DNA of 64,000 nt, from the NCBI GenBank assembly GCA_002104945.1, contig MCFH01000013.1, positions 868,001 to 932,000 of the forward strand. The letters are read 5' to 3'. The notes beneath the pieces are model-generated. The model saw only the letters and a list, made by a program, of their open reading frames with translations. It ran no database searches and was not told the origin of the DNA. Positions 1 through 64,000 of the stretch are shown here, piece after piece; positions within the stretch are counted from its first letter, which is position 1, and each line of letters begins with the position of its first letter. This stretch comes from Piromyces finnis finn. Lineage: Eukaryota; Fungi; Neocallimastigomycota. The translations under genes and the position numbers were made by a program.

Positions 1-3000
1 ATCACATGGGGTCGATGTAGACCTCCATAAACTGGAAAACGTTAGTGAGGGAGAGATTATAAGAACACTTAAAAAATTATATAATAAAAAGAAACATTTT
101 TGTAAAGCTGGTTCAAATGTATTACTTTATGTTAATCCATTTTGTGAAGATGAATCTTTTTCAGATAGAATAAGTAAGAAATATGTTAATGAATGTAGAA
201 ATTATTCTAATGATAATACACCATTACCACCAAATATTTATGATATAGTAAATTCCGCTTATTCACATATGATCAGAGAAAAAGAAGATCAATCTATTAT
301 AATTAGGTAAATGAAAAAAGAAATATTATTTAGTGTATTAATATTTCCTTTTTTTTTTTTTTTATATTATTTTTTACGATATTGTTTAAAAAAAAAAATA
401 AAGCTAAACAATATTAATTATTAATTAATAATTAATTATAATTAATATACTAATATATTCAATGTTTTTAATATCTTTATTTTACTCTTTTATGAAAATA
501 ATATTAAAATATTTATTAAAATGAATATAAAAATATGCGAATTATGATCATGTAGCGGTGATGGAGCAAGTGGAAAGACAGAAATATTTAAAGCTATTGC
601 TAATCATTTATGTCACCTTACAAGAGAAACAAAAAAGAAAACTATTACACAATCAGCTATTTTAAGAATTAATAAAGTTTTAGGAAGTTTTGGAACAGCA
701 CAAACACTTATTAATCCAAACTCTTCACGTTTTGGAAAATATATTGAATGTCAATTTGATAGAACTGGAAAGATGATTGGTGCTAAATTAATGCATTATT
801 GTTTAGAAAAATCTCGTGTATCCAAGGTTCCTGATGATGAACGTAACTTTAATATATTTTATCATTTATTAGCGTCTGCTACATCAACTGAAAAGAGAAA
901 TTTAAATCTTTCTAGTCCAAGTAATTATTATTATCTTTCACAAAATTCATTATATAAAAGAACAACAAATGATGATACTTTAGATGGTCATGAATTACGT
1001 ACTGCTTTAAAATCATTTGGAATAGGTAGTCGTCAACAAGCTCAAATATTCCAATTACTAGCAGCTATTTTACATTTAGGTAATATTTCATTTATTGATA
1101 AGCCAAAAAATGTTCAGGAGCCATGTGCAATTAAGAATTATGATCAAGTTGAATTTATTGCTGATTTATTAGGTGTTACTGCTGAAGCATTAGAAACCAC
1201 ATTAACATACCAAGCTAAATGTATAAATTCTGATGTATTCACAGTATTATTGAATTCAAATGATGCTAATAGACAAAGAGATCGTTTAGCTAATACATTA
1301 TATTCATTACTTTTCAATTGGGTTATTGAACGTATTAATAACAAATTATGTGTTGAAGATGATACTGATAATTTCATTGGTGTTGTAGATCTTTTCGGTT
1401 TCCAAAATGAAAAAACAAATCAATTCGAACAATTTATTCAAAACTATACTTGTGAATATTTACAGTATCATGCTAATTGTGCTATTTTTGAAAAACCAAT
1501 TCATGAATTCCAAGAAGATGGTCTCTCCATGGAATCTTCAATCTTTAATAATAATAGAAGTAATATGGATATATTATCTCAAATGGTTGGGTAAATATTA
1601 AGTTATTAATTAAAATATTATATATTTTTTTTATAAAAATCATTTATAAGAAATTTCAATTAAAAAAATAAAATATAAATAATAATAGTATTATTGTATT
1701 TTTTTTTTCTTTATAAATATTAATTTATTTTTAAAACAAATTATTAAACATTTAACTATTAATCAATTATATAATAAATATGATAGTGTAATGGATTCAG
1801 TTAGTGGTGAGAGTGATGTTACTGATTTATCTTTACTTTCGAGATTAAATAATGAATTTTCTTCTAACTATTCATACACAAAATTAAATAATGGTTTTGG
1901 TATTAGTCATTTTTCAAAACAAATTACTTATGATGTGAAAGATTTTGTTGAAAAGAATTCCGATAATGTTTCTTCAGAATTTATTATTCTTGTTCGTGGT
2001 AGTAAAAAGAATAAAGCTTCTACAAACATGTTTTTAAGATCTCTTTTCTCTGAAAAGGCTATTACAACAACTCGTCCAATGAGATCAAATACTTATTTAA
2101 GTGGTAGAGCTTCTGTACCAAAAAGAATGCCATCTGTTAAGCGTCCATCCAAGAAAAATATTAATTCTGATAATAATAATGATTCTTCTAATCCAGATAA
2201 ATGTAATACAGTAGCATTACAATTAAATAAATCATTAGACAATTTATTAGATACATTATCAGATACAATATCATGGTTTGTTTATTGTTTAAGACCCAAT
2301 AATGATTTTGTATCCGATCGATTTGAAGATGATCTTATTTTAGATCAAATTCGAAGATTTGGCATTAAAGATATAGTTAATAAAGCAAAATTGAACAATA
2401 CTCTCAAGTCTTATGATATGAATGATTTCTGTAATGTTTATGAAGAATTAATTAAAGAATTACAAATTTCCTCATCTACCCCTCAAGAAAAATGTCAAGA
2501 TATGTGTAAACTATTCAATTTTGACTTGAATGAAATGATTGTTGGAAATCATAAAGTATTCTTGTCCGAATACGCCTGGAGATTCTTTGAAGCGGAAAGA
2601 ATTAATCAGAAAACAAAGGAAGAAACCGATGAAAGAGTAAAATTTATTGATGAAGATGAAGAATCCCTTAATGAATCTATTGGACCACAAGATGAAGAAC
2701 TTGGGGAATCCAAAGATAGTATTGCTTTTGATAGCAAAGAAGATTTAAGTTCAGAAACAGAAGTTGCTGCTCCAGAAGATGAAAATATACCAAAAATGAA
2801 AATGAAGAAACCAATTGTTGCTTCTAAAGAATTAACTAATGCTCGTAAATGGTGGTTATGTTATACTCGTTCTTCAACATGGTGCTTCTGTGATTGCTGT
2901 TTATCAAAATGTGGTAATATGAAAAGAGCCGATGTCCAAATTGCCTGGAGAGAAAAGGTGGCTATTAATATTATTATTTATGTTTTATGTATTTTGACTA

Positions 3001-5834
3001 TATTTTACATTATGGCTCTTGGTAGAATTGTTTGTCCTCCAAAGAAAGAATGGAGTTATGGTCAATTGTATGGTATGGAATATGAAGGTGAAAAAATGCG
3101 TGTTTCAGCATATGGTAAAGTATTTAAGTTTGGTGATAAATATGACATTCATGAAAGTTACAATAGTAGATTTTACAAAAAATACCATGGTATGGATTTA
3201 TCATATAAATTCACATTATATGATGATGCTTATTGGGATACTATGTGTCCTGGATTGGAAAAACCACAAAGTACCTTTGATAATTTATCTATGGGTCGTC
3301 GTACTCCTTCCGAAGATGGTATTGCTGATGTTCATGCTGATCCATATGGTGATGCAGGAAAATGGAGCAAAGAAGTTCTTAAATGGTTTAAGAATAATAA
3401 GATTGGTGAGGTTACAATTGAAAACACACCAGAAAGAATTAAGAGTACTTTATCCGAATGGGGTTATCATGGAGATGATCCATTCTATATTATTGTCTAT
3501 GAACGTATTTATGATTTAACTGGTTATATGGGTGATGAATATGGTACTAGTGGTGTATATGCTGATCAAAGATTCCTTATTCCTGAACAAAAGGATATAT
3601 TTGAAAATTATAAAGGTCAAGATATGTCCAATATTTTTGATAATTATAGGAAATTAGTTGGTGATCAAAAATGGGAACAAACTATAAAATGTATGGATAA
3701 CCTTTTCTTCATAGGTACTGTTGATCACAGAAATGACTTTAAATGTAAAATTACTAATTATATGATGCTGGGTGCTTCCATGATTATTGCTTCTATTTTA
3801 ATTGTAAAATTCTTAGCTGCCCTTCAATTTGGTTCAAAACGTCAACCAGAAGAACACGATAAATTTGTTATTTGTCAAGTACCATGTTATACTGAAGGCG
3901 AAGATTCAATTTCTAAGACTGTTGATAGTTTGGCTTACTTAGAATATGATGATAAAAGAAAACTTATTTTCATTATTTCTGATGGTATGATTATTGGTAG
4001 TGGTAATGATAGACCAACTCCAAGAATTGTATTAGATCATATGGGAATTGATCCAGAAATTGATCCAGAAGCTCTTTGGTATAATTCAATTGGTACTGGT
4101 ACCAACCAAGTTAACATGGCAAAGGTATATTCTGGTTTATATGAATATGAAGGTCATCCAGTTCCATTTATTGTTGTTGTTAAAGTTGGTACATATCGTG
4201 AAACATCTCGTCCAGGTAATCGTGGTAAGCGTGATTCTCAAATGATTTTAATGCGTTATCTTCATAATGTTCATCACAATTATCCAATGACACCACTTGA
4301 ACTTGAACTTTACCATCAAATGAAGAATGTTATTGGAGTTGATCCATCATTCTATGAATATATTCTTATGGTTGATGCTGATACTGTTGTTATGCAAGAT
4401 TCATTGAATATGTTAATTTCATCTATGGTTCGTGATTCTAGAATTATGGGTATTTGTGGTGAAACTCAATTAGATAATGAAAAGGATACATGGGTCACTA
4501 TGATTCAAGTTTATGAATACTTCATTTCTCACCATTTAAGTAAAGCATTTGAAAGTTTGTTTGGTAGTGTTACTTGTTTACCAGGTTGTTTCTGTATGTA
4601 TCGTATTCGTACACCAGTTAAAGGTACACCAGTTTTAATTACAAAGGGTATTATTGAAGATTATTCTGAATGTATTGTTGATACCTTACACAAAAAGAAT
4701 CTTTTAAGTTTGGGTGAAGATCGTTACTTGACTACTTTAATGTTAAAGCACTTCCCACAACTTAAGATTACCTTTATTAGAGATGCTAAATGTTTAACTA
4801 ATGCTCCAGAAACATGGGCTGTTCTTTTATCTCAACGTCGTCGTTGGATTAATTCTACTGTTCATAATTTAGTGGAACTTTTATTCTTGAATGATCTTTG
4901 TGGTTTTATGTGCTTCTCTATGCGTTTCGTTGTACTTATTGATTTATTCTCGACTATGGTTCAACCAGCTATGATTATTTACTTATTCTATCTTATATTC
5001 TGTATTATTTTCCCAGAAGAAGATTCAGTATTCCCATGGGTATCACTTCTTATGTTAGCTTTCACATATGGTTTACAAATTATTATTTTCATTCTTAGAG
5101 GTGCCTTCCAACACATTGGTTGGATTGTTATTTATATTCTTGCAATGCCAATTTTCAGTATGTTCATTCCATTATATTCATTCTGGCACTTTGATGATTT
5201 CTCATGGGGTAATACTCGTCGTATTTTAGGAGAAAAGGGTAAGGTTAAACTTGTTGGTGATGAAGAAAATGAAGAATTAATTGAAGATATTCCAACTAAA
5301 TTATGGTCAGAATATGAAAAGGAATTAAATGAAGCCTTGCTTGAAGCTGAAAGAAATGGAAATTCAAGTGATAGCAATACTTATAGAAATAGTTTAGGTC
5401 CTACTGAAATGATGTCTAATTATGAATCTGCTTATGGAGGTGGTTTAATGCCATATGGAGCAGGAAGTGTTATAAATGCTCCTACATATGCTGGTAGCAA
5501 TTACGCTGGATCTGCTTATGCTGGAAGTGTTGTTAATGCTCCTGCTTACGGATACACAAGACAAGGATCAAGTGAAATTAATGCTTCATCCGAATGGTTA
5601 TTAAGTCAAAATAATAGGGATAGTATGGCTATGTCATCCGAAGTAGATGAAAGTTTCAGTATTACAGATGAAATGATTATGGCTGAAGTTAGAAGAATTA
5701 TAAATAATTCTGATTTAATGTGTATTACAAAGAAGAAAGTAAGAGAAGAAGTTTCTGATCATTTCGGTGTTGATTTATCAAACAGAAGGGATTATATTAA
5801 CCATTGCATAGAAATGGCTTTAGAAGAAAGATAA
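1..5834 (+). CDS. Chitin synthase with N-terminal myosin motor-like domain (class V type, myosin XVII), 5'-partial; introns 307-555 and 1591-1786
   Basis: Frame is open from base 2. Splicing gives the P-loop SGDGASGKTE, switch I NSSRFGKY and switch II-like DLFGFQ. The 1791-5834 ORF carries cytochrome b5-like segments, CHS motifs (VDADT, LGEDRYL, QRRRW), C-terminal TM helices and a DEK-C-like tail (ITDEMIMAEVRRII...KKVREEV). GT..AG junctions keep the frame. Confidence 0.95.
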
Positions 5835-6362
5835 ATTTATATATAGCAATATTTAATAATAATTATATTTCTTTATTTATTTATAAAAAAGAAGAAGTAA
5901 ACCATATTTTATAAATATCTTTAATGTATTTAAAATGTTTGTAATATTTAATATAGTTATACATATTTTTATATTTTTATATTACTTGACAAAAAATTTA
6001 TAAACTTATTTAGTAAAATTTAGTAAATATATACTATATAAAGAAAGTTATATTAATAATACTTTATACAATTAATTATCAAAAATATATTAAAAAATAT
6101 TGATGTATTATTTTTTATTTATTTATTTATATATATTTATTTATAATTAAATATTTACTTTAAAATTAATATATTTTAATTTTTACATATTATTTTTTTC
6201 CTCATCAAAATCAAAACTGTACAAAATAAGATAAAATGGTTTTTATTTATTTTTTTTTTTTTTCCTATCCTTTTTTTCTTAATATTTTACTCTGTATTTA
6301 CTTTTTTATATATATATTATATATATATATTTAATAATTTATGGAAAACAATTTATTTTACA

Positions 6363-8453
6363 TTATTTTACATTAATTGAAGATTGCGAAACGGAATTTA
6401 TTGAAAATGTATTTTCAGCTAATGCTTTATATATTAAGGTTCTCATTTGTATAAAAAGATTTCTATTTTTGATTACTTGACCAATATTTCTAACAGTCTC
6501 ATCTGCACTTTGTGTTCCATTATTAAAATTGGTAATATTAGAAGCAAATTCTTCAAATTCAGATTCTTGTAAACTTTCCTTTATTTTTTTATATAATTGA
6601 GATGCATCAATTTTTTGAAGAGGTATTGAATTTAATATTGTATTATTATTATTATTGCTATTATTGTTATTGCTATTATTATTGTTGTTATTACTATTGA
6701 CATTATTTTTATTGGCTGGATTATTGACATTATGTTTTAAATAATATGATGAATCTTAAAATATAAATAATAATTCATATTAATAATGGAGGATTATCAA
6801 TAATGCAGGTAATAAAATTAATAAATGAAAAATTGTTTATAGAGACACATAGTACTATACTTTTTATTCATAAATAATTAATATATTTTAAACATTTTTA
6901 TAAATACCTATAATTGAATTATCTAAATTTGCTAATTTTGATGCAATTTCAATATCTTTATTATTTTGGGATTCACTTATTTTTTTATTTATTGTGTTAT
7001 TTTTATTATTTCCTATTATCTAATAATATTATTCATATTATCCATTATAATTTAAATAGAATTATTAATTAAAAATTATTAATAAAGAAATATATACTGT
7101 TATTATTTAGAATTAATGAATAAAATAAAATTCATACTGAATTGTCAAAATTATATGTTGAATTTGGAGATATCAATTGCTGCTTCTCTATTATTTCTTG
7201 TCCAATATTAAATATTGAGTTATTAATATCATCATTTGGTGTAAAAAAAGATACTGATTTATTTGCAGGAATCTGTGTATCTAATTGTTCTAATTCTAAG
7301 GAATCTGGAAAAGTATCATTTTCTATTTGTAATGATGATTGTGGTGTAACTTCTACCATTGATACAATTGACTATTTACAAAAATTTTAAAAAGTAGTAA
7401 ATAATTAAATAATTTCTTCTTTTTATTTATTATTATTTTTTTTTATTATATTTATATATATTATTACTTTTCTAAATGATTCTAACTGCGCAGCATTTTT
7501 TCTTAGAGCATTATATTTCTCAATAATTGAATTTTTTGTTGTTATTAGTACTCTTTTTTCAGCTATTATTTTATATTATATAGTATTAATAAAAATAAAA
7601 TTATTGTCAATTATTAATAACAATTATAAGATAAATAATTGTCATATTTAAAAATTAATATTTTACACAAGGGATAAAGTTACCTTGTTGGGAAGATATA
7701 ATTTTTTCCATTTCTATTATTTTATTATTAAGTTCAGTTACAGTATTTTCTAAACTATTTATCTATAATAATATTAATTAATATGAATTAATATTAATAA
7801 AAATAATGAATAATGAAAAATATCTATTAACTTTTAGTCAGACATGAAATAATTACTTTTGTTTTTTGAACATTGGCAATTTCTTTCCATTGATTAATTT
7901 CATCTTTATATATTATTACACATATTTATAACTAAGTTATTGAACAAATATAATATCAAATTTTTATAAAATATTTTTTTTTAAAACAGATATTAACCTT
8001 GATTTTGTTCATATTCTTCTTTCATTTTTTCTAAAGCTGAATGAAGCTATAATTGTATGATAATATATTTATAATTGTTATTAAATGGTTATGCATTACA
8101 TTTAAATTGTCGAATAATATATAACATTTCAATAAATAAATAAATAAATAATTTAAATAATGGAAAGTAATAATATAATAATATTTATTAACAGTATTGT
8201 AATTACAAGGAAGGAATATATTATAATAAAAATGTCAAATTCGAAATTTTGTTAATAATTTTGTTTCTAAACCTCTTTAAAATTTTACTCATATTATGAA
8301 CTATATATAATTATTAAATATTTTATTTATTAATTTATTTATTTATTTTTTTTTAAAAGAAATTACATATTTTTCTATGTTATCAGCTTTTTCTGTAAAG
8401 TCATTTAGTGGTTTATTTAAAGATTTTTTTAATGGGTTGATAGTTGCTGCCAT
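6363..8453 (-). CDS. Multi-exon coiled-coil protein resembling the plant At4g15545 family
   Basis: Manually spliced exons: MAATINPLKK...NIEKY | LHSALEKMKEEYEQNQ | VINMCNNIYKDEINQWKEIANVQKTK | INSLENTVTELNNK... | AEKRVLITTKNSIIEKYNALRKNAAQLESFRK | SIVSMVE..., and a C-terminal IDASQLYKKIKESLQESEFEEFASNITNFNNGTQSADETVRNIGQV. These resemble the LEGFRKTLM and VDGKEFFRQ...YEQF..FLANVKELN...EETL motifs of that family as I recall them. Mostly missed by the ORF track. Confidence 0.65.
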
Positions 8454-8782
8454 TTTATATATATATATATATTTTTTTTTCTTAAGTCTTTTTTTTTTTT
8501 TATTTAACTTATTTCTTTAACAGAAAGTAATGCTTAAAATAGTTCTTATAATGAATTATTGTTAAAATATAGTTTTAAAATTCAAAAATTCTTTATTTAA
8601 AATGAAATTGAAATTGGTAAAAAGTTTAAATATGTTCTTTTGAAAAATAATTTTATAATTTTAAAATTTGAAATTTAATTTAAAATATGTATCTTTATTA
8701 AATTTTAATATAAATTTTTTTTTATTGAAATTTAAAAATAATTAAATATTAAATTAAATATTATAATACATTTTAAAAAAGT

Positions 8783-10731
8783 TTATTTTTTCTTAAAAAA
8801 TGATTCTAAACTTCTCATTCCGGATTTATTTGCTTTAGCTAAACGTTGCTGACCTGGTGTCAATGTTGCTTTCTTTTTCTTTGTCTATAAAATAAATAAT
8901 AGTTTATTAATTATGCTATGCAATAGCTCTATATATGTATATTTATATTACATTATTTAAAGTTTCAGTAGATATTGCTCTTTTATTGCTATTTCTGCTA
9001 TTATATATTAGATCTTCTTCATTAGCATATACATAATTGGTTTCATTTTCCACTGGCTCAGGCAAACTATTGTTTTTTATTTTATTTTATTTTATTTTAT
9101 TTTATAATTTATTTTTAAGTAATAATAATATCAACCATAATAATTTTTATAAAAATTAAAAATTAATTATTTTATCATTTTTATATAATTTAATAATAAT
9201 AGTGCAATATTATACTTTAAACTCTTTTTAAGTTTGATCGACCATTTAACTGATAGATACTCTGACATGAGGATTATAGCTATTCTTTTTTTTTTAACTA
9301 GAAAAATAATTGAATATTATAATAATTATAATCACATATATTATAATAATAAAAAAAGAAAAAAAACTCATTTTAAAAATTTCTCCTTACTTTCAATATC
9401 TTCATTTGATGTTTCGTATTTATTTAAAAGATTCATACATAATGTTAAATTTTCGAAATTTTTACATAAATTATCAATCTTTAAATAAAAATAATTTATT
9501 ATAATTATGACTTTATTATGATATTTAAAATATATTAAAAAATCTTGAATTCTACTATCTTTATTATATATACCTTCCTTTTTAACCATTCTAGAGCTTT
9601 TGTTTCATTATATTTAAAAACCATTTCATTTGTATTAATATTAAGGTCTAAAACGTTAAATATTTCACTATTAGTATTAGATATCATGACACGCTTAATT
9701 ATTTTTATCTCCATTACCATTTACATCACATATATTTTTTAATTTTTCTTCGATATTATTAACTTGATTCAGGTATGAATAACATGGTATATCTTCATTA
9801 TATAATATTATATCTAATTGTTGAAAAAAATCTTTCTATTTTTTTTTAAAAAAAATTATAATATTATCATGTTAAAACAATTTAGTTACGCACAAGTTAT
9901 ATATTTCTCTTTTAAATACTTTTTAAATTTACTTTATCCATATTATCAAATATATTTATAAAAATGAAAAGTGGGTCAAATGGACATATACAATAAAATG
10001 AACCTTCTAAGAAATGATATATATGAAATACACATGATATAAATTATTATAAAATATAAAAATAATTAATGTATACTTTTACCAACCTTCTTTTACATTA
10101 TTTTCAAAAAACCAAGATCTTTCATTTTCTTTCGATAACTGTTTTAATTCATATAATTCATTATTTTTTATACAAAATAAATTCGGAGTTCCTATTAATC
10201 ATTAATCATAGTTATTAATTATAGATAATATTTTATTTATTGGTAAATGGAATTATATTAGTACATATTCGATATATATAGCGTTTTGATGCAATGATAG
10301 AATGATTGTTAAAAAAAAAAAAAATAACAATAGCTATTTAGTAACATTTATTTATATTACCATAGGCAGGATGAATTAACTTAAATATTTCAATATTTTC
10401 GTTTTCTTATATGGTGAAATTAAAGTATTAATAAATATATATTATAATTAATTATATATAGAATATTAAATTTAAAATTTTTATGTTTATTTAATAGCGT
10501 TTAAATTTAATTAAAATTATTTTCATTAAAATTTAAAGAAATTAATGTTGTGTATAAAGTTAGGTTAAAACATTTTAATATTATAATATAATTATCAAAA
10601 TATTGTATTTATTTTTTTTTTGGAAACAAAAAAAAATAAATAAAACACTTATTTTATTAATTAAATTTAATTCTATTTTTATTACCTCCATTCTTCTTAT
10701 CATTCGGTATAAATATTACTAAATTCGACAT
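8783..10731 (-). CDS. RNASEH2B: Ribonuclease H2 subunit B (multi-exon)
   Basis: Exons read KLIHPAY, NNELYELKQLSKENERSWFLENNVKE and CPFDPLFIFI, with C-terminal LTPGQQRLAKANKSGMRSLESFFKKK*. These match the RSWF and DPLF motifs and the terminal PIP box (human KSGMKSIDTFF). Confidence 0.88.
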
Positions 10732-11046
10732 TCTAAAATCTTATTTTATTTCTTGAAAGAACCATTTTAATAAATTTTAATATATATTTTATTATTCATT
10801 TGTTTCATTTAATTTATCCACTTTTAATAGATCATTAAAATTCATATGTTTAGTCTGTAACCACATATATTTATGATAATAGTGAATAAATGTTTTAAAA
10901 ATTCAAATGATGATCATATTTAACACGGATACATGATTGGTACCAAAAGTGTGCAATTTTTAGAGGTGATTGGAAAAAAATCACCACGTGATCATAACTC
11001 ATAAAAAACAGATCAGCTCAATTTTAATTAAATTCCTTCTCTTAAT
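10732..11046. promoter_or_regulatory. Short divergent (bidirectional) promoter region between RNASEH2B and RPS9
   Basis: 315 bp between two head-to-head ATGs. Contains two ATTGG (reverse CCAAT) elements near 10935 and 10969, and CACGTGA at 10985-10991. Confidence 0.5.
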
Positions 11047-11744
11047 ATGTCTCAAAGAAATTGTATGTATTATGTAGTTTTTGTGTTGTTTAAATGTATC
11101 ATTTATTGTATGATTTTTTTTCGTTATTAACTAATTCATCCATCCTTTTTGTATTTTATGTCTATTTTATTATCTATTATATTATTATAAACTAATCAGG
11201 CTCCAAGACCTCGAAGGTCCCAAAACGTCCATTCGAATCCGAACGTCTCGACCAAGAACTCCAAATCATTGGTAGATACGGTCTTCGTAACAAGCGTGAA
11301 ATCTGGAGAATTGGTTACACTCTTTCTAAGATTCGTCGTGCTGCTCGTGAACTTCTTATTTTAGATGCTCACGATCCACGTCGTCTTTTCGAAGGTAATG
11401 CTCTTATTCGTCGTTTAATCCGTATTGGTATCTTAGACGAAAGTAAGGCCAAGCTCGATTACTGTCTTGGTTTAAAGATTGAAGATTTCCTTGAAAGACG
11501 TCTCCAAACTAGAGTCTACAAGCGTGGTCTTGCCAGATCCATCCACCACTCTAGAGTTTTAATTAAGCAAAGACACATTAGAGTTGGTAAGCAAATCGTT
11601 GATGTTCCATCCTTCGTTGTCAGAGTTAACAGTGACAGTCACATCGATTTCGCCCTTAACTCAACCTTCGGTGGTGGTCGTCCAGGTAGAGTAAAGAGAA
11701 GAAACCTTGCTAACGGTGGTGATGAAGCTGCTGATGAAGAATAA
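11047..11744 (+). CDS. RPS9: 40S ribosomal protein S9 (uS4); intron 11063-11199
   Basis: ATGTCTCAAAGAAATT|GTATGT...ACTAATCAG|GC gives [42 protein letters not shown]...[26 protein letters not shown]...[12 protein letters not shown]. Strong codon bias; TAA at 11742-11744. Absent from the ORF track. Confidence 0.97.
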
Positions 11745-12375
11745 GCACTTTATTAACATTAATATTTTCAAATAAAATATTTATGAAATAATAAAAAATT
11801 ATTTAAAAAACAAATAAAATGTGTTTTTTTTATTATTTTGGGTATATATGCAAAACAGATTATATGTGAATTAAATGAAGGAAGCTGAAAGAGTAAAAGA
11901 TGAACGTTTATAAGGAAAAGCGAAAAGGAGTTTGGTGTATCAAAATATGGAAATTTATATATGTATTTAAAGGTTGAATATATTTATAAATAAATAAAAT
12001 ATAAAGAAAATGATATTTTCAAGGTTTGTAAAATAAAGTAGTAATGTCATGTTTTAAGAAATGATAAGTAATATTGTTGTAAAAGTATAAAATTGTTATT
12101 TATAAGGTATAAAGGTATAAATGATTTCAAAAATCATGTGTAGAAGATATGAAAAAATTATAAGTGTACAATTATAACGTTTGTAAATTACTAGATAGTT
12201 TAATTTAATAAGAAGTTAATAATAGTAGTTATACAATTATTAAGAAATAAAAAGAAATATTGTGTTTTGGATTGTTTTGGGGTAATATTAGAGAGGTTTT
12301 ATTGTGGTGGTGCATTTTATTATTTAATGAAATAGTACATATAAACCTTTAAATTAAATGAATATTAGAAAAGGT

Positions 12376-12387
12376 AAGTAGACAATA
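12376..12387 (+). repeat. Left target-site duplication AAGTAGACAATA
   Basis: The identical 12-mer occurs at 18082-18093, directly after the poly(A) tail. Confidence 0.9.
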
Positions 12388-12634
12388 CCCTCTTGGGAAC
12401 GTGCCTTCATTTATTTAATAAATGTAGTTTCTCAAGGGGGTCTACTCATGCTCATGGTACTGAGAGAGTAGAAAGAATTAAATCCAAGTATTGCGCAATG
12501 GATGCTTGGTGCCCTCTTAGGAATGTGCCTTCATTTATTTAATAAATGTAATTTCTCAAGGGGGTCTACTCATGCTCATGGTACTGAGAGAGTAGAAAGA
12601 ATTAAATCCAAGCATTGCGCAATGGATGCTTGGT
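12388..12634 (+). repeat. Two tandem 124-bp-period modules at the exact 5' end of the LINE, plus a partial third hairpin copy at 12665-12680
   Basis: 12388-12510 and 12512-12634 differ at only 4 positions. GCTCATGGTACTGAG recurs a third time at 12665. Confidence 0.95.
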
Positions 12635-13279
12635 TAGTCTTCAAGGGAAAATTATTAGGACTAAGCTCATGGTACTGAGCGATTAAAAAACATTTTATTC
12701 ATCAAATTTAAGTATTTGATGAATAAGTGAATGTTTGATTTTTCAGGTAAGTTTGTATAGTATTTAATTAGAAGAGTAATACATTTTGTTGCTGTATTTT
12801 TTCTTTTATTCATGTATTCATGTAGTACTACTCTTCTCTTGTAAGAATCCAATGTAGTCAACTTTAGCATTTGCATTGTACTTTTATATTCATGTAGCTA
12901 TTGTTGTATTGTTTCTTGTAAGAGACTGATTCACTCTACATCATGTAAAAATACTATTCACAAGCTTTCTGGTGTCGACATTCTTGATTCAAATTTTTTA
13001 CCAATTTAAATATTTAATGAAAAGTAAAGTCAAACAAGTTTAGTGTCAAAAAGCGATTCGAATTTACTAACAACAAACCAAAACTAGAATTTTTAAAGAA
13101 AATTTACAACTAGAATTCAAAAAATAAGAAACTTTAAACAAAGCATCGTAACAATTTTTGTACTATCCAGTACTTTTAAGAAGAGAGAGAGAGACAGATT
13201 TTTTTCCATATACGTTATATTTGTAATTTTTATTAGTATTTATTTTATATTCAATATTTTTTAATTAGAATTTATTATC

Positions 13280-16200
13280 ATGTCAGTCCTTTATATTAAA
13301 GATAAGAATTATATCAGACGTGGTACCCGGTCTTATGGTATCCCCTTAGATGATATTCGCTCCTTCTTTATCCGTGGTATTCGATCATGGTCAGTAAATA
13401 TGCTATGGGAAAAACTCGAGGTTATTCTAGAAGATAAATTTAATTCAGTTATTAGTGTTAAATATTTTCAAACTTTCAATGATCACTTTTTCTTAGTCAA
13501 GGTTCATGGTTCATCAAAAGATTGTATTAAAATCTTACACATGTTAAAGAAGAAACTTTCAGTTACCTCAATTTCCTTTTCAGCTCGTAGTAGAAGGAAT
13601 CACAAATACACTTTTTCCACTCTCAAACGTAAAATTTTAGTTTCTAATAAACATCAACATTCTATTCAACAATCATTTCAACAATCAGTTCAACAATCAG
13701 TTCAACAATCTCATCAACAATCCGATCTTCAACGAGATCTTCAACAGGATCTTCAACAAGTTTCCCATCATGAAAATATTCCAGATCTACAGCAAACACA
13801 ATTTCAATCTCAACATTCAACAATTAATTCTAATAGTTCTATCAACTCTGATAACAGTTCAATAGTTGATAGTTCTTCAGTTTCACAGCCATCTAGTAAT
13901 AGTTCTACTTATTCCTCTGATGCATCATCCATTAATAACGATGACTTTAATAATAATAATAATAGCAACGATTCTTCCTCATCCAACAAGCCTGATAACT
14001 TTTCTTTTTGTCTTAGTTGGAACACCAATGGGTGGAATCATGAAAAGAGAGATAGTATTAGCTATTTCACAGCTATTTTCAAACCATTATTCTTATGTTT
14101 CCAAGAAACTGGTAATGGTTCTGGATCGAATACAGATTATCCTTGTCGTGTTACTTTGCGAAACTATAGACACTTTTTCAAGAAAGCTGACGAATCAGTT
14201 CCGGGAATGAGAGGTTTATATTTAGGTTTTCACAATTCGTGTCAAGCCTCACTTGAAAACTTCTCTGGAAAGTATATTATTTCTATTTATACTTTTAGTC
14301 TCTGGAATAGATTCAAATGCTCGATTGGAAATGTTTATATGCCTCATAGTCATCACAACATCTATGTTGATCATGCAAAGTTAGAAGTTCGCTTGTGGTT
14401 ACAAACTCATTCATCCCATCCATCGATTCTTGTTGGTGATTTTAATATGTCTAAAGTAAAATTATCCAACTGGTTATCAACTAATGGATTAGGAGATTGG
14501 GAAATTCTTCCGCTTAGAGGGTCTACTATCTCTTGGACTCGAGGTGAACAATCTTCCGACATTGACCATGCTCTTATCAATTCGAAGATGAAAGATCTTA
14601 TTCACTCAGGATCATTTATAAATAATTTTTATCCTGTATCAGACCATAAGCCACTTCTTATTAATGGTAAAATTATTCCTATGGAAGATTTTTCTAATGA
14701 CTTTAACGTTCCTAAGAAAATTCTGAAATGGAATAGATTAAAATGTATTGAGGAAAAGGAATCTATTCTCAGTCATAATAAATTCCAAATACTTTCAGCA
14801 AAATTCAACGATCCTAATGTTTCTACAGATGATCTTTCCAAAGAATTTACTTCAACTGCTTTTTCAATTGCAGACGAGCTCAGTATTACCTCAGCAAATA
14901 ATGTTATAAAGTCTTCATTTCATATTTCACAACAAATTTTTAATCTCCAAAAAATCAAAATGAAGTTGTATAAGAGATTTAAAAAAGAAAGAATTTATGA
15001 TATAGATGAATTTATTAAAAGAATTAAAATCTACCGTAAGCTCATTGATTACATCCACAAAAGATGTAATGAATTTAGGAAACAAGAATATCTTCATTGG
15101 ATTAAAACAGGATGTGAGTATATGAAGAGTCATAATCCTAAGAAGGCCTGGAAATGGATCAAGAAAACTGCAAAAATTGGAAAAGATTCTTTCTTTATTG
15201 CTCAACCAATTAAAAATAAAAATGGAGAGTTAGTTGTTGCTACGGAAGAACAACTAGATGTGTGGCATGATCATTTCGAAAATCTTGCATCAGATCCAAG
15301 TGGCGTAAGTCTTGATTTGGAGCATTGGTATGAAGAACCAACGAATAAACGTTTTTCACTCCCTATGCTTGATGAATGGGATATCAACCAAGATATTAGT
15401 ATTGATGAAGTCAAGTCAGCTATCCTCTCTACTCCGAATTATAAAGCATCAGGTCCGGATGGTATTCCAATTGAATTTTACAAAGCATTAATTCCATCAA
15501 GTAATGATTCTAATAATGCTACAGATAATAATTCTTCCGGTAATACCACTTCAGATAATGATTCTTATGGTTTAAATTTTATTCTTAAATTATACAACCG
15601 TATTTGGGATGGAGACTTCCCCAACTCATGGAATGAATCCAGTATTGTTTCTATTCCTAAGAAGGGAGATTTGACAGATTGTGATAACTATCGAGGTATA
15701 TCACTTATCAATAATGGTATTAAGTTGATTTCCAAAATTGTCACCACTAGAATCTCAGAATATGGTCTAAAGAATAATTTCATTAGACCTGAACAATTTG
15801 GTTTTCGAAAAAAGGAAGAAAGTATCAGTCTTTTCATTTCAATCCAAGAAATATGCCGTAGACGTCAATTAGATAATAAAGAGACATATTTGGCCTTTTT
15901 AGATCTCAGGAAAGCATACGATTCAGTCCCAATCGGTAATATTCTCCATAAATTAGATTGTTTAGGAATCCGAGGTAAGAGTTTACAATTCATCAAAAAT
16001 TTATATTTAACATCTAAGGCTAATGTCAAATTAGATGGACAATTCTCGAAATCTTTTGATGTGAAGAAAGGAGTCCGTCAAGGATGCCCTCTTTCTCCTA
16101 TTCTCTTTAATCTCTTTATTAATGATATATTTAAAGAGTGTGAAGATCTCGGAGTCAGTTTAGGTGACACTCGATGCTGTGGTGGACTTTTTGCAGATGA

Positions 16201-17806
16201 TATAGTTATTTGTGCTCCAACAAGAGGATGCTTAAAAAAGATGCTTAGAAGAGTTAATGAATGGGCCTTGTATAATGAAATGGAATTTGGTATCCAGAAA
16301 TGTTCAACGATGGTGATTCGTCCTGAATCAATAGAAAATCAGAACAAGAGAGATCCAACATTTTACTTAGCAGGACAACCCATTCCAACTACTGATTGTT
16401 ATACTTATCTTGGTGTTCCATTTGATAAGAATCTGTCCCTTAAACCAGTTATTAAAGCTCTTAATAACAAGGTTTTGAAAGGACTTTTCTCAGTCAGTAA
16501 ATTCTTAAGAAATCCTAATATTCCTATTCCCTTCAAAAAGCTAGTACTTAACTCACAAGTGATTAGCAGAGTTTCATACTTTGCACCATTACTTGGATCC
16601 AACAAAGCCAGGTCTAGGATTGCACAGAAGCATGTTAACAAAGGAATACGATGGGTTGCCGGAGTTCATAAAGCTGTATCGTTTATATCTTTATACTCTA
16701 TCTCAAAAGATTTGAATATTCCTCCATTGTCAGCCAAATGTGCATTAGCTCAGGTTAGATGTTTTAACAAATGGAAAAACTCAAATTGTATTATCTCACA
16801 CCTTGTCAATTACATTCCTAAATTTAGAAAATACACGTGGTGCAAATCAAGTAGGACACTTGATAAAAAACTAAAGAAACATGGAGATGTTAAAGCAGTT
16901 AAAAACTTTTATTGGAAAGATCTCAAAGGGAATTCAATCAAAGCGCAATATTATGATGATAATAAGTTTATTGATACTAAAGATTTTATTAAATTATGTT
17001 ATGAGTACCCAGAGTTTGCCTATGGCTTCTACTGGCTATTGAAAGCAAGAAGCGGATACAAGTTGGATGCTAGAGTTGCCAAAGCTGCCAAATTTGTTGA
17101 TCCAGTTTGTCCTAACTACTGTCCATGTTGCAAGTGTGGAGATCAAAGTATTAAACATTGGTTATTAGATTGTCCAACATTTAGAGATATCCGTATTAAA
17201 CATTATGATTCCATAGTCCAGCTATTAAATTTTTTCAGTCAACGTAATTCCAATAGTCCTATCAATAATAATGAAATTGATAATATCAGTAGAGATAGTA
17301 ATAATATTAATAGTAATAGTAACAATAGTAATAATAACAATAGTAATAGTAACAATAGTAATAATAACAATAGTAGTAATAGAAATAATAATATTAGTAA
17401 TGATAGCAATAGTGAAGATAATAATTCTAATTTAGATAGTAATTTAGTTAATGATAGTAATAGTTCTAATAATCCGGTGAATATTAATGTGTATGATTAT
17501 TCTAGTGTGTGCAGTAAAATATTTAAATTCCTTCTTGGGGGAAGAAGTTTTAACAATATTAATTACAATTCAAGGGAATGGAAAGAACTTTGTAAGCGTC
17601 AGATTCAATCTGGTACTAACGAAGGAACACCATTCTTGACGGTAACCGCGGAACTTCTAACCAAAATCATGCCTTTTGCTATTGGCCAGCAATGGTCAAT
17701 GTTCAAAAGGTTTGAAGCAACATCCAAGAGCGTCAATGCTGAAGAAACAGTAAGACAGGCCAGGAGGGCCAGCGCAACCAATGGAGATCATAATTTTGTC
17801 CCATGA
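13280..17806 (+). CDS. LINE polyprotein: N-terminal RRM-like region, apurinic-type endonuclease, reverse transcriptase, C-terminal CCHC knuckle
   Basis: APE motifs SWNTNG, FQET, VGDFN, DIDH, SDH. RT motifs YRGISL, FLDLRKAYDSV, QGCPLSP, FADD, YLG. C-X2-C-X8-H-X4-C (CPCCKCGDQSIKHWLLDC). No stops or frameshifts. Confidence 0.95.
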   Translation: MSVLYIKDKNYIRRGTRSYGIPLDDIRSFFIRGIRSWSVNMLWEKLEVILEDKFNSVISVKYFQTFNDHFFLVKVHGSSKDCIKILHMLKKKLSVTSISFSARSRRNHKYTFSTLKRKILVSNKHQHSIQQSFQQSVQQSVQQSHQQSDLQRDLQQDLQQVSHHENIPDLQQTQFQSQHSTINSNSSINSDNSSIVDSSSVSQPSSNSSTYSSDASSINNDDFNNNNNSNDSSSSNKPDNFSFCLSWNTNGWNHEKRDSISYFTAIFKPLFLCFQETGNGSGSNTDYPCRVTLRNYRHFFKKADESVPGMRGLYLGFHNSCQASLENFSGKYIISIYTFSLWNRFKCSIGNVYMPHSHHNIYVDHAKLEVRLWLQTHSSHPSILVGDFNMSKVKLSNWLSTNGLGDWEILPLRGSTISWTRGEQSSDIDHALINSKMKDLIHSGSFINNFYPVSDHKPLLINGKIIPMEDFSNDFNVPKKILKWNRLKCIEEKESILSHNKFQILSAKFNDPNVSTDDLSKEFTSTAFSIADELSITSANNVIKSSFHISQQIFNLQKIKMKLYKRFKKERIYDIDEFIKRIKIYRKLIDYIHKRCNEFRKQEYLHWIKTGCEYMKSHNPKKAWKWIKKTAKIGKDSFFIAQPIKNKNGELVVATEEQLDVWHDHFENLASDPSGVSLDLEHWYEEPTNKRFSLPMLDEWDINQDISIDEVKSAILSTPNYKASGPDGIPIEFYKALIPSSNDSNNATDNNSSGNTTSDNDSYGLNFILKLYNRIWDGDFPNSWNESSIVSIPKKGDLTDCDNYRGISLINNGIKLISKIVTTRISEYGLKNNFIRPEQFGFRKKEESISLFISIQEICRRRQLDNKETYLAFLDLRKAYDSVPIGNILHKLDCLGIRGKSLQFIKNLYLTSKANVKLDGQFSKSFDVKKGVRQGCPLSPILFNLFINDIFKECEDLGVSLGDTRCCGGLFADDIVICAPTRGCLKKMLRRVNEWALYNEMEFGIQKCSTMVIRPESIENQNKRDPTFYLAGQPIPTTDCYTYLGVPFDKNLSLKPVIKALNNKVLKGLFSVSKFLRNPNIPIPFKKLVLNSQVISRVSYFAPLLGSNKARSRIAQKHVNKGIRWVAGVHKAVSFISLYSISKDLNIPPLSAKCALAQVRCFNKWKNSNCIISHLVNYIPKFRKYTWCKSSRTLDKKLKKHGDVKAVKNFYWKDLKGNSIKAQYYDDNKFIDTKDFIKLCYEYPEFAYGFYWLLKARSGYKLDARVAKAAKFVDPVCPNYCPCCKCGDQSIKHWLLDCPTFRDIRIKHYDSIVQLLNFFSQRNSNSPINNNEIDNISRDSNNINSNSNNSNNNNSNSNNSNNNNSSNRNNNISNDSNSEDNNSNLDSNLVNDSNSSNNPVNINVYDYSSVCSKIFKFLLGGRSFNNINYNSREWKELCKRQIQSGTNEGTPFLTVTAELLTKIMPFAIGQQWSMFKRFEATSKSVNAEETVRQARRASATNGDHNFVP

Positions 17807-18042
17807 TAAAATTTTGATCTTTGGCTCGGTGTCCCATTGGAAGTCAAATACAATTATTATACTTTAGTATGATAGTGGCTTTCTTACTTTAATTAAAATT
17901 ACTAGAATACATTATACCCAATTTTTATTCATTTGTGTTTATTTAAACATATTTTTTTTTATTTTTATTTTATTTTAATTTTTATATTACATGTATTATA
18001 ATTTTAATTAAATTAATAATAAAGTTTAAAATATTTGATGCC

Positions 18043-18045
<3 letters not shown>

Positions 18046-18083
<38 letters not shown>
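18046..18083 (+). repeat. Poly(A) tail of the retrotransposon (38 A; the last 2 may belong to the TSD)
   Basis: Uninterrupted A-run downstream of AATAAA and immediately before the right TSD copy. Confidence 0.9.
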
Positions 18084-18086
<3 letters not shown>

Positions 18087-18093
18087 GACAATA
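18082..18093 (+). repeat. Right target-site duplication AAGTAGACAATA
   Basis: Matches 12376-12387. Confidence 0.9.
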
Positions 18094-18816
18094 AGTAATA
18101 ATATAAGTAATAAAATAATAGTAATTGCAGGTTTATTAGTTTTACTTATAATTTGCATAGTAAAATTCCAAATTTGGTATATTTTGATTGACCTTTTTAC
18201 CTAATTTTTATTTATTAGTTTATTTATATTTATTAAATTTTAAATATAATAAATGTTTTATAAAAGCAACACACACTTAAATTTGGAGACTTACATTCAA
18301 CATATGCCGTTATAGAAAACTATATATGGAAGTTTTGACGGAATTTTCAGTTACTATTTAATAGGTTTAAATATATATTGTATTGTTTAAATAAATCGTT
18401 TAAAAAAAAATACTATGAAATGATACCATTTTCTTTTTATTTTTATTAAAAATAAGTAAATAGGTGTTTTGCATTTTATCTATTAAATTTAGGATTATTC
18501 TGTAATTTTGAAATTAATTTTTATTTTTAATATATATTTAATTATCCTTTTCTTTTGTAATTTATGCAATTTACAAGTTTTAATACCAATGTATTTGTAA
18601 AATAATAATAATAGTAGTAATTAAAAAAAAAAAAATAATAATAAAAATTTTAATGGACTGAAATTCAAAAGTGTATTTTATATTTTAAAACAATAACATA
18701 TAGACACATCCACCCATCCATAAATATATATTAAATAAAATCAAATTAAAATTATTTTAACCATTATTATTATTATTATTTTTTTTTTAAAAAAATAAAA
18801 AAAATAATATTAAATC

Positions 18817-21466
<2,650 letters not shown>

Positions 21467-21846
21467 ACATATAAAGAATGTTGAAGATTGTAATATTATA
21501 ACAAAAGAACAAAAAACAGAATTAATGAAAATTCTTATTCTGTAAATAACCATTATTAATTCTTTAAATAATATTAATGATAAAAAAAGTATTATTTTAT
21601 TTCACACTAATTTTAGGATTATTTCTATAAAGTGTAATTATAGAAGCTTATACCATGTATATATAAAGTATTTTTGATCTATTAAAAAAGTTTCAAATAT
21701 ATGTATATCAAAATATTTAGAATAAATTCTTGATAATTATTTATTAATTAGCTAGTATTATTTTATTTTTGTGTTATATGCCTATTTTTATTTCATTTTT
21801 TAATTATTATTAATTGCTATATTTAATTTTTTTTATTGTTTTTATT

Positions 21847-23247
21847 TTACAATAGAATTATATAAAAAAGAATAAATAAATAATATATAAATTTTATTAA
21901 ATTATAGCTATATATATCAACTGCATTAATATCATTATTACTATCAATATTTTCACTGCTATTATATAATTCATTATCGTTTTCTTCACCAATTTCAGTG
22001 GCTTCATCAACGTTATTTTTTTCATTATTACTATTATCATTGTCGTCATTATTATTATTATTACTATAATTATTATTGTTATCGTTTGTGTTCACATTAT
22101 TATTATTGCTGTTGTTATTGTTGTTATCGTTCATGCTCACATTACTATTATTTCCATTACATATATCATCAAATATATAATTATCTGGATCAAAATATAT
22201 ATATTCCTGATCTAATTCCATATCTTTAATAATAATACTTAAATTTTTCCCTTTTGTACAATTTTCTAATTTTTTTATAAACTTTTCATCACAATTATCT
22301 CCATAGGCTGCAGTAAATACAGCTTTATTTTCTTTTATAAAAGTGTCAGCATAATAGCCACATTCATCATAATCATAGCATTCTTCATTTATTGCGAAAT
22401 CAAAGTATTTATGTAGTTTATCAATATTATCAATATCATTTTTCATTCCAATAGATAATCCATTAGAATGGGCAACTTCAGTTAACCAAATATCATAATT
22501 TATTTGATCTTCAACCGATATTGGTTTTTTCCACTTTTTAACTTTGTTATGAGAATATATATCAATATTATCAGCTTCTACAGCATCACAACCTTTTTCT
22601 TTTGCCAATTTAAAACGATCTGCCATTATTGGTTTTAATTGTCTAAATTAGTTTTAATAAAAGGTTTATGATTAGATAAGTAAATATGATGTTTTATATA
22701 TATATAATTTTTTTTACTAATAATATATATAATATATATAATTATTTTTTAAAAATTAATAACATACGGATTTGTTATATCTAAATAATTTTCATTCCAT
22801 TCATCCATTTTATCTCGTACTAGACCCTCAACTTTTAAAAATTTTTCAGCATCTGGTCTCCATTTTTCAATTGTCCCTGCAGAAAAATAGCATATTATAT
22901 GATGTCCTTGTGATTTTAATAATTCAATTGTACTTTTATCATTATCAAATAAATCAATATCTAAAACATCAACATTATAATCACTACACATAATATTTAA
23001 AAAATATAATTATTTTAATTAATAATGTTAATGTTTTCCTTTTCTATTTTAATTAATCACACCTTTTAATATCATTATTATTTTTATCTAAAATCCAATT
23101 CCAAGTTGTGCCAACTTCAGGTTTCCATAATTCATTTCTTTTATTATTTTTATATTTTAAATATTTAGAATTCAAACTATATTCTTTACAAAGTAATATT
23201 TTTGTAAATACCATACATATATATAGTAATAATGAAAATATTATCAT
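21847..23247 (-). CDS. Glycoside hydrolase family 114 (endo-alpha-1,4-polygalactosaminidase-like); secreted, probably GPI- or TM-anchored; 3 exons
   Basis: Signal-like N-terminus, then WKPEVGTTWNWIL, DIDLFD, ICYFSAGTIEKWRPD, KGCDAVEADNID, GLSIGMKND, FDFAINEEC, followed by an Asn-rich linker and a hydrophobic C-terminus. Confidence 0.9.
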
Positions 23248-23857
23248 TTTTATTTATTTAAATATTATATTAATTTTTAAAAGTTAAATATTATAAAATT
23301 TTAATATTTGCTTTTTTTTTTTTAAAAAAAAAAAAAAGTGTAAATTTGATATTTTTAAAATAAATGAATAACAAAACACCAATATTTATATTATTATTAT
23401 TTTTTTATTACTTTATTGTTTTTTTATTATATTATATTATTTTATTATTATAAATAAAGTTTTTCTACTATGTAATATGCGAAAGGTATGCTTTATTCAA
23501 TAAAAAATGTAATATTTAATATTTAACCCTTTATATTTTAATTTATTGTTTATATTTTTTTAATAGATGTTCATTAAAAAAAAAATTTTAGAATTTTAAA
23601 GTATTTTAATGGAAACTTATATACAATTTTATATAAAAATATATAAAATTAAACTGATTAAATAATTATTTAATAGAAATTCTTATAATATTTATTACAC
23701 TAATAATAGTAATAGCAATAATAATATATTATTATTATCTTATTTCATAATTTCTTATGAACTTAATAGATTATTTTGTAAAATAAGAAAAAATATAATA
23801 ATGGTATAAAGGTAAACAATTGTAAAGTAAGTTAAATCCTTTTAGAATTAGAATTGC

Positions 23858-26418
23858 TCATTTTGTCGAAATTTTTGTTTTCATTTCTTCTATTTTCTTT
23901 AATGTATCCTCCACCTTGTCTGGGAAAAACTTTAAATATACTCCATAATTTACTGTAGGTACTTTTCTACAACATTCAATATTTATTTCAATTAATAGTT
24001 TTATATGTTCATCAACACCACCTTATTTTTTTTATTTTTTTTTTTTAATTGGAAAAAGATAAAAAATAAATAAATAAAAGGAATTAATAAAAATATAAAC
24101 AATATTATTGAATTATTTTAATGAAATTATATAATCTTTAATACATACTAAATGAATTTAAGTTACAAGAAATTTGAAGCATGCTTTTAACTTCATTATA
24201 TGGTAACGATGTTGTTTTTTTACTTACATAATATCTATATTATGAGGTGGAATAAGAATTAATTAATTTATATTTAATGATAATGATAATAATAATAATA
24301 ATAACTTACTTCTTTAATGTTTTTATTACATCAGGTAATCTTCCAATTAATGTATTCTTTCTTACTTCCGCTGGTGTTTGTTGTTGTTTAAGCTTTCTTA
24401 ATCTATCTTTTTCACGTAGCTTTTAATTATTAGATTATTTTCGTTAGTATATATAATGTAATTATATAATCTTTAATAATATTAATAACATATAACTTAC
24501 TCTTAATCTTAAAGCACTAATTTTTTCCCTAGCTTCACCTCTTGTTTTACTGTCTACTATTGATGATGAATCTTTTTTGTCGGATTTACTATTTGATGAT
24601 GGATTTGATGGTTCAGATGATGGAGATGTGATTGCTTTTTCGGTTGTATTGTTTAATGTACTTTGTTGACTTTCTGTTTTTACTGAGACTGAAGAAGTAT
24701 TTTGTGATTTGATTCTCTCTTTAAATAACAATAAATCAGATTTTCTTAATAATGGTTTTGGTTCATTTGGTTTTGATTCTAGTAATTTTTTTTCAATATC
24801 TAGTTGATTTTTAAATAGCGGTGGTTGTGGTAATTCTACTGGTTCTATATCAGGTACATTCTCCAAGTTAAATTCGGGGTCCCAAGATGTTAATTTGGTA
24901 TAATCATTAATTTTTTCTTTTCTATTTTCTTCTATAAATTTCTTTTTTATTTTATTTTATTAGAAAAAAAATGTATATACATGTTATTTATGTATATAGT
25001 AAATTTTAAATTTAAAATTTCATATTAATATTATTATAACATACATCATATTCTTTATAAACATAATTTAGTAAATTTTGTCTAAACGTTTTTCTTCTAA
25101 TATCTGCCAATTTTCCTGCTTGTAATGCTTGTTCAAGTGCTGAAGCTGAGTTTTTAAAATCTATATACCAATTAATATTTCCATCTTTTGCTCTAAATGC
25201 TCTTAAATAATATGATTCTGGATATACTCTCATAATTTGGCCTAATTGTTTATTAGATACATTACTAATTGTTATGGTTTTATATATTGTAATTATATAA
25301 TAGAAATAATAAAAATATTAATAATTTCCTTTTATAAATTATTTTTATATTAAATATTTTATTAAAAAAAATGATTACCAATGGCATATATTTTCTAATC
25401 TTTTAATTAAATTGGAAAAAAGAATACTTTGTCTATTCATTGCTTTATCATATCTTAATATATGATCTAAAGCTTCAAATAACTTTTGTAATTTTTCATA
25501 TTTCTCTGGTAATTTAAGTTTTCTTTCTGAAAATAATAAAGGTATAATATTCTTTGATAAATCTATTGAAGAAATTCCTGCTTTTAATTTTACTTCATGT
25601 TGTGGTAATTGTGGTTTTAATTGCTTAATTTCATGTTCTATTTTGTGTTTATTTTTTATTTGTTCTGTTGAATTAAAGATATCTTTTAAGAAATCTTCTA
25701 CATTTTGAGATTTTTGAGATTGAGAATTTTGAGATTGGGATTCTTGAGAATCAGATTTTTGAGATTGTGAATTTTGATTTTGATTAATTTCAATTATGAT
25801 ATTCTTTTCTTTATTCTTTTCCCTGGAGAAGAATGTTAATAAAATCATTAAATATTAATTAATGAAAAAAATAATATTATTAATATATAATGCTTGAATT
25901 CATTTCCCTTACCATAAATTACTTTTTATGTTAACATTATTAATATTATTATCAACAATTTCAATATTATCATCATCATTTTTGATATTTATTATAGGAG
26001 TTTTCTTTTGAGTAAATGAATCTATTTGAGTTTGAAATAAATTGTTTGTTGGTTTTATATTTAAAGACTTTATTGGAGATTCTATTATCTTATCTATATC
26101 ATAAAATTTTTTTGGTGATTGAAGTTTTGAAGATATGGTTGAAAGTTTTTGAGGTGATGTAAGTGGTGTTTTTTCAGGTGATAGCAATTGGAATTTTTCA
26201 ATGGTATGTGTCATTTTTTGTTTTTTAACTTGGTCCTTTATTAAAGGAGTTTGAGTTCTCTATTTAATTGAATTATTTTATATATTGAAGATTGAATAAA
26301 TTTGAAATATAATATTATTAATCTTAATAATTTAAATTTTTACCTTTTGACCATTTCCTTTTCCTTGATGTAAGTCTTTTTGAATTGATAAGTATGATTT
26401 TAACGAAGCTTGATTCAT
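23858..26418 (-). CDS. CDT1: DNA replication licensing factor Cdt1 (multi-exon)
   Basis: LPEKYEKLQKLFEALDHIL and QLGQIMRVYPESYYL match the Cdt1 middle winged-helix region (LPYKY..L..F..MD, GQIKTVYP.SY). N-terminal PIP-like QASLKSYL and TP/SP sites are present. Confidence 0.85.
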
Positions 26419-28008
26419 TTTCAAATTAATTAATTATTAACAAATTTAAATTATATAATATAAAATTTATTCATCCCAACTTTGTTACAATAAATAAAAA
26501 AATTATAACTTATATATCTATATTTTTTTTATATAATTAAATACTTGAGAATATTTTAAATAATGAAAATAAAACAAAAAAAAAAAAAAAAAAGAAACTA
26601 TTAAAATAAACTTTATATTTATGAATTTTTCACATTAATAAACGTGATTTCACATGATTTAAAAAATTAATCTATACTTTATTAATTGTATGAGAAATAT
26701 TGAATTGTGAATTTTAATCCTAATATTTTTATTTTGATATTAAATTAAATATATTATTTTATAATATTCCATAACCTATTTTTATTTTATAATTATACTA
26801 TTAAGGTTTTTTTTATTAGTATTATAATTATATTAATTAAAATTTACTTTTTAAATGGGATGAAATCGTACACAATGAAATGGTATATGTTCTTATTATT
26901 GGTTATTTAATCGTAAAAATATTATTGAAATCTTACCATTAAAAAAATTTTGTGGTAGTATTTCAATATTTTTTTAATTATTAAAACTATAATATGAGTG
27001 TTTTGATTCCATTATATCCAGTCAAACAAATGCAAATAAAAAATAAATAAATAAGGAGATAAATAAATATATATAAGCAATACATAAATACATAAACATA
27101 AATATATAAATAATATATTCAAATGCAGTGTAGTAGCACTTTTTAAATTATGAAACTAATTTTTATATAGATAAATAAAATAAAATAATTGCTGCTGCAA
27201 TGAAAACTTAATACTTTTACTATAATTTCTTTTTCAAAGATTAATTTATATACTTTAAATATTAATTATGTGTCATACTTTAAATTCATCAAATATTTTA
27301 GTAAGTATTTATTACAGATATTAAATAAATAAATATTTATAAGAATCAAAGTATTTTGAAATTATACATATAAGCTTTTATTTTTTTATTATAAAGTTTC
27401 ATTATAATACTTTTTTATTTGTATTTTGTTATTGTTTTTATTTTTGTTATTTTACTTTTTGGTTGTTATTGAATATAAATTAAAGTTAATTTTTAGTTTT
27501 TGAAAATAAAAGATTATTAAAATGAATTTTCGTTGAATAATATGAAATTAAGAATTAATTAAAAAAAATTAATTAAAATTTTAATTACTAATTTATATTC
27601 TGTTTTTTTTTTTTATTTTATTTTTTGTTAGTTTTCTTTCTTATATAAATAAGATTTAAATAGTTGTATATAAAATGATAATATGTAAAATTGATGTTGA
27701 TGTTGTATACGATGATATTATAATACTATTTAAATATAATAAAAAGAATGAAAAAAATCGAAGATAAAATAAATATAAATAATGTATAATAATCTAAACC
27801 TAAATATTTTAAATAAATTTTTATATAAATTTCTTTTTTTTTTTTTTTAAACTTTATTAATAAACAAATGGTTCATTATTTGTTTACTTAAAATATATTA
27901 GAATTAACTTGGTTTATTTTAAAAATATTTTTATATATAATTATTTCTCTTTTTTTTTTTTTTTTGTTCAATTTTGTTTTTAAGAAAGTAATATAATTTA
28001 ATTTAATC

Positions 28009-31000
28009 ATGACGTTTTCAGACTGTGATATAATAAATGATATTTTTAAGGAATTAAAATATAAAAATGATAAAAGTTATTCGGGATATTCGTGTTGGTA
28101 ATACTATAAATAATTTATTAGCTTTATAATTTAAAATTTAAAATGAGCAGCAGAATTCAATAGTAATATTTTATTTATATTAAATTATTATCTAGTAAAT
28201 TAGATAATATAAAATGTTCAGAAAACCATTTAGTCAAGAGCTTGTATGAAAACAAGGATTAAATAAAACAAATTAATTATTATAATATATATAAATATTC
28301 GAAGTATTAATGATAATTTATTATATAACATTAGAAAAATATCTGGTATTAATTTAGAGAAAGATATGAAGTTTCCAGAGTCAATTGTTCAATTAAGGAA
28401 TTTAACAACAATGTAATAAATATATATATAATATATATTTTTAGTTTTAATTTTAATTCAATATTTAATTTTTAAAAAATAATATTTTTAAATATATTAT
28501 TATATACTTTAATTATATGCTATATTATAGTGATATTAGCAACAATAAAGTAAGAAAAATAATATTGAATATATATATATATAATAAATATAAATTAATA
28601 TATAAAATATTCTATTTATTATTATAGAAATTTACTGATTTTCCACAATTAAAAGATAACACTTTTATAAAAATGTAAATAAATTTATTATTTAAATATG
28701 GATGTGAATATTGTCTATTTATTATTTGTTATATATATTTATAATGAAAATTTATTATTTACTCGTATTAAATAATAGCAATTTAAGTAATACCTCTATT
28801 TCACAACCTTTTCCTGAATGGCTCTTGAATCAAAGTTCATTAAAAGAATTGTAAATTATATTTAATTGATATTCTTAAATAATCACTTTCTTTTTTAATT
28901 AATAACCAATTCTCATAATTATTTATTTTATAAAGAAATTTATCGAATACCTTAATAACAGAAAGTCCATCAAAAAAAAATTGCTTATTTAAAAAATCAA
29001 TAAAAGTATGCGATTTACATAATACCCCTTTATGTAATAAATTATTAAAGAATGAAACAATTAATATTTCACTTCCAAAAATTTGTAAAGATTCATGTGG
29101 TAATAATTTTAATTTCTTTTTTAATATATATTTATATATTTAAATTTATTTTTTATTAAATAATAATATTAATTTATTGTTTATTTCATTATAGTTGTTC
29201 TCTCCAGTAATCCTAATACAAATAAAAATAACACAACAAAAATTAATAAGAATGATAAAACCACAAGTCTTGCTACTATTAATAATAATAACAATACAAT
29301 AACTATTATATCAGACATCCCATCAACAGAATCTACAAAACCTATAAAAAATAATAAAGTAGATTATCATACAACACATTTGATTGTTTTTTCAATAGGC
29401 TTTTTTTTACTCTTAATTGGATTCATAGTGATGTTAGTATATCGTTACCATAAAAAGAAAAACAGTAAGGAAAAATATATATTCTATACAAATGATAAAT
29501 CGGATGATTCATCGGGATTTAGAAAATTCTTCCCATTTAATACATTTAAAGATGCCGATACATATGCTAATAAAAATAGGGCTACTAAAACTATTTTAGA
29601 TAGTAATAATGTAATAATGTTTAATGTTGATGAATGTGTAATTAATACTTCAGAGATACAACCTAATTTACCAAATAATAATAAAAATAATAATCATAAA
29701 AAGGTTTCAAAAATTTTAAATATATACAATGCTTTCATAAGTAATTGCAAAGATTGTCATGTTAACTTTGTTATTTTTATTGATTCATTACTACGAATAA
29801 AAATTGATGACAAAATGAATAAGAAAAGTAATAAAGTACAAAAGAAGAAAAAAAATAAAAAACAAACCAAATCAGAAAATAATATTGAAACATCAGAAAT
29901 TCCATTTGGTCAAATAATATCAGACGATGAAATAGAATGTTGCTATAATAGTTCAAATATTAATATTGCTGAATTTGAAAATACGTTAAATGGTGACACC
30001 TTAGAAAAATATAGTAATAAATCAAATAAAAGTGCTAATGGTCCAGAAATATTAAATAATGTAAACATGTTTCCATCATCAAAAAATATTTCAGAAAATG
30101 AAAAAGCAAATTTATGGAATTCTATTCCTGTATCAAATATTAAAGATAGAGATAAATATACAAAGAGTGAATATTTTATTGATATTATTAATGATAATAC
30201 AACAATAAATTCAGAAACATCTAATGACACAGAAACAAAATTAGATAATAATGATAATAAATATCCATCTATTAGTCAAGAGAAGAATTATAATAATATT
30301 TTTAATTCAGATGATATAAAAGTTCCAGAAAACACTGCATCTAATGGAAACTTTAGAATATCAGCAATAACTGACGGCAATAAGAATTCTAATAACACTA
30401 ACAGTACTACATCAGCTACATCATATAATAATGAATATGATAGAAATAATAAAATTAATGATGAAAATAGAATAATTAATGTTGAAAAAGATGAAGTTGA
30501 TAGTTTAATTATTAAAGATAGTGATGATGAGAAAAAATTATCATGGACATCTAGTAAAAGAGATTCTGGAATAAATAGTTTTAGTAAAAAAGTTTCTGAA
30601 TTTCTATCTTTAAATTTTAGTAAGCATAGTTCTTTAGTGATGGAGTCATTAAATGAAAAAATTTTTGAATCCAATTCTAAGACCAAACAAAAGGATAGTA
30701 GTGGTAATGAGGAAGATAGTGAAAGATTATTATCAGAAAATTTCAATGAATTGAAAACAGAAGATACACAAAATAATAGTGAAACAATAACAGAGTCAAT
30801 TATTTTTGCAGATAAACCTAAATTTATTGATCACTCAAGCAGTATAAGTAGCTCGATTAATAAATGGACAGGAAAACTTGATTCCATTTTAAATATGTAT
30901 TACACAAATTATTATGAAAATAAAAATAATATGGAATTGGATGAAAAATACGTATTTACAATAGAAAATTCAAATAATGATAAAGAAAGTAATAGTAATA

Positions 31001-32059
31001 ATAAATTATCAAGTAATAAAAAATCTTTTATTTATCCTAGCACTTTAACCTATTTTAATGAAATAAAAAATAAAATTTTAAGACATAACTCTGAAGCCTC
31101 AAATAATATTCAATCGGAACAAATTATAAAAGAAGAAGTAGAAAGTATTAAAAATAATACTATTAAAAATAATAAAAATTCGGATTCCATTCATAGTTAT
31201 AATCCTTTCTTAAATGAAAAAATAAAAAATGCGTACGACTTTAGAAATAGTATTCAAAGTGAACAAATTAATAATAGTAATAATAATAATGATTCATCAA
31301 TATCATGTAGTCTTTACAGTAATAATGAAATTGAAAATAGCATAAATTCAACTTCAAATGATGATATTCAAATATATACCACCGATACAAATATTATTAA
31401 TATCTTTGAAGATAAAGATGACCCATTTGTATATTTATCAAAAAATAACCAAATAAATGTTACGGTTAGTCCTGTTGATGTTAAAAGTTCAAGTTCTACA
31501 TCAAATGATAATAGTATTGATAATATGCTTAATGACATGTTGAAAAATAAATCAAACTCAGTGTTAAATATAAACAATGAATTTGAATTCAATAGTGAGT
31601 TAATAATACCTAGAAAAAGTAGTAAAAGAATAGCTAATAGACAAAGAGATTTACTTTATAGAAATATGAATATTAATGAAAAAAAGAAAGAAATTCCTGT
31701 TAGGTCTTCTTCCATTGATTATATGAAAAATGGATCAGTAAATGAGAATTCTAAATTATTAACTAGAAAATATATGTCTTATTGGAATTATGAAACATTA
31801 AAGGAAGATGAATTAACGGTATACATTGGAGATATAATTTATATTATTAGAGTATTTGATGATGGTAAGAAATAGTAACTCAATTATATATATTTGAAAA
31901 TAATTAGAGTTTAAATAAAGAAATATTTCTAATTAGTTTTTTTTTTTTTAATAATTTATGATATTTTATTTATAAATAGGTTGGATATATGGAAAGAATA
32001 CAAGAACTAATAAAGTTGGTGTTGTGCCTTTCTGTTTACTTGAAAAATTAAATAGTTAA
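28009..32059 (+). CDS. Single-pass LRR ectodomain - TM - long disordered tail - SH3 protein (start uncertain)
   Basis: Small exons at 28022-29099 splice to DCDIINDIFKEL...SCCKLDNIKCSENHLVKSLKISGINL...FPESIVQLRNLTTIDISNNK...INLSNTSISQPFPEWLLNQSSLKELNLSNT...C...C...C. A S/T/N stalk follows, then TM LIVFSIGFFLLLIGFIVMLV and RYHKKK. The SH3 (YWNYETLKEDELTVYIGDIIYIIRVFDDG|WIYGKNTRTNKVGVVPFCLL) is completed across intron 31865-31979. Confidence 0.8.
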
Positions 32060-32254
32060 GAAAATTAAATATTTTTTAAGATATTAATGTATATAAAATA
32101 ATGAGAAAACTTTGTAAATTTAATTAATCATTAGCTATTAATATATAAATCTATTAATATTATCATAAACAATATATTTATTATTATATACTCTTTTAAA
32201 TTAAAAATAAATCAATATTAAGTAATAAAATTATGTTTTTAAAGATAATTATGT

Positions 32255-38551
<6,297 letters not shown>

Positions 38552-39346
38552 TTTTTTTCAATTAATTTTAATTACCCACTAATTATAATACGATTTTGAA
38601 AAAAAATATATATATATATTTATTATTATGTTATTATTTGTTTTTTTTTTTCTTCTTTTTCTTTTTTATTAAATGAGAAATATTTTAATTTAGTATTAAA
38701 AAGATGTAGAAAAAAAGTTTTAGAGTATTATTTATATAATGTGAATAAAAAATATACTTTAAAAATGTATAACAAAAATATTTTTATATGTTTTTTATTT
38801 TAAAAAAGAAAATTAAATTTAAAAGTGTGAATAAATCCAATATAACAAAACATTAAAATAACTTTTTATAATACAATAAAGGCGTTAATCTTTATTTTTA
38901 ATGTGTATTTTTTTTTTTACTTTCTAAGTTTCTAATAAATATATCTTAATATAAAAGATTATTTATCATAATAAAAATTTCTATTTTTTTCTAAAAAAAA
39001 AAAAAGTATTCTATTTTATATATTTTACTTTTAAAATTAGAAATAAATGAAATGTGAAAAAAATTGAATTGAGAAAAAAAAAAAAAAAAAAAAAAAAAAG
39101 ATAATAATAGTGTTATTTTTTTTATATATAGAATTGTAATATTATAAAATTATATACATAATTTTATATAATTTATATATATTACAATCTTTTTATATTT
39201 ATATATGATATTTTTTTTTATTCATGATAAAATGATATATTTTTGTTTTTTTCAAACCATTTCCACTTTATATATATATATATATTATAAGAAATATATT
39301 TTATTATTATTATAAAATATCTCAAATATTAATAGCATATTCTTTT

Positions 39347-39377
<31 letters not shown>

Positions 39378-39379
<2 letters not shown>

Positions 39380-42300
39380 ATTTACCACGTTTAACAATAG
39401 CAAAACTGACTTTTTTGATTGGATCTATATTTTTAATTCTATATAATTTATTTAATTTTTTTTTAATCTTTTTAGAATCTAATGCTTGTTTAAATACGTT
39501 ATCAATTTTTTCTAGTTCAACATTACTTGTATCTTTCAAAATAAATGCCCCAAGTATACTGAAAATGATAATAAAGAAAATGACTATACCGTAGATGATT
39601 AATCTACCCTTGTAAATATATGGAATGCATAAAAATAGAATTAGATGACAACATTGTGACACTAAACAACCTACTGATGAACCAGCAACTCTTGCATGAG
39701 TTGGGAAAATCTCTGCTTGATAAATAACAGGAATGATACTCCATGAACTATTAAAAAGAATAACTAATACTAAAGTAAAATAAACATAAAAGTTTTTTAA
39801 TTTAATAACTGAAAAAGTAAGAACACAAAAAGTGGCAACCAAAATAACCAATCCTCCGTATAATACCACTTTTCTATTTCTACTACAAAGATAGACATTA
39901 ACTGGTATAAAAAGTAAAAATTCAGTGGTATACAAATAAAAAATGTGAAAATAATTATTCAATATCTGGTCACCCAATAAATTGAAATACGAAATAAAAA
40001 TTATGAATTGTATGAACTGTTGAGTTAAATTCATTAATATTATAATGATAAACCGAAGTTTTAAACCCCAATAGAATTGAAAGAAAGGTACTTTTCGATT
40101 ACTTTCTATTTCATTATTAATATTAATTATTTTTTGACTTACAATTGGATCAAAATTAAATTCTTCGAATTGGTGATAGGCTAAACTATCCGATGAAGAA
40201 GTTTTCATTATTAATGTTTTATCAGAAGGATCTATCGTTGATATTATGATTTCTTCATTTTTATTTTCTTTATGATTTTTATCCATCTTATCATCACCAC
40301 TATTATTTATTTTGTCATCTTTAATATTAGTATATTTTGTAGGGTCATTACTGAGGGTTTTATTGTCTAATTTATCATCATTTCTTATATGAATTAAAGC
40401 TTCATTTTTATTAAAAATAACTTTCCTATTCATTTCATTACTATTATATTTTTCTATTTCTTCTTCTTCATCATCATCTTTTATTCTAATAGATACTTTA
40501 TTTTTAGTGGTATTTGATTTCATAATATTATTTATGGGTGATTCCACATTTTCAATATCTAATATGGTATCATCATTATTTAATTTTAAATTTTCTACTG
40601 GATAAATTTTATGGCTATGTTTAGCAATTTTTTGATCTTTCTTTACCGTTTCATATTTTTTTCTCTCTTTATCATGAGTAATTGATCGACCATCATTTTG
40701 ATTAATAACAATAGTCAAGTCATCTATGTATACATTTTTTTTATTAGTATTAGTTGTAGGTGTTGTCGTTGTTGTTGTTGTTGTTGTTGTTATTGTTGCT
40801 GCTGCTGGTGTACTCTTTATACTACTATTTATTTTAGTTGGTTCAGTGTAGTAACGACGATGATTTTTACGATGATGAGGAGTATAAATTTCATTATTTA
40901 TACTTAAAATATCGATAACAATGCTTGATGAGTTGTCATCCTTGGGTATTAAATTTTTTTTTGTTTTGGAGTAGACACGTTTGTTATTATTAATTTTTTT
41001 CATAATTTCAGAGTAACTATCATTATCTTTTGATGTACGTTCATGTATTGTTGGTATTTCTGGATGAATAATTACTACAGAATTATTAGTATGTAATTTT
41101 GATTTTGTTTTTACCGTATTATTAAATTCTAATTTAAAGGATGATGATAATTTTGAATGTGATTTATAGAAAACTGAGGAACTTTTATAGTAATCTGGAT
41201 TAAATATGATATCAAGACTATCATCATTTTTATACTTTACAAGTTTATCATGAATATATGGATCCATTGATCTTCCTTTTCTATGTCTTTTCATTCTCCT
41301 TTCCTTTTCTTTTTCCACTTCCATTTGTTTTTTATGTTCCGACTCTTTTTCCATTTCCATTTCCATTGATTTTTTATGTTCCGATTTTTTTTTATTCTTT
41401 TCCATTTCCATTTGTTTTCTATGTTCCGATTCTTTTTCCATTTCTATTTTCATTTGTCTTTTATGCTCCAATTCTTTTTTATTATTATTATTTTCTATTT
41501 CCATTTTCTTTTTTTGTTCGAGTGTTTCTCTCTTACTTTTTATTTCATCCTCTTTTCTTTTATCATTATCTTTTAATTCCATTTTCTGATTTTCATTTTT
41601 TATTTTTATTATAATATTCTCTTTTTTTTCTTTTCTTTTTCTTTTAATTCTTCCTCCTCTCTTTTTAACTGATCCTTCTTCATTTTTTTAATATCATTTT
41701 CTTTTTTCTTTTTTTCTTTTTCTCTTTTCTCTACTTCTGCTTTTTTTATTTCCTCTTTACTTTTTTCCATATTTTCAATAAAATTATCTATTTGATCTTC
41801 CTCATCAATCGCACTATAATATCTTTTTTGAGGTGAGATTAAAGTATTTGATGAAAAGTTATCTTTTTTTTTATTTTTATTTTTAAAATCTTCATTGGTG
41901 TAAATTGAACTGTTATAAAATTCTAATTGATTCACCAATTTTTCCTCCTCCTCCTCGGTTATTGGAACAATTTTACTACTTTTTGGAAAATTTTTTATAC
42001 TCCATCTAGCTATTTTTTTATGATACCGATGAATTTTTTGAAAGAATGACGGTGGTAAATCTTCATCTGAAATTGTGACTAATTTTTTAGGGGTATATAG
42101 ACGATAGAGCGTCTTGAAAGCTTTATTATAATGTTTAGAATAAAAGAGATAGCGTGGTGAATTTGGAATAAAAAAAAAGATGAGTAATAAAAAAATAATG
42201 CATGGAAAAACCTTGATTACTTTTAAAATATTACTGGAATAGTTGGAAGGCTTGTATGGAAATGAAAAAGTTTCAGATTGAAATGTTCTTGGGTTATGAT

Positions 42301-42889
42301 CCCTATCCCATTGACTTCTCATGTCTTCTTCACTCATTACATATTTTTGATTATCATGATGTATTAGAAACATTATAATACCCAAAGCCAATACTCTTCC
42401 AAAATATTTCATTGTCTGAAATGCAGATATAATCATACCTCTTTTTGATTTTGTTGCTAATTCTGCAAGATAGATAGGAGTAATGATTCGAAGGAAAGCT
42501 GTTCCTATACCTCCAAGACAATTTATAGAATAATGGAAATATTTATTAGTAGAAATATTAAAAAGTTGTAAGAAACATGATAATGTAATAAATAAAGATC
42601 CAATAATTAAATGTATTTTTCTACTAATGAAATTTCCTAATAACCAACATATTATCATTCCACCTATTCCACCATAAATATTGAATAAAATACTAGAATA
42701 AGGATCCCATCCATTCTTATATCTTACCGATCCACGTATGGTTTTATAGAGTATTAATGAGTAATCAACCGAAAAAAAAGTATGAAATGTTTTTGTATAT
42801 AATATAAAATTTGTAATGGTATCATAAAAAAAAATAACACATCCACTAAATGACACTGATAAGGTTACAATGACTATATATAAATTCAT
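39378..42889 (-). CDS. Sugar porter family MFS transporter with a very large central cytoplasmic loop; apparent 1-nt frameshift near 41610-41645
   Basis: N-half: PIYLAELATKSKRG and IPNSPRYL. C-half: QQF, YQAEIFPTHAR, DTSNVELEKIDNVF. The two ORFs (41609-42889 and 39378-41582) join through an A-rich stretch that has no GT donor. Confidence 0.85.
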
Positions 42890-43168
42890 TTTATATGTTT
42901 TTACTTTTTTACTATAATTTTACTTTTTAAATATATTGATATTGTTATTGTTACTATGTATAATAATAATTCCTCTTTAAAAATTTTTCTTTTATTACAC
43001 AAAAAATAATTACAATTTATTAGTGATCATCAAAGATAGATTTAATATTCAAAAAAAAAAAAAGTTAAAACTTTATATTCTTTGAAAAAAAAAAAAAAAA
43101 ATCACACATTATTTTTCATTAAAATCATAATATAAAAATCAATGGTATTTTTATGTTTTTATTATTAT

Positions 43169-43204
<36 letters not shown>

Positions 43205-44797
43205 GTATAGTAGTAATGCATGGTATTTTAAAATGAATAATAGTATTTAGTATTTTCATTCTTTTATATAATTATAATATATTTAAGCTTTATAGTTCAT
43301 GTAAAATTAGAAATCAATTTATATTTTTAATTAATTTTTTTTCTAAAAAAACTAAACTTTAAATTATTTATAAATAAATCTTTGAAAAAGTTAAAAGTTT
43401 ATATAATAAATAAAATAGTTATATTTAATTATTATTATTTTTTTCTTTTTTGCTTTTTTGTAATCTAACGACATTTTAGGATAAAGTCATAGTAGTTTGA
43501 AATATTATAAAAAAAAAATAAAGTAATTGTCTATTAAATTTGTATATAGAAAATCGTTAGTGGCAATGGATATATAATTTTAATCGTAATATTAATAATT
43601 TTATATATTAAAAGAGGTGTGATAATCATCACTACAAAACTTTTTTTTTATGTAATATTTAATAATTTTTTTTTATAAATGTTCTTTTATTGACTGTTCA
43701 AAACTTTTAAATTAATATGTTAATTAGTAAAACGATGAAAAAACAGACACACAAAAACCATGACTTTTTTTATTAGTTAACAAAGGTTTGCAACTTTAAA
43801 AAAAATGCCATAAATTTTATTTTATAATTAAATTAGAGATGATGCTCTCTAACCTTATAATATATATTATTTAATCTACCGAATTTTTAAAAATTTAAAA
43901 AAAAAATAAAGGTGTGTGTGTGTGAGTGGTGTATAGAAAGGTAAATAATGATCACCAACAACAATAATAATATTTTTTAAAATTAAAAAAAGTGTATCTT
44001 TTTATATTTTAAAGGTATTATAAACAACTATTATTATATATTGAACAGAATTAACGATCATGATCTGTTATTATTATTATATAGTTTTATTAGTTAGACT
44101 GTTATTCCATACCCTCCTAACGATTATTGTTAGGATTGTCACACTTTTAATTATTTTATATAGGAAACAAAAAGGAATATTTCTTGTAACTTTTTAAATG
44201 AATTTTTATTATTGCATATTTAATTCTAGTTATAAACACCATATTATATATATGCAATAATCTTAGGAAAAATAGTAAACTAACAGAAAGTGTAACAAAA
44301 TAATGGTGTAGTTCAAGTATTATTAGGATAAATCAATAAGATAGTAAAAAGCGTTAATTGAAGTTCAGTAGTTTAGAATTTAATATACTATTGAATAAAC
44401 AAATTTGTGAATCTCATGAAATAATCTTATGACAATAGTATGTCAAAAAAACTTTTCTTAACCAACCTACCACAGTAAGAATTCAATAATTATAACCAAC
44501 ACAATTCTATAGGATAATTGGGAATTGTCCATTCACCTCTTAATCCTTTAAAAATTTTTTAAAAATAAAAGGTTAGATTATACCAAACATTTATTTTGAT
44601 AAGCATTTTTGTGTAACCTTTTTAATTAATTAATTAATTATAAACATTTATTCTTATCTAAAATGTTATTGATAATAAATAAAATATCAATTGATAAATT
44701 AAATTGTTTTATCTTTTAAAATAAATTATCAGGAAAATATGAATAAAAATTTATTAATAAAAAAAACTCATAATAATAAATGAATGAATAAAGTTGT

Positions 44798-44800
44798 GTA

Positions 44801-44887
<87 letters not shown>

Positions 44888-44892
44888 ATAGA

Positions 44893-44925
<33 letters not shown>

Positions 44926-45008
44926 AATTAAATGAATAAACCTATAAATAAATAAATAAATAAATAAATAGATAAATAAATAAATAATTAATTAAATGAA
45001 TAAACCTA

Positions 45009-45047
<39 letters not shown>

Positions 45048-45275
45048 ATAGATAAATAAATAAATAAATAATTAATTAATTAATTAAATGAATAAACCTA
45101 TAAATAAATAAATAATTAATTAATTAAATGAATAAACCTATAAATAAATAAATAAATAGATAAATAAATAAATAAATAATTAATTAATTAAATGAATAAA
45201 CCTATAAATAAATAAATAAATAATTAATTAATTAAATTAATAAACCTATAAATAAATAAATAAATGTATAAATAA
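44798..45275. repeat. Compound (TAAA)n satellite with interspersed AATGAATAAACCTAT units
   Basis: Exact units at 44931, 44995, 45087, 45127 and 45191, plus a variant near 45236. Confidence 0.9.
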
Positions 45276-48085
45276 ATGAAGAAATCAATTAATAATTAGA
45301 TAATTAAATGTGATTGTAATGGTATTAACAATTTATACAACTTTTGAATATATTTAAAGTATTAGCTAGCTTTATGTAGTAGCTATCATCACTTTATTAC
45401 TTTTTATACATACAATTATTATTCATTACAATATATTACATTCTATTATTGAGAAATGTATATTTTATTTATACATTAACTTTGCATACATTTGTACTAT
45501 TGTATCGTACAAATTAAAACCTATTACATACACATTACAGAATGCGAGTAATATACAATAAAAATCATCACTTACACCATAAATTGTGGTATTGGTGATT
45601 TTAAAGACTGCATCGTTTTCAGGTTTAAAGAAAGTAGTTTTTTATCTTTTTTTATTTATTATCAACAATTCAATTAAATTTTATCAAAAATTATTAATTT
45701 AAATAATTATATATATAAAAGTATAATGAGAATAAATGGAAAGTAATTTAAATGTTGAAAAAGGTATTTAAATAAGATTAATATTTATATATGACAATAT
45801 ATAAATTAATTTATTTTTTAATTTTTTTATCAAAATTTTTAAAATTTTTAAAAATTAAAAATTTTAAAATTATCTTTAAATTTTATGATAAAAATTGTTC
45901 TTTTTAGTTGATAATCATATTTCTTATCTCTTCTTCAGTATTATTAGATGAAAGGTACAGAGTAAATCAAAAGAATCACTATTATTGTATATTCGATGAA
46001 TTTATAGATCATTTTATATTATATTAATTATTAGAATGCTGGTAGGTTTTAAGTTTTTTTTTTTTTTAATTCTTTTAACTATAATTTATTGAATACTTTT
46101 GGTGGTGGTGGTGGTGGTGGTGGTGGTGGTGGAGGAATTTATTTACAACCCAACATTTTACTTTTCATTTTCTATTATTAGGATTGTTAAAAGGGGTGGA
46201 GTTCTTACTAAAATAGGAAATATGATAAATTTTAATTATTATTAATTTTGTAAACAAAATCTTATTTTTAATTATTCCAAGCATTTCATTCGTTGATAAG
46301 TTTAATTTAAATATAAATATTATCATATATTATTCTATATATTACTTTACATTAAAATATATTGCAATAAATTTAACGTGGAGTATTTTTAAAATTTTGA
46401 ATGTAATCAACACACCAAAAGTGTGGAGTAAAAAAGTAAAAACAAAGAAAAGTGGTGGTGTGTATAGGAAAAAGAAGAAGGAAACTTTTTTAATAATGTT
46501 TTATAGTAATGGTAATTTTGCAAGGTATGTCATGTCATGTCAATAGAATTTAATAAATTGAATTAATTATTGTTTGTATTTTTTAAAAGAGAAACGTTTG
46601 GTAAAAAAAGGGTTATTAGTAAAAGGCATAAGAATTAAACGTTAAAAGGTGTAAAATAACACCATTAAATATAATTGAATAATAAAAAATTAAAAGACTA
46701 TCAATTTAGTTATAGGATGATTATTAAACTTTTATTTTTTACTAGGTGAAAGACTTGAACGAAAGTCTTTTTTTTTTTTATCATAAATTTATGTGTAACA
46801 TAAATGAATATATAAAAAAAGGCGTTTTTAAAGTTTTAGTGGGTTGATATAGAATCATAAAAATGTGGTGAGATCAATTTTTTTTTTTTATTCTTGTCAT
46901 TAATAGATGATGATCGTATTTTAGGTTGCTGCTGCTGATGGAGGTTGTTAATTGTTGGGTGGTGGTTGGTGTGTGCCTGCTTTTTAATATTCTTTTTATA
47001 TATTATTATTATATATTAGAGTTTTAAATTTCTCTATTCTATTGTATACATATCCATATATTATTTCATGATGATCTAATATATTTGTATTATGAAAATT
47101 CTATATACAATTGTATTTTTATCTGTTTTTATTATAATAGGTTAATATATACAATATAATAAAAAATAATTAATTTATTAAATAAAAAAATCAATATTAT
47201 CAATTGTCAGAATAATATTAAAATTTTCTATTTAAAGTCAAAAATGCCCTCTAATTTTTTGTTTTTCTTTTTACTTTTAAACTTTGATTTGTAATTATAA
47301 TATAATAATATTTTAAATATTATTTATATTTGGAAATAAAAAGGTAAAAGAAAGACTATTTTTTTTTAAAGTGATACCGAATTTATTTTATTTAAATAGT
47401 TATTATTATTTTATTATTTGAAATCAATATTTATAATAACCTATTATTATGAATTGTAATTATTAATATATTAGTTGTTGTAAAAACAATTTAAGAAACA
47501 AATTACTTGATATTTTTTATAAAAAGGTATTTATTATTATTATTATATATATATGTATATTTTAAATAGTAAAATAAAAATTTTGTATATAAAATAAATG
47601 TCATAATGAAAATAAAATTAATATTTAATATGAAAATAATATATCCAAGATTGATACTAACATAAAAAAAAATTGTGTATATAAATAATATCCTATTTTA
47701 TATATAACAGTTTTTAAATATTTTTTATTTTTTAAAATAGTGTGTGTGAAATATTTAAAACTAATAAAAATATAAAGTTACCTTTTTTTAAAAGGTCAGT
47801 GAATATGATAACATTTAAAAAATAATTGAAATAATACTAATATTAATATTATTAAATAAAAAATATAATTGCTAATATATATATAAATAAAAAACTAAAT
47901 AAATAATTAATATAAAATTTATATGTATTTATATATTATAATATATTTGTATAGAAAAAATTAATATTTTATATAAAATTATATCAAAGTACATATAATA
48001 TTTTGGGTATAAAATAAAACATATCTATTTTTATTGGAATACAATTTTAGAATAATTTATTATTTAATAAAATAGAAATAAAAAA

Positions 48086-51000
48086 ATGATGGAATATAAG
48101 GAAGAAGGTTTTCAATCATGGGCTAATGCTTTACCAGAAAAGCAAGGTCTTTATGATCCAGAAAATGAAAAGGATTCTTGTGGTGTCGGTTTTGTTGTTA
48201 GTATTAAGGGAGAACGTTCTAACGATATTTTAGTTAAAGGTAAACCTTTACTTGTAAACATGACTCATAGAGGTGCTGTATCAGCTGATCCAAGAGATGG
48301 TGATGGTGCTGGTGTTATGACCGGTATTCCATATGAATTCTTTGCTGATGATATTAAAGAAAAATTCAAACTCGAATTACCACCACCAGGTCAATATGCT
48401 TGTGGTAACATTTTCTTCAACCCAGAACAAAAGGCTCTTCAAGAAAGTAAGGAAGCCTTTGAAGGTTTTGCTAGTGATCTTGGTTTAATTGTTCTTTGCT
48501 GGCGTGTTGTTCCAACAGATAATTCAATGCTTGGTCCATCTACTCTTTCAAAGGAACCAGCTATTCTTCAACCATTTGTTACTCTTGCTTCTACTTCTGA
48601 TGAAGCTTCTGAATTCGATATGGCCCACTTTGAAAAGCAATTATACTTTTTAAGAAAACAAACTACTCATGCTCTTTCTATTAAGAATTGGTTCTACATT
48701 TGTTCTCTTTCCAACAAAACTATTGTTTACAAGGGTTTATTCACCCCAGTTCAAGTATACAATTATTACCGTGATTTAAATGCTCCAAATTACCTTACTC
48801 ATTTTGCCCTTGTTCACTCTCGTTTCTCAACTAACACCTTCCCAAGTTGGGATAGAGCTCAACCAATGAGATGGTGTGCTCACAATGGTGAAATTAATAC
48901 TTTACGTGGTAATAAGAATTGGATGCGTGCTCGTGAAGGTGTCATGAAATCTGCTACATTCGGTAAGAAAATTGAAGATATTTATCCAATTATTGAAGTT
49001 GGTGGTTCCGATTCTGCTGCTTTCGATAATGTTTTAGAATTATTGGTTATTAATGGTGCATTAACTATGCCAGAAGCTATTATGCTTATGATTCCAGAAG
49101 CTATTTCTTCTGATATTGAAATGGAACCATACAAGCGTAACTTCTATCGCTGGGCTTCTTGTCTTATGGAACCATGGGATGGTCCAGCTTTATTTACTTT
49201 CTCTGATGGTCGTTACGTTGGTGCTAACTTAGATCGTAATGGTTTACGTCCATGCCGTTACTACATTACCAAGGACGACATTATGATTTGTGGTAGTGAA
49301 GTCGGTGCTATCACTACTGAACCAGAAGAAATTTCTTCAAAGGGAAGATTAATGCCAGGAAGAATGCTTTTAGTTGATACTAAGGAAGGTAAGATTATCG
49401 ATGATCGTGAATTAAAGAAGAGCATCTGTAATAAACATGATTTCGGAACATGGATTGAAAACAATATGATTAAACTTGAAAGTGTTGTCAAGTATGCCAA
49501 GGATAACCACTACTTCAAATCCAACATCTTAGATAAAACTACTTTTGCTCAAGACCCAAGAGCTATTGCTTTTGGTTACACTCATGAACAAGTTAATATG
49601 CTTTTCACTCCAATCTTTAATGAAGGTAAGGAAGCTCTCGGAAGTATGGGTAACGATCAACCTTTAGCTTGTCTTTCCCTTCAACCACGTCTTCCATACG
49701 ATTACTTTAGAGAACTCTTTGCTCAAGTTACTAACCCACCAATTGATCCAATTCGTGAAGAAATTATTATGTCTTTAGATTGTGCTGTTGGTCCAGAAGG
49801 TAACATCTTAGAAGTCACTGAAGATCAATGTCAAAGACTTTTCCTTCCATCTCCATTTATTTCTATCGATGAACTTTCTGCTATCAAGGATATGGATAGA
49901 ATGAACCCAACTTGGAGAGTTAAAACTATTGATATTACCTATCCAAAGGAAGAAGGTATTAAGGGTTACATTGCTACATTAGATCGTATTTGTGACGAAG
50001 TTACTCAAGCTATTAACGATGGTTATAAGATTGCTGTTCTTTCTGATAGAAACACTTCTAAGAAGAGAATTGCTATTTCTACTTTAATCGCTGTTGGTGG
50101 TGTTCATCATCATCTTGTTCGTCAAAAGTTACGTTCTCGTATTGCTTTAATTGCTGAAACTGCTGAAGCTCGTGAAGTTCACCACTTCTGTGTTTTAGTT
50201 GGTTATGGTGCTGATGGTATTTGTCCATATCTTGCTCTTGAAATTATGTTCAAGTTACACCGTGAAGGTTTAGTTAACGAAGGTGTCACTTGTGAAAAGA
50301 TTGTTGAAAATTACCGTGATGCTGTTAATCATGGTATTTTAAAGGTTATGTCTAAGATGGGTATTTCCACATTACAATCTTACAAGGGTGCTCAAATTTT
50401 CGAAGCTCTTGGTGTTGATTCATCTGTCGTTGACCGTTGTTTCGTTGGTACCGCTTCCCGTATCAAGGGTATTAACTTTGAAATTTTAGCTCTTGATGCT
50501 ATCTATCTTCACGATAGAGCTTGGCCAACTCGTACTACTGCCAAGTTAAGAACTCTTCCAGAATCTGGTGATTATCACTGGAGACACGGTGGTGAGAACC
50601 GTATTAATACTCCAAAGGCAGTTGCTGAACTCCAAGATGCTGTTCGTAACAAGAATTCAGATGCTTACAAGCGTTACTCTGAAACCTCCCAGGAAGCCAT
50701 CAAGAATTGTACTTTACGTGGTCTCTTAGAATTCAAAAAGAACACCAATTCTATTCCAATTGAATTCGTTGAACCATGGACTAGTATTGTTAAGAGATTC
50801 TGTACTGGTGCCATGTCTTATGGTTCTATTTCATATGAAGCTCACACTACCTTAGCTCTTGCTATGAACCGTTTAGGTGGTAAGAGTAACACTGGTGAAG
50901 GTGGTGAAGATCCAGAACGTTTCAAGAAGCTTGAAAATGGTGACTCTTTACGCTCTGCCATTAAGCAAGTTGCTTCTGGTCGTTTCGGTGTTACCAGTCA

Positions 51001-54000
51001 CTATCTTTCTGAATCTCAAGAACTTCAAATTAAGATGGCTCAAGGTGCTAAGCCAGGTGAAGGTGGTGAATTACCAGGTCATAAGGTTTCTGAAAGTATT
51101 GGTAAGACTAGACATTCTACTCCAGGTGTCGGTCTTATTTCCCCACCACCTCATCATGATATTTATTCTATTGAAGATCTTAAGCAATTAATTTACGATT
51201 TAAAGTGTTCTAACCCAGAAGCTCGTGTTTCTGTTAAGTTAGTATCTGAAGTTGGTGTTGGTATTGTCGCTTCTGGTGTCGCTAAGGCCAAGGCTGATCA
51301 TATCCTTATTTCTGGTCACGATGGTGGTACAGGTGCTTCTAGATTAACTGGTATTAAGTATGCTGGTCTTCCATGGGAATTAGGTCTTGCTGAAACCCAT
51401 CAAACTTTAGTCTTAAACGATCTTAGAGGTCGTGTTGTTCTTCAAACCGATGGTCAAATCAAGACTGGTAGAGATGTTGCCATTGCTTGTTTATTAGGTG
51501 CTGAAGAATTTGGTTTCGCTACTGCTCCATTAATTTCCATGGGTTGTACTATGATGCGTAAGTGTCACTTAAACTCTTGCCCAGTTGGTATTGCTACTCA
51601 AGATCCAGAACTTAGAAAGCGTTTCAAGGGTCAACCAGAACATGTCATTAACTTCTTCTACTATGTTGCCGAAGAATTAAGAGAAATTATGGCCAAGTTA
51701 GGTTTCCGTACCGTTAACGAAATGGTTGGTCGTTCTGATATGTTAAAGGTTAGTGATTCTCTTGTTAATCCAAAGGCTATGACTCTTGATTTAGCTCCAA
51801 TTCTTACTCCAGCTCACACTTTACGTCCAGGTGTTCCAACTTACTGTGTTAGAAAGCAAGATCACACTCTTTGGAAGCGTTTAGATAACAAGGTTATTGA
51901 AGAAGTCAAGTACAAGAAGGAAAAGGGCAGACCAATCGAAACTGTCATGGACTTTGATGTTGTCAATACTGATCGTGCTATTGGTACCACTGTATCTTAC
52001 AACGTTTCTAAGGTCTATAAGGATGCTGGTCTTCCAGACGATACCATTCAATTTAACTTGAAGGGTTCTGCTGGTCAATCTCTTGGTGCTTTCTTAGCTA
52101 AGGGTGTTACCATTAAACTTGAAGGTGATTCTAACGATTACGTTGGTAAAGGTTTATCTGGTGGTCGTATTGTTATTTACCCACCAAAGTGCTCTACCTT
52201 CAATGCTGGTGAAAACATTATCGTAGGTAATGTTTGTTTATATGGTGCCACTAGTGGTGAAGCCTTCATTAATGGTGTTGCTGCTGAACGTTTCTGTGTA
52301 CGTAACAGTGGTGCCATTGCTGTTGTTGAAGGTGTTGGTGATCACGGTTGTGAATACATGACTGGTGGTCGTTGTATTATCCTCGGTAGTGTTGGTCGTA
52401 ACTTTGCTGCTGGTATGAGCGGTGGTATTGCTTACATTTACGATCCAGAAGGTCAATTCCCATCCAAGTGTAACATGGAACTTGTTGGTCTTGAAACCTT
52501 GGAAGAAGAAGAAGATATTGAATTCCTTAAGGAAACCATTACTAAGCATGTTGAATACACCAACTCTGAAAAGGGTAAGGCTTTATTAGATGACTGGGAA
52601 AACACTATAAATGACTTTGTTAAGGTTATGCCAATTGATTACAAGAAGATTCTTCAAGAAAAGAAGAATAAGAAGGTTGAAGGTGAAGAAGAAGCTGCTA
52701 AAAAAACTAATGAAAAGGAAATGGAAAAGAACAAGGAAAAAGCTAATGAAGCTATTGTTGATATTGAAGATATTACTGGTGGTGTTAATGCTGAAGCCAA
52801 GAAGGATATTGAACACTTGGATAAGATTAAGGGATTCATGAAGTACAAGAAGGAAAAGGATCATTACCGTCCAGTTAAGCGTAGAATCAACGATTGGAAG
52901 GAAGTTTCCAAGCGTTTAGATCATGATTCTCTTAAGATCCAAGCTTCTCGTTGTATGGATTGTGGTATTCCATTCTGTCAATCTGACACTGGTTGTCCAC
53001 TTGGTAACATTATTCCAAAGTTCAATGAATTAGTATTCAAGGAACAATGGAAGGAAGCTTTCCTTCGTTTAACCACTACTTCTAACTTCCCAGAATTTAC
53101 TGGTAGAGTTTGTCCAGCTTTATGTGAAGGTGCCTGTTGCTTAGGTGCTCAAAGTGACCCAGTTTCCGTTAAGTCTATTGAAGCTGCTATCATTGACAAG
53201 GCTTGGGAAGAAGGTTGGATTGTTCCAACTCCACCATCCGAACGTACTGGTAAGAGAATTGCCATTATTGGTTCTGGTCCATCTGGTTTAGCTGCTGCTG
53301 ATCAATTAAACAAGGCTGGTCACTCTGTTATTGTTTATGAACGTAATGATCGTATTGGTGGTCTTTTAATGTACGGTATTCCAAACATGAAGTTAGATAA
53401 GGAAATTGTCCAAAGACGTGTTGACTTAATGGCTGCTGAAGGTGTTAAGTTCATCACTGATGCTCATGTTGGTAAGGATCTCGATGCCAGAACCTTACAA
53501 AAGGATAACGATGCCTTATTAATCTGTACTGGTTCTACCTGGCCAAGAGACTTAAAGATTAAGGGTCGTGAATTAAACGGTATCTACTACGCCATGGAAT
53601 ACTTGGAAAGAAACACTAAGAGTTTAATCAATTCTCACTTTACTGATGGTAAGAACATTTCCGTTAAGGATATGAATGTTATTGTTATTGGTGGTGGTGA
53701 TACTGGTAACGATTGTATTGGTTCTGCCATTCGTCAAGGTGCCAAGAGTGTCACTAACTTTGAACTTTTACCACAACCACCAAAGCAACGTGCTCCAGAA
53801 AACCCATGGCCACAATGGCCACGTGTATTCCGTGTCGATTACGGTCATGAAGAAGCTATTAGCAAGTACGGTAAGGATCCAAGAGAATACTGTATCATGT
53901 CTAAGGAATTTGTTGCCGCTCCAACTGGTAACCGTATTGCTGGTATTAAGACTGTTCGTGTTGACTGGAAGAAGGACAGTAACGGTAAATGGGAAATGAC

Positions 54001-54382
54001 TGAAGTTCCAAACTCTGAAAAGATCTTCCCAGCCGATATTGTCTTCCTTAGTATGGGTTTCTGTGGTCCAGAAGATACTATTACTAAGCAATTAGGTGTT
54101 CAACAAGATCGTCGTACTAACATTATTACTCCAAAGGATGGATTCCAAACCTCTATTCCAGGTGTCTTTGCTGCTGGTGATTGTCGTCGTGGTCAATCCT
54201 TAGTTGTTTGGGGTGTTAGTGAAGGTCGTCGTGCTGCTCGTGAAATTGATTTATACTTGATGGGTAATACTGTCTTACCAGTTACTGGTGGTATGACTAA
54301 ACGTGCTCCATCTGATATTCAACTTCAAATTGAAGAAGCTCCACCAACCGCTAACCAAAACAACCACAACATGCACTCTTAA
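48086..54382 (+). CDS. GLT1: NADH-dependent glutamate synthase (GOGAT), eukaryotic fused alpha-beta type, intronless
   Basis: EKDSCGVGF (Ntn Cys), HSRFSTNT, HNGEINT, KMAQGAKPGEGG, FMN and GXGXG domains, SRCMDCGIPFC, IGSGPSGLAAADQL, GDCRRGQSLVVW. Strong codon bias. Confidence 0.98.
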   Translation: MMEYKEEGFQSWANALPEKQGLYDPENEKDSCGVGFVVSIKGERSNDILVKGKPLLVNMTHRGAVSADPRDGDGAGVMTGIPYEFFADDIKEKFKLELPPPGQYACGNIFFNPEQKALQESKEAFEGFASDLGLIVLCWRVVPTDNSMLGPSTLSKEPAILQPFVTLASTSDEASEFDMAHFEKQLYFLRKQTTHALSIKNWFYICSLSNKTIVYKGLFTPVQVYNYYRDLNAPNYLTHFALVHSRFSTNTFPSWDRAQPMRWCAHNGEINTLRGNKNWMRAREGVMKSATFGKKIEDIYPIIEVGGSDSAAFDNVLELLVINGALTMPEAIMLMIPEAISSDIEMEPYKRNFYRWASCLMEPWDGPALFTFSDGRYVGANLDRNGLRPCRYYITKDDIMICGSEVGAITTEPEEISSKGRLMPGRMLLVDTKEGKIIDDRELKKSICNKHDFGTWIENNMIKLESVVKYAKDNHYFKSNILDKTTFAQDPRAIAFGYTHEQVNMLFTPIFNEGKEALGSMGNDQPLACLSLQPRLPYDYFRELFAQVTNPPIDPIREEIIMSLDCAVGPEGNILEVTEDQCQRLFLPSPFISIDELSAIKDMDRMNPTWRVKTIDITYPKEEGIKGYIATLDRICDEVTQAINDGYKIAVLSDRNTSKKRIAISTLIAVGGVHHHLVRQKLRSRIALIAETAEAREVHHFCVLVGYGADGICPYLALEIMFKLHREGLVNEGVTCEKIVENYRDAVNHGILKVMSKMGISTLQSYKGAQIFEALGVDSSVVDRCFVGTASRIKGINFEILALDAIYLHDRAWPTRTTAKLRTLPESGDYHWRHGGENRINTPKAVAELQDAVRNKNSDAYKRYSETSQEAIKNCTLRGLLEFKKNTNSIPIEFVEPWTSIVKRFCTGAMSYGSISYEAHTTLALAMNRLGGKSNTGEGGEDPERFKKLENGDSLRSAIKQVASGRFGVTSHYLSESQELQIKMAQGAKPGEGGELPGHKVSESIGKTRHSTPGVGLISPPPHHDIYSIEDLKQLIYDLKCSNPEARVSVKLVSEVGVGIVASGVAKAKADHILISGHDGGTGASRLTGIKYAGLPWELGLAETHQTLVLNDLRGRVVLQTDGQIKTGRDVAIACLLGAEEFGFATAPLISMGCTMMRKCHLNSCPVGIATQDPELRKRFKGQPEHVINFFYYVAEELREIMAKLGFRTVNEMVGRSDMLKVSDSLVNPKAMTLDLAPILTPAHTLRPGVPTYCVRKQDHTLWKRLDNKVIEEVKYKKEKGRPIETVMDFDVVNTDRAIGTTVSYNVSKVYKDAGLPDDTIQFNLKGSAGQSLGAFLAKGVTIKLEGDSNDYVGKGLSGGRIVIYPPKCSTFNAGENIIVGNVCLYGATSGEAFINGVAAERFCVRNSGAIAVVEGVGDHGCEYMTGGRCIILGSVGRNFAAGMSGGIAYIYDPEGQFPSKCNMELVGLETLEEEEDIEFLKETITKHVEYTNSEKGKALLDDWENTINDFVKVMPIDYKKILQEKKNKKVEGEEEAAKKTNEKEMEKNKEKANEAIVDIEDITGGVNAEAKKDIEHLDKIKGFMKYKKEKDHYRPVKRRINDWKEVSKRLDHDSLKIQASRCMDCGIPFCQSDTGCPLGNIIPKFNELVFKEQWKEAFLRLTTTSNFPEFTGRVCPALCEGACCLGAQSDPVSVKSIEAAIIDKAWEEGWIVPTPPSERTGKRIAIIGSGPSGLAAADQLNKAGHSVIVYERNDRIGGLLMYGIPNMKLDKEIVQRRVDLMAAEGVKFITDAHVGKDLDARTLQKDNDALLICTGSTWPRDLKIKGRELNGIYYAMEYLERNTKSLINSHFTDGKNISVKDMNVIVIGGGDTGNDCIGSAIRQGAKSVTNFELLPQPPKQRAPENPWPQWPRVFRVDYGHEEAISKYGKDPREYCIMSKEFVAAPTGNRIAGIKTVRVDWKKDSNGKWEMTEVPNSEKIFPADIVFLSMGFCGPEDTITKQLGVQQDRRTNIITPKDGFQTSIPGVFAAGDCRRGQSLVVWGVSEGRRAAREIDLYLMGNTVLPVTGGMTKRAPSDIQLQIEEAPPTANQNNHNMHS

Positions 54383-55630
54383 AAAAAAGTGTAATCATTT
54401 TACTCCTCCTCCTCCTCCTCCTCCCTATCTCTCCTATCCTTAACAAAAGAATTATTCTTTTTTTTTTTTTTTTAAAAAAAAAACAAACACAAAAAGCAAA
54501 AATCAAACACAAAAATGCTTTTCAAGTATTATATATCCACTTTAAAAAATGTTTTAATGTTTATATACACTCACCCAAAGGGAAAACCAAGAAAGAAAAA
54601 AAAAACTACCTTCCAAAAAAAAAATAACCAAAATTTCAAAATAAAAAAAAAGTAATTAATTGTATAATAATACCTTTTTAAAATAATACTATTAAATTTT
54701 ATATCATAATAGAAGAAACAACTAAACAAAACAAAAAATAGTTTTTTTTTATCAACAATCAAAATTATTTAAGAATTATTTATATTTATTTATTTTTTTT
54801 AAAAAAAAAATTTTTTTTAAAACTTTTTTTTAATCATTAACTAATAATAGAAAAAGTAGGTAAACTTTTTATCATTAAAATATTATTATATTTTAGAAGA
54901 AAACAAATAGGTGTTTTCTCTCTTTTTTTTTATTTTTAACTTTTATATTTTTTATTTACAGCTAAAATATTTATTATAATCAATGATTAAGGAAAAATAA
55001 CACACACACACACCCATCCTTTTTTGATTTATAAATATTTATAAAGTTAAATAATAATATAAATATATTTTTTTATTAAAAAAAAAAAAAAAAAAAAAAA
55101 AGCATTTAATAAATAAAAAAAAATATAAAATATAAAAATTTAAAGATTTTTTTTTTTTTCTTTTTCATTAGAGTGTCAAAGATTAGAGATAAAATAATAA
55201 TTGGATAAGGGAAAAAAAAAAAGTATTTTATAATAAATAAAGGGAAAATGAACCGACTGGCCAGATCCAATTTCAAATAAATTAATACTACGCATCATTC
55301 TTTTTTTTTTTTTTAAAAAAGTTTTTCTTTTCTCGATTATTATTATTTGTTATGGAGGAGGAAGGTTGTGGAATTCATTGTATAGGTTAAAATTTATGAG
55401 GCATAAGTCTTTTGGTAAAAAAAAAAAGATTTTATTTTTAATTTTTTTTTTTTTTTAATATTTATTATATTTTAATCGTGTTATAATTATTTTATAAAAA
55501 AAAAGGTTTTTAAAGTTTTTTTTTTTAATTTTCTTCTTCTCGGCGGAAATACTCCCGAGATTCTTTATATTAATATAAAAAGTGAAAAAAAAAAAAAAAA
55601 GAATTGATTACGCTTAATAAATATGAATAT

Positions 55631-55696
<66 letters not shown>

Positions 55697-55743
55697 AATA
55701 TCATTTTAATACATAGTTTTCTCAATAATATACAAGGATTTGT

Positions 55744-55789
<46 letters not shown>

Positions 55790-55864
55790 CAAATCATCAT
55801 GATAAATAATTACAGAAAAAAAAAAATCCATCATCAATATACTTTGTATTTAACAATTTCTCCA

Positions 55865-55898
<34 letters not shown>

Positions 55899-56789
55899 GT
55901 AATAAATACTATAGTCCTTTTTTTTTTTTCTCTATTTAAAAAAAAGTCTGGATAAAAGTTTGGTAAAGAAAATATTCTTTTGGTATAACAAAAAAAATAG
56001 CAAGAAGGTTTAATTTACTAGATTATAATATATATTTGATACATAATATGTTTGAAATTTTTTACATATTCAGTGTATCCTTTCTTTTTTTATTATTTTT
56101 CTATGATACCCTACTCTTTTTGATCTTGATAAAGTTAATTATTGTTGATAATAACTCTAATCATACTTGGAGGCATAATAATCATAAACATAATGGTAAT
56201 AATAATAATTAATATCCTAATTTGAATATTTCATTGTCTTATTAATTATTTTTCAGAATGCTTTGATTGAAATTTTTATAATAAAAGATTATTCAACTTT
56301 TATAATTCTACATATTAAATGTTTTTTTTTTTTTTTTAATAAAATTTGTATAATTATCAACTTTTTTTTACTTTTGAGTTTATAAAATTTAAATATTTTA
56401 GATCTATGATTATATACATCACTATTTATATGTATGAATTATTCTTGAGTGTATTAATAGTCAGTACTAATGGTTAAACTTTAGGATTTTTTTTTTTCAA
56501 AGTTGTTTTTTAAAAAATTCATTTGGAATTATTTTGTATTTCAAGTATAAATCATGTTCTATTATCGAAAACTTGTGGGAAATTAATAGGTATAAAAAGT
56601 ATTACATATTCGTTTTTAGTATTGTTTCTTTTCTTCTTTTACCAATGAATAATGATTAGAATTAAATATTGAAATGAATTTTTTTTACAATTTTTAATAC
56701 TAATTTTTATATGATTTTAACCTTTTTTTTTTTTTAATTATTAAAATTTAAAAATTAAAGTTTAAAATTTTTTATATATATGGTACAGT

Positions 56790-56822
<33 letters not shown>

Positions 56823-56846
56823 ACTCCAACCCAAAATTGTTGAAAT

Positions 56847-57194
56847 ATGGCAGATGAAATTCGTAAAGATTCGTCACTAGATGATGATAGTAATATAGAA
56901 GAATTAGGCCATAAAATAGAAAACATAGCAATAAAAGATACAATTGAAGATAATAAAGAAACATCAGTTAATTCGGTAACAGTACAAGATGATAACAATT
57001 TATTAAATAAATTAAAGAAATTTAATAATGTAACTGAACTAAGAAAAGAAATGTCAAGATTAGGTTTAAGTTTAAAAGGAAATAAAGATGAATTAAAAAA
57101 AAGATATAAAAAATATATAAAAAAACAAGAAGAAAAAGAAAAGAATAAGTAAATTTTGATTATTTTCAACTATTTATTATTATTAATTAAATTA

Positions 57195-57227
<33 letters not shown>

Positions 57228-58496
57228 TTTTTTTTTTTTTTACTTTTATTTAATTCGAAATCCGTTTTAATACATTTAATAATAATACAATAATTATTAA
57301 CACTATTATCTTTTATCTATTTTATTTTCTATCTCTATAAATTCCTTTTTTTATTTTTTGAAAAAAAAAAAAAAAGGAATAAAGTATATCAAACACCACA
57401 ACCTTTTAAATATTATTGTGTAATTGATTATGAAGCAACATGTGTAGAAGGTGGTGGCCTTGATTATCCAAATGAAATTATTGAATTTCCAGCAGTTTTA
57501 GTTAGAAGTTGGACAAATACCGTTGTATGTATTTTAAAGAATTACAAAAATAATTTTTTTTTACTCACTATTTATTTTTAACTTTAATGTATTAATCACC
57601 ACCATCTCTCTTTTTTTTTTTTTTTTTTTAATTAAAATTTAAAAATATTAAAAAGGAAGATGAATTTCATGAATATGTTAAACCAATAAACGAACCCATA
57701 TTAACACAATATTGTAAAGATTTAACGGGAATAACACAAGTATGTATATCTATTATCTAATTGAATTGTAGTTTTAATTTGAAATTTCTCAAACCATATT
57801 ATTATTATTTGTTTTATATTAAATCATTTTATTTATTTTATACTCTATATATTTTTATATTATATTATACTATTACTATTACTATTACTATTACTATTAC
57901 TATTACTATTACTATTACTATTACTATTACTATTACTATTATTATTACTATTACTATTACTATTACTATTACTATTACTATTACTATTACTATTACTATT
58001 ACTATTACTATTACTATTACTATTACCGATTACTATTTTATTTTTTATTTTATTTTATTTATTTATTTATTTTTTTTTTTTGAAATTATCCTAGGAACAA
58101 GTAGATAAAGCAGACTATTTCCCAAAAGTATTAGAAAAATTTGAAAAATGGTTAAATTTATATTCAGAGTTTCCATATCAAAATGTATGTTTTGTTACCG
58201 ATGGACCATGGGATATTCGTGACTTTATTCGTAAACAATGTATAATATCTCAGATAGAAAGACCCGTCTACTTTTATAAATGGAATAATTTACGAAAGAC
58301 ATTTAAATATTTTTATAAGCTAAGTAATCAAAAACGTCTTAATGAGATGTTAGAATATCTAGGTATGACTTTTGAAGGTCATGAACATTGTGGATTAGAT
58401 GATACCCGTAATATAACAAGAATCGTTCAACGAATGTTGGATTCAAAATGTTTTTTTAAATATAATATAGAATATCCTTTATCAAAAAAACAATAG
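56847..58496 (+). CDS. ERI1-family 3'-5' exoribonuclease (SAP domain + DEDDh); 4 exons
   Basis: SAP: VTELRKEMSRLGLSLKGNKDELKKR. Nuclease: VIDYEATC, EIIEFPAV, FHEYVKP, LTGITQ|EQVDKA, VTDGPWDI, FEGHEHCGLDDTRNI. Introns about 57149-57376, 57524-57656 and 57740-58094. Confidence 0.92.
57869..58026. repeat. (ACTATT)n hexanucleotide microsatellite in the exonuclease intron
   Basis: Direct reading; it explains the spurious poly-(IT) ORF. Confidence 0.95.
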
Positions 58497-59279
58497 GAAA
58501 AAAAAAAAAAAAAAATTCTTTTTTTATTAACAAAATGTCTTTTTTTTTTTTTTTTTCCATAGTAATATTTTGAATGATAAAGAATAATTATTACTACTAA
58601 AATAATGATAATAATGAAATAAAAGGAAGGATAATAATGAAATATAAAAAAAATAATAATAAAATAAAAATAATTATGATTTTTTTTTTTTTTAAATATG
58701 ATAACTATATTTTAATGGTACACTTTTATAATTAGTTTGTGACGACATAGGTATTTAATTCAAAAGTAAAAAATGAAAAACCTATAGATTTATTTTTAAA
58801 TAGTTAATATTATTTTATTAGTATTATTATTATTATAATTATTAGTATAGTAGTTGTATATATTAAAAGGTTATTTATATAAAGGATATATTAATATTTT
58901 ATGATTGTTATTATATTATTGATAATAGTTTGTTATATATATATATATATTAAAATTATTATTATTAGTTTATATAATAATAAAGATAATTATTATTATT
59001 ATTATTATTATTTTGTTAAAATGATATTAAAAGATGAGATGTTGTATAGTTATATTATTTAGATAGATTATTTATATATAATTTTTTTTTTTTTTTTTTC
59101 TTTTTTTTCTTTTTTTTTTTTTATAAAGTATATATAAAAAAAAGATAATAATAATAAAAAAGAATTTAAAAAAAAGAAAAAAATAATAATATGACTATAG
59201 TATTAAAATCAAAAAAATAGTATTTTTATTATATATTTTTTTTTTTTTTTTTTTAAAAAAACACTTCAATATAATTTGA

Positions 59280-62200
59280 TTATGAAATTGATCGTCTATT
59301 AGTGCTCACTACAGATATTCTAGAGGAAGGTGATTTACAAACATTAATGGTGTTAGCTATTGGTGAAGAACGATTTATTATAGAAGAAGAGGAGGCTGAT
59401 TCAATGTTTGACATAGAATGTGAAATATGTTTTAATTTTGAGATATCAGTATAATATGATTCTTTACTTAATTTTAATCCAATTTCTGTATTTGTTGACA
59501 TTGAAGTGAAGGAACTATGCTTTTTTCCATCAAGTTTTAACTCTGTTTTAGCTTCATTTGCATATTCACCCTCAGAAGGAATTGGTGGAAGTCCTTTATT
59601 TGCATTAGATATTTTTTTTATATTGTCATTTTTGTTTTGGGCTTTACTTTGATGACTTTGACTTTGCTTCTTAGTAAAGATTTTACTACCAGATTCTAAA
59701 ATTAATGACATGGTCTTCTTAATTCCAGACTTTTTAGAATGAACCTTTATAATTTTTGGTTCTTTACGACCTCCGGTAATAGTAGCTATTTTTTCCTTTG
59801 GCTTACTTTCTGGTATAATTTTATATTTATTATCCTCACTTTTACTTGCACTGATGTTACTCAAATTACTAAGATTAGAATATCTACGAATAACTCTAAC
59901 TTCTTCACCAATTAGAGGACTTGTTCTGGAACTCATATATGGACTAGTTCTAGAACTCATATATGGACTGGTTCTAGTGCTCATATATGGACTGGTTTTA
60001 GAGGCCATGTATGGACTAGTTTTTGTACCATAAATTGGTGTACTATTCGTTCTGATAGCTTTCTTTATAATACGATGTGGTGGTGGAAGAGATTTATCAA
60101 TTATTATATGACTATGACTGTGACTATCAATACTAATTGGATTTGAATTAATTGATGAAAAACTAGTATTTACAAAATCGCTTCTACTTCTAATACTAAT
60201 ACGTTCAGATTTACGATCTTTTTCACGATCGTAAAATTCATCAATACTACTACGAATTGAACCGAGATAACTAGTATTATCAACTTCTTCATGGTTAATG
60301 TAATAGTTTATATTACTATCTGATTGATCATCATTTGTTCCAACAATAGAACTGATATAACTGTGTTCAATAGGTCTGTAGCTTTCTCTTTCAGAATTAA
60401 AATCAGCATCAGCTTCATTTGAATTAACAGATATAATAGTATTGGCTATTTTTCCATTGTCGGTTAATTCATTTTTAATATTTTCAATGTGGAATGAAAA
60501 ATTATCATAGATAAATGAATCAAAATTGCATTCACTGTATCTGTTATACTTATTGTTTCTTGAAATTATACTTTGATTATCAAGATGATAGGTTGATATT
60601 GATGAATAACGTCTATTTTCAATATCAAGCATCTTTTTAGCATATGCTTCTGGATTATATTTTACATAAACAACATTTCCTTCTTTATTTGATAATTCTG
60701 TTTGGTTATCTTGATCAATTTCTTCATACTGTTCAAGTTGTTCAGGTTGTTGCTTATATTGATCAATTTCTTCATACTGTTCAAGTTGTTCAGGTTGTTG
60801 TTTATATTGATCAATTTCTTCATATTGTTCAAGTTGTACAGGTTGTGGTTCATATTGATCAATTTCTTCATACTGTTCAAGTTGTTCAGGTTGTTTATCT
60901 TGATCAATTTCTTCATATTGTTCAAGTTGTACAGATTGTGGTTCATATTGATCAATTTTTTCGTATTGTTCAAGTTGTTCAAGCTGTTCAATTTGATTAT
61001 AATGTTCATATTGCTCAGTTTGTTCATGTTCAGTTTTTTCATATTCAGTCATTTCACCATTTTCTTCGACCTTTTTATCATTATTTTGAATAGAGTTTTC
61101 ATATTTAGTACATTCAGTTTGCTTACTTTGCTCATATGATTCAGAATATTCAGAATGCTCAGTTTGTTGAGATTGTTTAAATTCATATTTTTCATGATCA
61201 TAATAATTAGTTTTTTCAGTTTGGATAAATTCATTATCTCCGAATTTAAATTGCTCATTTTCAGGTTCCTTAGCTTTATATTGCTTAGATGGCTCATCTT
61301 CAGATTCATTTATATATTCATTGATTACACTTTCATTAAAATGGTGAGTATCAATAATATTGATATCTTTATCCTTATCATCATGTATATTATTATTTAT
61401 ATTTTGGATATTTTCTAATTCATCACCACTATTTTGTTCTCTGTTTAAATCCTCATTTTCTGTATGTAAGACATCTATTTTTTCTTCATTTTCATTTATT
61501 TCATTCTTCTGGATAGTTTGCCTATCTTCTTCATTATCAGAATACTTTATTACTGAGCTACTTTTATTAATAGAAAAAGATGTATCTTCTGAATTGCTTA
61601 TAGTACTAATATTATTTAACTTACTCTTATCTTTTGTATAATTATTAAAATTATTATTATTATTATTAGTATGATTTATGATATTAAATCTAAAACTGCT
61701 ACTATAGCTTCTGCTACGATTAATAAGACCCTTGTCATTATTATTACAGTTTTTATTAGATATACTATTACTTCTGAAAGATTTTTTGTTATTATCACCC
61801 AAATGTTGATAATCATTAGAGAATCTATTATTATTTGATTTCTTTTTAAAGAAATTAGAAAATCCTGAACGTCTTTTGTTATAATAGGAACCATTATCTG
61901 TTACTTGTGATGATGCTGATGACGCTATGGATAGATTATTGCTATTATATACAATAGGGAAGCTACTACTCATATATCCATAATTTATATTAGGATCAAA
62001 GCATCCACTATTTCTATTTAAACTATCATTTCTGAAAATATCATTTGAATAATTTTTTCTTGTATTATCGTAAGAAAAACTATGATTAATGATTCCATCA
62101 TAATTATTAGAGTTTTGATATTCATTAGTACAACTATTACTACGAGGTATTGGATCAAAGCCATACATTGTGTTTATTGTAGGTTGACTATTAGGATAAA

Positions 62201-63992
62201 GATATTGATTTGGAATATTACTTCTAACATTTAATTCACTTCTTATATTTTGTGAACCACCAATAGTATTACTTCTAGTGATACTAGATTCTCCATTGTA
62301 TGAATTCGTATTTTCTACGATGTCATGATAATATAAATTTTCATCATAACTACTATATCCATTATCCAGTGATTTTCCATAATAATCATTATCTGCGTAT
62401 TCCTGACTAGAATAAGAATATTGTGATAAAGATGGATTAATCAATGGAGGAGGAGGAGAAATAATATGAACAGGTGTTGATATGGTATTTTCAGTAGGAT
62501 AATAAAGATTATTCATAGAAGTTGCCATAATATTTCCTGTATATGGAGAAGGTGTTGAATAGTTTGAATTATAACTATTTTGGCGAATAGTAATACCATT
62601 ACTGTAGGTAAATGATTGAGGAGATATTGGTGAAGGTATTGCGCTTGGAATGGTGGCTGAATTTATTGATTGTGGTTGAATCATCGCTGGGTTAGGAGGA
62701 TGTGGAATTTGTGGTTGAACAACATTAGTATCGTAGATTACACCTATTTGTGTAGAACTTTGGGGTGTATTACTTCTTTTCATTGGATACATAACATCCA
62801 TATAATATGGATATATTGGTTGAATAGGGGTTTGACTTGGATATGTAACCTGTTGTTGATAATATGGAACTGGATATTGGCCTTGAGGATAACCGTTAGA
62901 ATTGACAGGATAGGATGGTAAAGAAACTGTTTTATGTTTAAAGAGCTGATTAGAAGAATCAACCATTTGTTGATTTCGTTTGGTTTGATATGCTATAGAA
63001 ATTGATTTGGATTGTTTTATTTCATTGTTAGATTCTGCTAAATTTTCAGGTGTTTCAATAACTGGGCCCATTTTATTATTATAGCCATTATAACTAAATC
63101 TATTTGGTACATTAAGATTGTTATTATTAGATGAAGTACGTTTTGGTATAAATTGTTGTACAAAATTGGAAGATGTACGGTTTGGAATGTATTGTTGATT
63201 GGTATCCTGAGATAATGGCTTTTCTTTTATCGAATTGTTACGTAAATTTTGTGGTACTTTATTCATTTGAACAGGTGACGAATGAATTGTATTTCTTTTC
63301 GATATTTGAATTGGTGATGAATGAAGTGGCTTATCATTAATCACTTCATTAGACCTTTCTGTAAAATTATTTTTATTTGTATTGTTGTCACTTTTAAAGA
63401 AATCACCATTTTCAAACTTTTGATGGTATTTATGAAGGAAACTTGGTATAGAAGAAAAATATTTTGTTGGTTTACTTTTAATTGATGATTTTTGTTCATT
63501 TTCACTGTCTTCTATTTTAAATTTAATGTTATTGAAGGTGTTCATTGTTCTTGAGTAATCAGAATCATTTTTATTATCAGAACGATTAATATATGAATAC
63601 CGATTTTTATACTCGTTATCTGAACCACCACGATATGAATTACATTGTTCATTTCTACTTTTAAATGATTGTATAGAATTTCTAGGTTCTATTCTATGAT
63701 TATCTCTATTTTGAGAAAGCTTTAAATCAGAAATTTCCGACTCTGAAGAATAGATAGAAGAAGTAGAAATACCTACTGGATATTTATAAGACTCAATTAT
63801 TTTACCATTATCTAATTTATAACTACCCTCGGAAGTTGGAATTGATGAAGATGAAATTCTTTTTCCCATATAATTTTTATCTGGAACATTTAAATATTCT
63901 GAAGATGATTTTCTATATAATAATGAATTATCCTGACTACGCTTTGGTTCATATTCATTTTTGTCACGTGGTGATTGTGTAGGGGTTAGCAT
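59280..63992 (-). CDS. Large Ser/Asn/Pro-rich, probably disordered protein with internal repeats; may extend upstream of the window
   Basis: Uninterrupted 1570-codon ORF in very stop-rich DNA. No recognisable folded domain; frame is open at the window edge. Confidence 0.75.
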   Translation of the reverse strand: MLTPTQSPRDKNEYEPKRSQDNSLLYRKSSSEYLNVPDKNYMGKRISSSSIPTSEGSYKLDNGKIIESYKYPVGISTSSIYSSESEISDLKLSQNRDNHRIEPRNSIQSFKSRNEQCNSYRGGSDNEYKNRYSYINRSDNKNDSDYSRTMNTFNNIKFKIEDSENEQKSSIKSKPTKYFSSIPSFLHKYHQKFENGDFFKSDNNTNKNNFTERSNEVINDKPLHSSPIQISKRNTIHSSPVQMNKVPQNLRNNSIKEKPLSQDTNQQYIPNRTSSNFVQQFIPKRTSSNNNNLNVPNRFSYNGYNNKMGPVIETPENLAESNNEIKQSKSISIAYQTKRNQQMVDSSNQLFKHKTVSLPSYPVNSNGYPQGQYPVPYYQQQVTYPSQTPIQPIYPYYMDVMYPMKRSNTPQSSTQIGVIYDTNVVQPQIPHPPNPAMIQPQSINSATIPSAIPSPISPQSFTYSNGITIRQNSYNSNYSTPSPYTGNIMATSMNNLYYPTENTISTPVHIISPPPPLINPSLSQYSYSSQEYADNDYYGKSLDNGYSSYDENLYYHDIVENTNSYNGESSITRSNTIGGSQNIRSELNVRSNIPNQYLYPNSQPTINTMYGFDPIPRSNSCTNEYQNSNNYDGIINHSFSYDNTRKNYSNDIFRNDSLNRNSGCFDPNINYGYMSSSFPIVYNSNNLSIASSASSQVTDNGSYYNKRRSGFSNFFKKKSNNNRFSNDYQHLGDNNKKSFRSNSISNKNCNNNDKGLINRSRSYSSSFRFNIINHTNNNNNNFNNYTKDKSKLNNISTISNSEDTSFSINKSSSVIKYSDNEEDRQTIQKNEINENEEKIDVLHTENEDLNREQNSGDELENIQNINNNIHDDKDKDINIIDTHHFNESVINEYINESEDEPSKQYKAKEPENEQFKFGDNEFIQTEKTNYYDHEKYEFKQSQQTEHSEYSESYEQSKQTECTKYENSIQNNDKKVEENGEMTEYEKTEHEQTEQYEHYNQIEQLEQLEQYEKIDQYEPQSVQLEQYEEIDQDKQPEQLEQYEEIDQYEPQPVQLEQYEEIDQYKQQPEQLEQYEEIDQYKQQPEQLEQYEEIDQDNQTELSNKEGNVVYVKYNPEAYAKKMLDIENRRYSSISTYHLDNQSIISRNNKYNRYSECNFDSFIYDNFSFHIENIKNELTDNGKIANTIISVNSNEADADFNSERESYRPIEHSYISSIVGTNDDQSDSNINYYINHEEVDNTSYLGSIRSSIDEFYDREKDRKSERISIRSRSDFVNTSFSSINSNPISIDSHSHSHIIIDKSLPPPHRIIKKAIRTNSTPIYGTKTSPYMASKTSPYMSTRTSPYMSSRTSPYMSSRTSPLIGEEVRVIRRYSNLSNLSNISASKSEDNKYKIIPESKPKEKIATITGGRKEPKIIKVHSKKSGIKKTMSLILESGSKIFTKKQSQSHQSKAQNKNDNIKKISNANKGLPPIPSEGEYANEAKTELKLDGKKHSSFTSMSTNTEIGLKLSKESYYTDISKLKHISHSMSNIESASSSSIINRSSPIANTINVCKSPSSRISVVSTNRRSIS
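59917..60025 (-). repeat. Coding 24-nt tandem repeat (TSPYMSSR octapeptide)
   Basis: ggact recurs at 59917, 59941, 59965, 59989 and 60013. Confidence 0.9.
60700..60990 (-). repeat. Coding tandem repeat of about 45-48 nt (EQLEQYEEIDQYKQQP)
   Basis: About six imperfect units read in the protein and in the DNA (tgatcaatttcttcatactgttcaagttgttcagg). Confidence 0.9.
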
Positions 63993-64000
63993 AGCTGAAG

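Follow-up and report, generated by a model that had tools for sequence, protein, structure and literature searches.

A structured, portable 5' head in L1-like LINEs of anaerobic gut fungi

The LINE and its tandem 5' units

The window, by which we mean the whole 64,000-nucleotide stretch of Piromyces finnis DNA analysed here, contains a full-length poly(A) non-LTR retrotransposon (LINE) at 12388-18083, bounded by a 10-nt target-site duplication. The 5' copy of the duplication, GTAGACAATA (12378-12387, forward strand), recurs as an identical 10-mer directly 3' of the poly(A) (18084-18093, forward strand, read from the sequence), and the tail itself is a pure run of 38 nt (18046-18083, forward strand, from Tandem Repeats Finder and the sequence). 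A single forward-strand ORF of 1508 aa (13280-17806) encodes, in order, a conserved N-terminal domain, an AP endonuclease (Exo_endo_phos, E 1.3e-6, which clears the curated cutoff), a reverse transcriptase (RVT_1, E 1e-35) and a Cys/His knuckle; among solved structures, human L1 ORF2p comes closest (E 9e-33). In its endonuclease and reverse transcriptase ORF, its poly(A) and its target-site duplication of variable sequence, the element fits the L1 superfamily of non-LTR retrotransposons. A predicted structure model gives the N-terminal domain a beta-alpha-beta-beta-alpha-beta topology. We considered this domain as an RNA-binding domain and rejected the assignment: the topology is RRM-like or ferredoxin-like, but the PDB matches are generic only, with TM-scores of ~0.4-0.5 by the model's length.

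The genome is very AT-rich, with an intergenic GC content of 10-20%, and the head region at the element's 5' end reaches 39-41% GC against 17-22% in the flank. Downstream in the 5' UTR lies a conserved UGUA-rich block (12800-12960, forward strand) with nine TGTA in 161 nt, a count reached by 0/5000 shuffles. By BLASTN the block is 68-89% identical to the related lineages L001, L003-L006 and L002 described below, and it ends in GAGNNTGATTCACTC, a motif common to all related lineages. With this block and 20 upstream ATGs, the 5' UTR looks unlike a leader that is scanned. It also holds a candidate GT..AG intron of 77 nt (13160-13236, forward strand), exactly skipped by one contig of DNA run X1; here and below, the read evidence consists of assembled contigs (Logan) from the same organism over 11900-13700, whose depths are not copy numbers. 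Element DNA is present in animal-gut metagenome runs as well. The window contains no tRNA gene, and tRNA-gene targeting of the kind seen in Dictyostelium TRE elements was rejected for that reason.

The head is a tandem array (12388-12634, period 124, 2.0 copies, 96% matches in Tandem Repeats Finder) that starts directly after GTAGACAATA, which ends at 12387, just as the sequence-only reading had described it. Monomer 1 (12388-12511, forward strand) comprises the hairpins H1 (12388-12440), H2 (12441-12472) and H3 (12484-12509) and ends in a junction letter, G12511. Monomer 2 (12512-12635, forward strand) repeats this order with H1 at 12512-12564, H2 at 12565-12596 and H3 at 12608-12633, and ends in T12635. 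The three hairpins of that reading are returned by RNAfold for the sense strand of both monomers, at -43.4 kcal/mol for monomer 1 and -39.8 kcal/mol for monomer 2 (z -4.7 and -4.0; equalled by 0/200 shuffles); the antisense strand forms less stable folds (-29.0 and -32.4 kcal/mol). H1 shuts the extreme 5' end, H2 carries the loop UGGUAC and H3 the loop GCGCAAUG; in the window, H3 also contains a perfect C/EBP-type bZIP palindrome, ATTGCGCAAT. R1, a covariance model built from these two monomers only, scores them at 154.7 and 156.5 bits, respectively. Behind them stands an older, AT-eroded and degenerate partial third monomer, or tether (12636-12759, forward strand), which begins at about unit position 39 and is recognised by alignment to the unit and by an R1 match at 12637-12724 (E 0.0047). 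The tether keeps the inner hairpin of H2 at 12665-12679. The 15-mer of this hairpin, GCTCATGGTACTGAG, thus occurs three times (12450, 12574 and 12665) against 0.01 expected by chance, in agreement with the third copy noted earlier.

The sequence-only reading had further proposed that the two monomers differ at only four sites and that all four preserve pairing. We find five differing unit positions (8 G/A, 13 C/T, 40 G/A, 102 T/C and 124 G/T, the last being the junction letter), and the argument from pairing falls away on inspection. C12400 and G12427 (unit positions 13 and 40), taken for a pair compensated by T12524:A12551, are unpaired in the minimum-energy fold of monomer 1 and pair only in a register shifted by one, which monomer 2 adopts because G8A breaks G8:C46. 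That same change, G12395A, had been credited with keeping a pair; it disrupts a G:C pair of the best fold, and the fold of monomer 2 is 3.6 kcal/mol worse. When four transitions were placed at random in monomer 1, 45% of the sets gave a fold as good as that of monomer 2, and all four kept pairing with a probability of 0.27; for two of the four sites to be partners the probability was 0.03, with the register picked after the fact. Moreover, A12551 makes up >99% of the depth at its position in the X1 contigs, so that the differences between the monomers look inherited from one master and amount to at most one evolutionary event. The covariation within the window is no more than chance, as the earlier reading had itself cautioned. 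Two copies alone prove nothing, and the support for structure comes from other lineages.

The fold across related lineages

The relatives come from gut and rumen metagenome assemblies and have ORFs 43-63% identical to that of the window; one ORF protein relative is from Orpinomyces. Contigs reach the 5' end in L001-L006, L013, L015, L017 and L019, and lack it in L007-L009. As to copies of the same family, the protein database contained nothing above 63% identity, scans of genome contigs and viral contigs gave none, and the metagenome scan gave six loci only. A literature search on LINE 5' ends of anaerobic fungi found no paper.

Every lineage begins with a GC-richer head that starts CCC(C/U), and in three cases (L003/L004/L013, L002/L017 and the unit boundary of L006) the boundary of the head is set by several independent flanks. 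L006 has tandem heads too, of ~117 nt. In five lineages with ORFs 43-60% identical, the first 8-12 nt (CCCY...) pair with ...RGGG 25-100 nt downstream to form H1, and this 5'-terminal pairing is kept while the letters that follow CCCY differ. Compared with shuffles, the duplex energy of H1 gives p = 0.002 for the window, 0.077 for L001, 0.03 for L002/L017, and <0.001 for both L003/L004 and L005/L006. The sequence shared by L002 and L017 starts 5 to 8 nt upstream of H1, and nt 1 may therefore lie outside the stem in some cases; a polymorphism of the window family (12431 C>A, ~15% of depth) disrupts an H1 pair.

H3 was found in the window, L002/L017 and L019, with the GCGCAAUG loop invariant. 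In its stem, 91% of the cells are paired and both sides have changed in 7/9 stem pairs. The covariation score of 0.82 compares with 0.39 in shuffled alignments (reached by 0/500), and slid partners score at most 0.29. These formal pair counts are confined to H3 because a whole-head MAFFT alignment across lineages is structurally inconsistent and the alignment of H1 and H2 is ambiguous. H2 is a second hairpin directly after H1 in the window, L001, L002 and L017, likewise of ambiguous cross-lineage alignment, with a loop motif UGGURC; the loops as folded are GUGCGG in L002 and GUACGG in L017. A further hairpin, with the loop CAGUAC, is present in L001, L003 and L004. Three to five independent lineages stand behind each helix. 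We also considered a pseudoknot between a loop and the interior of H1 (GGUAC with GUGCC in the window, with variants in L001, L003, L004, L002 and L017) and retain it as a bare possibility: the letters are compatible, but the pairing reaches significance in no lineage (p 0.11-0.98).

Two further observations concern the strand and the position of the fold. Folded as sense RNA, 10/10 modules gain 3-15 kcal/mol in stability over their antisense counterparts, and G.U pairs occur in the sense folds. A filterless search of 60.8 kb of related loci with R1 gave matches at the 5' ends of relatives, all on the plus strand, in L017 (E 0.01), L019 (0.017), L002 (0.05) and L001 (1.4), and weaker plus-strand matches at the 5' ends of L005, L004, L013 and L003 (E 3-5). 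R1 found no match at the 5' end of L020, an outgroup of 28% identity whose source genome is not AT-rich.

The head therefore has the properties of a conserved structured RNA, on the strength of compensatory changes in H3 and of duplex energy against shuffles in H1. We conclude that the fold is genuine, that selection acts on it in the sense RNA and that it belongs to no described family. On this central point the sequence-only reading, which had inferred that the transcript's 5' end carries an RNA structure under selection, holds up, and the five-lineage terminal stem, the H3 covariation, the strand asymmetry and the R1 matches all agree with it.

The head is also mobile relative to the rest of the element. 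Over ~100 nt, L002 and L017 have heads that are 96% identical, a likeness that ends a few letters past H3, and yet their ORFs are only 43% identical and no alignment is obtained for the remainder of their UTRs. In the window and L019 the pattern is similar, with ORFs 44% identical and H3 86-90% identical. Near-identical heads on diverged ORFs indicate that heads have moved between deeply diverged LINE lineages. The 124-nt unit is thus a portable head of a clade of L1-like LINEs in anaerobic gut fungi.

Copies, junctions and array growth

The LINE family of the window is young and of very high copy, with a sharp 5' boundary. Summed DNA depth, which is not a copy number, stands at no more than ~1e3 in the flank and leaps at 12388 to 6.5e5 (2772 contigs), and most contigs are >95% like the window. 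Contigs from other loci meet their own flanks at 12388 or 12389. A copy with a single monomer exists at another locus, where a contig of RNA run X7 begins exactly at 12512.

The two-monomer array appears to have been copied as such. The dimer, with its specific differences, dominates DNA depth. In the RNA runs, for which DNA carry-over is possible with a repeat of such copy number, contigs cross the internal junction at 12459-12548 (X5 record 9, 0 mismatches, depth 1951) and at 12459-12545 (X6 record 17, 1 mismatch, depth 1050), and the depths of these junction-spanning contigs resemble those of their neighbours. The head is present in RNA-run contigs, and the depth of single-copy flank is zero in three such runs.

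How arrays arise is suggested by a set of joints in DNA run X1. Seven of them lead back to 12388, from 12418 (twice), 12455, 12476, 12515, 12590 and 12667, and each carries one extra letter (in the order of the two 12418 joints and then the rest: G, C, T, T, T, C and T). The eighth leads from 12579 to 12387 across 14 intervening letters. The junction between the monomers of the window has the same form, with 123 nt, then G, then nt 1, and the junction to the third unit consists of 123 nt and then T. The reverse transcriptases of R2 and of group II introns are known to add untemplated letters at a template end and then to copy a second RNA. Seven of the X1 joints and the window junction, each with one extra letter, are what a template switch at the RNA 5' end would be expected to leave, and it is probably in this way that the arrays grow. 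Nested insertions could account for part of the joints, yet these are confined to the start of the element: 8/8 leave from within the first 280 of ~1310 element positions examined, for which random nested insertion gives p ~4e-6 by hand arithmetic. Alternatively, unequal crossing-over could multiply whole units, and the exact 124-nt period does recur in several copies.

What the head may do, and its counterparts

With modest confidence, we lean towards a head that acts in cis as RNA, probably serves as a promoter too, and has been built into arrays by template switching. In outline, the RNA fold would act in cis on the full-length transcript, shielding and marking its intact 5' end for the element's own protein, and only complete RNAs would then be copied to the end. 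The same DNA probably holds an internal promoter that would start transcription at nt 1, as do L1Tc Pr77 and the mouse L1 monomers. On reaching the RNA 5' end, the reverse transcriptase may add one untemplated letter and then copy the 5' part of a second LINE RNA, by which a head or a piece of one would be prepended; G12511 and T12635 would be such untemplated junction letters. Template switching of this sort could also graft a head onto a different LINE lineage. A two-monomer form, once made, would have been transcribed and copied many times.

It is possible that the units work purely at the DNA level, as promoter monomers like those of mouse L1, with the hairpins as side effects of palindromic binding sites such as ATTGCGCAAT. 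The layout would suit this: a 5' tandem array followed by a degenerate tether ahead of the ORF, a GC-richer island in AT-rich flank, a unit number that varies between copies, and heads exchanged among lineages in the manner of L1 5' UTRs. Binding sites would not, however, call for stems of 8-12 bp around conserved loops that change on both sides and keep their complementarity, nor for an excess of sense-strand stability that is carried by G.U pairs in every module. Moreover, the full palindrome exists in the lineage of the window only, with L002, L017 and L019 retaining only GCGCAATG. We consider a DNA-only role unlikely. A Pol III promoter, suggested by a likeness of the H2 and H3 loops to an A-box, was dropped, since searches gave no match to a tRNA, a 5S RNA or a SINE and Pol III could not make an AT-rich transcript of 5.7 kb.

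We give little credence to the broader idea that the head constitutes a novel type of autonomous RNA device, whether an undescribed ribozyme modulated by the array or a kissing-loop module for dimerisation and template switching. In the second form the loops would pair LINE RNAs with one another, as the retroviral dimerisation initiation site does, and thereby promote template switches, a reading we hold to be improbable. The loops do contain self-complementary cores, GUAC (in UGGUAC and CAGUAC) and GCGC (in the invariant GCGCAAUG), and the window offers a 10-nt palindrome, AUUGCGCAAU; joints of the template-switch type are frequent, and heads have been swapped between lineages. Against this, L001 (UGGUGC) and L002 (GUGCGG) have H2 loops that form no palindrome, kisses of four bp are weak, and the intramolecular pairing of a loop with the H1 interior would fit the same letters, though not significantly. 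Were such a dimer to exist, it would explain both array growth and the movement of heads, and would place a retrovirus-like RNA dimer in a non-LTR element.

The earlier proposal of an unrecognised ribozyme that defines the 5' end fares worse. On that account each unit would be a self-cleaving RNA, either from a new class or resembling the HDV-like ribozymes of L1Tc, R2 and RTE, and would cut just 5' of CCCUC and free the LINE RNA from read-through. C is an unusual start site for Pol II, and the first letter of the element is C. The long UTR with its many upstream ATGs would fit an uncapped RNA that is not scanned, and RNA-run contigs pass from foreign flanks into nt 1. The position at the exact 5' end, the GC-rich terminal stem and the three stem-loops recall L1TcRz as drawn (PMC3383444). 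The evidence on the other side is broader. Rfam models for HDV-like, hammerhead, twister, twister-sister, pistol and hatchet ribozymes had no match in 12000-13400 (E ≤10) or in eight related loci (E ≤1), nor did any other Rfam family match the head under the same thresholds. Threaded by hand, which is not an exhaustive descriptor search, the fold does not accommodate an HDV double pseudoknot: the CUC (44-46) before the 3' strand of P1 continues H1 and has no GAG/GGG partner at L3 distance, and no complement of nt 8-21 lies downstream of H2. In the same hand reading there is no 3-bp P3 beside the P1 3' strand and no P2 partner after H2.

The array itself provides a separate argument against the ribozyme. 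Were a unit to cut at its own start, the units upstream of it would be lost from the RNA, and arrays would not be inheritable through RNA. Here the dimer looks inherited and the internal junction is abundant in RNA-run contigs, which disfavours a ribozyme cutting at each monomer start. In trypanosomatids, L1TcRz has been assigned the role of keeping tandem copies individual (PMC3383444). The head is probably not a self-cutting RNA, and a ribozyme in each unit seems to us very improbable; inefficient or context-dependent cleavage may occur.

That the unit was duplicated neutrally, as a side effect of template switching, and that the hairpins are chance features of a GC-richer stretch is exceedingly improbable, given that the fold is conserved across lineages with compensatory changes and that the head is 96% identical between lineages with 43% identical ORFs, even though the two copies of the window carry no significant covariation by themselves and the family is young, with most contigs >95% like the window.

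The 5' ends of LINEs are their least understood part, with respect to how the first nucleotide is defined, how a promoter is carried along and where monomer arrays of the mouse type come from. This fungal clade bears on all three questions in one small unit, a conserved 124-nt fold that belongs to no Rfam family, and it adds head swaps at 43% ORF identity and junctions with a single extra letter that point to template switching. If template switching is indeed the source, it offers a testable origin for 5' monomer arrays generally. Anaerobic gut fungi have few genetic tools and very high LINE loads, and the head, if it acts as proposed, would be a compact cis element to study in them. New here are the statistics on the comparison of the two monomers, the search with R1, the strand asymmetry, the H3 pair counts, the head swap, the reading of junction letters as template switching and the argument from inherited arrays against self-cleavage.

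Several known systems resemble the head in part. The A-module of Dictyostelium TRE5-A is a modular and sometimes duplicated 5'-UTR unit that functions as a promoter, and the genome in which its LINE resides is very AT-rich. TRE5-A targets tRNA genes, of which the window has none; its A-module is unrelated in sequence to the fungal head, and to our knowledge no conserved RNA fold has been reported for it. R2 shares a cis-acting structured 5' RNA, in its case an HDV-like ribozyme and a protein-binding pseudoknot, although for the fungal head cis action is our proposal. The R2 reverse transcriptase also adds untemplated letters at the template end and then takes up a second RNA, with variation of the 5' junction as the result, which the contig joints suggest here. 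R2 differs in being site-specific, with a restriction-like endonuclease, one ribozyme and no monomer array.

A closer likeness in position and form is offered by L1Tc, whose 77-nt 5' hallmark, Pr77/L1TcRz, has three stem-loops, a 5' end occluded by a GC-rich stem, and the functions of both a promoter and an HDV-like ribozyme (PMC3383444). Like the module of the trypanosomatid retroposons (PMC3383444, PMC3185411), the fungal head is short, 5'-terminal and common to several lineages; it starts with C residues, its structure is drawn with three stem-loops, the GC-rich first of which occludes the 5' end, and it may be read in two ways, as DNA promoter and as RNA structure. The two differ in that L1TcRz folds as an HDV double pseudoknot and cleaves at +1, whereas the fungal head has neither that fold nor an Rfam match and stands in inherited tandem arrays that argue against cleavage of each unit.

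The monomers and tether of mouse L1 are described in PMC9022269. Like the mouse and rat L1 5'-UTR monomers (A, Tf and Gf), the fungal units stand head to tail, in variable number, at the 5' end of full-length elements of the L1 superfamily; in both, a unit that is degenerate or truncated precedes the ORF, and lineages recurrently gain new 5' ends. The sequences are unrelated, the host is a fungus, and the unit is 124 nt rather than ~200 nt. In its layout the head therefore resembles the promoter monomers of mouse L1, as a kind and not by homology, and what sets it apart is a sense-RNA fold, conserved with compensatory changes, that is not a defining feature of the mouse monomers.

Exchange and tandem growth of the 5' head

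The heads of two related LINE loci from gut and rumen metagenome assemblies, the 5'-terminal units at L002 352-462 and L017 145-256, are 96% identical over approximately 100 nt, whereas their ORFs are only 43% identical and the remaining UTRs are unrelated. This disparity indicates that a 5' head passed recently from one LINE lineage to another. Heads have likewise grown in tandem in more than one lineage. Tandem 5' units of approximately 117 nt are present in L006 (1-172), which belongs to a lineage other than that of the window LINE and whose contig begins within a preceding unit, and in L005 (37-200) the hairpin H1 carries an internal duplication.

L015 (365-735) shows a nested insertion: a head of the L003 type, here starting with CCTCTAGC, directly interrupts the part of another LINE copy that encodes the C-terminus.

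Polymorphisms also occur within the window LINE's own family. In the DNA sequencing run, a C>A change at 12431 that removes an H1 pair accounts for about 15% of depth (a measure of depth, not of copy number), and at 12642, 12704, 12881 and 13057 the letter found in the window copy is the rarer one; all five variants are polymorphisms of the LINE family.

The 5' UTR between head and ORF

Outside the head, conservation of the 5' UTR is highest in a UGUA-rich block, found at 12800-12960 in the window and, among its relatives, at L001 373-507, L002 610-715, L003 443-560, L004 304-460, L005 389-450 and L006 343-377. In every lineage the block ends with GAGNNTGATTCACTC. The nine UGUA motifs in the 161 nt of the window's block are a count that none of 5000 shuffles reached. 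An RNA-binding protein could have a cluster of target sites here, or the block could serve as a promoter or translation element.

With 20 upstream ATGs in the 892-nt 5' UTR (12388-13279), ribosomes are unlikely to reach the ORF start at 13280 by ordinary cap-dependent scanning. Just upstream of that start, one contig assembled from a DNA run of the same organism lacks exactly 77 nt with GT..AG ends (13160-13236). The missing piece has the look of a short intron in the 5' UTR, and the contig that of a retro-copied spliced variant. Between 12583 and the candidate intron, contigs from the RNA runs follow the DNA without a break, and thus the RNA upstream of that intron is mostly unspliced.

The encoded protein

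Near its C-terminus the LINE ORF encodes an Asn/Ser-rich AAT/AGT repeat tract (17280-17413) that is 76% alike to a second repeat tract elsewhere in the window, at 57869-58037, a likeness that reflects the host's general poly-Asn bias.

The N-terminal domain (residues 1-125; 13280-13654) is kept in the alignment of all related LINEs, and no Pfam family was found for it. The AlphaFold model gives a beta-alpha-beta-beta-alpha-beta topology (pLDDT 75), and its PDB matches are generic ferredoxin-like folds only. The protein may thus combine an ORF2-like part with an ORF1-like RNA-binding domain at its N-terminus.
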